Shown here: positions 1 to 64,000 of the stretch, piece after piece
Layout of the letters: each line of letters begins with the position of its first letter
Numbering within the stretch: the first letter of the stretch is position 1
NCBI GenBank assembly: GCA_021802055.1
Contig: JAKAAY010000004.1
Location: forward strand, 16,177 to 80,176
Length of the DNA stretch: 64,000 bases
From: Thermoplasmata archaeon
Lineage (GTDB): Archaea; Thermoplasmatota; Thermoplasmata; Thermoplasmatales; Thermoplasmataceae
Direction of reading: 5' to 3'
Translations under genes and position numbers: made by a program
The notes under the pieces: generated by a model
What the model saw: the letters and a program-made list of their open reading frames with translations, nothing else
Told to the model about the DNA's origin: nothing
The model's database searches: none

Positions 1-1
1 C

Positions 2-79
2 GACCCGAATGTGCCACAGCTGGGCAGAACACTGCTCTACACCGTCATAAGCAAGCTGGAAGCGCTGGCAAAGTCCTGA
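2..79 (+). CDS. 3' end of an unidentified gene, truncated by the window edge
   Basis: Frame 2 is open from the window start and reads DPNVPQLGRTLLYTVISKLEALAKS, ending in TGA at 77-79. An AT-rich promoter-like spacer follows. Confidence 0.3.
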   Translation, partial: DPNVPQLGRTLLYTVISKLEALAKS

Positions 80-153
80 AATTCACGATCAAAGAGAAAC
101 CATTTATATTACCATAAATATTTATATTATCAATATATCTTGAATAGATAATA

Positions 154-510
154 ATGGCAATTTCTGACGAAAGCAACAAGCTTGCCAAGTTCCTGATAAT
201 CTCGGATGTTCCACGCAGCGCTGCATTTACGCTTGTGTATATCAGGGACAAAGGAGAGATAACCAGTGTTGAGATAGAGCGGGAAACAGGTCTCAGACAG
301 CCTGAGGTCTCCATTGCTATGCAGTGGCTGAGGAGAAAGGGCTGGATCAACAAGCGTAACATGAAAAAGGAAGGAAAGGGCAGGCCTATTCATGGATATA
401 AACTTTCCAAGGACTTTAATGCAATCCTGGAGGAGATCATCCTGGACCTCAGCAACAAGATTGCAGAGATAAACCAGACCATCTCAGAACTCAAGTCATT
501 CCAGAAATAA
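154..510 (+). CDS. Winged-helix (ArsR/MarR-like) transcriptional regulator
   Basis: 118 aa. The HTH-wing signature is EIERETGLRQPEVSIAMQWLRRKGWI...GKGRPIHGYKL. An AT-rich TATA-like tract lies upstream at 100-150. Confidence 0.7.
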   Translation: MAISDESNKLAKFLIISDVPRSAAFTLVYIRDKGEITSVEIERETGLRQPEVSIAMQWLRRKGWINKRNMKKEGKGRPIHGYKLSKDFNAILEEIILDLSNKIAEINQTISELKSFQK

Positions 511-531
511 TTTATTTTAAGGTACCGGCTG

Positions 532-1227
532 TCAATTGCGATAGCCGGGCGTCTTCCGCTCAATCTCGTAAATGTCAGTCCCCATGTCGTTTCCCACGAT
601 GAGCGTGTTACAGAGGTTATGGAATATTCCAACCTCGGCCACGCCAGGTATCAGCTTAATCCTGGCTTCAAGGAGTTCAGGGTTACTGATCTTCCCGAAG
701 TGGCAATCCACAATGGCATTCCCGTCATCTGTTCTGTATCTGCCGTTCCCCCTCGGAGCGCACTTCGCGCCAAGCAATTCAATGTTCCTCACAGTCAGCG
801 TCATGAGGTGCGGGCTTATCGCCACCGGGACTCCAAAATCACCGAGGCCGTCCCTTTTCAGTTTCCCGGAATCCACAATTATGACGACCCTCCTGCTGTT
901 CCTAGCAACAACCTTCTCCCTGAGGAGGGCACCACCTCCGCCCTTTATCAGGTTCCCCTTCAGGTCAGCTTCGTCTGCCCCGTCGATATCCAGGTCTATG
1001 GGCACATCCACATCAGACATCGTGATGATCCCAAGGTCGGAACATTTTATCTCTGTTTCTGCAGAAGTCGCAACCCACTTTACATGACTGAGATCGCTTA
1101 GCATATCCGGGAGCATGTCCAGAAGATGTGCCACGGTGGAACCAGTTCCCAGGCCAACAACCATATTGTCATGAATAAATTTGGCCGCCTCAGCGGCAGC
1201 ATGCTGCTTCTGTTCCTTCAAGCTCAT
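532..1227 (-). CDS. rpiA: Ribose-5-phosphate isomerase A
   Basis: Motifs GLGTGST, DIDGADEAD and KGGGGALLREK are typical of RpiA, and the length (231 aa) fits. Confidence 0.9.
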   Translation of the reverse strand: MSLKEQKQHAAAEAAKFIHDNMVVGLGTGSTVAHLLDMLPDMLSDLSHVKWVATSAETEIKCSDLGIITMSDVDVPIDLDIDGADEADLKGNLIKGGGGALLREKVVARNSRRVVIIVDSGKLKRDGLGDFGVPVAISPHLMTLTVRNIELLGAKCAPRGNGRYRTDDGNAIVDCHFGKISNPELLEARIKLIPGVAEVGIFHNLCNTLIVGNDMGTDIYEIERKTPGYRN

Positions 1228-1421
1228 TCTCTGTCAAATGTGAAAGGCGTTATTTTGTTTTTACCCGCGGAAAGACCCGGTCAAACGATTGGACTGAAAT
1301 AATATATATCCATGGGCCAATTTGTGTAAGCACGATAGCGACGGAATCTGTAACAAAGACCTTCAGAAAGAGTGAAAGGCCTGCGGTCGATGGCGTCTCC
1401 ATAACCTCAGCGGATGGCCGT

Positions 1422-2255
1422 GTGACTGGGTTTATCGGTCTCAATGGTGCCGGAAAAACCACCACCATACGAATCATGGCTGGTCTTCTTGAGCCAGATT
1501 CCGGGAACATAATCGTTGATGGCCTGGACCTGAGGCGTGAAAAACCTCTGGCATCAGAGAAGTTGGGCCTTGTTCCCGATCAGTCTTATTTTGATCCGGG
1601 GTCAAGAGCAGGTGATCTCCTGGAGTACATGGCCAGTTTTTACTCCCAGGGGACGTGGGACCGGAGAGATCTTTCAAATTCACTGCTCCGCAAGGTCGGA
1701 CTCTTGGAAGAACGTGATAGGAGGCTGGGAAAATTCTCACTGGGGATGGCAAAGAGGTTTGCCATAGCTGCGTCACTTGTAAATAGCCCGCGAAACATTA
1801 TTTTTGACGAAGTCCTCAATGGACTTGACCCCGCAGGAATGAAGATGATCCGCGAAATCATACTGGAGATGCGGAAGGATGGCTGCAGCATACTGCTTTC
1901 CACCCATGCCCTCGCAGAGCTTGAGGGCATTGCTGACCGGATGGTTGTGATTCACAGGGGGAGGATAATCGGCGAGTTACTCCCGGAGGACATGTATGCG
2001 CATGGAGGAAATGACCTGACCGTAAGGATTGAAAACCCCGGGGAGGATACTGAGAGAGTGCTCACGGAGTATGGGAAGGTCTCGGCAGTGGGAAGAAATT
2101 TCAGGATAAGGGACGCCAACATTGATGCCCCAGAACTCAATGCTGAACTGATACGCCGCGGTTACAGGGTATCGTCGATTTCTAGGGAAAATGGAAGTCT
2201 CGAAAATGCGTTTTTACGACTCATTGAGAAAGTGGATCAAAAGACTCAAAGCTGA
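1422..2255 (+). CDS. ABC transporter ATP-binding protein; the true N-terminus lies upstream of the first canonical start
   Basis: Walker A is GLNGAGKTT. A signature-like LGMAKR, Walker B IIFDEVLNGLD and the H-loop STH are present. GTG 1422 sits just before Walker A, and the in-frame upstream sequence (ATESVTKTFRKSERPAVDGVSITSADGR) matches the normal ABC N-terminal strand. Confidence 0.8.
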   Translation: MTGFIGLNGAGKTTTIRIMAGLLEPDSGNIIVDGLDLRREKPLASEKLGLVPDQSYFDPGSRAGDLLEYMASFYSQGTWDRRDLSNSLLRKVGLLEERDRRLGKFSLGMAKRFAIAASLVNSPRNIIFDEVLNGLDPAGMKMIREIILEMRKDGCSILLSTHALAELEGIADRMVVIHRGRIIGELLPEDMYAHGGNDLTVRIENPGEDTERVLTEYGKVSAVGRNFRIRDANIDAPELNAELIRRGYRVSSISRENGSLENAFLRLIEKVDQKTQS

Positions 2256-3678
2256 GCTTTTCCACCAGTCGCGTAAGAGGGGGACCGCAGTTGCTGTTTC
2301 CCTGTTCCTGCTGCTGGGTGTACTCCTGGCTCTGACGCCAAGCGTAAGCAACGTCGTTGCAGAGCACCGTCCTGTATTAATTTCAGGCTTTTACCTTCAG
2401 AACGACTCCATATATCTCATGAACTATCTGGCCTATGAGAATGGAAATCCGGTTGGAGGGGCGAAAATATCTCTATATTTTTCAGCGCAGATGATAGAAA
2501 CTGGAGATAATGCCATAACGGCGGCAAATGGATATGCAAATTATTCTCTCTTCTTCAGGGCAACCTATCTGTCTCAATATGAGTACAACCCCGTGGAGAA
2601 GTATTCAGTCATATGCCCGGGTGGAACGTTCAACGGAACCGTTGACCCGGTCCCTGTTTCGTCGCCGAATCCAGGAGTGGTGATCGACCAGATATTCCCT
2701 GGAGGTGGAGATTCGGTGGATCACTTTCTCGTGGTAAATTTCCACAGGAAGTCCATCAACACCCAGGTGGAGACCGGTGTTCTCAAAACGCCGAACGGGG
2801 ATTTCTATCAGACCTATAATTTCTCGGACCCAATCCAGGTTATATCCATACCAGTGGCGAAACTTGGCTGTGTACAGGGATTTCTTAACTATGGCCCGCA
2901 GGGATATTCCCAGGATTCTGCAACCATATCTCCATCAGGCTCTCTGCAGATGTTCAAGGATTTCAGCCAGGAATCGCCTGATACCTTCCTCGCCTTCATG
3001 ATTCCATTGTCAGGGGTCATGGCCGGTTATGTAGTATTTGGCAGGGAGGTGGCTGAGGGGACCATGGACTCCGTTCTGGTCAGGCCCGTGACAAGACGGG
3101 AGATAGTGCTCACCAGATATGCATCAGGTGCGGTGGGTTTGACTGTCCTGTACATGATACTCATGACAGCCTCTTTTGCTGTACTCACTGTCAGGACCGG
3201 ATATTATGGCAGTCCGCTGCCATTTGCCATCTATGCACTGGTATCTGCAGTGGCATCCAGCGCATTAATGTCCTTGATGTTCCTTATTTCAACTCTGAGG
3301 CTGAGCAAGAACATGGTATTTGTGGCTGGTTTGATTTCTGCCATTTTCCTGATCATTGGGGTAAGCATCGTCGTTTCACTTGCCCTTACGGCCTCCGCTC
3401 AATACTCAAATGGTGGCTATGTCATGGTTAAGGGACCTGCAGTCACGGCGTTATCTATCCTGTCTGCTGCAGACCCTGCAAATCTTTCGAATGGGCTCCT
3501 GCCGTTCGCTTACTATGCTGAAATTCCGGCACTTTTCCCATCATATATCGGAAACAGTTTTTCCGTTAGCCAGTCGATACTCGGTTCAAATTTAATCATA
3601 ATTGCAATGCTTTCCGCAATAGCATGGGTCATCATCCCCGTAAAGCTTTCCATAAGTATGTGGCGCAGGAAGGAATAG
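2191..3678 (+). CDS. ABC-2-type permease with a large N-terminal extracytoplasmic domain
   Basis: One N-terminal TM, a loop of about 230 aa with N-x-S/T sequons, then about 6 C-terminal TM segments. It overlaps the 3' end of the ATPase gene. The start is uncertain (ATG 2191, ATG 2206 or TTG 2224). Confidence 0.65.
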   Translation: MEVSKMRFYDSLRKWIKRLKAELFHQSRKRGTAVAVSLFLLLGVLLALTPSVSNVVAEHRPVLISGFYLQNDSIYLMNYLAYENGNPVGGAKISLYFSAQMIETGDNAITAANGYANYSLFFRATYLSQYEYNPVEKYSVICPGGTFNGTVDPVPVSSPNPGVVIDQIFPGGGDSVDHFLVVNFHRKSINTQVETGVLKTPNGDFYQTYNFSDPIQVISIPVAKLGCVQGFLNYGPQGYSQDSATISPSGSLQMFKDFSQESPDTFLAFMIPLSGVMAGYVVFGREVAEGTMDSVLVRPVTRREIVLTRYASGAVGLTVLYMILMTASFAVLTVRTGYYGSPLPFAIYALVSAVASSALMSLMFLISTLRLSKNMVFVAGLISAIFLIIGVSIVVSLALTASAQYSNGGYVMVKGPAVTALSILSAADPANLSNGLLPFAYYAEIPALFPSYIGNSFSVSQSILGSNLIIIAMLSAIAWVIIPVKLSISMWRRKE

Positions 3679-3710
3679 ATAACTTAAGAGCCAGTCTGCA
3701 TTATTGCTCT

Positions 3711-4208
3711 ATGGAGAAAAAGAGAGCCAGCGAATCGCAGGTGAGTCTGCACAGAATGGTCCTGCCGGAAGATACCAATGTACTGAACGGCCTCTACGGA
3801 GGAAAGCTCATGGAATGGATTGATAACGTCGCGTCAATAATCGCAGCCAAACATGCCAGAAAACAGTGTGTGACAGGGAGTGTTGACAGCATGTTTTTCC
3901 TGTCTCCCATAAACCTCGGAGACATAGTGCACTTGGACGGCAGGATCACCTACGTTACCAGAGAGACCATGGAAGTTGAGATCAGCGTTTTTTCAGAGGA
4001 TACACTGTCGGGGCAGCTACGGTTTACCACCTCTGCACATCTGACATACGTGGCCATCGATGAGAACAGGAAACCCACGCCAGTACCTGGACTCATTGTG
4101 GAGACCGATGAGGAAAAGGCCAGATGGAAGGAGGGAGAGGAGAGAAGCAGAAACAGGAAAAAACTTCTTGAGCAGGTCAGGGAAAGAAAGAAGAAAATGA
4201 CATTTTAA
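3711..4208 (+). CDS. Acyl-CoA thioesterase (hotdog fold, YciA/ACOT7-like)
   Basis: HRMVLPEDTNVLNGLYGGKLMEWIDNVASIIAAKHA...VTGSVDSMFFLSPINLGD matches the acyl-CoA hydrolase pattern. ATG 3711 was chosen because it avoids overlap with the permease. Confidence 0.8.
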   Translation: MEKKRASESQVSLHRMVLPEDTNVLNGLYGGKLMEWIDNVASIIAAKHARKQCVTGSVDSMFFLSPINLGDIVHLDGRITYVTRETMEVEISVFSEDTLSGQLRFTTSAHLTYVAIDENRKPTPVPGLIVETDEEKARWKEGEERSRNRKKLLEQVRERKKKMTF

Positions 4209-4213
4209 ATAAA
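4203..4213 (+). promoter_or_regulatory. TATA-box-like element upstream of the VirB2-like gene
   Basis: TTTTAAATAAA is centred about 25 nt upstream of ATG 4233. This is the same geometry seen at several other genes in this window. Confidence 0.45.
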
Positions 4214-4232
4214 CAGATACTATTTCGCCGAA

Positions 4233-4514
4233 ATGTCATTTAGTACACTAATTGCAATAATGACAACCTCGGCAAATTCTACCCAGATCGCCCAGATTAT
4301 GGATCGGGTGTACGAGGTTGTCGCATCTGTATCGGCCATTCTCATAGCCATACTCTGGATCCCCATAGCACTGAATTTCTTCAGCGACGACGAGGACAAG
4401 CGCTATTCCGCGAAACTGAGGCTAAAGAATGCTTTCATAGGCACAGTGATTTATGTTCTCGCCATGTCCGGGACGCTCTATACCATATTCCTTTACCTGG
4501 CAACGGGGTCGTGA
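4233..4514 (+). CDS. Small two-helix membrane protein, VirB2/TrbC/CedA1-like pilin candidate
   Basis: 93 aa. Hydrophobic helix VVASVSAILIAILWIPIALNFF, charged loop SDDEDKRYSAKLRLKN, and second helix AFIGTVIYVLAMSGTLYTIFLYLA. It is the first gene of a tightly coupled four-gene unit. Confidence 0.55.
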   Translation: MSFSTLIAIMTTSANSTQIAQIMDRVYEVVASVSAILIAILWIPIALNFFSDDEDKRYSAKLRLKNAFIGTVIYVLAMSGTLYTIFLYLATGS

Positions 4515-4595
4515 ATCCTGCTGGCATCGGAGGTCGCCTCCATCATTGGCGACATTATTTCTTTCTTCGATGGCGCTTACATTGCTTCCGCTTCC

Positions 4596-5558
4596 TTGCT
4601 CTGGAACGTGGTGGTTACTTACGGGCTTGCTCCCAAGTACGCCTATGAGATGCTCATAGAAGGAAACACAGGCATCTTACAGTTCTATGGATTCCTGACT
4701 TCAAGCATATACGTATATGCTGCAGGGCTTGCCATAATCATCCTTTCCATATACATGCTTGTATCCAACTCGCTGGGTAGTCCCACTTCCCCGGCGAACC
4801 TGATGATCAGGTACCTGCTTGCGCTCACAGTATCCCTATTTTCGATCCAGATCTGCAGGGTGATTCTTTCCGCTTCATTTGCCGCATTTTCAGTGGTATG
4901 GAACGGCAGTGGAACAGACTGGTACAACCTTACGGGCATTCTCGACTATGGATCCCAGGTACAGGGTCCGGCAGGCAGCGCCTCATCGATCATAACGTTT
5001 CTCTTTCTTTCGGCACTGTTCTTCTCTATCATAGCACTCCTGGGAACCCTGGAGATCCGCCAGGCAATCCTGATCTTCATGATACTGGTGCTGCCTCTGT
5101 TCTCCATCATGTTTGCCTTCCAGAAGACAGAAAAATATGCGGTTGCGATGTGGAAAATGTTTGCTGAACTTTCCATCCTCCCATTCTTCGTCCTGGTAGT
5201 CCTTGAGGCCATGAGCTTTTTCCAGGGGGATTTTCCCCTGCAGCTGGCTCTTCTGTTCCTCAGTTCCGCTCTTCCGTTAATTCTCATGAGCAATAGCAGG
5301 ATTTTTTACTCCTCCATCTTGGGTTCAATGTTTGAGGGAATCTCAGCTGAAAACGTTGCATCAAGAGTTTCAGGTTTCTCCGGAGCCTTCAGTGCGGTGA
5401 CCAAGGCCGGGGATGCAACATCAGCACTCTCAAGCCTGACAGGTTTCCGATTGTCGCATGAAATGAAGGGACTCAGCGGACCATATACGTCTCCTGAAAC
5501 ACCGCTGGACTGGAGCAAGGTGTACGCAAGTGAACTTGCGTACAGGAGTGGGGATTAA
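4596..5558 (+). CDS. Polytopic membrane protein (about 6-7 TM), VirB6/TrbL/CedA-like candidate
   Basis: 320 aa with repeated long hydrophobic segments and a Ser/Gly-rich cytoplasmic tail. It shares the frame of the preceding gene, separated by one TGA and 27 open codons, so the start is uncertain (TTG 4596 or further upstream). Confidence 0.5.
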   Translation: MLWNVVVTYGLAPKYAYEMLIEGNTGILQFYGFLTSSIYVYAAGLAIIILSIYMLVSNSLGSPTSPANLMIRYLLALTVSLFSIQICRVILSASFAAFSVVWNGSGTDWYNLTGILDYGSQVQGPAGSASSIITFLFLSALFFSIIALLGTLEIRQAILIFMILVLPLFSIMFAFQKTEKYAVAMWKMFAELSILPFFVLVVLEAMSFFQGDFPLQLALLFLSSALPLILMSNSRIFYSSILGSMFEGISAENVASRVSGFSGAFSAVTKAGDATSALSSLTGFRLSHEMKGLSGPYTSPETPLDWSKVYASELAYRSGD

Positions 5559-5561
5559 CCC

Positions 5562-6272
5562 GTGACAGAAGATACACCGTTTCCATCAAACGTTCTTGAC
5601 TATGGGAGCAGGATACTTGGGATGTCCTATGAGAGGGTCGTGATGGTCGTCCTAACGGTGTGCATCTCCTCGGTGCTGATGGAAATTAGCTATTTTGCAG
5701 CAATTCTCTTTACAGTGATGGTCTTTCCGCTGGTCCTGATCTCCAGGGATGACACCCCGCTGTATTCAGCAGTGCTTAGGGCGGTCGTATATCACACCGC
5801 CCCAAAGAGAGCCGAGATTCACACACATTATTCAAGAATCACATCAAGGAACTGCATAATCGCCTTCCATGGAAGATTGCTTTCCATCACAGGCATTGCT
5901 CAGAGATCCATTTTGAGGCTTGGAGACTCAGAGAGGGCCTCAGCCATTACACTGATGGAGAAAACGTTCAATTCCATGGGTACAGATGCGATCTTTCTTA
6001 GCATCCCGGTGGACTCAAGCAGAGTTCCTCTACCTGCGTTTTCGGGTGGTGGGAATATCAATCAGCTGGAGGATTATGAGAATCTTGTAGCACACGCATG
6101 CAGAGGCAGTTTTTATCAGTCGGCATACGTGATACTTACCGGACATGAGGTGAATCAGACCACCCTGGAAAACGAGACCGCAGGTGTCAGACGCTACCTG
6201 GAGAGCTATGGCTTTGCCTGCAGGGATCCGGGAGAAGAGGAGACTCTGGAGTGCCTCAGTTTCCTGGAGTGA
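5562..6272 (+). CDS. VirB3-like TM hairpin fused to a soluble domain of about 150 aa
   Basis: GTG start 3 nt after the previous stop, preceded by GGAGTGGGG (SD-like). The N-terminus carries two TMs followed by SRDDTPLYSAVLRAV, resembling the VirB3 pattern of two TMs followed by RD. The rest is a soluble domain. Confidence 0.45.
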   Translation: MTEDTPFPSNVLDYGSRILGMSYERVVMVVLTVCISSVLMEISYFAAILFTVMVFPLVLISRDDTPLYSAVLRAVVYHTAPKRAEIHTHYSRITSRNCIIAFHGRLLSITGIAQRSILRLGDSERASAITLMEKTFNSMGTDAIFLSIPVDSSRVPLPAFSGGGNINQLEDYENLVAHACRGSFYQSAYVILTGHEVNQTTLENETAGVRRYLESYGFACRDPGEEETLECLSFLE

Positions 6273-6276
6273 AACA

Positions 6277-7665
6277 ATGGATCATTTGCACGGGGATCAC
6301 GGAAGGGAACGTTCCACTGTCTTTCACGTCAGGCGGTACTATCTATCGGGAAAGAAGCATTATGCATTTCTCTCGCTGAATAACGTGGCAGAAAACCGTA
6401 TCAAGATGATCTATGAACTCATCGACGGGCTAAGTTTTCCAGTATACACTAGGGTGGTGATGAAAAGATATCCTGACGTGAAGGCTAGATCCATACTCAA
6501 GAGAATTGGCGCGGACAGGATTTCGGATCAGCGCCTGACCTCGGAAAGCAACAGACCACTGAAAAATAAGCTGGAAATCCAGCTGCGTTCACTCGAGCTT
6601 CTCAGCATGAGGGTCACACGGGATGGCGACGCACTCTTTCAGGTGTCGATGACATTTGTTGTTTCAGGATCTCACCCCGCAGATCTCAATGGAAACCTCC
6701 GGAGGTTCGCCCGTGCAATGTCCCTGCTTGGTTTTGACCTGACACACGAACCTGTGATTTCAAGGCGCAGGGTCGGAAAGCTCGTCAACCCCCTTGGTAG
6801 CCATGGTTCAAGATACATCATGGACAGCAGATCCGTATCCTCCATAATCCCCCTGTACTATGAGAGTAATCCACCCAGGAGCGGTCTACTGCTGGGGATA
6901 GATGCAGAAAGCGAGAAGCCGGTATTCGCCGACCCGTTTGGAGGGAATTCCTACAACTCGGTTGTGGTTGGAGAGACAGGCAGCGGAAAATCATTCTTCT
7001 CAAAACTACTGCTGATGCGAGCGCTTCTGACAGGTATGGCAGAAAGCGTTCTGGTCATAGACCCGATGGGAGAATATGGATCGGGACTGTTTTCTCAATC
7101 CTCCACAGTCATAGGAGAGGAAGACCTGATTTCCGCAAACGGGAAGATCATAGACAAGGCTTCGTTCAGCAGATTGAACATAATCAGGCAGTCTCCTGAC
7201 GAAATGGAGCGAAGGTCGGACCTGCTTGAGGCAACCATTGATATCACAAACAGGTTTCTCAGGTCAGGTAATGGAGCGAGGAAGATCATTCTCATAGACG
7301 AGGCACATACATACTTCAAATCCGCCCGGACAACCAGCTACCTGGACGCAATCTACAGGAGTTCACGTCACTACAATGCTTCAGTGATAAGCATAAGTCA
7401 GAACCTGGAAGATTTCACGGGAACGTCAGAGGGAAAATCCATGCTTTCAAACAGCAGTATGAACTTCATTTTCAGGAACAAAGACAGGCAGAGGAACGGA
7501 ATAAGCTTCCTAACCTCCAGCAGATTTGGCGAGATGCGGACAGACCTCCTGCCAGGAGGGAAAAGAGATCCATACTCCGAGTGTTATTTCTACCGAGACG
7601 GCATGCTACGAAGATTGAGGATTATCTGTACCACAAGGGAAGCTGAACTGATCGGTCATTCATGA
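6277..7665 (+). CDS. VirB4/TraC/TrbE/CedB-family secretion ATPase (FtsK-HerA superfamily)
   Basis: Walker A is VVVGETGSGKSF and Walker B is KIILIDEAHTYF. RSSRHYNASVISISQNLEDF and SNSSMNFIFRN resemble VirB4 motifs C and D. ATG 6277 lies 4 nt after the upstream stop and has a GGAGTGA SD-like sequence. Confidence 0.7.
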   Translation: MDHLHGDHGRERSTVFHVRRYYLSGKKHYAFLSLNNVAENRIKMIYELIDGLSFPVYTRVVMKRYPDVKARSILKRIGADRISDQRLTSESNRPLKNKLEIQLRSLELLSMRVTRDGDALFQVSMTFVVSGSHPADLNGNLRRFARAMSLLGFDLTHEPVISRRRVGKLVNPLGSHGSRYIMDSRSVSSIIPLYYESNPPRSGLLLGIDAESEKPVFADPFGGNSYNSVVVGETGSGKSFFSKLLLMRALLTGMAESVLVIDPMGEYGSGLFSQSSTVIGEEDLISANGKIIDKASFSRLNIIRQSPDEMERRSDLLEATIDITNRFLRSGNGARKIILIDEAHTYFKSARTTSYLDAIYRSSRHYNASVISISQNLEDFTGTSEGKSMLSNSSMNFIFRNKDRQRNGISFLTSSRFGEMRTDLLPGGKRDPYSECYFYRDGMLRRLRIICTTREAELIGHS

Positions 7666-7965
7666 AGAGCGTTCTTCTTCAATGTCCTTCTCGTGCATCA
7701 GGAGAAGAGTCAAGAGGCCAAATACAACTACGGGCGCAACAAAGGAATACAGGCCTATGTCTGTCCACGTCCCATAAATTATGGACCATCCAACGTAGAA
7801 TGATAGACCAAGTACCACCAGAAACAGCCCGAAAAACCTGTATATGTTCCTTACCGTGATCTTTGGAAGTGGGATCATGCTTGTAAGCCTGGGCCTGGTT
7901 GAAGTTTTTGACTCCTCGATCTGCCTTTCCGGCGTCTCCCTCCGCTCCATTTTACGGAGTGCCAT
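7660..7965 (-). CDS. Small membrane protein (charged N-terminus plus 2 TM), unknown function
   Basis: C-terminal IYRFFGLFLVVLGLSFYVGWSII...VAPVVVFGLLTLLLM forms two clear TMs. It is convergent with the VirB4-like gene and overlaps it by 6 nt. A TATA-like TTAATTATA at 7975-7983 favours a start at ATG 7965 or 7950. Confidence 0.5.
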   Translation of the reverse strand: MALRKMERRETPERQIEESKTSTRPRLTSMIPLPKITVRNIYRFFGLFLVVLGLSFYVGWSIIYGTWTDIGLYSFVAPVVVFGLLTLLLMHEKDIEEERSS

Positions 7966-8039
7966 AGATACACTATAATTAACAGTTTTGGTGTCTGCAC
8001 TGAGGCGATGTCTGGAGCGAAGGGTACTTAGCACTTGTG

Positions 8040-8500
8040 AGCGGGAAACCCCCCACCCATTTCATGGCGGGACGGGACAAACTGCTTATCGAACACGCAC
8101 AGGATGCATCCATTGGCATGCCAGATGGTTATACCCGTTCCCGTACATTGGTTCATTCCACGGACTGTCACCCTGACCGGTGCTAAAGATACAGGAGAAC
8201 GTTAATCGTCACTGTAAACGCAGGTGCGGTTGTAATACCGACCCGCCCCAAGAACATGTCCGGAAGATGCTCAGCATGCGGAAACATAACACATGAGCCG
8301 GGATTAACGGACAGGATGTGCCTCTGGAGCCTGACCATAGACAGAGAGATCAAAGCCGCAATAATATCCACAATGCAGGACTGTGTCAGGGAGGGAAACG
8401 CCACAAGATACGCTCGTGGAGAACAGAGATCTACCAACGCTAACGCGCTCACTGAAATCGGAAGGCCATTATTTCAAGAGCGGGTTTCACCTTAAGATCC
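8040..8500 (+). pseudogene. tnpB: Relic of the 3' half of an IS200/IS605-type tnpB gene plus a decayed right end
   Basis: Broken frames read LLIEHAQDASIGM (compare VVIEDLNVSGM), CSACGNITHEPGLTDRMC...IDREIKAAII (compare CSKCGNIKHDLKLSDRIYHC...MDRDLNAAKNI) and SLKSEGHYFKSG (compare SVKQEPHTLQGW, the +1-frame reading of the 3' end/RE of the copy at 55694-56866). Confidence 0.6.
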
Positions 8501-8553
8501 AGTCTCGCAAGACAGACGTTCCAATTAATTTTATCAGTAAATATTTATCTATA

Positions 8554-8940
8554 ATGCTGCAATTCAGTATGAAAATGCAGGACCCCGCTAAGCACTTTTT
8601 CCGATGCACTGACAGAGAAAGGGCAATATTTGAAGCAGGAATCAAACTGGGAACGGTATATCACCAGTACGTAGGGGTTCCAGTCAACCTGAGCAATGTC
8701 ACGTCCCTGGAAAATGCCATCAAGGAAAGCGTGAAAGTCCAGCCTTTTGTTGAGGATGCCGAGGTCAGGATTGATCCGGACATAGTCAAAAAGAGGCAGG
8801 GCATTTATAAGTATATAACACTCTCTGGAGACATGCTCAGGGTACACATCCGCATTAGATATGGTGCAGAATCTGTGGATGCCTACCTGAAATATGTTGA
8901 TGAAATGGATTATCCTCTTATGTATATTGGAGGAAGCTGA
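8554..8940 (+). CDS. mptD: Archaeal dihydroneopterin aldolase, MptD family (COG2098)
   Basis: CTDRERAIFEAGIKLGTVYHQYVGVPV...YPLMYI matches the MptD pattern. A TATA-like AAATATTTAT lies at 8540-8549, so the start could be ATG 8554, 8569 or 8575. Confidence 0.75.
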   Translation: MLQFSMKMQDPAKHFFRCTDRERAIFEAGIKLGTVYHQYVGVPVNLSNVTSLENAIKESVKVQPFVEDAEVRIDPDIVKKRQGIYKYITLSGDMLRVHIRIRYGAESVDAYLKYVDEMDYPLMYIGGS

Positions 8941-9486
8941 ATGGCGGTCAAGGTAGGAATAACTGGGCCAGTTGGGTCTATCAAGTCCGAAGTGGTCAAA
9001 AAGATTATTGAGATGCTGGAAAACGAGGGCGCAGTTATTCACGGCCTTCTGATGGGTGAACTTTACACAAACAGCAAGATTACGGGTTACACGTTATATG
9101 ATCTCAACACCAAGAAGAAAATTAAATTCGCGGACAGTTCCATCATATCAAGAATAAAGATTGACAAGATCGGGGTGGATACCAGGATACTCGAAGAATT
9201 TGTGGCGCCAAGCCTTGTCAAGGCCCGTGAAGTTGCAGATTACATCGTGATAGATGAAATAGGCAAACTTGAGAATACCACAAAGATTGTCCAGAAGGAG
9301 ATCGATCTCACATTGAACTCCGATAAGCCCCTCATAGTGACACTGCACAAGAAATCGAGGAATCCGGTACTGCAGGAAATAAAGAGCCTGGAAGGCGTCA
9401 GGGTCTTTGACCTGACTCCCATTAATAGAAACATCCTTCCCTTCAAGGTCATCAAAGTCCTTAAGGGGGAAGAAGGAATCGTTTGA
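8941..9486 (+). CDS. THEP1-family nucleoside-triphosphatase homologue with an atypical P-loop
   Basis: VIDEIGKLE (Walker B region) and the C-terminal LTPINRN resemble THEP1/MJ1559. The P-loop reads GPVGSIKS rather than GxxGxGKT. Confidence 0.65.
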   Translation: MAVKVGITGPVGSIKSEVVKKIIEMLENEGAVIHGLLMGELYTNSKITGYTLYDLNTKKKIKFADSSIISRIKIDKIGVDTRILEEFVAPSLVKAREVADYIVIDEIGKLENTTKIVQKEIDLTLNSDKPLIVTLHKKSRNPVLQEIKSLEGVRVFDLTPINRNILPFKVIKVLKGEEGIV

Positions 9487-10535
9487 TCTTCACTGAGGGA
9501 AAGGTAAGAATAAGAGCTGGCCTGGATCAGGGTGGAACAGGTCCAGGAAAAAAGTCACCAGGTTTTTTCAATAGGTCACAGGAGACCAACAGAAACATCA
9601 CCATTGCAGTGCTGAACACGTTCCTTCCCCAGAAGGTGCTGGACGGTTTCGGCGGCACTGGAATAAGAGGCATACGCATTGCGAAAGAGCTCGGCCTTGG
9701 AGTCACCATAGCCGAGCCTGACGAGCGTTCTCTGAGCATAATAAAGGAAAATGCAAAGCTCAATGATGCCGACGTGGAAATTATCTACGGCAGGTTCGAG
9801 GAGATCGCCGCCAGCAGGCGTTTCGACTATGTGGATATTGACCCATATGGCAGCCCAATTTCTTTCCTGTATGATGGAATCAAGAGTGTAAAAAACGGCG
9901 GCATGCTAGGGATCACTGCCACGGATCTTACAGGCCTGACAGGGTCCAGCCCATCCAAGACTTACAGGAGATATGGCGCGAGGATAATCTGCGATAACTT
10001 CAAGCATGAAACTGGCGTCCGTCTCCTGATATCCGCTGTAATAAGGCACGCTGCAGCAATGGACATCGCCGCGGTCCCCGTGCTCTCGGTTTGGAACTCC
10101 CACTACTACAGGCTATTCTTCAGGCTCAGGACAGGTGCAGCGCTTGCGGATCGTCTTATTTCCAGTATTTCAACCGTTGATAAACATGAAATTGTGTCTC
10201 CGGATCTCCCAAGCACACGCGAAGGCCCCCTATGGCTTGGCAATCTGCATCAGCAGGATATAGCCCATATGTTGAAAATACCGCCGTGGATAAGCATTGC
10301 TGACAGGTATCTGGAGTCATTTTCAAGCGACAACCTGGAAGTCTTCTTCATAGATTCTGCGCTTGAAGCATCCTGGAGGAAAGGCGACATGCCACAGATA
10401 AATAAGATAATAAAGCTTCTGACAGAATCAGGCATCAGGTGCGGAAGGACGCAATTTTCTGGCACCGGGATAAAAACCTCTGATCCCGGCGAAACAAGGA
10501 AGACCGTTCAGAGCCTGATTCCCATGCATAGTTGA
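9483..10535 (+). CDS. trm1: tRNA (guanine26-N2)-dimethyltransferase Trm1
   Basis: VLDGFGGTGIRGIR (SAM site), DIDPYGSP and GITATDL are Trm1 signatures. The TTG start overlaps the previous stop by 4 nt. Confidence 0.85.
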   Translation: MIFTEGKVRIRAGLDQGGTGPGKKSPGFFNRSQETNRNITIAVLNTFLPQKVLDGFGGTGIRGIRIAKELGLGVTIAEPDERSLSIIKENAKLNDADVEIIYGRFEEIAASRRFDYVDIDPYGSPISFLYDGIKSVKNGGMLGITATDLTGLTGSSPSKTYRRYGARIICDNFKHETGVRLLISAVIRHAAAMDIAAVPVLSVWNSHYYRLFFRLRTGAALADRLISSISTVDKHEIVSPDLPSTREGPLWLGNLHQQDIAHMLKIPPWISIADRYLESFSSDNLEVFFIDSALEASWRKGDMPQINKIIKLLTESGIRCGRTQFSGTGIKTSDPGETRKTVQSLIPMHS

Positions 10536-10606
10536 TATATTCAGACAGATCAGTAATAGAGATTCAGGCCAAGAAATTTAATTAACAGTATGTACAATGA
10601 CCCGCC

Positions 10607-11425
10607 ATGAACAGGTGGATAGCCATACTCAGGCCCGTCAACGGCGTCATGGGCATAGCGGCCACCTGGATATCGGCCTTCATTGCCGTAGGATTTGGCA
10701 TATCAGCATATCTTGTGCCCGTGAGCATCGGTTCTGCGATCGTGTTCATGGTCACCTCGGGAGGGAACATTTTCAATGATTATCTGGACATTGAAACAGA
10801 TCGGATGAACCATCCCCAGAGACCATTGCCAAAAGGGGAAATAAAAAAGGAGAATGCGCTCGCTGCAGGTATTCTGCTTTTTCTCGTCTCTCCGATCCTT
10901 TCTTTCATTTTCATTAGCTTCATTTCACTTGCCGTAGTCGCCGCAGCAGAGATAGTTCTACTGCTCTATGAAATCAGGACCAAACACCTGGGTCTCACAG
11001 GCAACTTGAGCGTAAGCGTCCTCGTTGGGCTGATCTTTATTTTTGGGGGCATATCAGTCAACTCCGTTTCCAGGATGGTACTGCTCTTTTTCATGGCTGT
11101 CCTGGCAAATCTCTCAAGAGAGGTGATAAAGGATATCGAGGATATGGAAGGAGACGTGGACAGGATGACGTTTCCCAAGTCCCATGGGTTGAAAAGTGCC
11201 CGGATTGTCGCATCAGTTTCAGTGCTGAGCGCAATTGCAGTCTCCTTGGTCCCCTATCTGCTCTCCATTTTTGGGATTGAGTACCTGATTGCCGTGCTGG
11301 TAGCAGATGCTACATTCATAGCATCTCTGCTCCTCATGCCAGGCAACGTGTCCAGGAGCCAGAATGTTTCAAAACTTGCCATGATATTCGGGCTTGCGTC
11401 CTTTGCAATAGGTGGTCTTTTCTGA
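10607..11425 (+). CDS. UbiA-family prenyltransferase, probable digeranylgeranylglyceryl phosphate synthase
   Basis: NIFNDYLDIETDRMNHPQRPLP and a second Asp-rich motif KDIEDMEGD. It has about 8 TMs and sits next to the GGGP synthase gene. Confidence 0.8.
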   Translation: MNRWIAILRPVNGVMGIAATWISAFIAVGFGISAYLVPVSIGSAIVFMVTSGGNIFNDYLDIETDRMNHPQRPLPKGEIKKENALAAGILLFLVSPILSFIFISFISLAVVAAAEIVLLLYEIRTKHLGLTGNLSVSVLVGLIFIFGGISVNSVSRMVLLFFMAVLANLSREVIKDIEDMEGDVDRMTFPKSHGLKSARIVASVSVLSAIAVSLVPYLLSIFGIEYLIAVLVADATFIASLLLMPGNVSRSQNVSKLAMIFGLASFAIGGLF

Positions 11426-11466
11426 GCGTATATTCTGAGATAAGAGGGCTTTCACGAAGAAGAAAG

Positions 11467-12180
11467 GTGCATATGACCCTCATTGATCCCGCTTCCCAGG
11501 ATCCGGCAAGAGCCGGAGAAATTTCCGGGGAGGCAGAGGAAGCGGGCACCGATTTCATAATGGTCGGGGGTTCCACGAATATAGACCAGGGCATGATGGA
11601 CAGAACCATTGACCAAATAAAGGCTTCATGTTCCCGCAGGATCATCATTTTTCCCGGCTCCAGCTCCATGGTGAGCGGCAAGGCCGATGCAATCTACTTC
11701 ATGTCCCTGCTCAACTCAAGGAACCCTGATTTCATAATCAGGCAGCAGGCGAGGGCTTCCCGCTACCTTTTGGGAATGGGACTTGAGACAATTCCCATGG
11801 GCTACATCGTCGTTGAGCCCGGAATGACTGTTGGCAGGGTGGGAGAGGCAGATCTCATCCGCAGCGAGGATCTCAAATCTGCACAGGATTACTCCCTTGC
11901 AGGACAGTTTTTTGGAATGAGGCTGATATATCTGGAAGCAGGGAGCGGAGCCACAAGCCCTGTCCCGCCTGACATGATCTCGGCAGTAAAGGCAGTCCTG
12001 AAAGTACCGCTTATCGTGGGGGGCGGCATCCGGGATCCTTGTGCCGCATCGCGTGCTGCAAAGGCTGGAGCCAACATCATCGTCACGGGAACCATTGCCG
12101 AGAAATCCGCTGAAGTAAGACCGGTTCTTGAGCCGATAATCCAGGCAGTCAGACATAGCAGCAGAGACGATAAAATTTAG
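11467..12180 (+). CDS. Geranylgeranylglyceryl phosphate synthase (PcrB/GGGPS family)
   Basis: FIMVGGST, IIFPGSSS, YLEAGSGA and LIVGGGIRD match GGGPS. Confidence 0.85.
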   Translation: MHMTLIDPASQDPARAGEISGEAEEAGTDFIMVGGSTNIDQGMMDRTIDQIKASCSRRIIIFPGSSSMVSGKADAIYFMSLLNSRNPDFIIRQQARASRYLLGMGLETIPMGYIVVEPGMTVGRVGEADLIRSEDLKSAQDYSLAGQFFGMRLIYLEAGSGATSPVPPDMISAVKAVLKVPLIVGGGIRDPCAASRAAKAGANIIVTGTIAEKSAEVRPVLEPIIQAVRHSSRDDKI

Positions 12181-12202
12181 AACGGCATAGAATTCCACGT
12201 CC

Positions 12203-12448
12203 ATGGTCAGGATAGGGGTAGAGATTGAATATCTCCCCGGAGTTGAGGATCCAGAAGCGCTGAACATTGGAAAGAACCTGCTTATACTGGGATACGACAG
12301 AGTGAAACAGGTCTCTATCAGGAAGACCTATATGCTCGATATATCCGGAAGCAGGGAAGAGGCCGAGAAAATCGCCAGGAATATTGCCGAAAAGTTGCTG
12401 GTCAACAAGATCATTCAAAATTATCGCATCAAAACGGCAGGCGAATGA
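12203..12448 (+). CDS. purS: Phosphoribosylformylglycinamidine synthase subunit PurS
   Basis: 81 aa with the PGVEDPEA motif. It overlaps purL by ATGA. Confidence 0.85.
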   Translation: MVRIGVEIEYLPGVEDPEALNIGKNLLILGYDRVKQVSIRKTYMLDISGSREEAEKIARNIAEKLLVNKIIQNYRIKTAGE

Positions 12449-14748
12449 TGGCAGATAGGAAGTTCAGAGTTAAGAGCGTAAGGCTGAGGGAAGCCGACGA
12501 AAGAAGGCTGATCTCATTGAGTAAACGCTACTCGCTGTCGCTGAACATCGAGGAAATGAGAAGGCTTCAGGAGTACTTCAAGGGGATAGGGAGGGAACCA
12601 ACTGATGTGGAACTTCAGGCAATGGCACAGGCATGGAGCGAACACTGCAGCTACAAGTCCTCGAAGATCTACCTGAAGAAATATCTTGGAAACCTCCGGA
12701 CAGATTACACCATCCTCGCAATGGAAGACGATGCGGGCGTAGTGGAATTCGACAGCGATCACGCATACGTTATAAAGATGGAGAGCCACAATCATCCCAG
12801 TGCTGTGGAGCCATACGGGGGAGCGGCCACCGGCGTAGGGGGCGTCATAAGGGACGTGCTCTGCATGGGCGCCAAGCCAGTTGCGCTCATGGATTCGCTC
12901 TTTTTCGGGAAACCGGACTTTGAAGCCGGGGACAGGCTGTCGACAAGGTTCCTGATGAGAGGAATCGTGGGCGGGATCAGAGACTACGGCAACAGGGTCG
13001 GGATCCCCAATGTGTCCGGATCAGTGGACTTCCACGAGTCATACAACAGCAACCCTCTGGTTAACGCGGGATGCCTGGGCATAGCCAAGAGGAGCGATAT
13101 CCGGAGAAGTTTTGTAACGAAGCCGGGAACTCTGCTTTTACTCGTGGGAGGTCGTACAGGAAGAGACGGCATACATGGTGTGACGTTCGCTTCCCGATCC
13201 ATAAAGGCAGGAGACAAGGAGAATGCAAGATCTGTGCAGCTGGGGAACCCCATTATAAAGGAACCCCTCATCCACGCCATCCTTGAAGCCAACGACAGGG
13301 GACTCATATTAGGCATGAAGGACCTTGGAGGCGGTGGCCTGTCCAGTGCAGTTGGTGAATTTTGCCTGGGAGGTGGTCTTGGCGGTGAAATTGATCTTAC
13401 CGGGGTCAAACTCAAGGAAGAGAGAATGGAACCATGGGAGATATGGATAAGCGAGAGCCAGGAGAGAATGCTTCTGGGAATAGACGAAAAAGACCTTTCC
13501 GCGCTGGTATCCATAACGGATGCCTGGGACGTGGAGAGCTCAGTGATTGGAAGGGTGGTGGAGGGGAACAACCTCAAGATCGAGTTTGAGGGGAAGACTG
13601 TTCTGGATCTTGATCTCAACTTTATGACTTCCGGCCCTCTCTATGCAAGACACTTCCTTGTGCCGGAAAACGTTCCAAGAGACCTTGTGCTTCCAAGGGA
13701 GATGAAGAGATACGACGATCTGATTTTGGAGCTTGCAGGTTCCCCTGCGGGCTGCTCAAGGCAGAGAATCGTGAGACAGTATGACTATACAGTGATGGGA
13801 AGCACCTACAAGGCCCCGCTTACTGGTTTGCCCAATATTGAAACACACTCGGACTCAGCTATTGTCATGCCCGTTTCTGGCTCGAACAAGGGGATATGCA
13901 TCACGTCGGGATCGCTACCGGCGCATTGCGCAGTGGACCCTTACAGGGGCACTCTGTTAGCGCTGTCAGAAGGGTTCAGGAACATCCTCTGTTCGGGAGG
14001 GGATCCCCATTCTCTGGTCGATTCGCTCAATTTTGGCGACCCTGAGGATCCCATGGTTATGGGGCAGTTCATTGAATCTGTCAGGGCGATTGGGGACTTC
14101 TGCAGGAAGCTTGGTATTCCTGTTGTGGCGGGCAACGTGAGTTTTTATAACCGGTCTGGAGGCAATAATATCGCCCCCACTCCAACCATACTCATAGCGG
14201 GGATCATCAATGATGCCGGGAATGCCATACCGAATCATTTCATGGAGCACGGAAGCATAGTTGTGCTTGCAGGCAGGCAGACTCCAGGATTATGCGGAAG
14301 CATGCTCCTCGATCATGTGAAGAAGGGGTGCTCCTCGCATCCTGACGTGGATCTGGATGAGCTGCAGAAGCTTAGAGCAGCGATGCTTGAGGCAGCAGAG
14401 AATAAGCTGATCCTTTCCGCCCATGATGTTACACAGGGAGGGATTGTTATGTCTGCCATGGAGATGTCGCTTGGAAGATCCGTAGGGGTTGACATTGATC
14501 TTACAGACATCTCGAGTTCCAGAAGCCTGGTGAAGATGTTTTCAGAGTCCGGTAACTGCATCCTTCTGGAGGTGAGGGAAGAATTGCTGGAAAGACTCAA
14601 ATCCACATTCAGGGACGTTCAGCTAACAACCATAGGTCGAACAGGAGGGAAACGAATCAAATTCACCGATCTATCGCTGCTTCTGGCCGACGTAGATATT
14701 GAAGAAGCCAGAAATAGATGGGATCACGGGCTGGACGATCTGGTCTAG
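12445..14748 (+). CDS. purL: Phosphoribosylformylglycinamidine synthase II
   Basis: WSEHCSYKSS, ESHNHPSAVEPYGGAATGVGG and two AIR-synthase-like repeats. Confidence 0.95.
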   Translation: MMADRKFRVKSVRLREADERRLISLSKRYSLSLNIEEMRRLQEYFKGIGREPTDVELQAMAQAWSEHCSYKSSKIYLKKYLGNLRTDYTILAMEDDAGVVEFDSDHAYVIKMESHNHPSAVEPYGGAATGVGGVIRDVLCMGAKPVALMDSLFFGKPDFEAGDRLSTRFLMRGIVGGIRDYGNRVGIPNVSGSVDFHESYNSNPLVNAGCLGIAKRSDIRRSFVTKPGTLLLLVGGRTGRDGIHGVTFASRSIKAGDKENARSVQLGNPIIKEPLIHAILEANDRGLILGMKDLGGGGLSSAVGEFCLGGGLGGEIDLTGVKLKEERMEPWEIWISESQERMLLGIDEKDLSALVSITDAWDVESSVIGRVVEGNNLKIEFEGKTVLDLDLNFMTSGPLYARHFLVPENVPRDLVLPREMKRYDDLILELAGSPAGCSRQRIVRQYDYTVMGSTYKAPLTGLPNIETHSDSAIVMPVSGSNKGICITSGSLPAHCAVDPYRGTLLALSEGFRNILCSGGDPHSLVDSLNFGDPEDPMVMGQFIESVRAIGDFCRKLGIPVVAGNVSFYNRSGGNNIAPTPTILIAGIINDAGNAIPNHFMEHGSIVVLAGRQTPGLCGSMLLDHVKKGCSSHPDVDLDELQKLRAAMLEAAENKLILSAHDVTQGGIVMSAMEMSLGRSVGVDIDLTDISSSRSLVKMFSESGNCILLEVREELLERLKSTFRDVQLTTIGRTGGKRIKFTDLSLLLADVDIEEARNRWDHGLDDLV

Positions 14749-14784
14749 GATCGCAGGCGGGTACAGGAAAATTGAATTAAGAGC

Positions 14785-15240
14785 CTACTCGACGGAGGCT
14801 CTGTTAATCCTGACCGGGGTACGGGGCCTGTCATTCCTGTCTGTGGGCACTTTACTTATAGCGTCCACCACTTCCATGCCTGAGACAACCTTACCGAAGA
14901 CCGGGTGCTTCGTGTCCAGATAGTTGTTGTTTACCGTGTTTATGAAGAACTGGCTGCCACCTGTGTTTGGACCGGCATTGGCCATGGATATGGTTCCCCG
15001 GCTATTCCTGTTAGACTTGGTGAACTCATCCTTGATCACGTATCCCGGTCCGCCCGTGCCATCTCCCTTGGGATCGCCGCCCTGGATCATGAAATCTGGT
15101 ATCACTCTGTGAAATATGGTGCCATTATACAACCCGCTCTTAACCAGCTTCAGAAAATTACCTCCGGTTATGGGCATTTCCCTGTCGTTGATTTCCAGCC
15201 GTATATCGCCCATGGTAGTTTCCAGTTTTACTATGGTCAT
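14785..15240 (-). CDS. Cyclophilin-type peptidyl-prolyl cis-trans isomerase
   Basis: [30 protein letters not shown] and HPVFGKV. Confidence 0.95.
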
Positions 15241-15334
15241 GCGATGTAATCACCACGGGAATTATTTATTTATGTCTGGCTCAAAGGAGCTAAGGTGAAT
15301 GGTGCCGGATCATCCCCTAGAGTGCAGGGGAACG

Positions 15335-15448
15335 TTATTTCAAATCAGGCACGTAATCTACAAAAGGCTCATCGCAGTAAGGGCAGTTTCCCTCATTTTC
15401 TTCAATCTCTTCAGGAGTTGCTTCTTTTCTGCAATTCTGGCACATCAT
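15335..15448 (-). CDS. 37-aa zinc-ribbon protein, below the ORF-track cutoff
   Basis: The reverse strand reads MMCQNCRKEATPEEIEENEGNCPYCDEPFVDYVPDLK followed by TAA. There are two CxxC pairs, and a TATA-like TTATTATAT ends about 21 nt upstream of the ATG. Confidence 0.5.
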   Translation of the reverse strand: MMCQNCRKEATPEEIEENEGNCPYCDEPFVDYVPDLK

Positions 15449-15659
15449 ATCTCCCGTATCCTACGTGGATATAATAAGTGAAATGTTCTGCAGTGGATCA
15501 TATAAGTCAGGGATTCCTTGGGTCACATTGAAGAAGACCGTTCCCATGAATGTCCACAGTTGAGAGCCAAAGAAAAAAATGAGGCAAAATATACGGAAGC
15601 CATGCAAATATTCTGAGAGCGTCAACCACATCACGCTCACAAGTTTACATAATTATGGC

Positions 15660-15945
15660 ACTTCCATCAGGTAGTCACCAAAGCCTTGAAATGCCAGTAT
15701 CATGGATGTAATGTGCAAGCCAGAAAATTCGGAGGTTGAGTTTTAGTTCTCCATTCTGAGCAGGGCAATGCACTGCGGGCACATCCAGATTGCGCGCATG
15801 GAGACATGTATGCAACCTTCAGAACTGGAATGAAGTCAAAATTTCTCCACACGTTCTGGCAAAACCATCTGCACCTGAAAGGTCCAGGCGAAAACAGAAC
15901 AAAAAGTGAGAGCCTCACATCCTTCAGGATGGAGAGTATGTGAGT
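15660..15945 (+). pseudogene. tnpB: Second decayed tnpB 3' fragment plus an IS605-type right-end hairpin
   Basis: Hairpin CCTCACATCC-TTCA-GGATGGAGAG (15913-15936) is followed by TATGTGAG. It parallels CCCCACACCC-TTCA-GGGGTGGGAGG-ATGTCAGAG at 56875-56908. Broken frames give SLEMPVSWM, HCGHIQ and NWNEVKIS, resembling IEDLNVSGM, KCGNIK and DLNAAKNI. Confidence 0.45.
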
Positions 15946-16063
15946 CTCCAGAAAAGTGCTTTACTGTTCCAGTGGTGGACAAAATCGGTTATGACAGGAT
16001 CGGACAAATCCCCTCATCCGTTATTGTTTTCTGCAAGGTACAGGTTATATAACCAGAGAGGGC

Positions 16064-16867
16064 ATGCGATCGTTAGTGTCACTTGCCGGGCTCTACTTGA
16101 TACCGCATGGCGATGAGATAATTGACCTCCCGGACGAAAGCAGCCGGGTGATGGCGGATAAGATCATGCAGGTCTGCAGCACAGACGTATCGGATTCTGT
16201 GGCCATCATATCTCCTCATTCTCTCTCGCTGAGCAAGAATGTGTCCGTTATCATGTCAAGCTACCTTAAGGTCAGTTACAGGCTTAAAACTGGGGTCCTC
16301 AGGAGAACCTATGAGAGCGACAGGGCGCTCTCCGAGAGCATTCTCCGCCTTGATCCTGGATTCACGGAGGCCGCATCATTGATCACGTCCTCCGGTCCAA
16401 ATTCCATATTTCCAATGGATTTCGGTACTGCCATACCGCTTCGTTTCTTTGGAAAGAGGAAGATCTCAATGATGGGGCAGCCAAGGGTCCAGAGAAGAGA
16501 CTCACTGGTACATTTTGGGAGAATGTTATTCAGGGCCGTTCAGGGGTATGATCAAAAAGTGTCTGTGATCATCAGTGCGGATCAAGCACACACTCATTCC
16601 TCCAGTGGGCCTTATGGGTATTCACCAGATGCAGCATACTATGATTCTCTCATAACGGAGTCCGTGAAGAACTCCAATCTCTCCCCCCTTTTAGAATTGA
16701 GCGAAGAGACCATTACCCGCGCAAAACCTGACAGTTACTGGAACATGCTGATCCTTCATGGTTTCCTCAGTGAATCGGGGATCAGGACTAAGTTTGACTA
16801 TTACTACGTTGCCGGATATTTCGGGATGCTCCTGGGGCATGGGGAATTGCCCCGTAAATCTCAATGA
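16064..16867 (+). CDS. LigB/Memo-like class III extradiol dioxygenase superfamily protein
   Basis: His-containing motifs IPHGDE, ISPHS and SADQAHTH occur with the spacing typical of the LigB superfamily. The specific function is not assignable. Confidence 0.5.
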   Translation: MRSLVSLAGLYLIPHGDEIIDLPDESSRVMADKIMQVCSTDVSDSVAIISPHSLSLSKNVSVIMSSYLKVSYRLKTGVLRRTYESDRALSESILRLDPGFTEAASLITSSGPNSIFPMDFGTAIPLRFFGKRKISMMGQPRVQRRDSLVHFGRMLFRAVQGYDQKVSVIISADQAHTHSSSGPYGYSPDAAYYDSLITESVKNSNLSPLLELSEETITRAKPDSYWNMLILHGFLSESGIRTKFDYYYVAGYFGMLLGHGELPRKSQ

Positions 16868-16947
16868 GTGAGGGGCCGCTGATACTGAAATAGTAAGAAC
16901 GTTTACTGCCTGTGTAAATTTTATGAGCGGCATCGTGCTGCTGCATT

Positions 16948-17874
16948 ATGATAGAAGAGCTCAGAAGTCTGGCAGGGCAGATCACGTTCAAGCAGAAGCT
17001 TGATGTGTTTCCCAACGACAATGATTTCGACAGGATCCTTATTTTTGGAATGGGTGCGTCTGGTCTGGTGGGGAATATTTTTCAGGAAATATACAGTGAT
17101 ATGCCCGTCATAACTGTCAATGACAGGAATGTCCCCAATTTTGTCAATGGCACCACCCTTGCCATAGGCATAAGTTACTCGGGAAATACTGTGGAAACTG
17201 TCGATGCTCTTGCAGAGTGCGCCAGAAACGGGGCCCATATAAGAACCATTACCTCGGGTGGAATCCTGGGCTCCGAGTCATATAACCCGCTCATCGTGCC
17301 GGCGGGTCTTCAGCCCAGATCCTCACTTGGCTATCTTCTGATCCCGCTCTTCAGGACATTTATGTCCTTTGGAAATTCCGATTACAACGAGACCCGTGAC
17401 ATCCTTGCTGCCATGGACAGCAACAATTCTGACATCAGGAAGATGGCTGAAGCCCTGAACGAGAAAGGCAGCATTCCCTTCATATATGGTTTCTGGCCGT
17501 TCCGATCCATTGCATACAGGTGGAAAACCCAGTTCAACGAGAACTCAAAGTGTCTTGCTTACAGCGGATATTTCCCAGAAATGGCCCACAACGACATAGT
17601 GGCTTTGCGTCGTACCTTTCTCAGGGACAAGATCAGTTTCATCGCGTTCGACCCCGTTGAGAACCGGTTTGTGTCGGAGAGAATAAAGGCCATCTCTGAG
17701 ATTACTGAAACAGATTTCACTCTCATACGGCCACGAGGGAAATCCCTGCTGGCCAGACTGTTTTACCTGATCCATTTTGGCGACTATCTGTCCTATTACC
17801 TGGCACTGGAGAGGGGGATCGATCCCGTAGACGTTAGCGAAATCACCGAACTGAAGCGGAGAGTTAAGAATTAG
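16948..17874 (+). CDS. Bifunctional phosphoglucose/phosphomannose isomerase (SIS domain)
   Basis: GMGASGLVGN, ISYSGNTVET, WKTQFNENSK and EMAHND match the archaeal PGI/PMI family. Confidence 0.8.
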   Translation: MIEELRSLAGQITFKQKLDVFPNDNDFDRILIFGMGASGLVGNIFQEIYSDMPVITVNDRNVPNFVNGTTLAIGISYSGNTVETVDALAECARNGAHIRTITSGGILGSESYNPLIVPAGLQPRSSLGYLLIPLFRTFMSFGNSDYNETRDILAAMDSNNSDIRKMAEALNEKGSIPFIYGFWPFRSIAYRWKTQFNENSKCLAYSGYFPEMAHNDIVALRRTFLRDKISFIAFDPVENRFVSERIKAISEITETDFTLIRPRGKSLLARLFYLIHFGDYLSYYLALERGIDPVDVSEITELKRRVKN

Positions 17875-19706
17875 GGTTCCAGTAGCCTTGAATTTCCCGG
17901 GGGGAGGATGGACTCTATCTCCTCCACATCCACAGCAAGGATTTCTGCTATCCTTCTCGCAACCGACAGGCGCTTCGTGTCTCCAGGGGCTATCCTCACA
18001 AGTTTGGTTTCAACGTTTCTGGGTATGCCCACCGGAGAGATCATGGGAATTACTGCGTCCCCGTACTGGTAGAGTCCTATCTCAAGCTCCATTCTGAGAT
18101 TGAACACGTAATTCCTCTTTCCCCTGATTATCCATGCACCCTTGGAGACATACTCTCCGGATTCAGCGGTCTTGCTCACCTGTTCCGGAAACACCCAGTA
18201 TGCCGAGCCAGATGCAATCCCTGCAGCCCATGCCCTGGAAAAGGAGATTGCAAACGTGCACACCTGCCTGACGGATTCCTCATTTATCTCTCCGGAAGTC
18301 GAACGCTTAACCACGGTACTCGGGGCACCGTACAGGTCCGCATGCACGTAGAGATCGTTATGCTCCAGGTGCTTTTTGACGAGATTCTCATTGGTCTTTC
18401 TGTCTCTCCCAGCCAGCACCAGTTGGCCGTCCGCAGTCATATACCAGTGGTATACCTCAAACCAGTTCTTCTGTCTCCGTTTTGGCCTAGCCTGTTTTTC
18501 TGAATGTTCCAGCAGTCTTTCAGATTCTACCAGCGCGACCTCCGCTCCATGCGCCTTCTCCACGTATTCCTTGGAAATGGAGAACAGATCGCTGGCATTC
18601 TCTCCTGCGGTTCTGGCGACGTTCAGCGGAAGTTCAGCCTCCCCCTTCTGCAGATACACCTTCCCGCGGTCGTAGTCAATGCTCTTTATTGGCATCCCGT
18701 CGATTGTCTCCCCGGGCTTGAGTGTCCCGGACTTTATGCCCTCCCTGAGAGCTTTCAGCATACCGCCATAATATGGCAGCTGGGAGATGATCTCCTGACC
18801 GAGGGCTTTCATGACTGCGGAGTGTCTCATGAACTCCTCTATGCTTCTCCGCTGAGACTCTATTCTCCTCGCCAGTGGCTTCTCCTGCATGGTGGTCTCT
18901 GGATACTTGGCAAAATAGAAGGAGAGCCCCTCGCCCAGATCATCAAATATTCTGTCCGGGTCTTTCCTAAGAGACCTCATGGTTACCGGGGACAGGACCT
19001 GCTCTTCATCGTAATAATACGCCCTGCCTGCTCCTGCCTCGTCTGCAATTTCATGGAAAGAACGCAGTATTTCAACTGCACGATCGGAGACGTCCACAGC
19101 CTTGATATCTTTTCCCACGCCTATTCTGAAGCATATCTCCTCGGCCAGGTCTCCTCCCGTGTTCATTCTCGTGGCAATGGTTTGGACTATGGTTCCCGTG
19201 CTTCCCGAAAGAATGGCTGACGCATCCTCCGAAGTGAGTTCAAAGGGGTTGATGGAAACCGGAGGAACGTATTTCTCCCCCTTGATCAGTTTCCGGTTCT
19301 TCCATTCCCTCGGGTTCAGGACAAAAGTGATGACCTGATCCTGTGTTATGATCAGGTTGCCCTCCCTGAACATTTCCAGGATCAGCTGCTGTCCTCCATA
19401 TAGCTTCAGGATGAGCACCCTGTCGAAGGAGTGCTGCCTGATCTCCTCGATCTTCCTCTCGGAGAGCATCTTCCTCAATGTAAGGGCGAGCATTCCAGGC
19501 TCCCTGCCCTGATCAGCGTCCATGAAGGCCACCCCTCTTTCCAGGGACACATATAGGTTCCTTCTCTTTGTGTCGCTACGGTAAATCTGGAATATGAATG
19601 ATTTGGCTCCTACCTGATGGATCTTCTTGATAAAACTGCCTGCAATTTCAGAGCTATATACGGAGACAAATGAATAGAGATCCAGCGAAGACTGTTTCAG
19701 CCTCAT
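17871..19706 (-). CDS. NFACT-family protein (RqcH/Rqc2/FbpA homologue, DUF814)
   Basis: The N-terminal NFACT-N pattern (FIKKIHQ...FQIYRS) is present. The C-terminal VLAGRDRKTNENLVKKHLEHNDLYVHADLYGAPSTVVK is typical of NFACT-R/DUF814. Confidence 0.8.
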   Translation of the reverse strand: MRLKQSSLDLYSFVSVYSSEIAGSFIKKIHQVGAKSFIFQIYRSDTKRRNLYVSLERGVAFMDADQGREPGMLALTLRKMLSERKIEEIRQHSFDRVLILKLYGGQQLILEMFREGNLIITQDQVITFVLNPREWKNRKLIKGEKYVPPVSINPFELTSEDASAILSGSTGTIVQTIATRMNTGGDLAEEICFRIGVGKDIKAVDVSDRAVEILRSFHEIADEAGAGRAYYYDEEQVLSPVTMRSLRKDPDRIFDDLGEGLSFYFAKYPETTMQEKPLARRIESQRRSIEEFMRHSAVMKALGQEIISQLPYYGGMLKALREGIKSGTLKPGETIDGMPIKSIDYDRGKVYLQKGEAELPLNVARTAGENASDLFSISKEYVEKAHGAEVALVESERLLEHSEKQARPKRRQKNWFEVYHWYMTADGQLVLAGRDRKTNENLVKKHLEHNDLYVHADLYGAPSTVVKRSTSGEINEESVRQVCTFAISFSRAWAAGIASGSAYWVFPEQVSKTAESGEYVSKGAWIIRGKRNYVFNLRMELEIGLYQYGDAVIPMISPVGIPRNVETKLVRIAPGDTKRLSVARRIAEILAVDVEEIESILPPGNSRLLEP

Positions 19707-20239
19707 CTTGCAATAGGCGAATCTGTTCTATGTATTCCTATTTTGCCCAGAAGATACCCCTTGCAATGAATGATGATCTCAATGTCTGTTGGACGGAAAG
19801 GACTTGTAATTCTATCTCCCGGTTCACGAGGGAAGAAGCAATCCCTGGCGAGATGTTACAAAGAGGAGGAACGACCTGATGTACAACGCGTCTCTCTGCA
19901 CCCGAACGAGCACATTCAGTTCAATATAGGCATGTCGCAGAACCAATATGCTATGAGTGTGTACGTCTTCTACCCAATGGATATCATATGATGCAGGTGT
20001 TAATATTTTACTACACGTTTTAAAATTCACCGACTGGGATAGGCAGGGATTTTGCTAACCCAGTGCTTGGCATAGCGGGACCTGGGGCCATGGGACTGAA
20101 CGTCATGCCACCAGTTAATATTGGAGTTCAGGTGCAGATTTTGTTACAATTTCCATCCTTGCGATCGCTGTAACTCCCGCAACTGATGACTGCAGGGGTG
20201 ACGGAAAAGCCAATGACACCGGTAACACAGATCGCTGTG

Positions 20240-20257
20240 AACAGGTTCGAACCTGTT
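20240..20257. promoter_or_regulatory. Perfect 18-bp palindrome AACAGGTTCGAACCTGTT
   Basis: Read directly from the sequence; it is its own reverse complement. It lies 113 bp upstream of the EamA transporter start, inside an ORF-poor gap. Confidence 0.4.
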
Positions 20258-20370
20258 AACCCAAAGCGTTACGATGCAAATGTCATTTCGAATTAACGCT
20301 CATTTCCATGCCACCGGGTTGCAAAGACTCCCCGCTCAAGTGGAATATAATATGGCGAAGAGATTGAGGA

Positions 20371-21231
20371 ATGGACTTGAAGGATTCGGAAGCAACTCTC
20401 CTCTTCCTCTTTATGGCATGTTCATATGCCCTGAACTACCCCATTCTAAAGATCGCATTTACCATGGAGCCGCCATTGGTGGTCCTTTTTTACAGGATCC
20501 TTTTCGCACTGGTATCCTCATTCCCCTTTCTCGTCTTCAAGCTGAAAGAATTCCCAGTGAGACATGGGGATAATGTCGTGGTGCTGCTTGTTTCCATGCT
20601 CAATATAGTGGGCTTCATGGGATTATGGTTCATTGGCGAAAGCATGGTCAGTGCCAGCCTGAGCTCCATTCTGGTATACACATACCCTCTCTTCAACGTG
20701 CTACTTTCTGTTATATTCATTAGAGAGAAGCCAGGCAAAGGCACCATTGCCGGCATGATCATAGGATTCATTGGCGTAATAATGGTTGCTTCAGCTAATG
20801 TCTATCTCAATGGTTATCTTGGAGTTGTGCTTCTCATTGTCAGTGCGTTGAGCTGGGCCGCTGGCACCGCGGTTTTCAAGAAAAAGACCGCACACATAGA
20901 TGTCAGGACGATTAACGTCCTGCAGTACGCATACTCACTTCCCGTAATCCTAGTGCTGACATACGTTGTGGGAGGATCCCCGTTCTCCGGCCTGACCCCG
21001 GAATTCATTGGTGTGGGACTTTATCTTGGCCTTGTTGGGACCTATGTTCCTTACCTCATATACCTGATCCTTTTCAGAAATTATTCCATCTCTAAAATTT
21101 CCCCTTATTTCTTCATAATTCCAGCGATATCAGTTGTGTTCAGCAGCATCTTACTTGGCGAGAGAATAAGCCTGCTCACGGCATCCGGTTTTGCCGTAAT
21201 TTCATTTGGCGTATTTCTTAGCAACAGGTGA
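20371..21231 (+). CDS. EamA/DMT-superfamily transporter
   Basis: Ten predicted TMs in two EamA-like halves; 286 aa. Confidence 0.8.
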   Translation: MDLKDSEATLLFLFMACSYALNYPILKIAFTMEPPLVVLFYRILFALVSSFPFLVFKLKEFPVRHGDNVVVLLVSMLNIVGFMGLWFIGESMVSASLSSILVYTYPLFNVLLSVIFIREKPGKGTIAGMIIGFIGVIMVASANVYLNGYLGVVLLIVSALSWAAGTAVFKKKTAHIDVRTINVLQYAYSLPVILVLTYVVGGSPFSGLTPEFIGVGLYLGLVGTYVPYLIYLILFRNYSISKISPYFFIIPAISVVFSSILLGERISLLTASGFAVISFGVFLSNR

Positions 21232-21269
21232 CTGGAACCCTCTAAGGGGGCGTTTTCATGGGGATAGTC

Positions 21270-22247
21270 CTATGAATTTAGTGAATACAGCTTCTTCCTC
21301 ATGTCAGTCATGTCTCTTGTCTCCCGGATGAGACCCTGCCTGATGAGGGACGAAAGCGAATTCTGTGTTGTCCTCCGGTTGAGGCCGGTCAGTTTCATGA
21401 CTCTCTCCTGATCAACGGTGCCATGGGAGCTTATGATGTAATAGACAAAACGGGAAGAAGGTCCTCCATTTATGTCAGGAAGTACTGAGTGGATCCCGAA
21501 TGTATCCCCCCGGAGGCTCTGACGCTGTGTCTCCAAGGCAGCAACGCTTCCGACACCCACGTTACCCAAATTCACCTCACTTCCAAGTCTCAGGATTAGG
21601 TTGGTCTGCTGCATTTCCTGTGGCGCTTCGAACATGATCTTTCCAAGCCCGAATTCCGATACAATGGCATCGACCCAGTCCCACTTTATTCCCCCTGCGT
21701 CATCATAAATTGCGACGCTTCTCCCCGATTCCCGTCCCTCCACAATCGCGATGTCCGGATCAAGATCAATGGCCACGTGGAGCCTGTCAAGTGTCGCTTT
21801 CAGGGTCAGTTGATTTCTGGAGTCTTTCTTTCCTACTTCTATGTGCACACGCATTCCCAGGGATCTGGCAAGTTCCACCATGCCTCTTTTCTCTGTTCTC
21901 GGAATCTCAATGAGCCCTTCGCTAATCTCAAGGGTCCCGAAGCCTGTCCTGGATAGTTCACGTATGCACGTCTCCTGCTTCCTCTTGGTCGTGCAGTATT
22001 CAAGCAGGGTCCCTCCATTGGATACACTTACCCCCAGGGAGGTCCAGCCCCTGACCCATCCCTCCAGCTCGTCTGCGTCAATCAGAAATGGGATGCCCCA
22101 GCCGATCTTGACGACATCAATGAACTCGGAGAGCGATCTTGCCACAGGACCGAGGCCGCCGGAAACCCGATCAAGAACCATTGTCACGCCACTGACATGT
22201 GGTTTGGGCCTGGAAGCATCAATCACGCTCTGAAGAAATTTAGCCAT
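21270..22247 (-). CDS. comA: Phosphosulfolactate synthase (ComA family) fused to a C-terminal winged-helix domain
   Basis: The first 250 aa or so align by eye with ComA (VVKIGWG, GGTLLEY, TLEISEG, IVEGRESG, IMFEAPQ, SLRGDTFG). The extra 75 aa or so (FVYYIISSHGTVDQERVMKLTGLNRRTTQNSLSSLIRQGLIRE...KKLYSL) look like a MarR/TrmB-type wHTH. Confidence 0.8.
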   Translation of the reverse strand: MAKFLQSVIDASRPKPHVSGVTMVLDRVSGGLGPVARSLSEFIDVVKIGWGIPFLIDADELEGWVRGWTSLGVSVSNGGTLLEYCTTKRKQETCIRELSRTGFGTLEISEGLIEIPRTEKRGMVELARSLGMRVHIEVGKKDSRNQLTLKATLDRLHVAIDLDPDIAIVEGRESGRSVAIYDDAGGIKWDWVDAIVSEFGLGKIMFEAPQEMQQTNLILRLGSEVNLGNVGVGSVAALETQRQSLRGDTFGIHSVLPDINGGPSSRFVYYIISSHGTVDQERVMKLTGLNRRTTQNSLSSLIRQGLIRETRDMTDMRKKLYSLNS

Positions 22248-22376
22248 TGTGAGAGAGCGGTACAGCGTATATGAATATAATGTCTGTATCTATATCATAT
22301 ATACGCAAATTATGCAGATTATATGAAGAGTTGTAGCACATAATATGCCTTATTTTCCTCAGGCAGATAAGGTGCA

Positions 22377-23132
22377 ATGGAATTGTGGAAAGCATCAGGA
22401 TTAACGGAGGAATCTATGGATGCAGAGACCCTCATAAGATGGACTGCTGAAACGTTTGGAAACAAGTCGATGTTTGCATGCAGCTTTGGAGCAGAAGACA
22501 TGGTCATTCTGCACATGATTGTGCGCATGCGCGGTGAGATAAGCGAATTGCCGGAGATCGTCACCCTGGACACCGGCAGACTTCACGAGGAAACGTATGC
22601 TCTCATGCAGTCGGTAAGGGAGACTTATGACATAGAGATCAGAACTCTGACCCCCGCCACCGGGCAGTTGAGCGAAATGGTAACTGTTCACGGACCAAAT
22701 CTATTCTACAAGTCTGTGGAACTCAGGAAATTGTGCTGCAGGGTCCGAAAAGTCATTCCGCTGGAGGAAGAACTGGAAAGCCACAGCGCCTGGATCACAG
22801 GGGTAAGAAAGGAGCAGTCTGAGGAACGGTCGAGTGTCGTGAAGATCGCCTCCGATCCCGTAAGGCCTCATCTTTTGAAGGTAAATCCTCTTTCTGACTG
22901 GAGCACACAGCAGTTGTGGGACTATATCAGGCAAAATAACGTTCCTTACAACTCCCTGCATGATAGGGGTTTTCCCAGCATAGGTTGCGCTCCCTGTACC
23001 AGGGCCGTTGCAGCAGGCGAAGACCTGAGGGCAGGGAGGTGGTGGTGGGAAGGCGGAAAGAAGGAGTGCGGAATCCACACACAGTCTGGAGATGTTCATA
23101 CTGGGTTCATAACGAAGGTTGACCGGAAATGA
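22377..23132 (+). CDS. cysH: Assimilatory adenylylsulfate/phosphoadenylylsulfate reductase (CysH), Fe-S cysteine type
   Basis: SFGAEDMV and the C-terminal KECGIH are present. The CC...CxxC set (LCCRVRKVIPL, SIGCAPCT) is characteristic of [4Fe-4S] APS reductases. Confidence 0.85.
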   Translation: MELWKASGLTEESMDAETLIRWTAETFGNKSMFACSFGAEDMVILHMIVRMRGEISELPEIVTLDTGRLHEETYALMQSVRETYDIEIRTLTPATGQLSEMVTVHGPNLFYKSVELRKLCCRVRKVIPLEEELESHSAWITGVRKEQSEERSSVVKIASDPVRPHLLKVNPLSDWSTQQLWDYIRQNNVPYNSLHDRGFPSIGCAPCTRAVAAGEDLRAGRWWWEGGKKECGIHTQSGDVHTGFITKVDRK

Positions 23133-24268
23133 TACCAGAACCCCATGGAGGAAAGTTGGTTTCAGTCGGGGTGGCAGATGCAGAGAAGGCTCTTGAGTTC
23201 TCTGCAGACCAAAGGATCATGGTGCCGGAAGGGGCCAGGATCGCTGCGAGACTGATTTCCACCGGAGTTTACAGTCCGCTGACCGGCTTCAACACCAGTG
23301 AAGAGACGGATTCAGTTCTCAAGGAACAGCGGCTCCCCGACGGAAATATCTGGCCAATCCCCGTGCTGCTTCAAGTCAGTGAGCCTGACTATCAGGGGGG
23401 GCGTGAAGGGGAAGAGATCCTGATCCATGACTGCAACGGACCTGTGGCTGTCATCGTTATTTCGGAAAAATTTCAGATTGATCTTAAGGAGGCGTCCAGA
23501 CACATCTTCGGAACCACAGATGAGAAGCACCCTGGTGTTTCCGCGTTCATGTCCTGTGGAGGAAACATCCTTGCCGGGCCCATGCGGTATGTGTTTCCAT
23601 TTGAATTCCCGTTTCAGAGCAGAATTCTTTATCCTGGCGACACAAGAGAATATTTCAGGCGTAAGGGCTGGAAGCAGGTGACTGCATTCCAGACGAGGAA
23701 CATTCCACATCTGGGCCATGAATACATCCACCTGAAGGCTCTTGAATCCAGCGACGGCTTATTCATAAATCCGGTGACCGGAAGAAAGAAAAGTGGAGAT
23801 TTCGGTGATAACGCCATAATCGCAGCATATGACGCAATGCAGGCCCACCATTATCCGGAAGGAAGGGTGCTCATATCTCCCATCACCTATGAAATGCGGT
23901 ATGCCGGACCCAGGGAGGCACTGCAGCACGCGATTATGAGAAAGAACTTTGGCGCTTCCCGCTTCATTGTGGGCAGGGATCATGCTGGAGTCGGCAACTA
24001 TTATGGACCGCTTGATGCCCAGCGGAACTGTGAATCCTTCGAGGACCTGGGCATTGAGATCATGAAGATAGGGGAGGCTTCTTACTGTAAGGACTGCGGT
24101 AAGGTCACCTCTATAACTGAGTGCTCCCACGGGCCCTCATCTAGAATCAGGATAAGCGGCACGGACGTCAGGGATATAATCAGGGGAGGAACAGCTCCAG
24201 ACAGCATGCTGCTCCGGAAGGAAGTCCTGGCGGCGGTGAGGTCCGTAGGTCAACAGTTCCATGCCTGA
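23129..24268 (+). CDS. sat: Sulfate adenylyltransferase (ATP sulfurylase)
   Basis: QTRNIPHLGHEY and GRDHAGVG motifs. It overlaps cysH by 4 nt. Confidence 0.9.
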   Translation: MIPEPHGGKLVSVGVADAEKALEFSADQRIMVPEGARIAARLISTGVYSPLTGFNTSEETDSVLKEQRLPDGNIWPIPVLLQVSEPDYQGGREGEEILIHDCNGPVAVIVISEKFQIDLKEASRHIFGTTDEKHPGVSAFMSCGGNILAGPMRYVFPFEFPFQSRILYPGDTREYFRRKGWKQVTAFQTRNIPHLGHEYIHLKALESSDGLFINPVTGRKKSGDFGDNAIIAAYDAMQAHHYPEGRVLISPITYEMRYAGPREALQHAIMRKNFGASRFIVGRDHAGVGNYYGPLDAQRNCESFEDLGIEIMKIGEASYCKDCGKVTSITECSHGPSSRIRISGTDVRDIIRGGTAPDSMLLRKEVLAAVRSVGQQFHA

Positions 24269-24270
24269 AA

Positions 24271-24903
24271 TCACGTGGGCAGGAGAGAATATGGAATAAA
24301 ACCGAGATATGCTGGAAGCAGTGGGATCATTGCATACAGCGAAATGTGTATGGCTATGTCAGAGTATATGTTTCCCCTGAGATAGTATAAGGCACCATAG
24401 AGCATTCCCATGCCAAACATATCGAGGAAGAACAGCGGAAGAAATAATCCGGGATACCCTGCTGTTTCGAAAATAACATAGGATGAGTACAGCGCTGTAA
24501 AGGCAATGGCCTGCAAAATCACTGCCCTGCCTCTGCCAGCATAAGCCGAGATCTTGTTCTGGAATACGAAGCGGAAATTGAGCTCGTCGATGAAGGCGTA
24601 TGGAAAAAATAGCCCCCAGGGACTCAGGCCGAGATACAGCCAGGCGATACCCCAGCCAATGATGACGACGATCAGAATGATGAGATCGCTGGAAACTATT
24701 AGTGACCTGAGTTTGTCACGTAGAGCCGGATCTGTAAGGCACAGACCCAGAAGCAGAACGGGCGTGATATATACATAAAATCCGTAGAAGAGGCCTGCCA
24801 AACCTGAACTGCGTTCGAACGCCAGGGTACCGAAAAACGTGCCGAATAAGAAGGCCTCGACCAGGATGAAGTAGAGAAGGAATCTGTTTTCAGCCATAGT
24901 CAT
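24271..24903 (-). CDS. Polytopic membrane protein, possible CPBP (CAAX) family intramembrane protease
   Basis: IDELNFRFVF resembles CPBP motif 1 (EExxxR) and a late AIHISLY resembles motif 3. The match is only partial. It is the last gene of the oxidase operon. Confidence 0.35.
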   Translation of the reverse strand: MTMAENRFLLYFILVEAFLFGTFFGTLAFERSSGLAGLFYGFYVYITPVLLLGLCLTDPALRDKLRSLIVSSDLIILIVVIIGWGIAWLYLGLSPWGLFFPYAFIDELNFRFVFQNKISAYAGRGRAVILQAIAFTALYSSYVIFETAGYPGLFLPLFFLDMFGMGMLYGALYYLRGNIYSDIAIHISLYAMIPLLPAYLGFIPYSLLPT

Positions 24904-26339
24904 GCAGCCCTTGCCGCGGCTACCCTGCTCAGGGCAGCGTTAGTCGTGATCCACAGCAGAGGGTAGGATAAAGCCACAAGGACGATTGAAAAGAAAAATA
25001 CCTCAGATGCTCCGAATGAGGCCCATGGAGAATACCCAAACTCTGCCGTATAGTAGAGCATGACAAGGGCAAGCAGGCTGATCATCATGGCAATGGTCTC
25101 CCAGTAAATCCCCCTGGATTTTGTACTGATGGTGGAGTAAACGAAACCCGTTCCAAGGCCGGCTGCAAATGTAACAAGGATCATCACTCCATAGAGAACG
25201 AAGTTCTGCAGCACGCTGGCAACAAGCGGGGGAATGAACCATACAAACATTGCAGTAGAGCACAGGGTGAAGATTCCGGAAGCCATTAATGTACCCGGTT
25301 TGAGGTTGAGATTTGCCACCTTCGCAAGGATTATGAAGAAAAGCATGCCATCGAGGTACATGACGATGTTCATGCCAAAGAAGAAGTATATGGTGTACTG
25401 CCACCCAAGCAAGCTGCCATAAATCAGCAGGATAATGGGAGCAAGTAGCAGAATGGCATATATTGGAGCCTTCATGGAGGTCTGCTCCCTATGTCTCTCG
25501 AAGGGTGGAAAGCCTCGGTTCCTCAGGAAATAGGTCTGAAGGAGCAGGTTTGTCATCACCACCAGAATGGCGCTTTCTGCTATCAATGGAATGAATATGA
25601 GGTTGACTACAAGGGATGCCAGCGATGGCAGTGCAGCCAGAATGCCCTCGCACTGGCATGAAAACAGCACGAGACCTGAACCCACCAGGTCTGGTCTGAG
25701 ATATCTCCCGGTTCCTGAGACCAGATTATAGATCATCGAGAAATTCTGGGTAATGACTGACGCCAGAAAACCCGTAAGCAGGAGGTAAACGGGGCTCAGC
25801 GTCATGACAAGGTGCCCTGAAGATACATAGTCGCTGTAGGCGAAAAGGGCTGGGACTCCTGCAGGGTTCTCATCATCATAAATGGACCCCAGGATGATGT
25901 TATTCACACTGACCGGTTCGTATCTGATGATGCCGGATATGAAAACAAACAGGAATTCTATCCCCACGAACAGTGCCAGAACAATAAAATTGCGCCTTCC
26001 CGGGTACCTGTCTGCGTACGTGATCAGCGAAACAAGCAACGGCATGATGATAAATGGGGTCGCGATGAGACGCTCATTCAGGAGAAGAAGCACAATGAGC
26101 GAGAAGACAAACGACGCGTGCAGGTACCTGGCGTACGTATGAAGACGTCGGGATGCCACCGAAGCTGGAACAGAGAGGATGAACAGTATGGCCAGCAGAG
26201 CATATAACGTGGGAAGTGCCTGCGGTTCCGTTATGAGATAACCCGAGATGGACTGAAAGTAAAGGTAGAGAACTATTGAAAGATCAGTAAGGATCAGCAC
26301 CAATAGATCTCTGGAAGCAACTTTCATGCAATTATCCAC
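24900..26339 (-). CDS. 479-aa polytopic membrane protein of unknown function in the oxidase operon
   Basis: At least 12 hydrophobic segments and an intramembrane FSCQCEG motif. It is translationally coupled on both sides (4-nt and 16-nt overlaps). Confidence 0.5.
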   Translation of the reverse strand: MDNCMKVASRDLLVLILTDLSIVLYLYFQSISGYLITEPQALPTLYALLAILFILSVPASVASRRLHTYARYLHASFVFSLIVLLLLNERLIATPFIIMPLLVSLITYADRYPGRRNFIVLALFVGIEFLFVFISGIIRYEPVSVNNIILGSIYDDENPAGVPALFAYSDYVSSGHLVMTLSPVYLLLTGFLASVITQNFSMIYNLVSGTGRYLRPDLVGSGLVLFSCQCEGILAALPSLASLVVNLIFIPLIAESAILVVMTNLLLQTYFLRNRGFPPFERHREQTSMKAPIYAILLLAPIILLIYGSLLGWQYTIYFFFGMNIVMYLDGMLFFIILAKVANLNLKPGTLMASGIFTLCSTAMFVWFIPPLVASVLQNFVLYGVMILVTFAAGLGTGFVYSTISTKSRGIYWETIAMMISLLALVMLYYTAEFGYSPWASFGASEVFFFSIVLVALSYPLLWITTNAALSRVAAARAA

Positions 26340-27184
26340 CAGATGGAAACCAAAAGCACCAGGAGGTAGAGGTTTGAGAAGTGAAATGCTTGCTTGAAGG
26401 AAGATGCTGCCAGGTTCTTAACATAGATGGCCACCATAAAGTAAATGAGTATAGCATCGAGGATTATTGCCACGAAAAAATATGCCGTCCCCACCGCAAG
26501 TTCAGGAAGAAAGAATGGCAGGAGACTGTAGATGACCATTATGCCTGAGTTAGCAACGATGTATCCAAAAGCCCTGTTTTCCGGGACAAGCGACGGGAGC
26601 ATGGGTACCCCTGCCGATGTGTAGTCCTTCTTTGTCCCCATGGCAAGGCTCCAGAAATGAGTGGGAGTCCAAACAAAGACAAGGAGTGCTATATAAATGG
26701 CCGTCAAGGAAACCGAACCTGTGACCGCGGACCATCCTGCGAGGGCAGGGAAGCTACCGGCTATGCCTCCTATGACAATATTTAGCGACGTCCTTCTCTT
26801 CAGAACCATTGTATAAAGAAGGACATAGCTGACGAAGCCTCCCAGGATGAAGAGAAGCGTGAGTAAATTTATCAGGAAATATGCAACTGCGCTGGCAAAA
26901 ATAAGAATAATCGATGAATATGCGATGAACCTCCTGTAATTCTCCTGGTTGACTATGTTGCTTCTGTAGGAGGTCCTTGCCATTATGACATCTATATCCC
27001 TGTCGTATATGTTATTGAAAAGGGATGCAGAAATGGATGACAGCCCTCCGGCCACAAGCAGGGGCAGAAGTATTATGAGTCTCGTCGAGGCACCCGGAGC
27101 AGCAAGAAAGCCTGTTACTGCGACTACCAGTATGAGAAAAGTGATCTCGGCCTTGGTGATCCTAATTATATCTCTTAGGCTCAT
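26324..27184 (-). CDS. ctaB: Protoheme IX farnesyltransferase (heme O synthase)
   Basis: UbiA-family motif NNIYDRDIDVIMARTSYR. ATG 27184 (MSLRDIIRITK) was chosen because the longer ORF overlaps the sulfocyanin-like gene. Confidence 0.85.
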   Translation of the reverse strand: MSLRDIIRITKAEITFLILVVAVTGFLAAPGASTRLIILLPLLVAGGLSSISASLFNNIYDRDIDVIMARTSYRSNIVNQENYRRFIAYSSIILIFASAVAYFLINLLTLLFILGGFVSYVLLYTMVLKRRTSLNIVIGGIAGSFPALAGWSAVTGSVSLTAIYIALLVFVWTPTHFWSLAMGTKKDYTSAGVPMLPSLVPENRAFGYIVANSGIMVIYSLLPFFLPELAVGTAYFFVAIILDAILIYFMVAIYVKNLAASSFKQAFHFSNLYLLVLLVSIWWIIA

Positions 27185-28736
27185 TGACCGTACCTGAGAG
27201 GACGTATGTATACTGGGTTCCACTGTTTTCCGATGGATATGCATACATATGAGTAAAAGGTATTGCAACAGATGCAGAAGCACTGGTTTCGTTTGTAACA
27301 TTGATACTGGATACAGCTGATGATGGGTGATATGTATCGAAGTAGGTATAAGTTCCATACATTTGGAACAGGAAGTAGCCGAAGGAGGTTTTCACAGTGC
27401 TGTTTACTGAAGTTACATTCTCAGTGGTTCCTGCATATGGAAGGTTGCCATATGATATTGCCAGCGTATGATTAAGTCCGTCCCCATTGATCAGTGTGAA
27501 ATTGACCATCGTCCCCAGAGTCAGGTTGAAAACAGGATTCACAGATCCCACAGAATAATTCCAGCCCAAGTGGTTTGCATAAAGCGTAATGTTCCGGAGG
27601 TGCTCATAATACAGGATGTTCCCAGTGGAGCCACTGGTAACCTTGTTGTCGATAAGGGTAACTTTTGTGAAGTTGTATGATGCAATTTCAACGCTGGTTG
27701 ATGCATTTGTGGTTGAGACCAAAGTACCGTTCGATACTGCAGAGTAACGGTCCGAGGAAACCATGACAGAGTAGTTCAGTTTGGATGTATCCTCAAAATG
27801 CAGGACAACGGCGGTTGAAATGGCCACTGGTAAAGTCCAGTTTCGGGTGCCGCCTGTCACAAGGCCAAGATCGGTCACCGCAATCGAGGCTGTACTGGTG
27901 CTCCTGGTGATGAAGATGTGACCAACTGTCTTCGAGGGATAATATGAATCCCAGTAGGTGAATTCTTCAGTTGTGTTAAAGTACAGGTTAACCGATACTG
28001 ATCTCCCGTTCGTTGTGCCAATTTCCGTGGCATTAATTACCGTGGAGTTGAAACTGGAAACGTTGTCACCTGGGGCAACAATAAAGTCGTGCATACTGGT
28101 TCCATTCTGGATGATCGTGAAATTCACGAGACTATCGTTCCCAAAGAAGAGGTTTGGATTTGTACCATTGCTGCTGGTGAATCCAGAATTTGTTGCGGTC
28201 AGCGATACATGTGCGGTAACGGTGGCGCTTGAAGGGGGAGTTGGGAATTTATAAACATTAGACGGAAGTGAGGACACCACATTTATAAGGCCAACCATTG
28301 TGGTTGGATGTATGGTGCACCAGTAAGTGAAGACTCCCACTGTGTCGAAATAAGCGGTTACGTATGATATGTGACCGGGAGTGGTTGTGATCTGTGAGGT
28401 GGAAAGCAGGGTATCGGAATAACTGGATTCTGAAGAACCAGGGTTGATGGTAAGAGTATGTGGTTGATTGTCCTCCTCTATAACAGTAAAGTGAACAAGC
28501 GTGCCATTGAGGATAGTAATGGTTGGGTTGCTTGGTCCGTGAAGGTAGTCCCATCCACTGGCATCGGCATATAAGGTGATGTTGACTTCATGTGGGGGAT
28601 GCGCGGGAGCAGAGGGTAAGGAGAAAGTCTGAGATACAGGATAATTCACTGTGGTGAATAGCGTGGCGCCCATTGCAAGCAGGATAATGACTGCAAAAAT
28701 TACTCCAACAAGTTTACCTGCGGCCTTATCATTCAT
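27162..28736 (-). CDS. Multidomain sulfocyanin-like blue copper protein (N-terminal TM anchor plus repeated cupredoxin modules)
   Basis: The first module has a complete T1 Cu set (QPHTL ... YWCTIHPTTM). Later modules repeat the fold signature (NITLYA..GW.Y...NP....GT.V.FT.I....HTL) but read YWDSYYPSK and YFDTYHPSS. ATG 28736 lies 1 nt after the coxI stop. Confidence 0.75.
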   Translation of the reverse strand: MNDKAAGKLVGVIFAVIILLAMGATLFTTVNYPVSQTFSLPSAPAHPPHEVNITLYADASGWDYLHGPSNPTITILNGTLVHFTVIEEDNQPHTLTINPGSSESSYSDTLLSTSQITTTPGHISYVTAYFDTVGVFTYWCTIHPTTMVGLINVVSSLPSNVYKFPTPPSSATVTAHVSLTATNSGFTSSNGTNPNLFFGNDSLVNFTIIQNGTSMHDFIVAPGDNVSSFNSTVINATEIGTTNGRSVSVNLYFNTTEEFTYWDSYYPSKTVGHIFITRSTSTASIAVTDLGLVTGGTRNWTLPVAISTAVVLHFEDTSKLNYSVMVSSDRYSAVSNGTLVSTTNASTSVEIASYNFTKVTLIDNKVTSGSTGNILYYEHLRNITLYANHLGWNYSVGSVNPVFNLTLGTMVNFTLINGDGLNHTLAISYGNLPYAGTTENVTSVNSTVKTSFGYFLFQMYGTYTYFDTYHPSSAVSSINVTNETSASASVAIPFTHMYAYPSENSGTQYTYVLSGTVNEPKRYN

Positions 28737-28737
28737 A

Positions 28738-30417
28738 TCAGGCATCAACTCCAGGGACCGCAAACGGTTTCTCCAGTATTGACTCGTCAGATGTTGTCGG
28801 CTCTTTGAGCCAGCTCATTGCAAAGTTGGCAAGGAATACCAGTTGCCCTATTCCAATTATGACTCCGCCTATGATTGAAGCATCCTGATATGCCTGGAAC
28901 CAGCTGAAGTACCCAGCAACTGCCCTAGGCATCCCCAGAAACCCTCCCACGGCCCAGGCCGTTGACATGAGCATGGACCCAATAGCGGTCAGGTAAAAAT
29001 GTACCCTGGCCAAGAGTACATTATACATCCTTCCCCCTGTGATCAGTGGGAAGAGCAGGTAAACCGCAGCCATCGTTATGCCCACAGTTATTCCCATAAA
29101 TATGAAGTGAAAGTGGGCAGTAACCCAGTAAGTCCCATGAACCAGCTGGTTTACGGGCTGATAAACCTGCATTACACCGGTTATACCACCTATTATGAAA
29201 TCTATAATTCCGTTCAGGACAAAGAGCATGGGAGTGGTAAGCCTGATCTTGTTGGCCTGCCAGAACGTTGCAATCCAGTTGAAAACGGTGATTGCCGACG
29301 GTATCACGACGATGAAAGAGGTGGTTTCAAACAGGATATCCCAGGCCACTCCAAGACCTGAGTTAAGAAGGTGATGGCCGAATACGGTCATACTTAGAAT
29401 GGTGAGCAATCCCAGACCAAGTACACCGGATCTGTAACTGTAAATGCTGGTGCCTGTGAATCTTGGAATAATCTCGTAGATGATTCCAAAATAAGGAATG
29501 ACAGCAATGTACACAATAGGATGGCCCCACCACCAGAACAGGATCAAAAAAAGCAGGACGTTGTGGGCTGAAGCCGTGAAGAATATGGGAGCATAATAAT
29601 CATACATCAGCATCGTTAAACCCACAAGAATGGGCGGGATTGAGACTATCATCATCAGGGCGGTGTCAAGAATGCTCCATGAAAACAGAGACATCTTGCC
29701 AAGCTTGATATCCTTGCTTCTGTCGAACAGGATGATCTGGACAATGACTATGGCGACGATCAAAAGGCCGATAAATATGAAGATCATTCCAAGAATGCCC
29801 ATCCAGGCAAAGAGTCCGCCCCCATTCTGACTGAGCTGAAGTGAAAGCGGAGGGTACAGATACCATCTGAAGGATGATCTGGACAACAGGAATATTATTG
29901 CACCGAAGAGCCAGATCCAGTAGGCAATGGAAGAATAACCGCCCCGGCCGTCTCTTGTGAGATTAAGATGGGAAGGCAACAGGTAGTAACCAAGACCCAC
30001 AGCAGCTCCTACGGCCCACATATAAATCATGAGTGTTGCATGTTCTGTTAGAAGGATGTTGTAGGCGTCTGGAGTAAGGAATGTAAAAAATGTCTGTGGA
30101 ACGTTGTATGTTAGACTGAGTCTCATCCCCAGTCCGAACGTTCCTGCTATGAAAAAGAACAAAATGGAGGTGAGAAGGTACCTTAGTCCAAGGCTTCTTG
30201 CGTCATTGTCTACCATGATATTCCATGATATTCTTCTTTTCTTGTTAGCAACAAAATCCCTGTAGAACTGTGCCGTGCTTTGATAGCCTCGTTCTCTGGC
30301 CATTTCAGCAAGTTTAGCCTTCCTGTCGGCTATAATATAGTAGATTGCAAACGCGACAATACCTATAAGGGACAGGATTACACCGGATGTCAGCATTAGG
30401 GTTGAATAATCTGCCAT
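28738..30417 (-). CDS. coxA: Heme-copper oxidase subunit I
   Basis: WWWGHPIVYI, WVTAHFHFIFMG and 12 or more TMs. Confidence 0.9.
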   Translation of the reverse strand: MADYSTLMLTSGVILSLIGIVAFAIYYIIADRKAKLAEMARERGYQSTAQFYRDFVANKKRRISWNIMVDNDARSLGLRYLLTSILFFFIAGTFGLGMRLSLTYNVPQTFFTFLTPDAYNILLTEHATLMIYMWAVGAAVGLGYYLLPSHLNLTRDGRGGYSSIAYWIWLFGAIIFLLSRSSFRWYLYPPLSLQLSQNGGGLFAWMGILGMIFIFIGLLIVAIVIVQIILFDRSKDIKLGKMSLFSWSILDTALMMIVSIPPILVGLTMLMYDYYAPIFFTASAHNVLLFLILFWWWGHPIVYIAVIPYFGIIYEIIPRFTGTSIYSYRSGVLGLGLLTILSMTVFGHHLLNSGLGVAWDILFETTSFIVVIPSAITVFNWIATFWQANKIRLTTPMLFVLNGIIDFIIGGITGVMQVYQPVNQLVHGTYWVTAHFHFIFMGITVGITMAAVYLLFPLITGGRMYNVLLARVHFYLTAIGSMLMSTAWAVGGFLGMPRAVAGYFSWFQAYQDASIIGGVIIGIGQLVFLANFAMSWLKEPTTSDESILEKPFAVPGVDA

Positions 30418-30863
30418 TAGCTGATCACCGTCAGGTATCCTCTCATTTCGTAGTGAAACTCACCGCAGTATTCCACACACTCAAAAAAGAACTGACCAGT
30501 GCTGGTGGGAGTAAATGAAACGGTATTGTTCTGTCCAGGTACTGCGTAACTCTGTATATCCATCTGGGGGATGTAGAGATCATGAATGACGTCGCTTGAA
30601 TTGACAATAAGGGTAATTCTTGTATTTACAGTGACAACAAGGTTGTTCTCGGCCTGAGTGCCATTTGGATAGATAAACGTCCACGCCCACTGGTGGCCAA
30701 TGACATGGATAACCTCTCCCGAGGCGTTGGTGACAGGCGAAGCATCCTGCGCAATAGATCCTTTGGTCTGCATTATGGCTGCGTAATTTGCAACTGCAAA
30801 GACAGCCAGGACAACTATGACCATTGCCATGAAAACCGTCTCGATTTTCCCCTTAGACATCAT
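30417..30863 (-). CDS. coxB: Heme-copper oxidase subunit II (CuA)
   Basis: HQWAW, DVIHD and the CuA motif FECVEYCGEFHYEM. Confidence 0.9.
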   Translation of the reverse strand: MMSKGKIETVFMAMVIVVLAVFAVANYAAIMQTKGSIAQDASPVTNASGEVIHVIGHQWAWTFIYPNGTQAENNLVVTVNTRITLIVNSSDVIHDLYIPQMDIQSYAVPGQNNTVSFTPTSTGQFFFECVEYCGEFHYEMRGYLTVIS

Positions 30864-31108
30864 TTGAAATCCTCCCAGTCGTAGCTCTTGTCGATTTTAC
30901 TCTTCAATGGATAAATGAGCATTGAAATGGTAAACGCCCCGGCAGCCATGCCCGTGGCAAGGAATGCCGCCATGCCGGGCGTGCTCTGCGCTGCATTTTG
31001 GCTCGCAAAGAACACTGTGAACTGGTATTCGAAGATGAAGTAAAAGACGACACCCACAATGATCGACATCACAAGGAGGTAAATCACAACCTTTCGGTCA
31101 TGGCTCAT
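30860..31108 (-). CDS. Small two-TM protein, first gene of the oxidase operon (possible small subunit)
   Basis: Two TMs, and a 4-nt overlap with coxB. A TATA-like TTAAATAT ends 21 nt upstream of ATG 31108. The track ORF extends to 31183. Confidence 0.45.
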   Translation of the reverse strand: MSHDRKVVIYLLVMSIIVGVVFYFIFEYQFTVFFASQNAAQSTPGMAAFLATGMAAGAFTISMLIYPLKSKIDKSYDWEDFK

Positions 31109-31488
31109 AAAGACTGTGAGCACTATTCCATATTTAATCATTTTTTTATGTATTCCCGCTCTAATAGGCATTTCTTTAAGCATTTTCCTGAATTTTCCTT
31201 CGAACTTATTAGGTCAGCTTTCTAGATCTTGTATGCAAAAACGCGTTTTAGCCGATGTCTACGGTTCAAAGTTGAGTTGTTCTAAAGAAGTCCCCTGCAT
31301 AAAACAGGTCAAGGCGGGAATCAAAGAGGTCTTCACGGATAGAATTAACATTTCCTGGCCATTGCGACTTGATTGGTTAACCAGCAACACTCCGTTGAGT
31401 AGTGTTTGTATATGGGACTTCTTGCAACCTACCGATCACGTTTTTGAATCATAAGTATATTAATTGAGCCAGGCAATTACCCGCCATA

Positions 31489-33054
31489 ATGAGTGGCCTG
31501 GAAATCATCCTTCTGGCTGTTGTTCTCTGGATTGTTCTTCTGGTGATACTGACTCCACAAATCAGGAAGAGCCGGCACATATCTTTCTACGGACCGGCCA
31601 TAATGGTCAAGGCGCTCAAGAACCGTGGCTGGCTTGACAAGCTTGCGAAGATTTTCCCCCGGGAACTCACTTCTAGAGCTGTGGTGGTGGCCACCATGGC
31701 TTTTCTTCTCATGGGAGTGGCATTTCTGCTGTTTGAAGCATACCTTTCCCTCCAGATAAAGGCCACTTCGGCTCCGTCAGTATCCTCATTTCTTATACTT
31801 CCAGGTATCAATCCTTTCATTCCTGTGTTCTATGGAACCTTTGCACTGGTGTTCTCAGTTGTCATCCATGAGATAATGCACGGAGTCATTGCAAGGAAAA
31901 ACGGCATAAGGGTAAATTCTGTCGGGGCCCTATTTCTCGTCATACCCATAGGTGCTTTTGTAGAGCCCGATCAGGAAGAAATTTCCAAGGCTGACCCGGT
32001 AATAAGGAGGAGGGTCTTCGCAGCAGGGCCTGCAACAAATCTCATCCTGGCGATTATCTTCTTCGTTCTGCTTGTTGGAGTCATGATGCCGGCAGCGAGC
32101 CCAGTCCATGACGGAGTGTACATACTCAGTGAGCCTCCGAATAATTATCTTGGCAGTTTCGGAATAGGCCAGGGCAGCGAGCTGATCTCTTACGGCAATT
32201 ATTCAGGTGCATCGATTGACCAGCTTGGATACGGTCCGTCAGCGCCACCAGGGACCATTCTTAAAGCAACGTTTGCGACAGGTTCTGTGATAACCCACGT
32301 TTCCATTCCTAGTGGCATATATGTCTATTCGACGTATCCAGGCTTTCCTGCCGAGAAAGCCGGATTGCAACCCGGTCAGATCTTTTACTCAATCAACGGC
32401 ACCATGATAGAGAGATACAGCCAGGTCGATCAGGTACTCAATTCCACTGCGCCAGGAACAACAATTCCGGTGGTAATGATAGATTTCAACTATTCCGGAG
32501 CGTCTCCCGTTGAGGTTTACAAGTACTACAATGTAACGACGGTATCTAAGTACTCGTTCTACAATCAGTACGCCCCTGCCCAGAACAGTCAGGTATTTGA
32601 AAACCAGAGCTTCATGGGATTCGTGCCCGCCTATATCGGTCTTACAGGAATAGGTATGAATGAGCTGAAGAGCACTATATTCGGCGCTTCTGCACTTACT
32701 TTTACTACCAGAGGCGTGATAGAGACCGTTGCCCTGCCGTTTCTCGGTCTAACTCCAGTTCCCAGCAGCGTTTCTTCGCTCTTCACGGTTCCAGCTCCAT
32801 CCATATTCTGGATAATCACAGACATGGTTTTCTGGCTGTTCTGGATGAATTTCCTGCTGGGTCTTACAAATGCCCTTCCGATTTTCATATTCGATGGAGG
32901 ACAATTTACGCGGGACACTCTAATGATTGCCTCCAGGAGGAAGGTATTCTCTTTCCTAGCCAAGGAGGAAAACGTAAACAGAATAATGTACTTCCTAGGG
33001 CTCTTTATGGTTTTTCTCATAATATGGCAGATTGTGGTGCCCCAGATCATATAG
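31489..33054 (+). CDS. Site-2 protease family (M50) membrane metalloprotease
   Basis: HEIMHG zinc motif and NALPIFIFDGG, with a large insert between the TM cores. Confidence 0.85.
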   Translation: MSGLEIILLAVVLWIVLLVILTPQIRKSRHISFYGPAIMVKALKNRGWLDKLAKIFPRELTSRAVVVATMAFLLMGVAFLLFEAYLSLQIKATSAPSVSSFLILPGINPFIPVFYGTFALVFSVVIHEIMHGVIARKNGIRVNSVGALFLVIPIGAFVEPDQEEISKADPVIRRRVFAAGPATNLILAIIFFVLLVGVMMPAASPVHDGVYILSEPPNNYLGSFGIGQGSELISYGNYSGASIDQLGYGPSAPPGTILKATFATGSVITHVSIPSGIYVYSTYPGFPAEKAGLQPGQIFYSINGTMIERYSQVDQVLNSTAPGTTIPVVMIDFNYSGASPVEVYKYYNVTTVSKYSFYNQYAPAQNSQVFENQSFMGFVPAYIGLTGIGMNELKSTIFGASALTFTTRGVIETVALPFLGLTPVPSSVSSLFTVPAPSIFWIITDMVFWLFWMNFLLGLTNALPIFIFDGGQFTRDTLMIASRRKVFSFLAKEENVNRIMYFLGLFMVFLIIWQIVVPQII

Positions 33055-33238
33055 AGGTGGGGGCACCCATGGAGATTTGCCGGCTCTGAACCTTACCCTC
33101 CCCATTGGAAACCTGCAGGTGGAGGGACCAGGTCTTGCGCTTGAGAGGCGTCTTTGAATCAATCTAGGTCCAACATGGACCTTGAGTGCAAAGCCTCCAG
33201 ACTAGATGGGTTTATATAGAAGGATAAATTTACACACG

Positions 33239-33772
33239 ATGGCCTACCCTTCTGGCACAGAGAGACAACGCTACAAAAACTACGAGACCGACATGGAACT
33301 GGCCAGGGTTTTAGCTTCCAGGAGGAAAGAAAGGGAAAACGCTATGCTCAGACTGGAAATGGCAAGACTGAAGGAACGGTCTTCTTCAGAACGGGATAAA
33401 CTTCTTCGCCAGCTGGCTGAGTTGGATAACCTTCTCAGGGCAAAAGAGAGGGAAGCGGCAACCATCAAGAAATTTGCTAGCAAAGACGTAATAAGCTCAT
33501 TGCTTCCCGTTTTCGACTCTCTGGATTCCGCAATTTCCAGAGAGGACGTACCGGGCCTCTCCTCCCTCAGGGAACAGATATTGAAGGCCCTGTCCCAATT
33601 TGGGTTCAAGACAATAGAGGCAAAGGGAAAGAAATATGATCCTTATCTCCATGAGGTTGTTGGGATATCCGAAAATGGCGAAGACGGAATTATTGAGGAA
33701 GAAATCCAGAAAGGATACCTGCTCAATAATGAGGTGTTAAGGTCGTCTAAGGTAATAGTATCTAAAAAGTGA
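33239..33772 (+). CDS. grpE: Nucleotide exchange factor GrpE
   Basis: Coiled-coil N-terminus and C-terminal GKKYDPYLHEVVG. TATA TTTATATA lies 20-29 nt upstream of ATG 33239. Confidence 0.9.
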   Translation: MAYPSGTERQRYKNYETDMELARVLASRRKERENAMLRLEMARLKERSSSERDKLLRQLAELDNLLRAKEREAATIKKFASKDVISSLLPVFDSLDSAISREDVPGLSSLREQILKALSQFGFKTIEAKGKKYDPYLHEVVGISENGEDGIIEEEIQKGYLLNNEVLRSSKVIVSKK

Positions 33773-33778
33773 TGGAAA

Positions 33779-35638
33779 ATGTCTAAGATAATAGGAATTG
33801 ATTTGGGAACAAGTAATTCAGCGGCTGCAGTAGTAATTTCAGGAAAGGCTACAGTTATCCCCAGTGCAGAGGGTGTTTCTATGGGAGGAAAGGCCTTTCC
33901 CAGCTATGTGGCGTTCACAAAGGACGGGCAACTGTTGGTTGGTGAACCGGCTAAGAGGCAGTCTCTCCTCAATCCGGAAGGCACCGTAATGGCAGCAAAG
34001 AGAAAGATGGGGACGGACTTCAAGTTTAAGGTCTATGGGAAGGAATATACTCCTCAGCAGATCTCAGCCTTCATACTCCAGAAGATAAAGAAGGATGCAG
34101 AGCAGTTTCTTGGGGAGCCTGTTAAAGAGGCTGTGATAACTGTTCCTGCATATTTCAACGACAACCAGAGACAGGCTACAAAGGACGCGGGCCAAATCGC
34201 CGGCCTTGAAGTTAAAAGAATCATCAACGAGCCCACTGCGGCATCCCTTGCATATGGAATAGACAAGCAGGGGACCTCGCAGAAAATTCTGGTTTTTGAT
34301 CTGGGTGGTGGAACGCTGGACGTCACCATCATGGACTTTGGGGATGGAGTGTTTGAGGTTGTTTCAACCTCAGGAGACACACAGCTCGGCGGAACAGACA
34401 TGGACGAGGCTCTGATCAACTACATTTCACAGAAATTCAAGGAAAAGGAAGGCATAGATCTCAAGGGAGACAAGCAGGCATACATCAGGCTCAAGGATGC
34501 CGCAGAAAAGGCGAAGATTGAACTTTCCACCACAATGGCCACAGAAATAAACCTCCCATTCGTGACTTCAGTATCCGGACAGCCCAAGCACCTTCAGATG
34601 AACATTACAAGGGCCGAACTGGAGAATCTAATCAAGCCCATAGTTGAGAGGGCAAGAAAACCCATCGATATGGCACTTGAGTCTGGCAAGTTGAAGAAGG
34701 AGGATCTCAGCAGGATTATTCTTGTCGGAGGGCCGACCAGGATCCCCTATGTCAGAAAGTTCGTTGAGGATTATTTCGGGAGAAAAGCGGAGGGGGGCGT
34801 GGACCCAATGGAATGTGTCGCAATCGGGGCTGCGCTGCAGGGTGCAATCATGACTGGAGAAATCAAGGATATTGTACTCCTTGACGTCACTCCCCTCACC
34901 CTTGGAATTGAGACTTTGGGAGGAATAGTTACCCCTCTCATTCCCGCAAACACCACCATACCAACAAAAAAATCGCAGGTGTTCACAACAGCAGCAGACA
35001 TGCAGACTGCAGTTACTGTGCACATTGTCCAGGGGGAACGTCCTCTGGCAAAGGACAACGTTTCACTGGGTATGTTCAACCTCGTGGGGATACCTCCCGC
35101 GCCCAGAGGCATACCGCAGATAGAGGTATCCTTCGATATAGACGCGAATGGAATACTCAACGTTGAGGCTGTGGACAAAGGATCCCAAAAGAAGCAGGGC
35201 ATCTCCATAACAGCAAGCAACAAGCTCTCCAAGGAAGAGATAGAAAAGATGAGGAAACAGGCAGAAGAGTTTTCCGAGGAGGACAAGAAAAGGAAAGAGG
35301 AAGTTGAACTGGTCAACCAAGCAGATTCCCTGGTATACACGGTGGAGAAGACCATTGCTGATGCAGGGGATAAGATTGATAGCCAGACTAAGGAGCAGGT
35401 TCAGAGTTCGCTCAAGGAGCTTAAGGAAGCCATTGAATCAAAGGATCAGGAGAAAATCAAATCAGGCATGGATAAGCTGAGCAAGGAGATCCAGGAGGTA
35501 GGTGCCAAAATGTACCAGCAGGCTCCTGAGGAAACCGTCAATACAGACTCCTCACAGTCAGGCAGTCAGGAAAGCGGCGAATCTCAATCAAAGGGCGGGA
35601 ACGAAGACAATGTCGTTGACGCGGAAGAGACGAAATAA
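33779..35638 (+). CDS. dnaK: Hsp70 chaperone DnaK
   Basis: [17 protein letters not shown] and VGGPTRIP. Confidence 0.97.
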
Positions 35639-35649
35639 CCGATCTGACA

Positions 35650-36738
35650 ATGAACAAGGATTACTACGCGATACTGGGAGTAGACAAAAAAGCTTCACAG
35701 GAAGACATAAAGAAGTCTTTTAGGCAGCTTGCCAGGAAGTACCATCCAGATGCAAATCCTACTGACAAAAAACAGGCTGAAGAGAAATTCAAGGAGATAA
35801 GCGAAGCATACGAGGTTCTTTCTGACCCCGAAAAGAGATCGGTCTACGATCGGACAGGCAGTGTTGATTTCGGTTCAGGCAGAACCGATTTCAACTGGCA
35901 GGATTTCACACACTATTCGGATTTCCAGGACATATTTGACAGGATTTTCGGTGGTAATTTTGGCGATTCATTCTTCGGTGGGTTCAGGAATCAGGGACCT
36001 GACCTTGACCTTGCAGTAAGGGTAAAGGTGTCCCTTGAAGACATATACTACGGCTCAACCAAGAACATAAAGTTCAGGCACAACACCCGGTGCGAAGCCT
36101 GCGAAGGGACCGGCGCCCAGGGAGGGGTTCAGACCAGATGTCCCACATGTAATGGCACCGGGCAGGAAAGGGTGGTTCAGGGACAGGGATTTTTCCGCAT
36201 GGTTACTGTCACAACATGCAGGAAATGCAACGGAAGGGGACAGATCCCCAGGGAGCCATGCAGTGTTTGTAAGGGATACGGTAGCCTGGCCAAGACCGAG
36301 ATACTTGAATTAAGCGTACCAAAGGGAGCACCTAATAACCTAAAGATAAGGTACAAGGGGAAGGGGCAATCGCAGAATGGGAGAACCGGTGACCTCTTCG
36401 TCATTCTAAACGTTACGGAGGAGCCCGGTATTGCAAGAAGCGGGGATGACCTTTACATAGAGCAGGAAATCTCGTTTCCGGAAGCCGCCCTCGGGACCGA
36501 GAGAGAAATCCAGATCTTCCGCGATAAGTATGTTCTTAAGATTCCATCAGGCACCCAGCCTGGAGAGATCATCAAGATAAAGGGAGCGGGCTTCTATCAT
36601 ATGAATTCAAACAACAGGGGAGACGTAAACGCAATGATCAAGCTCTACGTGCCCAAGAAACTCTCATCCAGGCAGAAGGAGATCCTTGAGGAATTCATGG
36701 GACAGGGCGACAGGAAGCGTTCATGGATGCACCGTTGA
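35650..36738 (+). CDS. dnaJ: Co-chaperone DnaJ
   Basis: J domain with HPD, a Gly/Phe region and four CxxCxGxG repeats. Confidence 0.95.
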
Positions 36739-36795
36739 AGGCGATCATGGTGAGAGGCAAACATTTATTTGTACCGGTGGCTATTTATTCATGAT

Positions 36796-37254
36796 ATGAA
36801 AGCAATAATTTGCTTTGACGGCTCTGCCCCCAGTAAGACCGCATTGAAATTTGCAATGAAACTTGACCCCGTGCTTGAAAAGCTCTATGTCCTCTACGTT
36901 AAACCAACAATCATCGGATCTGGTGCTTCCTTTGAGTCATATGTTCCAGCCACCGTTTATGAGAAGCAGGATGAAACTGCAGAGAGCATCATTTCCCAGG
37001 CTAGGGCAATGGTTGGAGACGGAGTTTCAAACGTCGAATTCCTGTCAGCAGATGCAGGCGGGGAACCAGTTTCTTTTATCGTCGTTAAGACTGCAAAGGA
37101 GAAGGGCGCAGATTTTGTCATCACGGGAACCAGAAAACTTGGTGGCCTCAGCAAGGTCATCCTCGGCTCTGTGAGTTCAGACATAATTAAAATGTCGGAA
37201 ATACCCGTTCTTGTATGTCCTGAAGACAAGTCGGAGGAAGAGACAAAGTCCTGA
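36796..37254 (+). CDS. Universal stress protein (UspA family)
   Basis: VITGTRKLGGLSKVILGSVSSDIIKMSEIPVLV is the typical Usp C-terminal ATP-binding motif. Confidence 0.85.
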   Translation: MKAIICFDGSAPSKTALKFAMKLDPVLEKLYVLYVKPTIIGSGASFESYVPATVYEKQDETAESIISQARAMVGDGVSNVEFLSADAGGEPVSFIVVKTAKEKGADFVITGTRKLGGLSKVILGSVSSDIIKMSEIPVLVCPEDKSEEETKS

Positions 37255-37337
37255 ATACATTGCTGATTGTTGTTCGGGAACTGTCGACCTGACTCACAAA
37301 AAACATTATTATAGCGTGGGCATTTACCAGTGAGCGC

Positions 37338-37565
37338 ATGGGTAATATTAGACCTTCAAACATCAAGTCTATTGCAACAAGCATGGTAGAGAGCAATCCC
37401 GGGTCATTTTCACAGGACTTTCATAAGAACAAGGAACTCGTAAAGTCCAGAATAACTGGGGTTTCGAAGAAGACTCTCAATGCCATCTCAGGTTACATCA
37501 CCAGATACGTAATCAAGAAGGACACCAAGCTTAAGAAAGAGATGGAGACATACAGCGCTGAATAA
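37338..37565 (+). CDS. rps17e: 30S ribosomal protein S17e
   Basis: MGNIRPSNIKSIA...NKELV...SKKTLNAISGYITRY matches S17e. Confidence 0.9.
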   Translation: MGNIRPSNIKSIATSMVESNPGSFSQDFHKNKELVKSRITGVSKKTLNAISGYITRYVIKKDTKLKKEMETYSAE

Positions 37566-37659
37566 GCTGCTGGATCTCCAATCCAAAGTTTATTTTTGCA
37601 CATAAAATCCAGTTTACAACAAAGTTATAAATTTCAAAGCTCAATCCGTGATTGATATC

Positions 37660-38823
37660 ATGGGATCAGCATACATTATAAGTGCAAAGAGGACCCCCAT
37701 TGGGAAGTTCGGAAGGAGCCTCAGCAAACTCAGGGCCGTGGAGCTCGGCGGTTTTGCAATAAGAGCAGTGATCGCGGAATCCGGCGTTGATCCCAGGAAC
37801 ATTGAAGAAGTCATTATGGGAAATGTCATACAGGGAGGAAACGGCCAGAATCCAGCCGGACAAAGCAGCACTCTTGGAGGGCTTCCCGACGATGCTGTCA
37901 AGTATACCGTCAACACTGTTTGTGCCTCCGGAATGCTTGCTGTCGAGAATGCTGTCAGGGAAATCTGGCTTGGGGAGAGGGACCTCATAATCGGCGGAGG
38001 AATGGAAAGCATGAGCAACGCACCTCTCGCCCTCCCTCCTGACCTGAGATGGGGGCCTAAGCAACTGCTGTTCAAGAACTTCAAGCTAGATGATCTGATG
38101 CTCAGGGATGGCCTGTTGGATGCATTTTACTTTGAACACATGGGAGTCTCTGCAGAGAACACTGCGAAGAAGTACAATATATCCCGGGCGTCGGCAGATG
38201 AATTTTCTGTAAGAAGCCAGAGCCTGGCCCTTGAAGCTTCTGAAAAGGGAATTTTCGCTAAAGAGCTGGCTCCTCTGGAACCGCTCAAGAAAGACGAAGG
38301 GATCAGGAAGACCACCATGGATGATCTGGCAAAGCTGAATCCTGCATTTGAAAGAAACGGCATCCTGACGGCTGGAAATTCGTCTCAGCTTTCTGACGGT
38401 GCTTCAGCCCTACTTATTGCATCCGAGAAGGCAGTTAAAGAGTTTGGGCTCAAACCCATCGCCAGGATAGAAAATTTTGCACAGGCCTCATTGAATTCAC
38501 GTGACTTCGTGGAGGCCCCGATCCCATCCACAAGGAAGCTTCTAGAGAAGTCAGGCCACAAAATAGATTACTTCGATCTGGTAGAGCACAATGAGGCGTT
38601 TTCCGTGGCTTCCATCATAGTGAGAGACCAACTTGGGATAGATCCCGACAGATTCAATGTACTGGGAGGTGCAATAGCGCTGGGACATCCACTGGGAAAC
38701 AGCGGATCCAGGATCATAGTCACACTGCTGAACGCTCTTCGCAGCCGAAAGTTGAAAACAGGACTTGCCACTCTCTGCCATGGTGGTGGAGGCGCACATT
38801 CCCTGTCACTTGAACTGGTATGA
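37660..38823 (+). CDS. Acetyl-CoA C-acetyltransferase (thiolase II type)
   Basis: Active-site NTVCASGM, NEAFS and CHGGGG. Confidence 0.9.
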   Translation: MGSAYIISAKRTPIGKFGRSLSKLRAVELGGFAIRAVIAESGVDPRNIEEVIMGNVIQGGNGQNPAGQSSTLGGLPDDAVKYTVNTVCASGMLAVENAVREIWLGERDLIIGGGMESMSNAPLALPPDLRWGPKQLLFKNFKLDDLMLRDGLLDAFYFEHMGVSAENTAKKYNISRASADEFSVRSQSLALEASEKGIFAKELAPLEPLKKDEGIRKTTMDDLAKLNPAFERNGILTAGNSSQLSDGASALLIASEKAVKEFGLKPIARIENFAQASLNSRDFVEAPIPSTRKLLEKSGHKIDYFDLVEHNEAFSVASIIVRDQLGIDPDRFNVLGGAIALGHPLGNSGSRIIVTLLNALRSRKLKTGLATLCHGGGGAHSLSLELV

Positions 38824-38833
38824 GGTGTAAAAG

Positions 38834-39580
38834 ATGTCCGAATCCGTAAAATATGAGGAAGATGGTGGAATAGGTATTGTCGCGATTAAACTGGAAAGCG
38901 AACTCAACCCTCTTGATGTCGAAACCCTCGAGGAAGTGAGGAAAACAATCAGGGAGTCAAAAAAGCGGGCAATTGTCCTGAAGGGGAGCGACAGGGCATT
39001 TTCAGCCGGAGCCAACATCACAAAGTTCACTGATCTCACTCCACAGAAAGCTTATGAGTTTGCACTCAGAGGGCATGATGTCATGGATGCCATTGCTTCA
39101 TACCCGGGGATTGTGATAGCGGCCATAAAAGGATACGCACTGGGTGGAGGATTTGAACTTGCGCTTTCCTGTGATTTCCGTGTCTGCGATCCAAAGGCAA
39201 AGATGGGCCTTCCCGAAGTGAACCTTGGCATAATTCCTGGATGGGGCGGTACACAGAGGCTCAAGGAGATCGTCGGAGTCACAAGAGCCTTGGAGATTGC
39301 CGGTTCCGGAAGATACGTCAGTGCAGAGGAGGCACTCTCCCTCGGCATCGTTAGCAGTGTAGTGGATGACCCATTCGCGAAAGCTGTGGAAATGGCAAAG
39401 GGGTTCGCGCAAAAAGCTCCCATTTCCATCGCAAGGATTAAGGAACTGGTGAGAGGAAAACCATCTCCGCTCATGAAATATGAGCAGGAGCAATTTGCTG
39501 CAATGTTTGAGACTGCAGACTCTGCAGAAGGAGTAAGGGCATTCCGGGAGAAGAGGAAGCCGGAATTCAGGGGGGAATAG
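38834..39580 (+). CDS. Enoyl-CoA hydratase/isomerase (crotonase) family protein
   Basis: FSAGANI, GYALGGGFELALSCDFRV and PEVNLGIIPGWGGTQRL. Confidence 0.9.
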   Translation: MSESVKYEEDGGIGIVAIKLESELNPLDVETLEEVRKTIRESKKRAIVLKGSDRAFSAGANITKFTDLTPQKAYEFALRGHDVMDAIASYPGIVIAAIKGYALGGGFELALSCDFRVCDPKAKMGLPEVNLGIIPGWGGTQRLKEIVGVTRALEIAGSGRYVSAEEALSLGIVSSVVDDPFAKAVEMAKGFAQKAPISIARIKELVRGKPSPLMKYEQEQFAAMFETADSAEGVRAFREKRKPEFRGE

Positions 39581-40577
39581 CCCACGGGTGAGGGATTAGC
39601 TTCTCATTCTCCCTGAACTGCTCCTGAGTCATGAGCCCAGACCTGGTATAGGTGCTGTAATATTTCTCAGCGCTGTCCGGGAAGACCGTGACAATGCATG
39701 CATCTCTGGTGCTTGAGGCCAGCTTCCTGGCCAGCATATAGTTGGCGCCCGATGAAAGACCAATGAACAGTTTCTCGTTCTCCAGGACTTCCAGTACCCC
39801 TGATCTTGCTTCGCTGTCAGAGACATGTTCCCATGCATCTATGTTCCCCATGCCCTTCCTGAGTATCTCTGGCGTCTCAGAAACCGATAGATTCTTCAGC
39901 CCCTGTATGTGATGGTCTTTCGCAGGTTCACCTGCGATGATCCTGGTGGAAGGACTCTTATCCTTGAAGTATTTTGCCAGCCCGGTTATGGTACCTCCTG
40001 TACCAATGCAGACTATTATATGTGATGGATTATGCTTAAGAGATGACACGATCTCCGGGCCGGTGGTGTAGTAATGCCCCATTGTGTTCGCGATGTTGGC
40101 ATACTGGTTCAGATTGACATAGTCATCAGGAAAGTCAGACATCTTCTTTCTCAGGACCTGAAGAGCGCCGTCGATATTGATCCTGCCTTCCCTGCTTGCT
40201 TCATCCTCTACCTCTATGAGGTTTGCTCCTGTCCTCCTGATCATTTTCTTTGTCTCTTCACTCGTGGCAGCCGAGACCAGTATCTCTGAGCTGAAACACA
40301 TCAAGCCGGCTATCCCTGCGACGGCAATGCCCGTATTTCCAGAACTGCCCTCGATGATTTTCTTATCCCTGCTGAGTTGCCCAGTCTCAATGGCAGTGCT
40401 TATCATGAAGAAGGCTGCTCTGTCCTTGATTGATCGGAATCTGTTGAAATATTCGAGTTTGGCATAAACCGATGAGCCGGTATCGGAAGTGAAGACTTTC
40501 TTGAGCGGCGTATTGCCTATGCCGTAGCTTTGAGCCCTCTTTGCGATATGCTCATACACAACCTCATCCACAATCAT
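39567..40577 (-). CDS. PLP-dependent cysteine synthase family enzyme (CysK/CysM/OPS sulfhydrylase-like)
   Basis: PLP lysine motif FRSIKDRAA, GSSGNTGIAVA and GTGGTITG. Confidence 0.75.
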   Translation of the reverse strand: MIVDEVVYEHIAKRAQSYGIGNTPLKKVFTSDTGSSVYAKLEYFNRFRSIKDRAAFFMISTAIETGQLSRDKKIIEGSSGNTGIAVAGIAGLMCFSSEILVSAATSEETKKMIRRTGANLIEVEDEASREGRINIDGALQVLRKKMSDFPDDYVNLNQYANIANTMGHYYTTGPEIVSSLKHNPSHIIVCIGTGGTITGLAKYFKDKSPSTRIIAGEPAKDHHIQGLKNLSVSETPEILRKGMGNIDAWEHVSDSEARSGVLEVLENEKLFIGLSSGANYMLARKLASSTRDACIVTVFPDSAEKYYSTYTRSGLMTQEQFRENEKLIPHPWAIPP

Positions 40578-40643
40578 GGTAGATGCTCTCCATACCCAAT
40601 CGTGCGGGCATTCTAATGGCTTTGCACTAATGCAATGCGGCTT

Positions 40644-41771
40644 TTAGTCTGAAAACACCTTTTTACCCTCACCAAAAACCATCACGGGATGGGCTTCGAG
40701 ATCGAATGGATCCTTGTTCCATAGCACCAGTGATGCGTCGTATCCATTCCTCACGCGCCCTATGTTTTCTGCCTCTATGATCTCTGCCGTCGTTGAGGTG
40801 AGATGCGATATAGCCTCTTCTTTGCTCATTCCGAACCGAAGGAAGTGTCTGAGAGTCAGGAATATGTTCCGTTGAAGAATGACTGGATGATCCGACATTA
40901 GTCCGAACTTGATGCCTGAGTCCATGACTATCCTGGCATTCCTCCAGGTCTCATGCTTGAGCTCAACCTTGTAAGGCAGAGAGTCCATGGGGCCATAAAT
41001 CAGTGGTATATTCTGTGCAGACAGGTCTTTCAAAACGCTGAGGTCGGTGATATCAAGTCCATGGTTCAATATTATCCTGATGCCGAAGGTTCTGGCCAGA
41101 TCCATAAGGACATAGGCGTCATCAGCTTTGTGCGTGTGTGCCATGAGCTTGTGCTTGCCATCCAGTATGTCAAGAAATACCTCATCACCAGGATCGATCT
41201 CATCCATGGTCTTCTTACCGCTCTGAATAATGCTCCTGATCTTCCTTGCCTTTATGAGTCTCTCCCTGAGGATGGCAAGAGCACCCATCCTTGTGTATGG
41301 TCTGTCTCCCTTCCAATCGACGGTGCTTCTCGGGTTGTAACCAAATGCCACCTTGACGCCCACGTCCTTTATGTGAGCGTCCTTGACATTGGTCGCAAAG
41401 TTCCTGATTAACTGCCCCATGCCTCCGAGTACGTTGCCGCTGCCAGGAAGTACGGTGGAATACAGAACTCCATTTTCGACCGATTCCTGAAAGGCCGCGT
41501 CGTCCATATAAACGCTATCTATGGCTCTGAGCATAGGAAGCACAGGATCCATGTGCTCATTAGACTCCTCTTCGGCGGACGGCTCTCCCGACCTCACCAT
41601 TCCGATGTGGCTGTGGCCATCAATGAAGGCGGGAGTGACAACTCCTTCGCCCATAATTTCAGCGTCAGGCTTCTCACTCCCTACATATTCAATCTTGTCT
41701 GAAAACCCCACGTAAACATTCTTCTTAACACTGTCTCCATCGTATAGGACATTTGCCTTCAGAGCATTCAT
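40644..41771 (-). CDS. Metal-dependent amidohydrolase family protein
   Basis: FIDGHSHIG metal-binding motif and later HTHKADD and DHP motifs. The substrate is unknown. Confidence 0.7.
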   Translation of the reverse strand: MNALKANVLYDGDSVKKNVYVGFSDKIEYVGSEKPDAEIMGEGVVTPAFIDGHSHIGMVRSGEPSAEEESNEHMDPVLPMLRAIDSVYMDDAAFQESVENGVLYSTVLPGSGNVLGGMGQLIRNFATNVKDAHIKDVGVKVAFGYNPRSTVDWKGDRPYTRMGALAILRERLIKARKIRSIIQSGKKTMDEIDPGDEVFLDILDGKHKLMAHTHKADDAYVLMDLARTFGIRIILNHGLDITDLSVLKDLSAQNIPLIYGPMDSLPYKVELKHETWRNARIVMDSGIKFGLMSDHPVILQRNIFLTLRHFLRFGMSKEEAISHLTSTTAEIIEAENIGRVRNGYDASLVLWNKDPFDLEAHPVMVFGEGKKVFSD

Positions 41772-41854
41772 GGGGGCTTTACTGAAGCAATGGTATTATT
41801 TGTTTCGTACGTGCAAACACAACACCGTACATTGTAGGGTCTTAAAGTGAGATA

Positions 41855-41866
41855 ATTTTTAATAAA
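41855..41866 (+). promoter_or_regulatory. TATA-box-like element for tRNA-Asp
   Basis: ATTTTTAATAAA lies 22-33 nt upstream of the mature tRNA 5' end. Confidence 0.45.
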
Positions 41867-41887
41867 GTCCGATGATACACTGGAACC

Positions 41888-41960
41888 GCCCCGATAGTGT
41901 AGCGGCCTATCATACGGGCCTGTCGAGCCCGTGACATGGGTTCAAATCCCGTTCGGGGCG
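41888..41960 (+). tRNA. tRNA-Asp (GUC)
   Basis: Hand-folded cloverleaf: acceptor GCCCCGA/TCGGGGC, anticodon stem CGGGC/GCCCG with loop CTGTCGA, T arm ATGGG-TTCAAAT-CCCGT, discriminator G. No CCA is encoded. Confidence 0.9.
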
Positions 41961-42049
41961 TTTTAATAAAATCTGCATCATCCACTCCAAAAGATGCCCC
42001 TTCTATTCGATGCCATCGGTTTACTGGCTGAAACCCGAACGGAGGGGAT

Positions 42050-42216
42050 CATTGAATGTAGCAGGCCGCCTCACTTGCATCCTGGCTGTATCAGTCAGCC
42101 CGTATGGATTATGGCCAGTGTGAAGTATGTATATATTCCAAGATCGGGGATGTAAACGTTCACCGAAACTATGAAAGCCCCGTCATGAACGGGGCCTCAC
42201 ACGGGGAGGAATGAGA
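42050..42216 (+). pseudogene. tnpB: Third tnpB 3' relic plus a right-end-like hairpin, about 90 nt downstream of tRNA-Asp
   Basis: An open frame at 42080-42214 reads ...RMDYGQCEVCIYSKIGDVNVHRNYESPVMNGASHGEE*. Compare DRIYHCDACGFKMDRDLNAAKNI in the intact copy. A hairpin GCCCCG-TCATGAA-CGGGGC (42177-42195) is followed by GGGGAGGAATGAGAAC. Confidence 0.5.
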
Positions 42217-42257
42217 ACTTCAAAGAGCAAAAGTTGTAAAGATTGAGGTTGGAAGAG

Positions 42258-42866
42258 TTATTTTTCCATCGTTTTCCTCATCATTCCCGCCATTTTGACG
42301 GCATCGTCATCACCAGCCTTCTCGAGGTTTTCCACAACTCCTTTCCTGTCACTGAGTGGGTGATTCTGGCTCAACTTCCATACAGCGTCCAATGTCTTTG
42401 ATTCTATCCTGAAGGCAACAATCTCCTCGACCATCTTCTGGTAATACGCTTCCTTCTCTCTCCTCTCCCCGCGCCACTTTGAGTCCAGGAATGTCGAAAG
42501 CCTAATCAGGAAATCCTCAGTTTCCTTCCTTTTCATTATCTTGAAGGTACCGGACATCCTGACGGAAACATAATTCCACGTCGGAACTGATTTCCTTATC
42601 TCGTACCATCTGGGCGAGATGTAGTGATGAGGCCCGAAAAAGAGTATGGTGACCTTTTTGTCCATTGCTTTCTCCCACTGTGGGTTGTTTCTGGCCATGT
42701 GGCCGTATATGACTAGCTTCCCATCCTCGACTTCATGGATCATGGGTATGAGGGTTGTGGAAACCTCATCGCCCTCAGGGAAGAGAAGAAAGGCGAACGG
42801 GTTCTCTTCGATGAAACGTCTTATCTCGTCGAAATCCTTTTGCCTGAAATAATCCGGAATGTACAC
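42258..42866 (-). CDS. PaiB-family FMN-binding protein
   Basis: The N-terminal MYIPDYFRQKDFDEIRRFIEENPFAFLL and the 202-aa length match the PaiB family. Confidence 0.75.
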   Translation of the reverse strand: MYIPDYFRQKDFDEIRRFIEENPFAFLLFPEGDEVSTTLIPMIHEVEDGKLVIYGHMARNNPQWEKAMDKKVTILFFGPHHYISPRWYEIRKSVPTWNYVSVRMSGTFKIMKRKETEDFLIRLSTFLDSKWRGERREKEAYYQKMVEEIVAFRIESKTLDAVWKLSQNHPLSDRKGVVENLEKAGDDDAVKMAGMMRKTMEK

Positions 42867-43273
42867 GCTGTTCGATGATCCCAGGTTATAAATGTATTTG
42901 CAGAAGTCAGGTAGGGCAGAATGAAGAAGTGATTATCCTCTCTCAGACTTGTATCTACAGGGGTGTCAGCGCTGCACTTGCCTGCATGCCTGTCTGCACG
43001 CATCTGGATATGTCCTCCGTACATTCACCCATTGAGGCTGCAGAGAAGAGATTTTTCCGGTCTCATGTTCATATCAATAGCTGCTCAGGGGACTCTTTCG
43101 CACCACTTTCCCTTCGTCTTTGCAACAGAAGGTTTGTGTCGCACCCCAGGGCAGTGCAATGCATAAAAGTTCTGTGGTTCATCCAAGTCGCAGGCTCAAT
43201 GGTTTTCTTGCTCATTACATCGTAAGAAGAATCTTATATAGGGTCATAATGAGGATCAAAAGTTGGTGAAATA

Positions 43274-44548
43274 ATGGCAACACAGAAGCCACACATAAAC
43301 TTAGTAACAGTTGGACACGTTGATCACGGAAAATCGACACTGGTAGGAAGACTACTGTTCGAGCACGGTGAGGTTCCTCCTCACATCATCGAAGAATACA
43401 AGAAGCAGGCTACAGAGAAGGGAAAGGCAACTTTCGAGTTTGCCTGGGTTATGGACAGACTGAAAGAAGAGAGGGAGAGAGGAGTTACCATCGATCTTAA
43501 CCACAAGAAGTTCGAGACCGACAAATACTATTTCACCCTTATTGATGCCCCTGGTCACAGGGACTTCGTCAAAAACATGATAACCGGCGCAAGCCAGGCT
43601 GATGCAGCCCTGCTTGTGATTTCTTTCAAGGATGGAGAGGGGATCATGGCCCAGACAAGGGAACACGGTTACCTCATAAGGACCCTTGGGGTCAAACAGT
43701 TGATCGTCATTGCTAATAAGATGGACTCCACGCAGCCCCCCTACAGTGAACAGAGGTTCAATGCTGTAAAGGCTGAGGTAGAGAAGTTCCTTGGCACCAT
43801 TGGATACAAGGGCGTCCCCATAATTCCACTCAGCGGGTACAAGGGAGACAATGTTACGAAGCCTAGCCCCAACATGCCCTGGTACAAGGGACCGACACTT
43901 CTGCAGTCCCTGGACGCTCTGCAGGTTCCTGAGAAGCCAACAGAAAAGCCATTGAGGTTGCCCATACAGGATGTCTACTCCATAACAGGAATTGGAACAG
44001 TACCTGTTGGAAGAATTGAGACTGGTCTTCTCAAAGTAGGAGACAAGGTCATATTTCTCCCTGCGGACAAGCAAGGCGAGGTGAAATCCATAGAAATGCA
44101 TCATGAGAACATGCCTCAGGCTGAACCAGGAGACAATGTCGGGTTCAACGTCAGAGGAATTGCAAAGAACGATGTGAAGAGGGGTGACGTGTGTGGTAGA
44201 GTAGATTCACCGCCTACTGTCGTAAAGTCGTTCACGGCGCAAGTCGTAGTACTAAACCACCCAAGTGTTATTGCAAACGGATACAAGCCCGTATTTCACA
44301 TACACACGTCACAGGTTGCCTGCAGATTTGAGGAGATTGTTAAGACACTCAACCCGAAGGATGGAACTACGCTGAAGGAGAAACCAGACTACATCAAGAC
44401 AGGCGATGTGGCCATCGTCAAGGTGGTACCGGACAAGCCGCTTGTAATAGAGAAAGTCTCTGAATTCCCGCAGCTTGGTAGGTTTGCCATCAGGGATATG
44501 GGCCAGACCGTCGCCGCGGGTACATGCATTGATCTCGAGAAGAAGTGA
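43274..44548 (+). CDS. tuf: Translation elongation factor EF-1 alpha
   Basis: [17 protein letters not shown] and NKMD. Confidence 0.97.
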
Positions 44549-44554
44549 TCTGGT

Positions 44555-44869
44555 ATGGCTTCCTATTTGGCTAGAATTTCCTTGAGTGGAACTGAACACA
44601 AAGTCGTTGACAATGTCTGCGAAGAGATAAAAGGTATCGCACAGAGAACCGGGGTAGAAATCCACGGCCCGGTTCCACTTCCAACAAGGAGGCTTGTTGT
44701 TCCAGTAAGAAAGAGTCCGGACGGTGAGGGTTCACCTACGTGGGACAGGTGGGAAATGAGGGTTCATAAGAGGCTCATAGACGTTGATGCCGATGAGAGG
44801 ACTCTTAGACAACTCATGCGTATACCCATACCGGATGGAGTGCAGATTGAGATCCAGATCAAGAGCTGA
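44555..44869 (+). CDS. rps10: 30S ribosomal protein S10
   Basis: [14 protein letters not shown]...GPVPLPT...[23 protein letters not shown] matches S10. Confidence 0.93.
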
Positions 44870-44934
44870 TCCGGGACTCATTTCTCTTTTTCATCGGAAT
44901 TTGTTCATATGAAGAATAAAAACAGGTGATTTTT

Positions 44935-47139
44935 ATGGGAAGAAAGGAAGATAACATAGCCAGAGCGGTCAAGATAATGGAGGACCCCATCCATATAAGA
45001 AATATTGGCATCGCGGCCCACATTGACCATGGCAAAACCACGCTCAGCGACAACCTGATTGCCGGTGCAGGCATGATGAGCGAAGAACTGGCAGGAAAGC
45101 AGCTGATGCTCGACTTTGACGAGCAGGAACAGGCAAGAGGCATAACAATAAATGCCGCAGTAGCCTCGATGGTTCATACATTTGAGAACCATGACTTCCT
45201 GATCAACCTCATCGATACTCCGGGGCATGTCGACTTCGGAGGAGACGTGACCAGAGCCATGAGGGCCGTTGATGGAGTCGTCATTGTGGTGGATTCTGTA
45301 GAAGGCGTCATGCCGCAGACAGAGACCGTCATCAGGCAGGCACTCAGGGAGCGGGTTAAACCTGTCCTTTTTATCAACAAGGTCGACAGACTGATCAATG
45401 AACTCCGCCTAAATGAGGACGAGATGCAGAAGAGGTTTGTCAGGGTCATCGGAGATGTGAACAGGCTCATATCGAAATACGCCCCAACGGAGTTCAGAAC
45501 TTCCTGGCAGGTCAACGTTCAGGAAGGCAAGGTGGCGTTTGGTTCAGCATACAACAACTGGGCCATATCGGCTCTCTCCATGAATCGCACCAAGGTAGGC
45601 TTCAAGGACATCTACAACATGGTGAAGGATGGCAAGCAGAAAGAGCTTGCCAAAAAGAGCCAGCTTCATGAAGTCATACTGAACATGGTCATCAGGCATC
45701 TTCCAAACCCAAAGGAAGCCCAGAACTATAGAATACATCAGATTTGGAGGGGAGACTATGAATCCCCCATAGGAAAATCAATGCTACAGTGTGACTGGAA
45801 CGGCCCAGTTGCAATGATGATCACGAAGATTATAGTGGACCCGCATGCGGGCGAGATAGCCGTGGGGAGGATATTCAGCGGACTTTTGAAGAAAGGCACT
45901 GAACTGTACATAAACGGGTCTGCCAACCAGAAATTCAAGGTACAGTTACTATCTTTGATGGTGGGACCAGACAGGATACAGGTCGATGAGATCAGTGCAG
46001 GCAACATAGCCGCTGTTGTGGGTCTGAAAAGCGCGATTGCAGGTTCAACGGTTTCTTCTATTCCGGACATGGACCTCTTCGAACCGATGGTTCATTATTC
46101 AGAACCTGTCGTTACACTAGCCATAGAGGCCAAGCATACAGCCGATCTTCCTAAGCTCATTGAGGTTTTGAGGACCGTTTCGAAGGCCGACCCGTCCATC
46201 CAGGTGGATATAAACCAGGAAACGGGCGAACATCTCATCTCGGGAATGGGCGAACTGCATCTGGAAATCACCCTTTACAGAATTCGCAACGATCACAAGG
46301 TGGAAGTCCAGACCTCTGACCCCATCGTGGTTTACAGGGAGACTGTGGACAAGACAGGCGGCCCATTCGAAGGCAAATCGCCGAACAAGCACAACAAGTT
46401 CTATTTCAAGGTTGAACCTCTGAGCGAGGAAGTTCTCCAGCTCATCAGGGACAACAGACTACCCCAGGGTGCCAAGTTCAAGGACAAGAAGACCATAATT
46501 GAGTTACTGCAGAATGCCGGGTTCTCCAGGGAAGAGGCGAGAGGATTGGAAATGGTGGACGGCATGAACATAATGACCGACGTCACCAAAGGCATTCAGT
46601 ACCTCGACGAGACCATGGAACTTCTAATGGACTCATTCAAGGAGGTTACGGCAAGGGGACCTCTAGCAAACGAGAGGGTATACGGTGTTAAGATGAGTCT
46701 CGTTGATGCAAAACTCCATGAAGACAGCATCCACAGGGGTCCTGCTCAGGTTATCCCTGCGGGAAGAAACTCCATGTATGGTGCAATGTGCCAGGCCAAG
46801 AGGGTACTGCTTGAACCAATCCAGAAGGTCTTTATCAACGTGCCAGTCGACTTAATGGGCTCGGCTACCAACGAGATACAGCAGAGACGTGGCGTGATCG
46901 AGGAGATGAACCAGGAGGGGGAAGAGATGACCATTGTTGCCAAGGTCCCCGTAGCCGGAATGTTCGGATTTGCTTCGGCAATACGATCAGCTACCGGGGG
47001 AAAGGTTTTGTGGAGCTCGGAAAACTCCGGATATCAGCGCGTCCCCCTCGAACTGCAGAAGGATGTCGTCGCGAAGATAAGGGAGAGAAAGGGCCTTAAA
47101 CCAGAGCCATACGACGAAGCTTATTATGCGGGTCTCTGA
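44935..47139 (+). CDS. fusA: Translation elongation factor EF-2
   Basis: AHIDHGKTTLSD, DTPGHVDF, NKVDR and the diphthamide-region HRG. Confidence 0.97.
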   Translation: MGRKEDNIARAVKIMEDPIHIRNIGIAAHIDHGKTTLSDNLIAGAGMMSEELAGKQLMLDFDEQEQARGITINAAVASMVHTFENHDFLINLIDTPGHVDFGGDVTRAMRAVDGVVIVVDSVEGVMPQTETVIRQALRERVKPVLFINKVDRLINELRLNEDEMQKRFVRVIGDVNRLISKYAPTEFRTSWQVNVQEGKVAFGSAYNNWAISALSMNRTKVGFKDIYNMVKDGKQKELAKKSQLHEVILNMVIRHLPNPKEAQNYRIHQIWRGDYESPIGKSMLQCDWNGPVAMMITKIIVDPHAGEIAVGRIFSGLLKKGTELYINGSANQKFKVQLLSLMVGPDRIQVDEISAGNIAAVVGLKSAIAGSTVSSIPDMDLFEPMVHYSEPVVTLAIEAKHTADLPKLIEVLRTVSKADPSIQVDINQETGEHLISGMGELHLEITLYRIRNDHKVEVQTSDPIVVYRETVDKTGGPFEGKSPNKHNKFYFKVEPLSEEVLQLIRDNRLPQGAKFKDKKTIIELLQNAGFSREEARGLEMVDGMNIMTDVTKGIQYLDETMELLMDSFKEVTARGPLANERVYGVKMSLVDAKLHEDSIHRGPAQVIPAGRNSMYGAMCQAKRVLLEPIQKVFINVPVDLMGSATNEIQQRRGVIEEMNQEGEEMTIVAKVPVAGMFGFASAIRSATGGKVLWSSENSGYQRVPLELQKDVVAKIRERKGLKPEPYDEAYYAGL

Positions 47140-47181
47140 ACCCTGCATAACTTTTTTATTGCACGCGGAACCTGACTGTTC

Positions 47182-48528
47182 TCAGAACCCCATGACAGAG
47201 AAGAGGTTATCGACTGACCTGCCCCACAATTTCTCTTTTTCGCCAGTGAGATTCATCTTTTTCGAATCTATAAGCCCGGAAAAACCGAGCTTTCCTATCA
47301 CGTAGGCTGCGTATGCAGGAGCACCCGTCGCGCCCGGTGAATTATAGTTGAGGACATGAAAGCTCCTCCCTTCTGTTACTGTTATTGCCTCCGGGACGAA
47401 ACCAGACCTGTCGACCAGACTGTGCCTGATCCCTGACAGCCCTCTTGTGGTGAGGTATCTCCTATCCATTCCGGGCAGAAACTTCTGGACCCTTCTTGCC
47501 ATCTGTGACCTTGAAACAGAACTCCTCCACTCTTCCCTGATGAGCGAGAGAAATTCCCTGTTGCAAAAGAGCCTGACCTTGGGCATGTAAGGCCTTGAAA
47601 ACAGATCCACGGGTCCTTTTCTCAGGTCTCCGTCTCCCATGGGGTATTTATAAGGACCTGAGACCACTGAAGCAGTGGGTCCAACTTCTGCCGAACCATC
47701 ATGTCGTATCACATAATGTGGGTCCAGGAACGGGTATTCTGAGTGCTTCGGAACTGAATAGATGTTGTGGCTTGGCGGTTTCGAAAGGCCTTGCCCCACT
47801 TTCCAATAGTCGCCTCTAAAATGCAGAACGGAGAATTCCCTGGCAACACCTGAAATCCTTGCCAACCTGAGCGCCTCTCCCCCTGACACATTGAGTACGC
47901 AACGTGCTTCAAGCAGTCCTGTTTTTCCAGCGTGGTCCCTTATGATAAGTATGCCGTCCTGCGGGTCTATTTCAATTACTGTCTGCCCGAACATTATATC
48001 CATTGAATCTCTGGAACTGAGATCCAGAAGTTTCCGCGTGTATTCCCCAAAGGAGACGCAGGTGTCGTTCATGCTGAAAAAGGCTCCCTCACATGCTACA
48101 GACGGCTCCACTGCAGCCATTTCACTCTTATCCAATATCTGAAATTCATTTTTGTCCATTCCATTGGCGAGAGCGAACCTGCCGTAATTTTCGATAGATT
48201 TGAGCCCCTCGCCGTCGAGCGCCGCTTCCAACGTTCCCACCCTGTTCCAAGGGAGCCCATGAACGGCAGACATCTCCTTCCACAGCGGAAAGGATTCATT
48301 AGCAGCCCTGGAAAACACAGCTTTCTTTGATGGGTTAAGGTAGAAGGGACGGTGAATCACCCCTGTGTTCCTGGAGCTTGAATGAGCACCTGCGTGCATC
48401 TCGCTTTCCACCAAGGTTACTTTGAGTTTTGAAAAGGAGGCAATCAGATATGCAACGCTCGCTCCCAGTATCCCGGCGCCTATGATTGCAACATCAGTTC
48501 TCCTGTGGGCTCTCCCTGCAAAATTCAT
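47182..48528 (-). CDS. FAD-dependent oxidoreductase (DAO family, L-2-hydroxyglutarate oxidase-like)
   Basis: Rossmann motif DVAIIGAGILGASVAY; 448 aa. The substrate is not assignable. Confidence 0.65.
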   Translation of the reverse strand: MNFAGRAHRRTDVAIIGAGILGASVAYLIASFSKLKVTLVESEMHAGAHSSSRNTGVIHRPFYLNPSKKAVFSRAANESFPLWKEMSAVHGLPWNRVGTLEAALDGEGLKSIENYGRFALANGMDKNEFQILDKSEMAAVEPSVACEGAFFSMNDTCVSFGEYTRKLLDLSSRDSMDIMFGQTVIEIDPQDGILIIRDHAGKTGLLEARCVLNVSGGEALRLARISGVAREFSVLHFRGDYWKVGQGLSKPPSHNIYSVPKHSEYPFLDPHYVIRHDGSAEVGPTASVVSGPYKYPMGDGDLRKGPVDLFSRPYMPKVRLFCNREFLSLIREEWRSSVSRSQMARRVQKFLPGMDRRYLTTRGLSGIRHSLVDRSGFVPEAITVTEGRSFHVLNYNSPGATGAPAYAAYVIGKLGFSGLIDSKKMNLTGEKEKLWGRSVDNLFSVMGF

Positions 48529-48573
48529 TACGCTAGCATTATAAGTGCGAATTTATTAATTGGTACTGAGCAA

Positions 48574-49554
48574 ATGGAGGAAGCAACCGGGGGCAGGAAC
48601 CAGGGAATTGTGATTATTCCACGGCATCAGCGTAATCCGAAGACGCAACGCATCCTCTATAACATGCGCATCTTCACGAGGAACAGGATAGCATTTGTAG
48701 GAATGCTCATCGTAGTCGGCTATGCAGTGATAGCCATCCTGGATTGGATCTATCCCCAGTATCTAGGAGTGAAATCAGACTCAACGCTGGGTAGTTTTGT
48801 ATCGACCTATGGGGGGCTGAGGGCCTTTGCTTACCAGACCGCCCCAGGCTTTTCCAATGGATGGCAGTATCTCCTCGGCGGCACTGAATATAACGTTCCG
48901 GTGCTCCCTCTTATGATGGCTGCAATTAAAACGGATCTGTTCTTCGCAACCGTTGTGGTATTGGGGGCAGCCTTATTAGGCACAATTTATGGCGCGTTTT
49001 CCGGATTTATGGGGGGCGGAGTCGACGAGATCATGATGCGCATAGCCGACATTTTCCTCTCTGTCCCAACGCTTGTATTTGCCATTCTCATCTGGATAAT
49101 TCTTGGGGCAAACTTCACCAACCTTGTCCTGGCACTGGTTCTGGTCATGTGGCCATTCTACGCAAGAATCGCAAGGAGTTCGGCGCTTTTCTTAAGGCAC
49201 ATGAATTACATCGAGGCTTCCACGGCGCTTGGCTCTGGAAGGTTGAGAAACCTCCTCATTCATGTGATACCAAATCTGACGTCGCCAATACTGGTCAGGT
49301 TTACAATGGATCTTGGGAACGCCGTTACGATACTGGCAACGCTCTTTTTCCTGGGGCTTTATTACCGCCCTACACTTCTGGCTCCCCCGGAGATTGGGGA
49401 AATGATCTCCATAGCGGCAACATCGGGATATGTTTTTACAGGGCAGTGGTGGTCATACATGTTTCCTGGCCTGTTCCTTCTTCTATTCGCAGTTGGAGCA
49501 AACCTCTTCGGAGACGGGATAAGGGACATTCTTGACCCCCGCCTCAGATTCTGA
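48574..49554 (+). CDS. Oligopeptide/dipeptide ABC transporter permease (OppC/DppC family), without partner genes
   Basis: The N-terminal FTRNRIAFVGMLIV, the conserved DEIMMRIADIFLSVPTLVF and the C-terminal GDGIRDILDPR are typical of OppC. Confidence 0.8.
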   Translation: MEEATGGRNQGIVIIPRHQRNPKTQRILYNMRIFTRNRIAFVGMLIVVGYAVIAILDWIYPQYLGVKSDSTLGSFVSTYGGLRAFAYQTAPGFSNGWQYLLGGTEYNVPVLPLMMAAIKTDLFFATVVVLGAALLGTIYGAFSGFMGGGVDEIMMRIADIFLSVPTLVFAILIWIILGANFTNLVLALVLVMWPFYARIARSSALFLRHMNYIEASTALGSGRLRNLLIHVIPNLTSPILVRFTMDLGNAVTILATLFFLGLYYRPTLLAPPEIGEMISIAATSGYVFTGQWWSYMFPGLFLLLFAVGANLFGDGIRDILDPRLRF

Positions 49555-49618
49555 TTCCCGCACACGATCAGACTGCAGGCAGTATTAAGGTTAAATCTTG
49601 CAAAGGAATGTTGTGGCC

Positions 49619-49819
49619 ATGAATCTCTCGGACATGCTGGAAAAACGCGTCAGGGCATGGATGATCAACCAGGGGCAGGAAAATATCGTGCCGGGGATGA
49701 GCTTTGAGGGTACCCTCAAGGGAATTGACCAGGGAACTTACATCATAAAGGTTGACAGCGACGAGGACGATTTCATCGTGGTGCCCATAGGCTCATGCAA
49801 GTTGCTGGTCAGGGCTTAG
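49619..49819 (+). CDS. Small hypothetical protein
   Basis: 66 aa: MNLSDMLEKRVRAWMINQG...YIIKVDSDEDDFIVVPIGSCKLLVRA. The composition is coding-like and no motif was recognised. Confidence 0.35.
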   Translation: MNLSDMLEKRVRAWMINQGQENIVPGMSFEGTLKGIDQGTYIIKVDSDEDDFIVVPIGSCKLLVRA

Positions 49820-50951
49820 ACTCACGCGGTGAACTGGATTTTCTGGGTTCCACAATGTTCATCATAAGAGCGAGCATCTTGCTCCTTATGCCGTCTGAAT
49901 CTATTCCGCTGAACCTGCCCACGACCTTGACAATGTAGCTGTTCATGGTGGTCTCGTCTATGTAGACGTTGGGCGTTGACAGCGAACCCTGGATTTTGGA
50001 AATGCCCTCCGAAATGGCATCCCTGATGCTGCTGAATTCAACATATTTTGGGGTCTCGTATCTGGCCTGTACCACGACTTCTCTCTTCCTGACTATGATT
50101 GCAGCTATGACGACAATGCCATTGGGCAGTTTGACCAGATCACCGCTGTTTAGTCTAAGGGTGGTGTAATTTATGGAGATCTCTTTCACAACGCCGGTGT
50201 AGGCTGTCGACTCTATCCTGTCTTCCGAGAAGTATTTGGGAAAAAGAACGGGAAATGCACCACCGTACTGCCAGGTGTTGATGGTGATGTAATCGCCTAT
50301 GCTGAAGGGTCTGACCACGGTCAGGAGGATCCCCCCAAACTGATTTGAAAGCACAGTCTGAGCCGCGAGGCCGAGTACCACTGAAAAGAGCGAGCCTCCA
50401 AGGATTACCGAGGACACGTTAACTCCAAGCCCGGCAAGGGTGGCCACACCGATTATGAAATATCCTGCCAGGGTTATGAGGAAAATAATGGGATGAATCT
50501 TTGCCGGGGACATGAAACGGCTAAGGTACATCCTTACAAAATTGAGAACCACACGGAAGATGAGGTATGCAACCACCACTATTACAAGCGCGTTCACGAG
50601 TCTGGAAAATCCAACCGGAATGACGTCATAGACGGTGGTTATGAGGTAAATGGTCACAAGCACAAAGGCAAGCACCATTATCATGGCCACAAATGACCTG
50701 AGGAGGCGCCCAATTTTCAGGTTGCGTTCATGATGCCCCTCTCCGGGAACATCGCTCATTGCAATGTATGATGCTGCAAATATCAGGGAAATCAAAGCGT
50801 CCAAGGCGATTGAAATCTCAAGGGTCACGTATGTTGGTTCAGGAAATACGGGGTAGTAGGAAGTTAGAAATAGAATGATTGCAGGAATGAGGATCATGCT
50901 GGCGGCATAACCAATAACAAGCACCTGCTTTCCATACCCGGTTTCAGCCAT
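49809..50951 (-). CDS. Small-conductance mechanosensitive channel (MscS family)
   Basis: LGLAAQTVLSNQFGGILLTVVRPFSIGDYI is the MscS pore-helix/beta-domain signature. Several N-terminal TMs are present. Confidence 0.85.
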   Translation of the reverse strand: MAETGYGKQVLVIGYAASMILIPAIILFLTSYYPVFPEPTYVTLEISIALDALISLIFAASYIAMSDVPGEGHHERNLKIGRLLRSFVAMIMVLAFVLVTIYLITTVYDVIPVGFSRLVNALVIVVVAYLIFRVVLNFVRMYLSRFMSPAKIHPIIFLITLAGYFIIGVATLAGLGVNVSSVILGGSLFSVVLGLAAQTVLSNQFGGILLTVVRPFSIGDYITINTWQYGGAFPVLFPKYFSEDRIESTAYTGVVKEISINYTTLRLNSGDLVKLPNGIVVIAAIIVRKREVVVQARYETPKYVEFSSIRDAISEGISKIQGSLSTPNVYIDETTMNSYIVKVVGRFSGIDSDGIRSKMLALMMNIVEPRKSSSPRESKP

Positions 50952-51855
50952 AGTTCCAAAATGCCTGATACCACTTAAGAATTTATCATCCTGATATGCC
51001 TGACTGATTGTGGTAATCCCTGCGTATCTCTTAAAAATACGCAGAGTGTCCCTCCCGCAGTGGCCTTAAACGGCTCATTCTGCGGTCAAACTCGTTTGGA
51101 ATAATCCCGACAATGGCTGCTGGTGAAGCAACACGTGGAACTGCTCCCCTTCTTGTCATGGTGCAACTCGTAATTAAGGTTGAAGATTTTTCTGTCATGC
51201 GTGACATAAACGGACATCCATGAAAGCTGATGTTTTCAGGACTTCCCAGGGAAAAACCCCACCAAACGTCATCCGTCTCCGTTAGTGGAAAGTCCTCAGA
51301 CCTGGGCCTCTGGGGCGCCATGCAGAAATCCTTCCGCTTTCCATGCAGAGGTCAGGTTTGAAGTCTGTCATTGTACTCCCGGGGATCCCACGAAATCCAG
51401 TGAATGCCGGACTTCACTGAAAGATATTCCCAACTCCGGGTCGCCTTTCAGTTTTAGCCATAAGGTACAATCGCATCATGATTCAGTGTTTTATGCTGTT
51501 TACGAGCATAATTATGGTAATGGCGACTTTATCATCTCTCCCATGCCGTCTATCGTCCTTAGAACGTACATGATTCATCCGAATAATCAGCATAATGGGC
51601 CAGCGGAATGCAGACAAGATTTAATGACTCCATCCAGTGTAACTTTTTTCAGGAATGATTCACCGGACTTCATAAGAAATCTAACAGTGAGGATTCACCT
51701 CTAAGCCATCTGCCGTATGGGTCCTGTCTGGAATAACGCCCTCTATAAACGTCTCTTTCGCGGGAATGATGGAAGTGCACTGAAATGGTGTCCGGAAGAA
51801 AGTATTATCTATCATTCATCTGATTAACCGGCAGCACACTGAAAGGACTGATTGA

Positions 51856-52590
51856 ATGACCAGAATTGTAATGCCTGTAAAGAACCTTAAGGAGATAACA
51901 GACCTCCTCAACACTGTCACCACTGAAGTTAAGCTCAAACTGACCGGGAAGGGGATGGAAGTCCGTGCAGTGGATCCAGCCCATGTTGCCATGATAAATA
52001 TAGATGCCCCGAAAGAATCCTTCGTTGAATACGGCGTGGATAACGAGGAGGAACTTGCAGTTGACGTCGAGCGACTCAAGAATGTCATCAAGGTCTCCAG
52101 GGACTCTGATCAGATCACCATAACAAAGGAGAAGGATAAGTTGCTCTTCGAGATTGGCACGATCAACAAGAAGATCAGCCTGCTGGATGGGAACACCGTT
52201 TCTACGCCTAAGATCCCTCAGTTGTCCTCAGAATCTTATGTGGTTCTGTCGAGAACTGATCTGGAGCGCGGTCTGAAGGCCGCTGAAGATGTATCTGACG
52301 CGATAAGGCTTACTCTCACAAAGGAATCATTCAGGGCGAGGTCCATGTCTGAGACCGAGGAGTCTGAACTCTCACTACCGGCAGATCTTCTAAAGGAAGT
52401 TGTCTGCGCCGGAACGGTCAAGAGTTCGTATCCGCTTGAGTATCTCATCAGGTTCATAAAATCAATTACCACCGCGGAAGAAATCAAGATGTCATTCAAG
52501 GACGATTACCCTCTTATCATAGATTTCAGATTTGGTGTCAATAGGGACATATCAGGAACCTTTTTACTCGCTCCGAGGATGGAACAGTAA
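51856..52590 (+). CDS. pcn: DNA polymerase sliding clamp PCNA
   Basis: 244 aa. The pattern (GMEVRAVDPAHVAMINIDAPKESFVEY, SMSETEESELSL, SYPLEYL) matches archaeal PCNA. Confidence 0.9.
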   Translation: MTRIVMPVKNLKEITDLLNTVTTEVKLKLTGKGMEVRAVDPAHVAMINIDAPKESFVEYGVDNEEELAVDVERLKNVIKVSRDSDQITITKEKDKLLFEIGTINKKISLLDGNTVSTPKIPQLSSESYVVLSRTDLERGLKAAEDVSDAIRLTLTKESFRARSMSETEESELSLPADLLKEVVCAGTVKSSYPLEYLIRFIKSITTAEEIKMSFKDDYPLIIDFRFGVNRDISGTFLLAPRMEQ

Positions 52591-52971
52591 CCAATCAGAT
52601 CACGCATCTCATCCCTTACTTCTCGGCATGGCCGGGAGGATACTTTCACCGCATTCCCGGGAAGGATCCCGCCCCAGGCCAATTTGCCCATCTCCGGATT
52701 TATGAAATATGTTTGATGGTGCAGGGGCATGCAGATCCGACAATGTGGGAGTCTAACTACTCTTCTGCCACTCGATCTTTTGCCCGTCCCTATTAGGTGG
52801 TTCTCGAGGGAACATAGAGAATCCAAGCAGGGAAGAACATTCTCCCGGAGGGCATGTCTGGCGACTCATTGCGTATCTCTTAGGCCGCTCATCAGTACAT
52901 GGCATCGTATAGACGATCCTAACGGCCGTAAGATCCCATGTTTGAGCTCGGAGTGATTTACATTGGCAAAA

Positions 52972-53046
52972 CGGGCGCGAGGGGATTCGGACCCCTGATC
53001 TACAGCTTAGGAGGCTGTTGCCCTATCCAGACTAGGCCACGCGCCC
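52972..53046 (-). tRNA. tRNA-Arg (CCU)
   Basis: The reverse strand folds as GGGCGCG-TG-GCCT...AGGGC-A-ACAGC-CTCCTAA-GCTGT-AGATC-AGGGG-TCCGAAT-CCCCT-CGCGCCC-G. A TATA-like TTTAAATA lies 26-33 nt upstream. Confidence 0.88.
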
Positions 53047-53213
53047 CGTGCCCTTCGGCATTTGTGGTTTGTATTTAAACCTTAGATTGTTTGTTGCAAG
53101 GGCTGCTATAGCCCTCAGGCCTCAAGTTCCTATTGTAGCCCTTCGTCCGGACTGTAATGATATCGCCCTGGTCATTTCAGTTAGCGTCTTATATGCTCAG
53201 GAAATTAAGGAGG

Positions 53214-53693
53214 ATGTATCTGACCATCGATGGCTGGGAGTCCAATCTCAGGTTTTCTGCAGCGCACTTCATTCCATCACACACTAAATGCTCGCGTCTG
53301 CACGGGCACGATTATGCTGTGAGCGTAACGGTATTTGGCTCCCAGGAAAAGGAATTTCTCATCGATTTCCTGGATCTGAAGAAATATGTTGAGGACATCA
53401 TTACGCCTCTGGATCACAGAGTGCTTGTACCTGGAAAGGGTGACAGCATCAGGCGTGAATTCACGGAAGACCAGTGCAGGATAACTTACGGGGGCAAGTC
53501 CATGATGTTCTGGAGGGAAGACGTATATCTTCTGGACGCTGAATCATCCTCAAGTGAGGACATGGCCTCATTCCTTGCGGATCAGCTGCATGCGAAGCTG
53601 AGGAATTACCGCAAGATAACGAAACTCGAAGTATGCATAGAAGAGGGCCCCGGAATGGGTGCATGTGCGGAAAAGAGTGTGCAGCATGGGTAA
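53214..53693 (+). CDS. queD: 6-carboxy-5,6,7,8-tetrahydropterin synthase (QueD/PTPS family)
   Basis: FSAAHFIPSHTKCSRLHGHDY. AAGGAGG lies upstream of ATG 53214. Confidence 0.85.
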   Translation: MYLTIDGWESNLRFSAAHFIPSHTKCSRLHGHDYAVSVTVFGSQEKEFLIDFLDLKKYVEDIITPLDHRVLVPGKGDSIRREFTEDQCRITYGGKSMMFWREDVYLLDAESSSSEDMASFLADQLHAKLRNYRKITKLEVCIEEGPGMGACAEKSVQHG

Positions 53694-54399
53694 GGTTGTT
53701 GTTCTCCTTTCCGGTGGGCTTGACTCTGCAACAACGCTCGCCTTCGTGATCTCCAGGGGAATGGAAGCCATCGCCCTGAGTTTTGACTACGGTCAGAGGC
53801 ACAGACGTGAACTTGAGAGTGGCAGGAGAGTCGCGGACCATTTTGGCGTGAAGCGTGCGGTCTTTAAGATGGACTTTTCCTTTGCCGGAAACAGTTCACT
53901 GACATCCAGTCTTGACGTGGAGGACAGGCCGCTGGAAAAGATAGGGGATGACATCCCGGCCACGTACGTACCGGCGAGAAACTCCGTCTTTCTCTCCATA
54001 GGCTCGGCATATGCTGAGGCTCTGGGCTGTGACTCTGTTGCAATAGGAGCCAATGCCCTTGATTATTCCGGTTATCCTGACTGCAGGCCTGAATACATGA
54101 ACGCAATGGAAAAGGCCCTCAACCTTGGTACCAGGATCGGGGTTAGCGGAAACCTCAGCATTATGGTGCCTCTGCAGTATCTCACCAAGAAGGAGATTAT
54201 AAGGCTCGGGCTTTCGCTGGGTGTCCCGTTCGGCCTCACCAGATCATGTTACCGGGATAATGAGAAGGCATGCGGAAGATGCGACTCGTGCAAACTCAGG
54301 CTCAGGGGGTTCATGGAAGCGGGATCGGAAGATCCAACGGCTTACCAGGACTTGCCTGGTTTCTACTCAGATTACCTGAAAGAAAGGAAAGGCTCTTAG
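53686..54399 (+). CDS. queC: 7-cyano-7-deazaguanine synthase
   Basis: PP-loop LLSGGLDS and the C-terminal Zn motif CGRCDSCKLR. It overlaps the queD stop (ATGGGTAA). Confidence 0.92.
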   Translation: MGKVVVLLSGGLDSATTLAFVISRGMEAIALSFDYGQRHRRELESGRRVADHFGVKRAVFKMDFSFAGNSSLTSSLDVEDRPLEKIGDDIPATYVPARNSVFLSIGSAYAEALGCDSVAIGANALDYSGYPDCRPEYMNAMEKALNLGTRIGVSGNLSIMVPLQYLTKKEIIRLGLSLGVPFGLTRSCYRDNEKACGRCDSCKLRLRGFMEAGSEDPTAYQDLPGFYSDYLKERKGS

Positions 54400-55370
54400 T
54401 GAGCCTTTGACAGGAATTCATCCACCTTTCTGCAGTTCTCGTTGACTGACGCCACAGTTTTCTTCCACAGCTCCAGTTCATCGGGGTTGAAGTCCAGGTC
54501 ATAGATATGCTCGACACCATTCTTCCCAATCTTCACAGGAAGGCCAATGAATACGCCGTCAGCACCATAGTGCTTCGCATGGGACCCTGAGAGATACGCC
54601 GCACTGGGGATAACCCTCTTCTTGTCCAGTATAACAGACTCTGCCATGGCAGTGATAGAGATCCCAGGAGCATAGAAGGCACTCCCAGTCTTGAGGTAAT
54701 TCACTATCTCCCCGCCTCCCATCCTGGTCCTCTTAACGATCTCGGCCAGTCTTTCCTTGCTGATGAGCTTCTCAACAGGTATCCCCGCAACATTGGAATA
54801 TCTCAGGAACGGGACCATGTCATCTCCGTGGCCGCCGATGACAAATGCATTGACGTCCTTTACCGAGACGTTAAGCTCCTCTGCCAGGAATGTCCTGAAC
54901 CTCGCGCTGTCAAGTGAGCCTCCCAGACCCATGATTCTCCCGGGAGGGAATCCGGTTACCTTCTGGAGTGCATAAGCCATTATGTCTGCAGGGTTGGTGA
55001 CCACTATCACCACGGCACCTGGCGCATATTTCTTGATCTGCCTGGCAACGCCCCCAATGATTTCGACGTTCTTCCCAAGGAGATCGTCTCTGGACATGCC
55101 AGGCTTCCTTGCAAGTCCTGCAGTGACTACAACGAGATCAGAGTCCTTCATGTTTTCGTAGGCCTTCTCATCCGTGGTGGTGAAACCATAGACCTTTGAG
55201 TCGGAACCCCAGTGGGGATTTCCCTCAAGCATGTCGAGACCCTTGCCTTCAGGGACCCCATCCACGACGTCAAAAAGATAAACATCCCCAAGTTCCTTCA
55301 AGGCAAGGAACTGAGCAAGAGTCGCACCAACGTTACCAGCACCGATCACTGAGATTTTTGCTCTGGTCAT
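54396..55370 (-). CDS. mdh: Malate dehydrogenase (LDH-like family)
   Basis: VIGAGNVGA, ARKPGMSRDDL and IGGHGDDMVP. Confidence 0.92.
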   Translation of the reverse strand: MTRAKISVIGAGNVGATLAQFLALKELGDVYLFDVVDGVPEGKGLDMLEGNPHWGSDSKVYGFTTTDEKAYENMKDSDLVVVTAGLARKPGMSRDDLLGKNVEIIGGVARQIKKYAPGAVVIVVTNPADIMAYALQKVTGFPPGRIMGLGGSLDSARFRTFLAEELNVSVKDVNAFVIGGHGDDMVPFLRYSNVAGIPVEKLISKERLAEIVKRTRMGGGEIVNYLKTGSAFYAPGISITAMAESVILDKKRVIPSAAYLSGSHAKHYGADGVFIGLPVKIGKNGVEHIYDLDFNPDELELWKKTVASVNENCRKVDEFLSKAH

Positions 55371-55621
55371 ATGCGGTAATCTGTTTGGACTAAAAACAAT
55401 TTACGTCTAAGTTCTGGAAGTCCTGGCCAAAGTTATCTCAGAATATTCCGCTCTCAATATCAGGTCTCTCTCCACTTCGTCAGAAGTCTTGCAATGGAGA
55501 AATAGCCAAAAACGTTGATCAGAAGCACAGGCCACATGAGTAACTGAACAGAAGCAAGCCCGAGGTATCCCTGAACGAGCACAGCGGCAGGAGTGACGGG
55601 GGATATTGACCAAAAACCGAG

Positions 55622-56908
55622 CGCAAGCCCACAGACTTCAGTCGTGGGTTAGTGAGGCAACCTGTAATAATATCTACTATATTTCTATTAGTAATGATTA
55701 AGGCTTTAAAAGTGCGTTTATATCCGAATGGATAACAGAAAATCCTGTTGGAGAGGCACTTTGGAGCTTGCAGGTTTGTGTATAACCACTTCCTTGAGGT
55801 CAGAACGAAATATTATGCGGAGAGCAAAGCACAGGGGAAAGCACAGGGGCTTAATTATTTCAAGACTTGCAAGATGCTCACGGAATTGAAGAAAGAATAC
55901 CCATGGCTTTACGAGATATCCAACCCGTCGCTACAGCAATCTCTGAGAAAACTGGACAACGCTTTCACTGCATTCTTTAGGAAAAACAACGACTACCCAA
56001 ATTTCAGGTCAAGGAAGGATAACCAGTATTTCATTGTGCCATCAGGTTTCAGGGTAGATGGAAATAAACTCATCATACCTAAATTCATGGAAGGAATGGA
56101 ATACAGGGATAAGAAAGCAATTCCGGGTAAAATAAAGCAGATCGTAGTATCAAGAGATGTCAGCAGATACTATGCGTCGATACAATATGAAACAGAAGAA
56201 GAACTGCCTAAAGGCAATGCTGTTATAGGCATCGACATGGGCATCAGGGCATTCCTCACCGCATCAGACGGATTGCAGGTCGAGCCGCTTAATGCATTGA
56301 GGAAAGCGGAAAAGAAATTGAAGAGGGAACAGGGGAGGTTATCAAGAAGAAAGAAAGGATCGGAAAACAGGAAGAAGCAGATAGTGAAGGTGCAGAAGAT
56401 CCATCAGAGGATCAGGGATGCGAGAACAGATTTCAACCACAAGGTATCTACAGCGATAGCCAAGCATTATGGTACTGTGGTAATAGAGGATCTGAACGTA
56501 TCGGGCATGGTGAAGAATCACCATCTCTCAAAGAGCATAAACGATCAGGGATGGCATCAGTTCAAGACCATGCTTGGATACAAGCTTGGGTGGAGAAAAG
56601 CTGATCTGATAACGATAGGAAGATTTGATCCATCATCGAAAATGTGCTCGAAATGCGGGAACATAAAGCATGATCTGAAGCTATCGGACCGCATATATCA
56701 TTGCGATGCGTGCGGCTTCAAGATGGACAGGGATCTCAACGCGGCAAAAAACATTCGCAATATGGGACTAATAAAGGTAGGGAAGGGCATTCCCGAATTC
56801 ACGCCTGTGGAAAGTGCTACAGCGGCGGAACTCTCAAAAGGAGGTCTACGAGTTGCCACTCTGTGAAGCAGGAACCCCACACCCTTCAGGGGTGGGAGGA
56901 TGTCAGAG
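55622..56908 (+). mobile_element. IS200/IS605-family element carrying only tnpB (IS1341-like); boundaries approximate to +/-3 nt
   Basis: It carries the tnpB ORF. A subterminal hairpin CCCACAGAC-TTCA-GTCGTGGG lies at 55628-55648 (left) and CCCCACACCC-TTCA-GGGGTGGGAGG at 56875-56899 (right). The flanks are two halves of one permease gene. Confidence 0.75.
55694..56866 (+). pseudogene. tnpB: TnpB (RuvC-like RNA-guided nuclease family) with an in-frame TAA at codon 14
   Basis: ATG 55694 gives MIKALKVRLYPNG*QKILLERHFGACRFVYN, with TAA at 55733-55735. The track ORF restarts at TTG 55748. RuvC motifs IGIDMGI, VVIEDLN and MDRDLNAAKNI and the zinc finger CSKCG...CDACG are intact. Confidence 0.8.
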
Positions 56909-57379
56909 AATGTATAGTATCCATTCCGGCAGATAGGTGTACGGGTAGAACGTCGGAGGAATTATGGTCATCACCACTGACAGTATCATTGCCACAATGA
57001 TTACAAGTATTCCAACGGGATTGAATATCTGGAATATGGACCCCAGGATTGCATAGAGGATGATGCCTGGAGAAGCAAATACCGCTCGCTCAGGGTGAGA
57101 CCTATCATGTAATCGGCTGATGAAACCGACGTCGCGACGAACAGCTCCTGGATCCTGAGCTGTAGCCGCATGAAAGCTGCATCGCCAGAACTCTGGAGGG
57201 CAACGGAGGCTATCAAGGTGAGAAAACCTCCTGCGATCGCGTAATGCACCAGCTCACCGTGGCTCAGCACGAATACCAGGAACAGCAGGGTGAGTGGGGT
57301 GCTTATATTGGCAATGAGGTACGATGGCCCGCGTGATATTATCCTGAAACCGTAGTACCAGGCAAAAGTGAAGATGAAT

Positions 57380-58219
57380 CTAAGGTTCAATTTCCACCCC
57401 ATGGAGTATGAACAGATCGTCCAGTGACACCTGCCTGACCATATTGCCCGATTCCACGTACTTCTGAGCACTTTCCATGCCCACATATTTAATGGATATG
57501 CCTCCTATGGTCAGATCCGGGTCCGTAATTCGTGATCCCTCCACTCTGACTTTGCCCTTGAACCTCTTCATGAGTTCACCGACCGTTCCCCTTTCAAGCA
57601 CTCTGCCACCCTCGATGAGAACCACAAGGTCGGAAAGCTCCCTCGCTTCCTCCATGTAGTGGGTTGTAAGTACAATATTCCCTTTCAGTTTCCTTATGGC
57701 AGACCACACCTCCATGCGGAAAATGGGATCCAGGCCTGTGGTGGGCTCGTCAAGAAATACGAGGTCTGCATTGGCGGCAATGGCCATGGCCACGAAAACC
57801 TTCCTTTTTGTACCGCCGGACAGCATATCGGTTGGGGTGTTGCGGAAACTTATTATATCCAACTCCTCCATTGCTTGCCTGGCATCGGTATCCGCATCAT
57901 GCAGCGACAACCCCCTGCCCACAAGGTAGAGTTTGATCATTTCTGCCGGCGTCATGATGCCAACCGGGGCAGCCTCCTGCGGTATGCTGACGATGAATTT
58001 CCTGATCTTTCTGGCTTCCTGCATGACGTCAAAGCCGTTTATTGTGGCCTTTCCTGACGTAAGGGTAAGCTGGGTGGAGAGAATCCTCACAAGGGTCGTC
58101 TTCCCCGCTCCGTTTCTTCCGGTGATGGAGGTCACCCGGTCCGAGAGCGACAGATCAATGCCTTTCAGAGCCTGAAAACCGTTTCTGTAAATTTTCTTCA
58201 GGCCATTAGCTTCAATCAC
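57380..58219 (-). CDS. ABC transporter ATP-binding protein (ABC-2 subfamily)
   Basis: GRNGAGKTT, LSGGTKRK, VFLDEPTTGLD and TTHYMEE. It lies immediately upstream of the disrupted permease. Confidence 0.9.
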   Translation of the reverse strand: MIEANGLKKIYRNGFQALKGIDLSLSDRVTSITGRNGAGKTTLVRILSTQLTLTSGKATINGFDVMQEARKIRKFIVSIPQEAAPVGIMTPAEMIKLYLVGRGLSLHDADTDARQAMEELDIISFRNTPTDMLSGGTKRKVFVAMAIAANADLVFLDEPTTGLDPIFRMEVWSAIRKLKGNIVLTTHYMEEARELSDLVVLIEGGRVLERGTVGELMKRFKGKVRVEGSRITDPDLTIGGISIKYVGMESAQKYVESGNMVRQVSLDDLFILHGVEIEP

Positions 58220-58345
58220 TACTTCTGCACCCTTATGGGGTTGTGAAGGGCCAACGCCTTAAATTATTATTGGTTCGCGGGTATTTTACTGAATTTTTAG
58301 CCTTCAAGTGAAGAATTGATTAATACCTTGAAGAAATTGGTATGC

Positions 58346-59428
58346 ATGGAACAGGTAATGGCACTGGTGACAAACGCCCCCTCAGGAGGGGTCAATTCCA
58401 GGAAGGTAAACATCACGGGAGAGTCAGGCGATCTTGTCCTGCAGCCCATATATACGGGGATTTGTGGAACTGATCGGGGCATTATCGCGGGAGCACTGCC
58501 ATTTGCATACAATCCCCAGGGGTACGACTTTCTTGTCATGGGGCATGAGTCCATCTGCAGGGTTGTTGAGTCAGATATCCCGCTCTTCAGGACGGGGGAT
58601 CTGGTGGTACCCATGGTGAGGCGGCCAGGGCGATGCCTCAACTGTTCGGCAGGCAGGCAGGACAACTGCTCGGATGGTGACAAGCATGAAGCCGGAATAA
58701 CGGGCAAGCATGGGTTCATGAGAGAGCAATTCAGGGAGTCATCAAGGTATGTCGTCAGGGTGGACGACAGTTCCATGGAGAGGACAGGCGTGCTCACCGA
58801 GCCCACCAAAAACGTGATGAAACTGTTCGAGGTCTTCAACGTCGTCTCGGGGAGATCCATCTACCCAACGCCTGAATACTCGCTGCAGGGGAAGCATGCA
58901 TGGATCATCGGCACAGGATCTGAAGGGTTCCTGTTTTCGTTCATGGCCAGGGAGCAGGGGTTCGATACCGTCATGACCAACCGTCACAGTGTGGATGAAG
59001 GGAGGTTGAAGATCATGGATCAGTTCGGAATTGATTTTGTAGACTATTCCAAGGACTTTGACATCACGGTCAAGGACATTGACCTGCTCATCGATACGAG
59101 TGGCGATCCTTCCACGATCCTCAGGTTCGCACAGAAGGTGCGATTCAACGGGATCGTATTTCTATTCGGCACCAACGGGAGAGCGCCTGACGGGGCATTG
59201 TCGGGGGCCTTCGTGGACCATCTGGTGGAGAAGAACATCACCATTGCCGGCTCGGTCGACGGAGCCAAGAGACATTACGAGCAAGCCGTATCCTACATTT
59301 CAAAATGGACCCATGAGCACCCCGATGCCATGTCCTCTCTCATTACTGGTGAAATGCCGGCAACCTCGGCTGACCCCTTCAAACGCGGCAACTCGGAAAG
59401 CATCAAGACCATAATTTCCTGGAAGTGA
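58346..59428 (+). CDS. gdh: Glucose 1-dehydrogenase (zinc MDR family, Thermoplasma type)
   Basis: By recollection it is collinear with Thermoplasma acidophilum GDH: GICGTDRG, GHES, VVPMVRRPGRCLNCSAGRQDNCSDGDKHEAGITGKHGFM, LTEPTKNVMK, ITIAGSVDGAK. Confidence 0.8.
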   Translation: MEQVMALVTNAPSGGVNSRKVNITGESGDLVLQPIYTGICGTDRGIIAGALPFAYNPQGYDFLVMGHESICRVVESDIPLFRTGDLVVPMVRRPGRCLNCSAGRQDNCSDGDKHEAGITGKHGFMREQFRESSRYVVRVDDSSMERTGVLTEPTKNVMKLFEVFNVVSGRSIYPTPEYSLQGKHAWIIGTGSEGFLFSFMAREQGFDTVMTNRHSVDEGRLKIMDQFGIDFVDYSKDFDITVKDIDLLIDTSGDPSTILRFAQKVRFNGIVFLFGTNGRAPDGALSGAFVDHLVEKNITIAGSVDGAKRHYEQAVSYISKWTHEHPDAMSSLITGEMPATSADPFKRGNSESIKTIISWK

Positions 59429-59432
59429 GCGC

Positions 59433-60278
59433 TTGGACATCGACTGCAGGGCCATTGCGCAATCCCTGAAACTTAATCTCATGCAGCAGTCCCTGGTGCT
59501 CGAAGAAGACATGGGGATAGTGCCATCCCTGGTATCCGTATCAGTGAACAGGACCGGGGATTCGTCCGCCTATGTCAGAAGCAAGAGGAAACTTGCAGAG
59601 GAGCTTGGAGTGCAGTTCAGGGACATGGACTTGAAGGGAGCTACGGCTGCAGAGCTCGAGTCCCAGTTAAGAGATCTGTCATCGGATCCTTCCGTACATG
59701 GAATCATGATAGAGTCTCCTCTTCCCGGGGGTTTTGATTTCCAGAAATTTGCCGACATGATTCCGGCAGCCAAGGACGTCGACGGGCTGAGCACGGAGAG
59801 CCAGGGGCTCATCGCAGTGAACCGTGAATTCATGCGTCCGGCGACTGCATACGCCATCATCAAGATCCTGGAACACCTCAATGTTCCAGGAGGGAGCTCC
59901 GTGACCATAATAAACAGGTCGAAACTCATTGGAAGGCCACTAGCCATGATGCTTCTGAACAGGGATTATACGCCCACCGTCTGCCACAGCAAGACCATTG
60001 ATCTCCAGAGGATTGCGCGATCCTCAGGAATTCTTGTCACAGGTGTGGGTAAGGCCGGCTTCATCACCAGTGATTATGTGACCGAAAATACGGTGCTCAT
60101 CGATGCATCCATCAACTTCAGGAATGGGAAGATCACAGGTGACGCTGATTATGAAAACCTCAGGGACCATATCATGGCCATCACGCCTGTGCCTGGAGGG
60201 GTGGGGGCCATCACTCCAGTCATGATATACACAAACCTCATTGCCTCCCTGATGGAACGCAGCAGGATCTCTCACTGA
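59433..60278 (+). CDS. folD: Bifunctional methylenetetrahydrofolate dehydrogenase/cyclohydrolase
   Basis: SSAYVRSKRK, GRPLAMMLL and TPVPGGVGAITPVM. TTG start. Confidence 0.9.
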   Translation: MDIDCRAIAQSLKLNLMQQSLVLEEDMGIVPSLVSVSVNRTGDSSAYVRSKRKLAEELGVQFRDMDLKGATAAELESQLRDLSSDPSVHGIMIESPLPGGFDFQKFADMIPAAKDVDGLSTESQGLIAVNREFMRPATAYAIIKILEHLNVPGGSSVTIINRSKLIGRPLAMMLLNRDYTPTVCHSKTIDLQRIARSSGILVTGVGKAGFITSDYVTENTVLIDASINFRNGKITGDADYENLRDHIMAITPVPGGVGAITPVMIYTNLIASLMERSRISH

Positions 60279-60482
60279 TGCTCCAGTGCGAAACCCGCCC
60301 CGAAGCCAACGCATGTCCTCCCTTTCACTGGCCGGATTTGCCATCGCATGGAAACGCTGGGGTTTCAGACAATTGGGCTCCCTCATCACCCGTTTCATTC
60401 GACAAATTGGAATCAAATGAAGATGCCATCCGGGATTGATTCATAACAAAAAAAATATCTAAATCTCTGCATTCCAGCAATA

Positions 60483-61217
60483 ATGATTTTTTCAGCTGCC
60501 AAGATAACCGATGAAATCCTGAGTTTCATCTCTTCTCATATTGGCAGCAAGACAGCCGTTGTGGCCGTCAGTGGAGGAATTGACAGTGCGGCGGTGCTTA
60601 TGGTCGCCTCCAGGCTTGGCAGGGAAAGGATCAAGGCCGTATTCATGCCGGACTGCGTGACTCCCCAGTCTGACTACAGGGATATCGCGCTCCTCTCCGA
60701 CAGATCAGGCATAAGCATTGACATGGTGAATATTGATCCCATTGTGAGGCAGGTTACAGAACTGACGCGTCAGGTTGACCGCAGGGTGATCGGGAACGTA
60801 AAATCAAGGATCAGAATGACCCTGCTCTATGCCTTCGCAAACTCACTGAACGGGATGGTGCTTGGCACTACCAACAGGTCAGAATACCTGACGGGTTATT
60901 TCACTAAATTTGGAGACGGGGGATGCGATATAGAGCCCATCATGCACCTCTACAAGGGTGAAGTCCGCATGCTCGCGGAGTACCTCGGGGTACCTGAGAC
61001 CATCATCGCAAAAAGACCCAGTGCCGGTCTATGGGAAGGCCAGGCAGACGAGGATGAACTGGGTCTGAGCTATGACGAGCTTGACGGTGCCCTGAAAAGC
61101 GTCATTGATATGGGCAAACCTGCAGAATCCCCGGATGAAAGGAAGGCGATGGACCTTTTCAGGTCCACTGAGCACAAGCGGTCGGTTCCGCCGGCAATAT
61201 CCAGAAGGGTAAGCTGA
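60483..61217 (+). CDS. nadE: NH3-dependent NAD+ synthetase
   Basis: PP-loop VSGGIDSA and GTTNRSEYLTGYFTKFGDGGCDIEPI. Confidence 0.9.
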   Translation: MIFSAAKITDEILSFISSHIGSKTAVVAVSGGIDSAAVLMVASRLGRERIKAVFMPDCVTPQSDYRDIALLSDRSGISIDMVNIDPIVRQVTELTRQVDRRVIGNVKSRIRMTLLYAFANSLNGMVLGTTNRSEYLTGYFTKFGDGGCDIEPIMHLYKGEVRMLAEYLGVPETIIAKRPSAGLWEGQADEDELGLSYDELDGALKSVIDMGKPAESPDERKAMDLFRSTEHKRSVPPAISRRVS

Positions 61218-61218
61218 A

Positions 61219-62529
61219 TTGGCGCTAGTTTTGGGGGACTTCCTGGAACTGAGCCTGATTCTCATTATTGCTGCATTCGCAATACCCGTTTCAAGGAAGC
61301 TGTCCATCATTGACCTCCCGTTCCTGGTCCTTTTCGGGATAATCTTTGGGCCCGTGCTTGGAGTCATATCCCGGTCGTTTGGCATCTACCTGATGACGGA
61401 ATTCGGCGGCGTCGGGATAGGAATACTGGGAATTGCCATCATCCTCTATTCTGAAAGCCACAGCATCAATTTCAGGATCATCAGGCGAGAACTCATCAGG
61501 ATAATATCACTGGATTCGCTGGGGATGGTCGTAACCGCCATACTTGCCGGCTTTTTCTTTTCCCTCGTAACCGGTGCGCCACTTGTTATAGGGTTCATAT
61601 TCGGTGCCATAATCTCCCCAACGGACCCGGCCAGCCTCATTCCCATCTTCAGGAAGATGGAGATAAACGAGGAGGTCTCGGGCATCCTTGTGGGGGAGAG
61701 TCTTTTCAATGATCCGCTGGGCATAATTCTTGTGGCAATCGGGATTTCGCTGGTTGATCCTACCTCCTCTTACATAGCGCTCTTCAGTCTGATCCAGGGA
61801 AGCTTTGGCGTGATCGCAACCGTGCCTGTATATATCCTCATCCAGATAGCCGTGCCTGCGGCTCTCGGGATAGCCCTCGGCTTCCTTGTCATAAACCTCA
61901 ACAAGATATTCGGCTTTGACAACCTGCTTGTGGGCTTCCTGCTGGGTATCATTCTGCTGGAATTCACTCTCCTCGAGGCGCTGAGCTTCACGCCGTTCCC
62001 TGCAGTCATAGCCACTGGTGCCATTGTGGGAAATTACTCCGACAAGAGCATATTTTATGACAGGGAGGCCACGTTTCAGCAGAGCCTTTCTTTCCTCCTC
62101 AGGGCGATCATTTTCATCCTTCTCGGAAGCATCATGACAGGCGCAGACTTCACCGAATACTTCGCCATAGGCTTTGCCGCCGCCATGCTCGTGATATTCG
62201 TGGCCAGACCTGCAGCAGTCTTCCTTTCGCTGGGCGCCGTATCCAGGGTCCCATCAAAATTCAAGACGACCCGGAATGTCCAGCTTTTTATGGGACTCAC
62301 GGGGCCAAGGGGCGTAGTTTCTGTGGTTATGTCACTGCTCCCATACACCATAGGCGTGACAGAGAACATCCCCATCCTGATCAGGTGGGGGATACCCCTC
62401 TATGTGGCCACTTCGTTCGTTGTCATAATCTCCATCATTCTCCAGACCATCTATGTGCCATACATCAACAAAAAACTGCTGAACCCGGCTGTGATCACAA
62501 GAAGCAACAACCTGGCTTCCAACGAATAG
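61219..62529 (+). CDS. Cation:proton antiporter (CPA1/NhaP-type Na+/H+ exchanger)
   Basis: 12 or so TMs, with GAIISPTDPASL and GESLFNDPLGI typical of NhaP. Confidence 0.85.
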   Translation: MALVLGDFLELSLILIIAAFAIPVSRKLSIIDLPFLVLFGIIFGPVLGVISRSFGIYLMTEFGGVGIGILGIAIILYSESHSINFRIIRRELIRIISLDSLGMVVTAILAGFFFSLVTGAPLVIGFIFGAIISPTDPASLIPIFRKMEINEEVSGILVGESLFNDPLGIILVAIGISLVDPTSSYIALFSLIQGSFGVIATVPVYILIQIAVPAALGIALGFLVINLNKIFGFDNLLVGFLLGIILLEFTLLEALSFTPFPAVIATGAIVGNYSDKSIFYDREATFQQSLSFLLRAIIFILLGSIMTGADFTEYFAIGFAAAMLVIFVARPAAVFLSLGAVSRVPSKFKTTRNVQLFMGLTGPRGVVSVVMSLLPYTIGVTENIPILIRWGIPLYVATSFVVIISIILQTIYVPYINKKLLNPAVITRSNNLASNE

Positions 62530-62532
62530 GGC

Positions 62533-64000
62533 TCAGTATTCGGTTATTCCAAGTTCGCTCAGGACTCCGTCCCGATCCTTGTAGAATTTTATTATCATCC
62601 TGGTAACGTCCTTGTAAGTGTAGAATTTCTTCTCGATCATCTTATTGATGATGGTCTCCCTGAGATCGACCTCTCTCTCAAGATCCGCTTCAGACTTACC
62701 TATCCTTTCCGCAATACGGTTCATGGCATAGCTGAACCCTGAGAATGTAAAGTCGTCATTGACGTTGTTCCACTTGAATATGTTGTTGACTATGATGTCG
62801 TTCGTGGAGGGATCGAGCCCCGTGATCTCGGAGACGCTTGTCGCCCTTCTGACGATTTTTCCCTTGTAAGTAAGCTGGGACTGCATGATGATCACATCTA
62901 GTGCGGTGATCAGCGTCCTTGGGATGTTGATGGGTGGAGACTCAAGCCTGTGTATTAGGGTCTTCGGATCCTCTGCGTGGAATGTTCCGAATCCGTACCT
63001 GCCCGCGGACATGGCCTGGAAAACCGTGAATGCCTCCTTCCCCCTCACTTCTCCTATGATGATATAGTTTGGCCTCTGCCTGAGGGAGGCGGCCAGCAGA
63101 TCAAACATGTCTATCTCCCCGCCCCTCTTGCCTGTATCCCTGTTGAGGGCACCGAATCCCGGCCTGGTAACGCCTGCTATCCAGTTCTCATGGGGGATGT
63201 TAATCTCTCTTGTATCCTCAATGCTCACGATCTTCATCTGTGGGGGAATAAAGAGCAGAATGGCATTGAGCAGTGTTGTCTTCCCCGAACCGGTGCCTCC
63301 TGCAACCATCATGTTGGAGCCGTATTCCGTGAGAACCCATAGGTATCCAAATATTCTCGCAGAAACGGAACCCCCCATCACGAGGCTCACAGGGCTCAGT
63401 GGATTGCTCTTGAACTTCCTTATGGTGAAAGCCGGACCATTGTTCGTTATGTACCTGCCAAGCGAGGCCTGCAGCCTGGAACCGTCAGTGAGTGTCGCGT
63501 CAATGATTGGAATGGATATGGATATGTGCTTTCCCGAATTCTGAACCATTCTCTTGACATAGGTGTTCAGCACGTCTTCAGACCTGAAGATGACATTGGA
63601 AGGAATATATCCCTGTACCCTGTGGAAAATGTATACAGGAACGTTGGGAGCATCACATGATACGTCCTCTATGTTCTGATCAAGCATGAGCCCATTGATC
63701 TTATCAAAACCCACTATGTCTCTTTCCACGTAATACTTGATGACGATCATTTCGCTCTTTGAGCGGTCTATCTTCAGATCCTTGATGATGTGGGCATATA
63801 TCACCTCGAAGTCCTTCTTCTTGTCCTTGGAGGTCAGGGTCTCGTCTGCTACCCTGAAGTAGAATTCTGCCTTGATCTGCTCTATGATCTCTATGAGTTC
63901 ATCATCAACATAGGGTTCAATGAGGTGATACACCGTCTCCTTGGTGCCCCTGTCAACAAATACCCGGGAATATACCATTGATGGTACGATCTCGTCAAAT
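62533..64000 (-). CDS. Type IV pilus/archaellum assembly ATPase (FlaI/ArlI/PilB, GspE family), 5' end beyond the window
   Basis: Walker A VAGGTGSGKTTLLNA, Asp box SIEDTREI, Walker B IIIGEVRG and His box GTFHA. The frame stays open upstream of ATG 63978 to the window edge (FDEIVPS...). Confidence 0.85.
   Translation of the reverse strand, partial: FDEIVPSMVYSRVFVDRGTKETVYHLIEPYVDDELIEIIEQIKAEFYFRVADETLTSKDKKKDFEVIYAHIIKDLKIDRSKSEMIVIKYYVERDIVGFDKINGLMLDQNIEDVSCDAPNVPVYIFHRVQGYIPSNVIFRSEDVLNTYVKRMVQNSGKHISISIPIIDATLTDGSRLQASLGRYITNNGPAFTIRKFKSNPLSPVSLVMGGSVSARIFGYLWVLTEYGSNMMVAGGTGSGKTTLLNAILLFIPPQMKIVSIEDTREINIPHENWIAGVTRPGFGALNRDTGKRGGEIDMFDLLAASLRQRPNYIIIGEVRGKEAFTVFQAMSAGRYGFGTFHAEDPKTLIHRLESPPINIPRTLITALDVIIMQSQLTYKGKIVRRATSVSEITGLDPSTNDIIVNNIFKWNNVNDDFTFSGFSYAMNRIAERIGKSEADLEREVDLRETIINKMIEKKFYTYKDVTRMIIKFYKDRDGVLSELGITEY

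Follow-up and report, generated by a model that had tools for sequence, protein, structure and literature searches.

The 64,000-nucleotide stretch analysed here (referred to as the window: contig JAKAAY010000004.1, positions 16,177 to 80,176) belongs to an acid-loving Thermoplasmata archaeon and carries, among housekeeping genes, four tightly packed co-directional genes at 4233-7665, followed by a fifth, convergent gene. The features are listed below by their positions in the window.

4204..4213, plus strand: TATA-like promoter box (TTTAAATAAA), 29 to 20 nt upstream of the ORF1 ATG and overlapping the stop codon of the thioesterase gene; promoter activity is inferred, not measured.
4233..4514, plus strand: ORF1, a 93-aa VirB2-type pilin of the T4SS_pilin family.
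4512..4595, plus strand: the ORF1 stop codon (TGA, 4512-4514), followed in the same frame by 27 codons encoding the conserved N-terminus of ORF2, with no ATG, GTG or TTG among them.
4515..5558, plus strand: ORF2, a polytopic membrane protein (6-7 TM) of about 347 aa, a distant TrbL/VirB6 relative; the version with a canonical start (TTG) is 4596-5558 (320 aa).
5562..6272, plus strand: ORF3 (236 aa, GTG), a VirB3/PrgI-like two-TM hairpin plus the first part of the VirB4 N-terminal domain, i.e. the detached N-terminal piece of VirB4.
6277..7665, plus strand: ORF4 (462 aa, with an ATG in a frame that opens at 6184), the rest of the VirB4 N-domain plus the C-terminal ATPase domain.
7660..7950, minus strand: ORF5, a 96-aa protein with a variable tail and a highly conserved two-TM core (FY.WSI.Y.TW.D.GLY), whose stop codon overlaps that of ORF4 within TCATGA.

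The original prediction described the first four genes, with gaps of 81, 3 and 4 nt, a TATA box upstream of the first and SD-like motifs before the last two, and this observation was confirmed. GGAG lies at 5545, before ORF3, and at 6266, before ORF4. Walker A (GETGSGKS) is found at 6970-6993 and Walker B (IDEAH) at 7294-7308, while the N-terminal hairpin of ORF3 is followed by SRDD. Hydropathy analysis gave 2 TM segments for ORF1, 6-7 for ORF2 and 2 for ORF3. The neighbours are a 4HBT thioesterase upstream, and a small membrane protein and a DHNA/mptD gene downstream. Three points required correction. The 81-nt gap is coding, the small downstream gene belongs to the module, and the tnpB relic proposed downstream has no profile support, although a lineage-specific insertion of roughly 500 nt next to the module is real.

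ORF1 has a variable N-terminus of about 20 aa, followed by two conserved hydrophobic helices joined by a charged loop (S-x-DE-x-KR). It scored 28.8 bits against Pfam PF18895 (T4SS_pilin), above the cutoff of 26.6, and all 14 family members hit that model; the NCBIfam Mbov_0395 pilin-like model matched it with E=2e-5. ORF2 had no direct Pfam hit. However, its family profile found 143 proteins library-wide, and of 70 distant hits 14 carry TrbL (best 1e-9) and 2 carry TrbL_4, with the TrbL domain over the matching stretch. Profile-profile alignment (hhalign) against TrbL-positive proteins gave 98.2% (E=3.5e-14), and an R-x11-P motif is invariant. ORF2 could not be modelled (pLDDT 37), which leaves the channel architecture untested.

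ORF3 and ORF4 together make one VirB4. ORF3 had been predicted as a VirB3-like protein; it does carry the VirB3/PrgI-type hairpin, but it is more than VirB3, as it also contains the first part of the VirB4 N-domain. It aligns collinearly with the N-terminal ~240 aa of fused 631-692-aa ATPases in four related loci (L008, L014, L016 and L021), matches NCBIfam VirB4_plasma at positions 35-168 (E=0.02), and is linked by an iterated HMM to genes upstream of virB4 that carry PrgI, TrsD or VirB4 N-terminal matches. The split falls in a low-confidence linker of the fused orthologue's structural model, residues 212-238. ORF4 scored 54 bits against Pfam AAA_10 (cutoff 27.5), and its best NCBIfam models are all VirB4/TraC types.

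Public annotation names the ATPase "DUF87 / HerA domain-containing", and it could accordingly be read as a HerA/FtsK-type translocase sitting beside unrelated membrane proteins. In support of this, Pfam DUF87 hits it with E=5e-11 and HerA structures appear in the fold search from E=3e-11. Placement of the ATPase in HerA had been named in advance as an outcome that would overturn the original prediction, and it did not occur. VirB4 models score far better than HerA or CedB models, and the best PDB sequence match is the VirB4 C-terminal domain 4AG5 (E=2e-25), against P-loop-only HerA hits. Furthermore, the top 13 Foldseek hits of the fused orthologue's model are R388 TrwK/VirB4, matched over the full length with the N-domain included (E=3e-23). 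The neighbouring proteins are independently T4SS_pilin and TrbL/VirB6 relatives, and the HerA reading is refuted.

The module lies at a fixed chromosomal place. The same five genes recur in the same order, in the same thioesterase/mptD neighbourhood, in about 18 Thermoplasmata lineages, including cultured Oxyplasma, which is far beyond chance. The order MarR-RpiA-(ABC)-4HBT-ORF1-2-3-4-ORF5(-)-DHNA-NTPase-TRM-UbiA-PcrB-PurS-PurL is found in loci whose ATPase is only 28-70% identical, among them Oxyplasma meridianum. Divergent copies in Sysuiplasma and other Thermoplasmata are also flanked by housekeeping genes, and the syntenic ATPases form one clade with 98% bootstrap support. ORF5 is present directly behind the ATPase gene in the related core loci, including those with different downstream genes. 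Its membership of the module is inferred from this co-inheritance; searches found no Pfam, PDB or pilin relationship for it, and its role is unknown.

A TTTA[A/T]ATA[A/C] box sits at the same distance from the ORF1 start in nearly all related loci, and all five genes are under purifying selection, with dN/dS of 0.01-0.19 (0.01 for ORF1 and 0.15 for ORF5). This extends to the 27 start-less codons of ORF2. Over this segment the window and the related locus L004 differ by about 19 nucleotides but only 3 amino acids, and dN/dS against a second related locus, L090, is about 0.1. A 1-nt deletion relative to L004 creates the in-frame arrangement of ORF2 behind the pilin's TGA; L090 shares it, and there the window's TTG at 4596 reads CTT. 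ORF2 lacks a canonical start codon in this lineage, and how its translation starts is unexplained.

No relaxase, VirD4-type protein or integrase was seen among the large ORFs of the window or in the flanks of about 20 related loci. No att or other flanking repeats were found, GC content is flat, and the closest plasmid relatives of the ATPase are only about 27% identical. That the cluster would always lie inside a larger integrative element was the other outcome stated beforehand as refuting the prediction, and it was likewise not observed. A decaying remnant of an integrated conjugative element could be suspected from the split ATPase gene, which is a single gene in some relatives, from the start-less ORF2 and from the adjacent insertion. 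However, the split is shared by many lineages, falls in a flexible linker and keeps an SD-like motif and an ATG, while all five genes are under purifying selection, the promoter is conserved, synteny with housekeeping genes is conserved across lineages down to 28% ATPase identity, and no integrase, att repeats or composition anomaly were found. This reading is largely refuted and considered very unlikely.

The interpretation in the original prediction, a compact VirB2/VirB6/VirB3/VirB4-like module of Ced/Ted type, is supported in every part that could be tested, although "Ced/Ted-type" is true of gene content only and not of family membership. The CedB model scores 30 bits against a cutoff of 700, and there is no sequence similarity to the solved CedA1/TedC pilins. 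The prediction also held that no such system had been characterised in Thermoplasmata; what is very probably this cluster was already listed by arCOG numbers, as "type IV secretion components", in a 2016 Cuniculiplasma genome paper (PMC5155288). DNA import remains an inference, as it was in the prediction.

The region is best explained as a five-gene, chromosomally fixed, minimal derivative of a monoderm/archaeal-type (MPF-FATA-like) type IV secretion system, inherited vertically within Thermoplasmata, and is best read as a third, independently domesticated archaeal T4SS derivative. In the proposed mechanism, the operon has its own TATA-box promoter and probably a leaderless transcript, and would produce a VirB2-type pilin (ORF1), a VirB6-type membrane channel (ORF2) and a VirB4 motor made of two polypeptides, in which ORF3 supplies the membrane hairpin and the first half of the N-domain and ORF4 the second half and the ATPase; ORF5 would add a small two-TM accessory protein. 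By analogy with T4SS inner-membrane complexes, a VirB4 hexamer would dock through the VirB3-like hairpin onto the VirB6 channel, and the motor would use ATP to extract pilin from the membrane into a pilus and to move a substrate across the single membrane of these mostly wall-less cells. As the module has no relaxase, coupling protein or integrase in cis and has the same minimal composition as the archaeal Ced and Ted systems (PMC9905601, PMC11868833), the most likely substrate is chromosomal DNA exchanged between cells of the same population (import, as in Ced/Ted) for recombination or repair. High recombination has been reported in Ferroplasma populations (PMC2704941), and the module is a good candidate for the unknown DNA-exchange apparatus of this group.

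The identity of the parts, the purifying selection, the conserved synteny and the absence of mobile-element genes rest directly on the data, whereas assembly, pilus formation and DNA as the substrate are inferred. Confidence is high for a maintained, non-mobile T4SS derivative made of these parts, but the whole statement, DNA exchange included, is about as likely as not. No functional data of any kind bear on the substrate, and nothing in the locus touches DNA, there being no nuclease, helicase, ParA or Rad50 neighbour, unlike Ted. Since none of the proteins is a sequence-level member of the Ced families, the functional analogy rests on composition alone.

Two other functions are possible, though each is less likely. 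The same machine may act on the donor side, pushing chromosomal DNA out to neighbouring cells together with a VirD4-type coupling ATPase encoded elsewhere in the genome, in a manner resembling chromosomal transfer by the minimal T4SS of wall-less mycoplasmas. The best curated matches of ORF1 and ORF3/ORF4 are to the Mycoplasma ICE pilin-like protein and VirB4, Mycoplasma ICEs have a similarly minimal set and move chromosomal DNA (PMC12857230), and in Saccharolobus some Ced components also contribute to export (PMC11868833). A separate TraG/VirD4-family ATPase is reported in Cuniculiplasma genomes (PMC5155288), which would fit export or conjugation as well as import; the present genome was not examined for a VirD4 homologue outside the window. 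Against this, no coupling protein or relaxase lies in the window or in any of about 20 related loci, and the two characterised relaxase-less archaeal systems are importers (PMC9905601).

Alternatively, the module may build a pilus or channel used for something other than DNA, such as adhesion or cell-cell contact in biofilms, protein or lipid exchange, or interaction with the Micrarchaeota epibionts that live on Thermoplasmatales. The pilin is the most conserved component (mean column identity 52%, dN/dS 0.01), which fits a structural surface role, and there are no DNA-processing neighbours. Moreover, the related chromosomal, relaxase-less T4SS of Patescibacteria is essential for epibiotic growth, is not known to move DNA and is suspected of other functions (PMC12102498, PMC12857230). 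Cryo-EM of AMD Thermoplasmatales shows pili connecting cells (PMC3750248), but these were attributed to type IV pilus genes and not to this cluster. VirB4/VirB6/VirB2 sets are ancestrally DNA-transfer machines, and the only characterised archaeal derivatives move DNA (PMC9905601); this reading, like donor-side export, is given low confidence.

Among known systems, the Ted system of Thermoproteales (TedC pilin, TedA VirB6-like, TedB VirB4-like; PMC9905601) is likewise a chromosomal, relaxase-less, minimal T4SS derivative, conserved within an archaeal lineage and not carried on a plasmid, with a VirB2-type pilin, a VirB6-type channel and a genuine VirB4-type ATPase with a complete N-domain. The present module belongs to a different phylum (Thermoplasmatota), shows no detectable sequence similarity to the solved TedC pilin and lacks the ParA-, Rad50- and HerA-like neighbours of Ted loci; TedA and TedB sequences were not compared directly. 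Its VirB4 carries a PrgI/VirB3-like hairpin and is split or fused depending on the lineage, and the extra conserved 2-TM protein ORF5 is present.

The Ced system of Sulfolobales (CedA1, CedA, CedA2, CedB, plus CedD/CedE; PMC9905601, PMC11868833) is parallel in gene content, with a small 2-TM pilin, a polytopic VirB6-like protein, a second small 2-TM protein and a VirB4-related ATPase, and is also chromosomal and without a relaxase. However, the CedB and CedD NCBIfam models score only 30 and 26 bits against cutoffs of 700 and 600. In Ced the VirB4 N-domain is shared between two paralogous ATPases, whereas here one VirB4 is simply cut in two, or left intact. Ced genes are dispersed and UV-induced, while the genes described here form one tight operon of unknown regulation, and Ced works together with Ups pili and across an S-layer, which most Thermoplasmatales lack.

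The minimal T4SS of Mycoplasma ICEs (CDS17 VirB4, CDS16 VirB6-like, small VirB3-like/pilin-like proteins; PMC12857230) gives the best curated profile matches for ORF1 (Mbov_0395 pilin-like) and ORF3/ORF4 (Mbov_0397 VirB4). Both hosts are wall-less, both systems lack VirB1 and VirB8, and both have a VirB4 with an N-terminal membrane region. The Mycoplasma system nevertheless sits on a mobile ICE with VirD4 and integration functions, all scores are far below the equivalog cutoffs (91 against 590 bits), and the hosts belong to a different domain of life. The chromosomal T4SS of Patescibacteria (PMC12102498), which mostly lacks a relaxase and is lineage-wide, has an MPF-FATA-related VirB4, a T4SS_pilin (PF18895) pilin and a small gene immediately upstream of virB4 that is related to ORF3 by the iterated HMM. 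It is bacterial, its ATPases fall outside the Thermoplasmata clade, and it has additional components and a suspected role in epibiotic growth.

Finally, the conjugation apparatus of Sulfolobus pNOB8-type plasmids and thaumarchaeal integrated elements includes the closest plasmid-borne ATPases (about 27% identity over 71% of ORF4), which form the sister group in the ATPase tree, and Nitrosopumilus loci carry an ORF2-like domain in a protein of about 620 aa. No pilin has been recognised in these systems, which are mobile elements with integrases (for example pNOB8) and a VirD4 homologue, and are not syntenic with housekeeping genes.

Inspection of the sequence confirmed the original prediction of four genes packed end to end, with spacings of 81, 3 and 4 nt, and placed them exactly where they had been described, together with a fifth gene which had been treated as a mere neighbour:

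4233-4514, forward strand: ORF1, 93 aa, pilin of the T4SS_pilin family
4596-5558, forward strand: ORF2, 320 aa from TTG, distant VirB6-type membrane protein
5562-6272, forward strand: ORF3, 236 aa, GTG start, VirB3/PrgI-like hairpin plus the first part of a VirB4 N-domain
6277-7665, forward strand: ORF4, 462 aa, ATG start, remainder of the VirB4-type ATPase
7660-7950, minus strand: ORF5, 96 aa, small two-TM protein

GGAG motifs precede ORF3 (5545) and ORF4 (6266), and a TTTAAATAAA box lies at 4204-4213, 29 nt before the ORF1 ATG. Walker A GETGSGKS is found at 6970-6993 and Walker B IDEAH at 7294-7308, while ORF3 begins with a two-TM hairpin followed by SRDD. Composition is flat across the window, with a GC content of about 0.49. 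The window is identical to a contig of a Thermoplasmatota MAG (GCA_023487875.1), and the same sequence occurs in many samples. The rest of the window is ordinary chromosome, encoding Hsp70, EF-2, NFACT, a haem-copper oxidase, purine and isoprenoid genes, and two tRNAs far from the cluster. A Methanomassiliicoccales origin, suggested by the presence of mptD, was rejected in view of the haem-copper oxidase and of the relatives of the MAG, which include Oxyplasma. Two large ORFs on the minus strand next to the COX1 gene (24900-26339 and 27162-28763; 479 and 533 aa) have no Pfam match at E<=0.001, and a T2SSE-family secretion ATPase of the type IV pilus/archaellum class (62533-63978, minus strand, Pfam E=3e-31) lies at the far end of the window, where a type IV filament locus may begin.

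The product of ORF1 passes the curated Pfam threshold for T4SS_pilin (PF18895), with 28.8 bits against a cutoff of 26.6 and E=1.3e-6, and its next-best curated match is the pilin-like protein of Mycoplasma ICEs. All 14 family members collected match PF18895, the best at 1.2e-7. The family has a variable N-terminus of about 20 residues followed by two strongly conserved hydrophobic helices, which in ORF1 are at residues 22-40 and 69-87, joined by a charged S-x-DE-x-KR loop; polymerisation into an extracellular, lipid-containing pilus was not assayed. A search of all PDB sequences with the ORF1 family profile, which would have revealed sequence similarity to the CedA1 or TedC pilins (both solved by cryo-EM, PMC9905601), returned only chance hits to cytochrome oxidase at E>=0.3; fold similarity to these pilins was not compared. 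The relationship between pilin and channel N-terminus reported for CedA1/CedA and VirB2/VirB6 was also sought between ORF1 and ORF2, and it was not significant.

ORF4 matches Pfam AAA_10 at 54 bits against a cutoff of 27.5. Among curated NCBIfam families, it matches VirB4-type models best, namely VirB4_plasma (Mycoplasma VirB4) at 4e-26, CD1110 at 2e-23 and TraC at 2e-20, with CedB (2e-7), CedD and HerA far behind. No equivalog cutoff is reached, so ORF4 represents a new subfamily and not an orthologue of any named one. A profile of the family finds the VirB4 C-terminal domain 4AG5 at 2e-25 in the PDB, whereas HerA-type proteins appear at 5e-10 or weaker and over the P-loop only. Assignment of the ATPase to HerA, which had been named in advance as part of an outcome that would overturn the prediction, was thus not what the searches returned.

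ORF3 is not a free-standing VirB3. In four related loci (L008:1268-3343, L014:9284-11320, L016:3949-6024 and L021:9269-11161), the gene at this position is fused to the ATPase gene, giving proteins of 631-692 aa, and ORF3 aligns collinearly with their first ~240 residues. ORF4 aligns to residues ~215-745 of bacterial VirB4 proteins of ~780 aa, so ORF3 supplies what precedes that stretch. Its two TM segments are located at residues 18-36 and 42-60. A locally iterated ORF3 profile connects to two kinds of sequence in Patescibacteria, Clostridia, Nanoarchaeota and Bathyarchaeia loci, i.e. the gene immediately upstream of virB4 and the N-terminus of fused VirB4. Members of that set carry a PrgI (VirB3-like) domain (E=3e-8, in a protein of locus L038), TrsD or TraC_F_IV matches, or match positions 1-125 of VirB4 models. 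However, ORF3 itself has no direct Pfam hit, the ORF3 family gave only chance hits against PDB sequences, and an hhalign comparison with Firmicutes VirB4 N-termini was in the correct register but not significant (P=0.012); profile searches taken alone therefore leave the match of ORF3 to VirB3 or PrgI models undecided. An AlphaFold model of the fused orthologue P0019 (mean pLDDT 69), a model of an orthologue and not of the window proteins themselves, has R388 TrwK/VirB4 chains as its 13 best Foldseek hits, with E=3e-23 to 3e-18 over 660-760 aligned columns. HerA, FtsK and VirD4-type ATPases begin only at 3e-11. The model thus shows the two-domain VirB4 fold, a VirB4-specific N-terminal domain plus a RecA-like C-terminal domain, which in the window is spread over ORF3 and ORF4. 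The position of the split corresponds to a low-confidence linker in that model (residues 212-238). ORF3 plus ORF4 therefore amount to one VirB3-VirB4-type motor cut in a loop of the N-domain.

ORF2 proved the most difficult to assign. No Pfam or NCBIfam hit was found at E<=1, there was no PDB sequence hit, and hhalign of the ORF2 family against the single R388 TrwI/VirB6 sequence gave no signal; a proteobacterial VirB6 set was not compared. An AlphaFold model built on an MSA of 3 sequences had a pLDDT of 37 and was unusable, and for this reason no fold search was run on it. Word-index homology searches with a single sequence and with a 14-sequence profile returned only 2-3 hits, but an exhaustive HMMER search of 1.84 billion representative proteins found a compact family (40 clusters at E<=1e-10) plus about 100 weaker but library-wide significant hits. 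Of 70 of those distant hits, 14 carry Pfam TrbL/VirB6 (PF04610, best 1e-9) and 2 carry TrbL_4, and no other family recurs. The TrbL domain lies over the ORF2-matching stretch, and the invariant R-x11-P motif of the family is shared. In addition, 3 of 23 family members hit TrbL weakly, and a profile-profile comparison of the ORF2 family with five TrbL-positive proteins gave a probability of 98.2% and E=3.5e-14 over 156 columns. With its 6-7 hydrophobic segments and its position between the pilin and VirB4 genes, an adjacency which holds in all loci, ORF2 is a distant VirB6-type protein. Proteins with a related domain also occur in Nitrosopumilaceae loci with a VirB4 gene (L031:16470-18347, L034:13618-15522, L037:14523-16406, L042:12532-14148 and L056:12915-14756), which carry, several kb downstream, a 7-TM protein of about 540-635 aa whose central ~230 residues belong to the ORF2 family by the iterated HMM; Pfam gave no hit for the three that were scanned (L031, L034 and L056).

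ORF5 encodes a small protein with a variable tail and a very conserved two-TM core. It converges on ORF4 so that both TGA stop codons lie within the palindrome TCATGA (7660-7665), and since a tail-to-tail overlap of 4-6 nt recurs in relatives, the two convergent transcripts must overlap. The gene follows the ATPase gene in the related core loci, even where the genes beyond it differ. No relatives were detected among pilins, Pfam families or solved structures, and ORF5 is counted as part of the module on co-inheritance alone; its position recalls CedA2, but this is only an analogy. Between ORF5 and mptD lies a lineage-specific insertion of about 500 nt (~7997-8493), the flanks being 38 nt apart in L090, the 88%-identical relative. 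It holds a 79-aa ORF (8256-8495) whose 'CSACG...DR..C...IDREIKAAII' resembles by eye a TnpB C-terminal zinc-ribbon/RuvC-III motif. The tnpB relic proposed downstream of the cluster has no support from Pfam, Rfam, plasmid or repeat searches beyond this resemblance.

To establish whether the cluster is mobile or fixed, related ATPases at 88, 70, 41-39 and 36-28% identity were traced to their contigs and to GTDB species representatives. Mapping of the window's genes onto them, a comparison which had been proposed beforehand as a way to distinguish a conserved locus from a mobile one, showed the same order in about 18 lineages, including the cultured Oxyplasma meridianum M1: MarR - RpiA - (ABC transporter) - thioesterase - ORF1 - ORF2 - ORF3 - ORF4 - ORF5(-) - DHNA/mptD - NTPase - TRM - UbiA - PcrB - PurS - PurL. 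More divergent copies, in Ca. Sysuiplasma and three other Thermoplasmata MAGs, keep the ORF2-like gene next to the ATPase, and the two whose flanks were scanned also sit among housekeeping genes (HMG-CoA reductase, FtsY, enolase, CysRS, topoisomerase I). In one divergent Thermoplasmata MAG, the complete module is preceded by an 817-aa ORF without Pfam match (L022:39-2492), which overlaps the pilin gene start by a few nucleotides and may be an extra component in that lineage. No relaxase, VirD4-type coupling protein, integrase or replication gene was seen among the large ORFs of the 64-kb window that were scanned, and no relaxase, VirD4-type protein or integrase in the Pfam-annotated flanks of the related loci; whole genomes were not scanned, and a coupling protein encoded elsewhere is not excluded. 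The cluster has no flanking direct repeats, only short chance repeats, and the nearest tRNA is 34 kb away. The alternative set out at the start, a cluster always contained in a larger element with relaxase, integrase and att sites, is thus not what was observed in the window and in the flanks that were scanned.

No plasmid in PLSDB carries a close relative, the best being Sulfolobus pNOB8-type plasmids at about 27% identity. In a neighbour-joining tree (339 columns, 200 bootstraps), the syntenic Thermoplasmata ATPases form one clade (98%), and their nearest relatives are the divergent Thermoplasmata copies (62%), followed by other archaeal VirB4s. This is a distance tree only, rooted on Firmicutes because R388 TrwK could not be aligned to the family HMM. 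Fused forms of the VirB4 gene are scattered over it and include the deepest branches, so fusion is probably ancestral, and more than one split (or re-fusion) event is implied. The rank correlation between ATPase identity and flanking housekeeping identity (rho=0.44, p=0.12, n=14) is consistent with vertical descent but not significant, and synteny was relied upon instead.

Against the 88%-identical relative (dS about 0.4-0.6), dN/dS is 0.01 for ORF1, 0.10 for ORF2, 0.19 for ORF3, 0.09 for ORF4 and 0.15 for ORF5, in comparison to 0.06 for the neighbouring thioesterase. A TATA-like box, TTTA[A/T]ATA[A/C], lies at a constant distance (about -30 to -22) from the ORF1 start in nearly every locus, pointing to an independent promoter and a leaderless or near-leaderless transcript, with the leaderless start predicted at about 4233. 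The cluster is therefore a maintained cellular operon and not an ICE remnant.

The 81-nt interval read in the original prediction as a gap between ORF1 and ORF2 is coding. In all relatives, ORF2 starts within a few nucleotides of the ORF1 stop, and its first ~27 residues are conserved. In the window and in L090, a 1-nt deletion relative to the related locus L004 places those 27 codons (4515-4595) in frame directly behind the ORF1 TGA (the junction spanning 4512-4596), and no ATG, GTG or TTG occurs among them. The TTG at 4596 of the window reads CTT in L090. Yet the stretch evolves under purifying selection. Translation may begin by initiation or reinitiation at a near-cognate codon (ATC 4515, CTG 4518 or 4521), or TGA read-through may give a pilin-VirB6 fusion, and the sequence data do not favour one option over the other. 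A -1 frameshift from the upstream ATG at 4453 into the ORF2 frame looks unlikely and was rejected, since no slippery sequence is present at the required position.

The interpretation of the cluster as a minimal type IV secretion derivative is supported in every part that was open to test, with three refinements: ORF3 comprises a VirB3-like hairpin plus part of VirB4, ORF5 is a fifth gene of the module, and the interval between ORF1 and ORF2 is coding. The analysis demonstrates the list of parts, its conservation and its non-mobile context, whereas the way in which the machine operates is deduced from T4SS inner-membrane complexes (the R388 structures matched by the fold search) and from Ced and Ted (PMC9905601, PMC11868833). 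In this view, a VirB4 hexamer assembled from ORF3 and ORF4 would dock through the hairpin onto an ORF2 channel, power the extraction of ORF1 pilin from the membrane into a pilus, and move a substrate across the single membrane. As the composition equals that of the two known archaeal DNA importers and nothing mobile is attached, intercellular chromosomal DNA exchange, most likely import, is favoured, although it is held to be only about as likely as not; DNA import and induction by DNA damage were not measured, and the function is plausible but untested. Export in concert with a VirD4-family ATPase encoded elsewhere, such as that reported in Cuniculiplasma (PMC5155288), is one live rival. The other is a non-DNA role for the pilus, as suspected for the related Patescibacteria system (PMC12102498).

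Only two chromosomal, relaxase-less T4SS derivatives are known in Archaea, Ced and Ted, both in hyperthermophilic Thermoproteota. The module is read here as a third domesticated archaeal T4SS derivative, and a third would show that domestication of conjugation machinery for cellular use is a recurrent archaeal theme. It is unrelated in sequence to Ced and Ted in the comparisons made (the CedB and CedD models and the solved pilins), it lies in a different phylum, it is fixed at one chromosomal position across a whole class, and it sits in organisms which mostly lack a cell wall. A further possibility, rather unlikely as a whole, which is compatible with the data is that this system, independently domesticated and the first in Euryarchaeota-grade archaea, is a class-wide, vertically inherited pilus and channel machine mediating chromosomal DNA exchange across a single, wall-less membrane, that it underlies the extensive homologous recombination seen in acid-mine Thermoplasmatales populations, and that in this particular lineage the pilin and the VirB6 channel are in addition translationally linked, through read-through of TGA or reinitiation at a non-canonical codon, which would set their ratio or yield a pilin-channel fusion. 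High recombination in Ferroplasma populations has been documented since 2004-2007 (summarised in PMC2704941), and in the literature examined no mechanism was found to have been proposed for it. The module thus offers a concrete, genetically testable candidate for how Thermoplasmatales exchange DNA, and as the carriers include cultivable strains (Oxyplasma meridianum M1 and probably Cuniculiplasma divulgatum) experiments are feasible. The machine is small, consisting of a pilin, a channel, a motor in one or two pieces and one small accessory protein and, with no cell wall to cross, it would be an attractive minimal model for T4SS structure and pilus biogenesis.

Part of this has been noted before. 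A 2016 genome paper on Cuniculiplasma lists 'type IV secretion components' conserved as a cluster in both strains (PMC5155288), namely a VirB4 (arCOG04034), a multipass protein (arCOG05369), a membrane protein (arCOG05340) and a Thermoplasmatales-only membrane protein, and that is very probably this module. A 2023 paper notes a VirB4 in 'E-plasma'. No paper was found which recognises the pilin, the VirB6 relationship, the split VirB4, the class-wide synteny or the Ced/Ted parallel, and the Ced/Ted paper, the Patescibacteria survey and the 2025 T4SS nomenclature review do not mention Thermoplasmata. The module is currently hidden by public annotation, which calls the proteins 'DUF87/HerA domain-containing' or 'hypothetical'.

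In gene content the module parallels Ced and Ted, but it is not a member of either. The CedB (NF041017) and CedD (NF053655) models score 30.2 and 26.3 bits against cutoffs of 700 and 600, and the pilin profile finds no solved pilin. It differs from Ced in having one complete VirB4 rather than two paralogous ATPases that share the N-domain (PMC11868833). The Ted loci described in PMC9905601 carry DNA-repair-type neighbours, none of which is present here. Its closest curated sequence relatives, though far below membership cutoffs, are the components of the minimal T4SS of wall-less mycoplasmas (PMC12857230).
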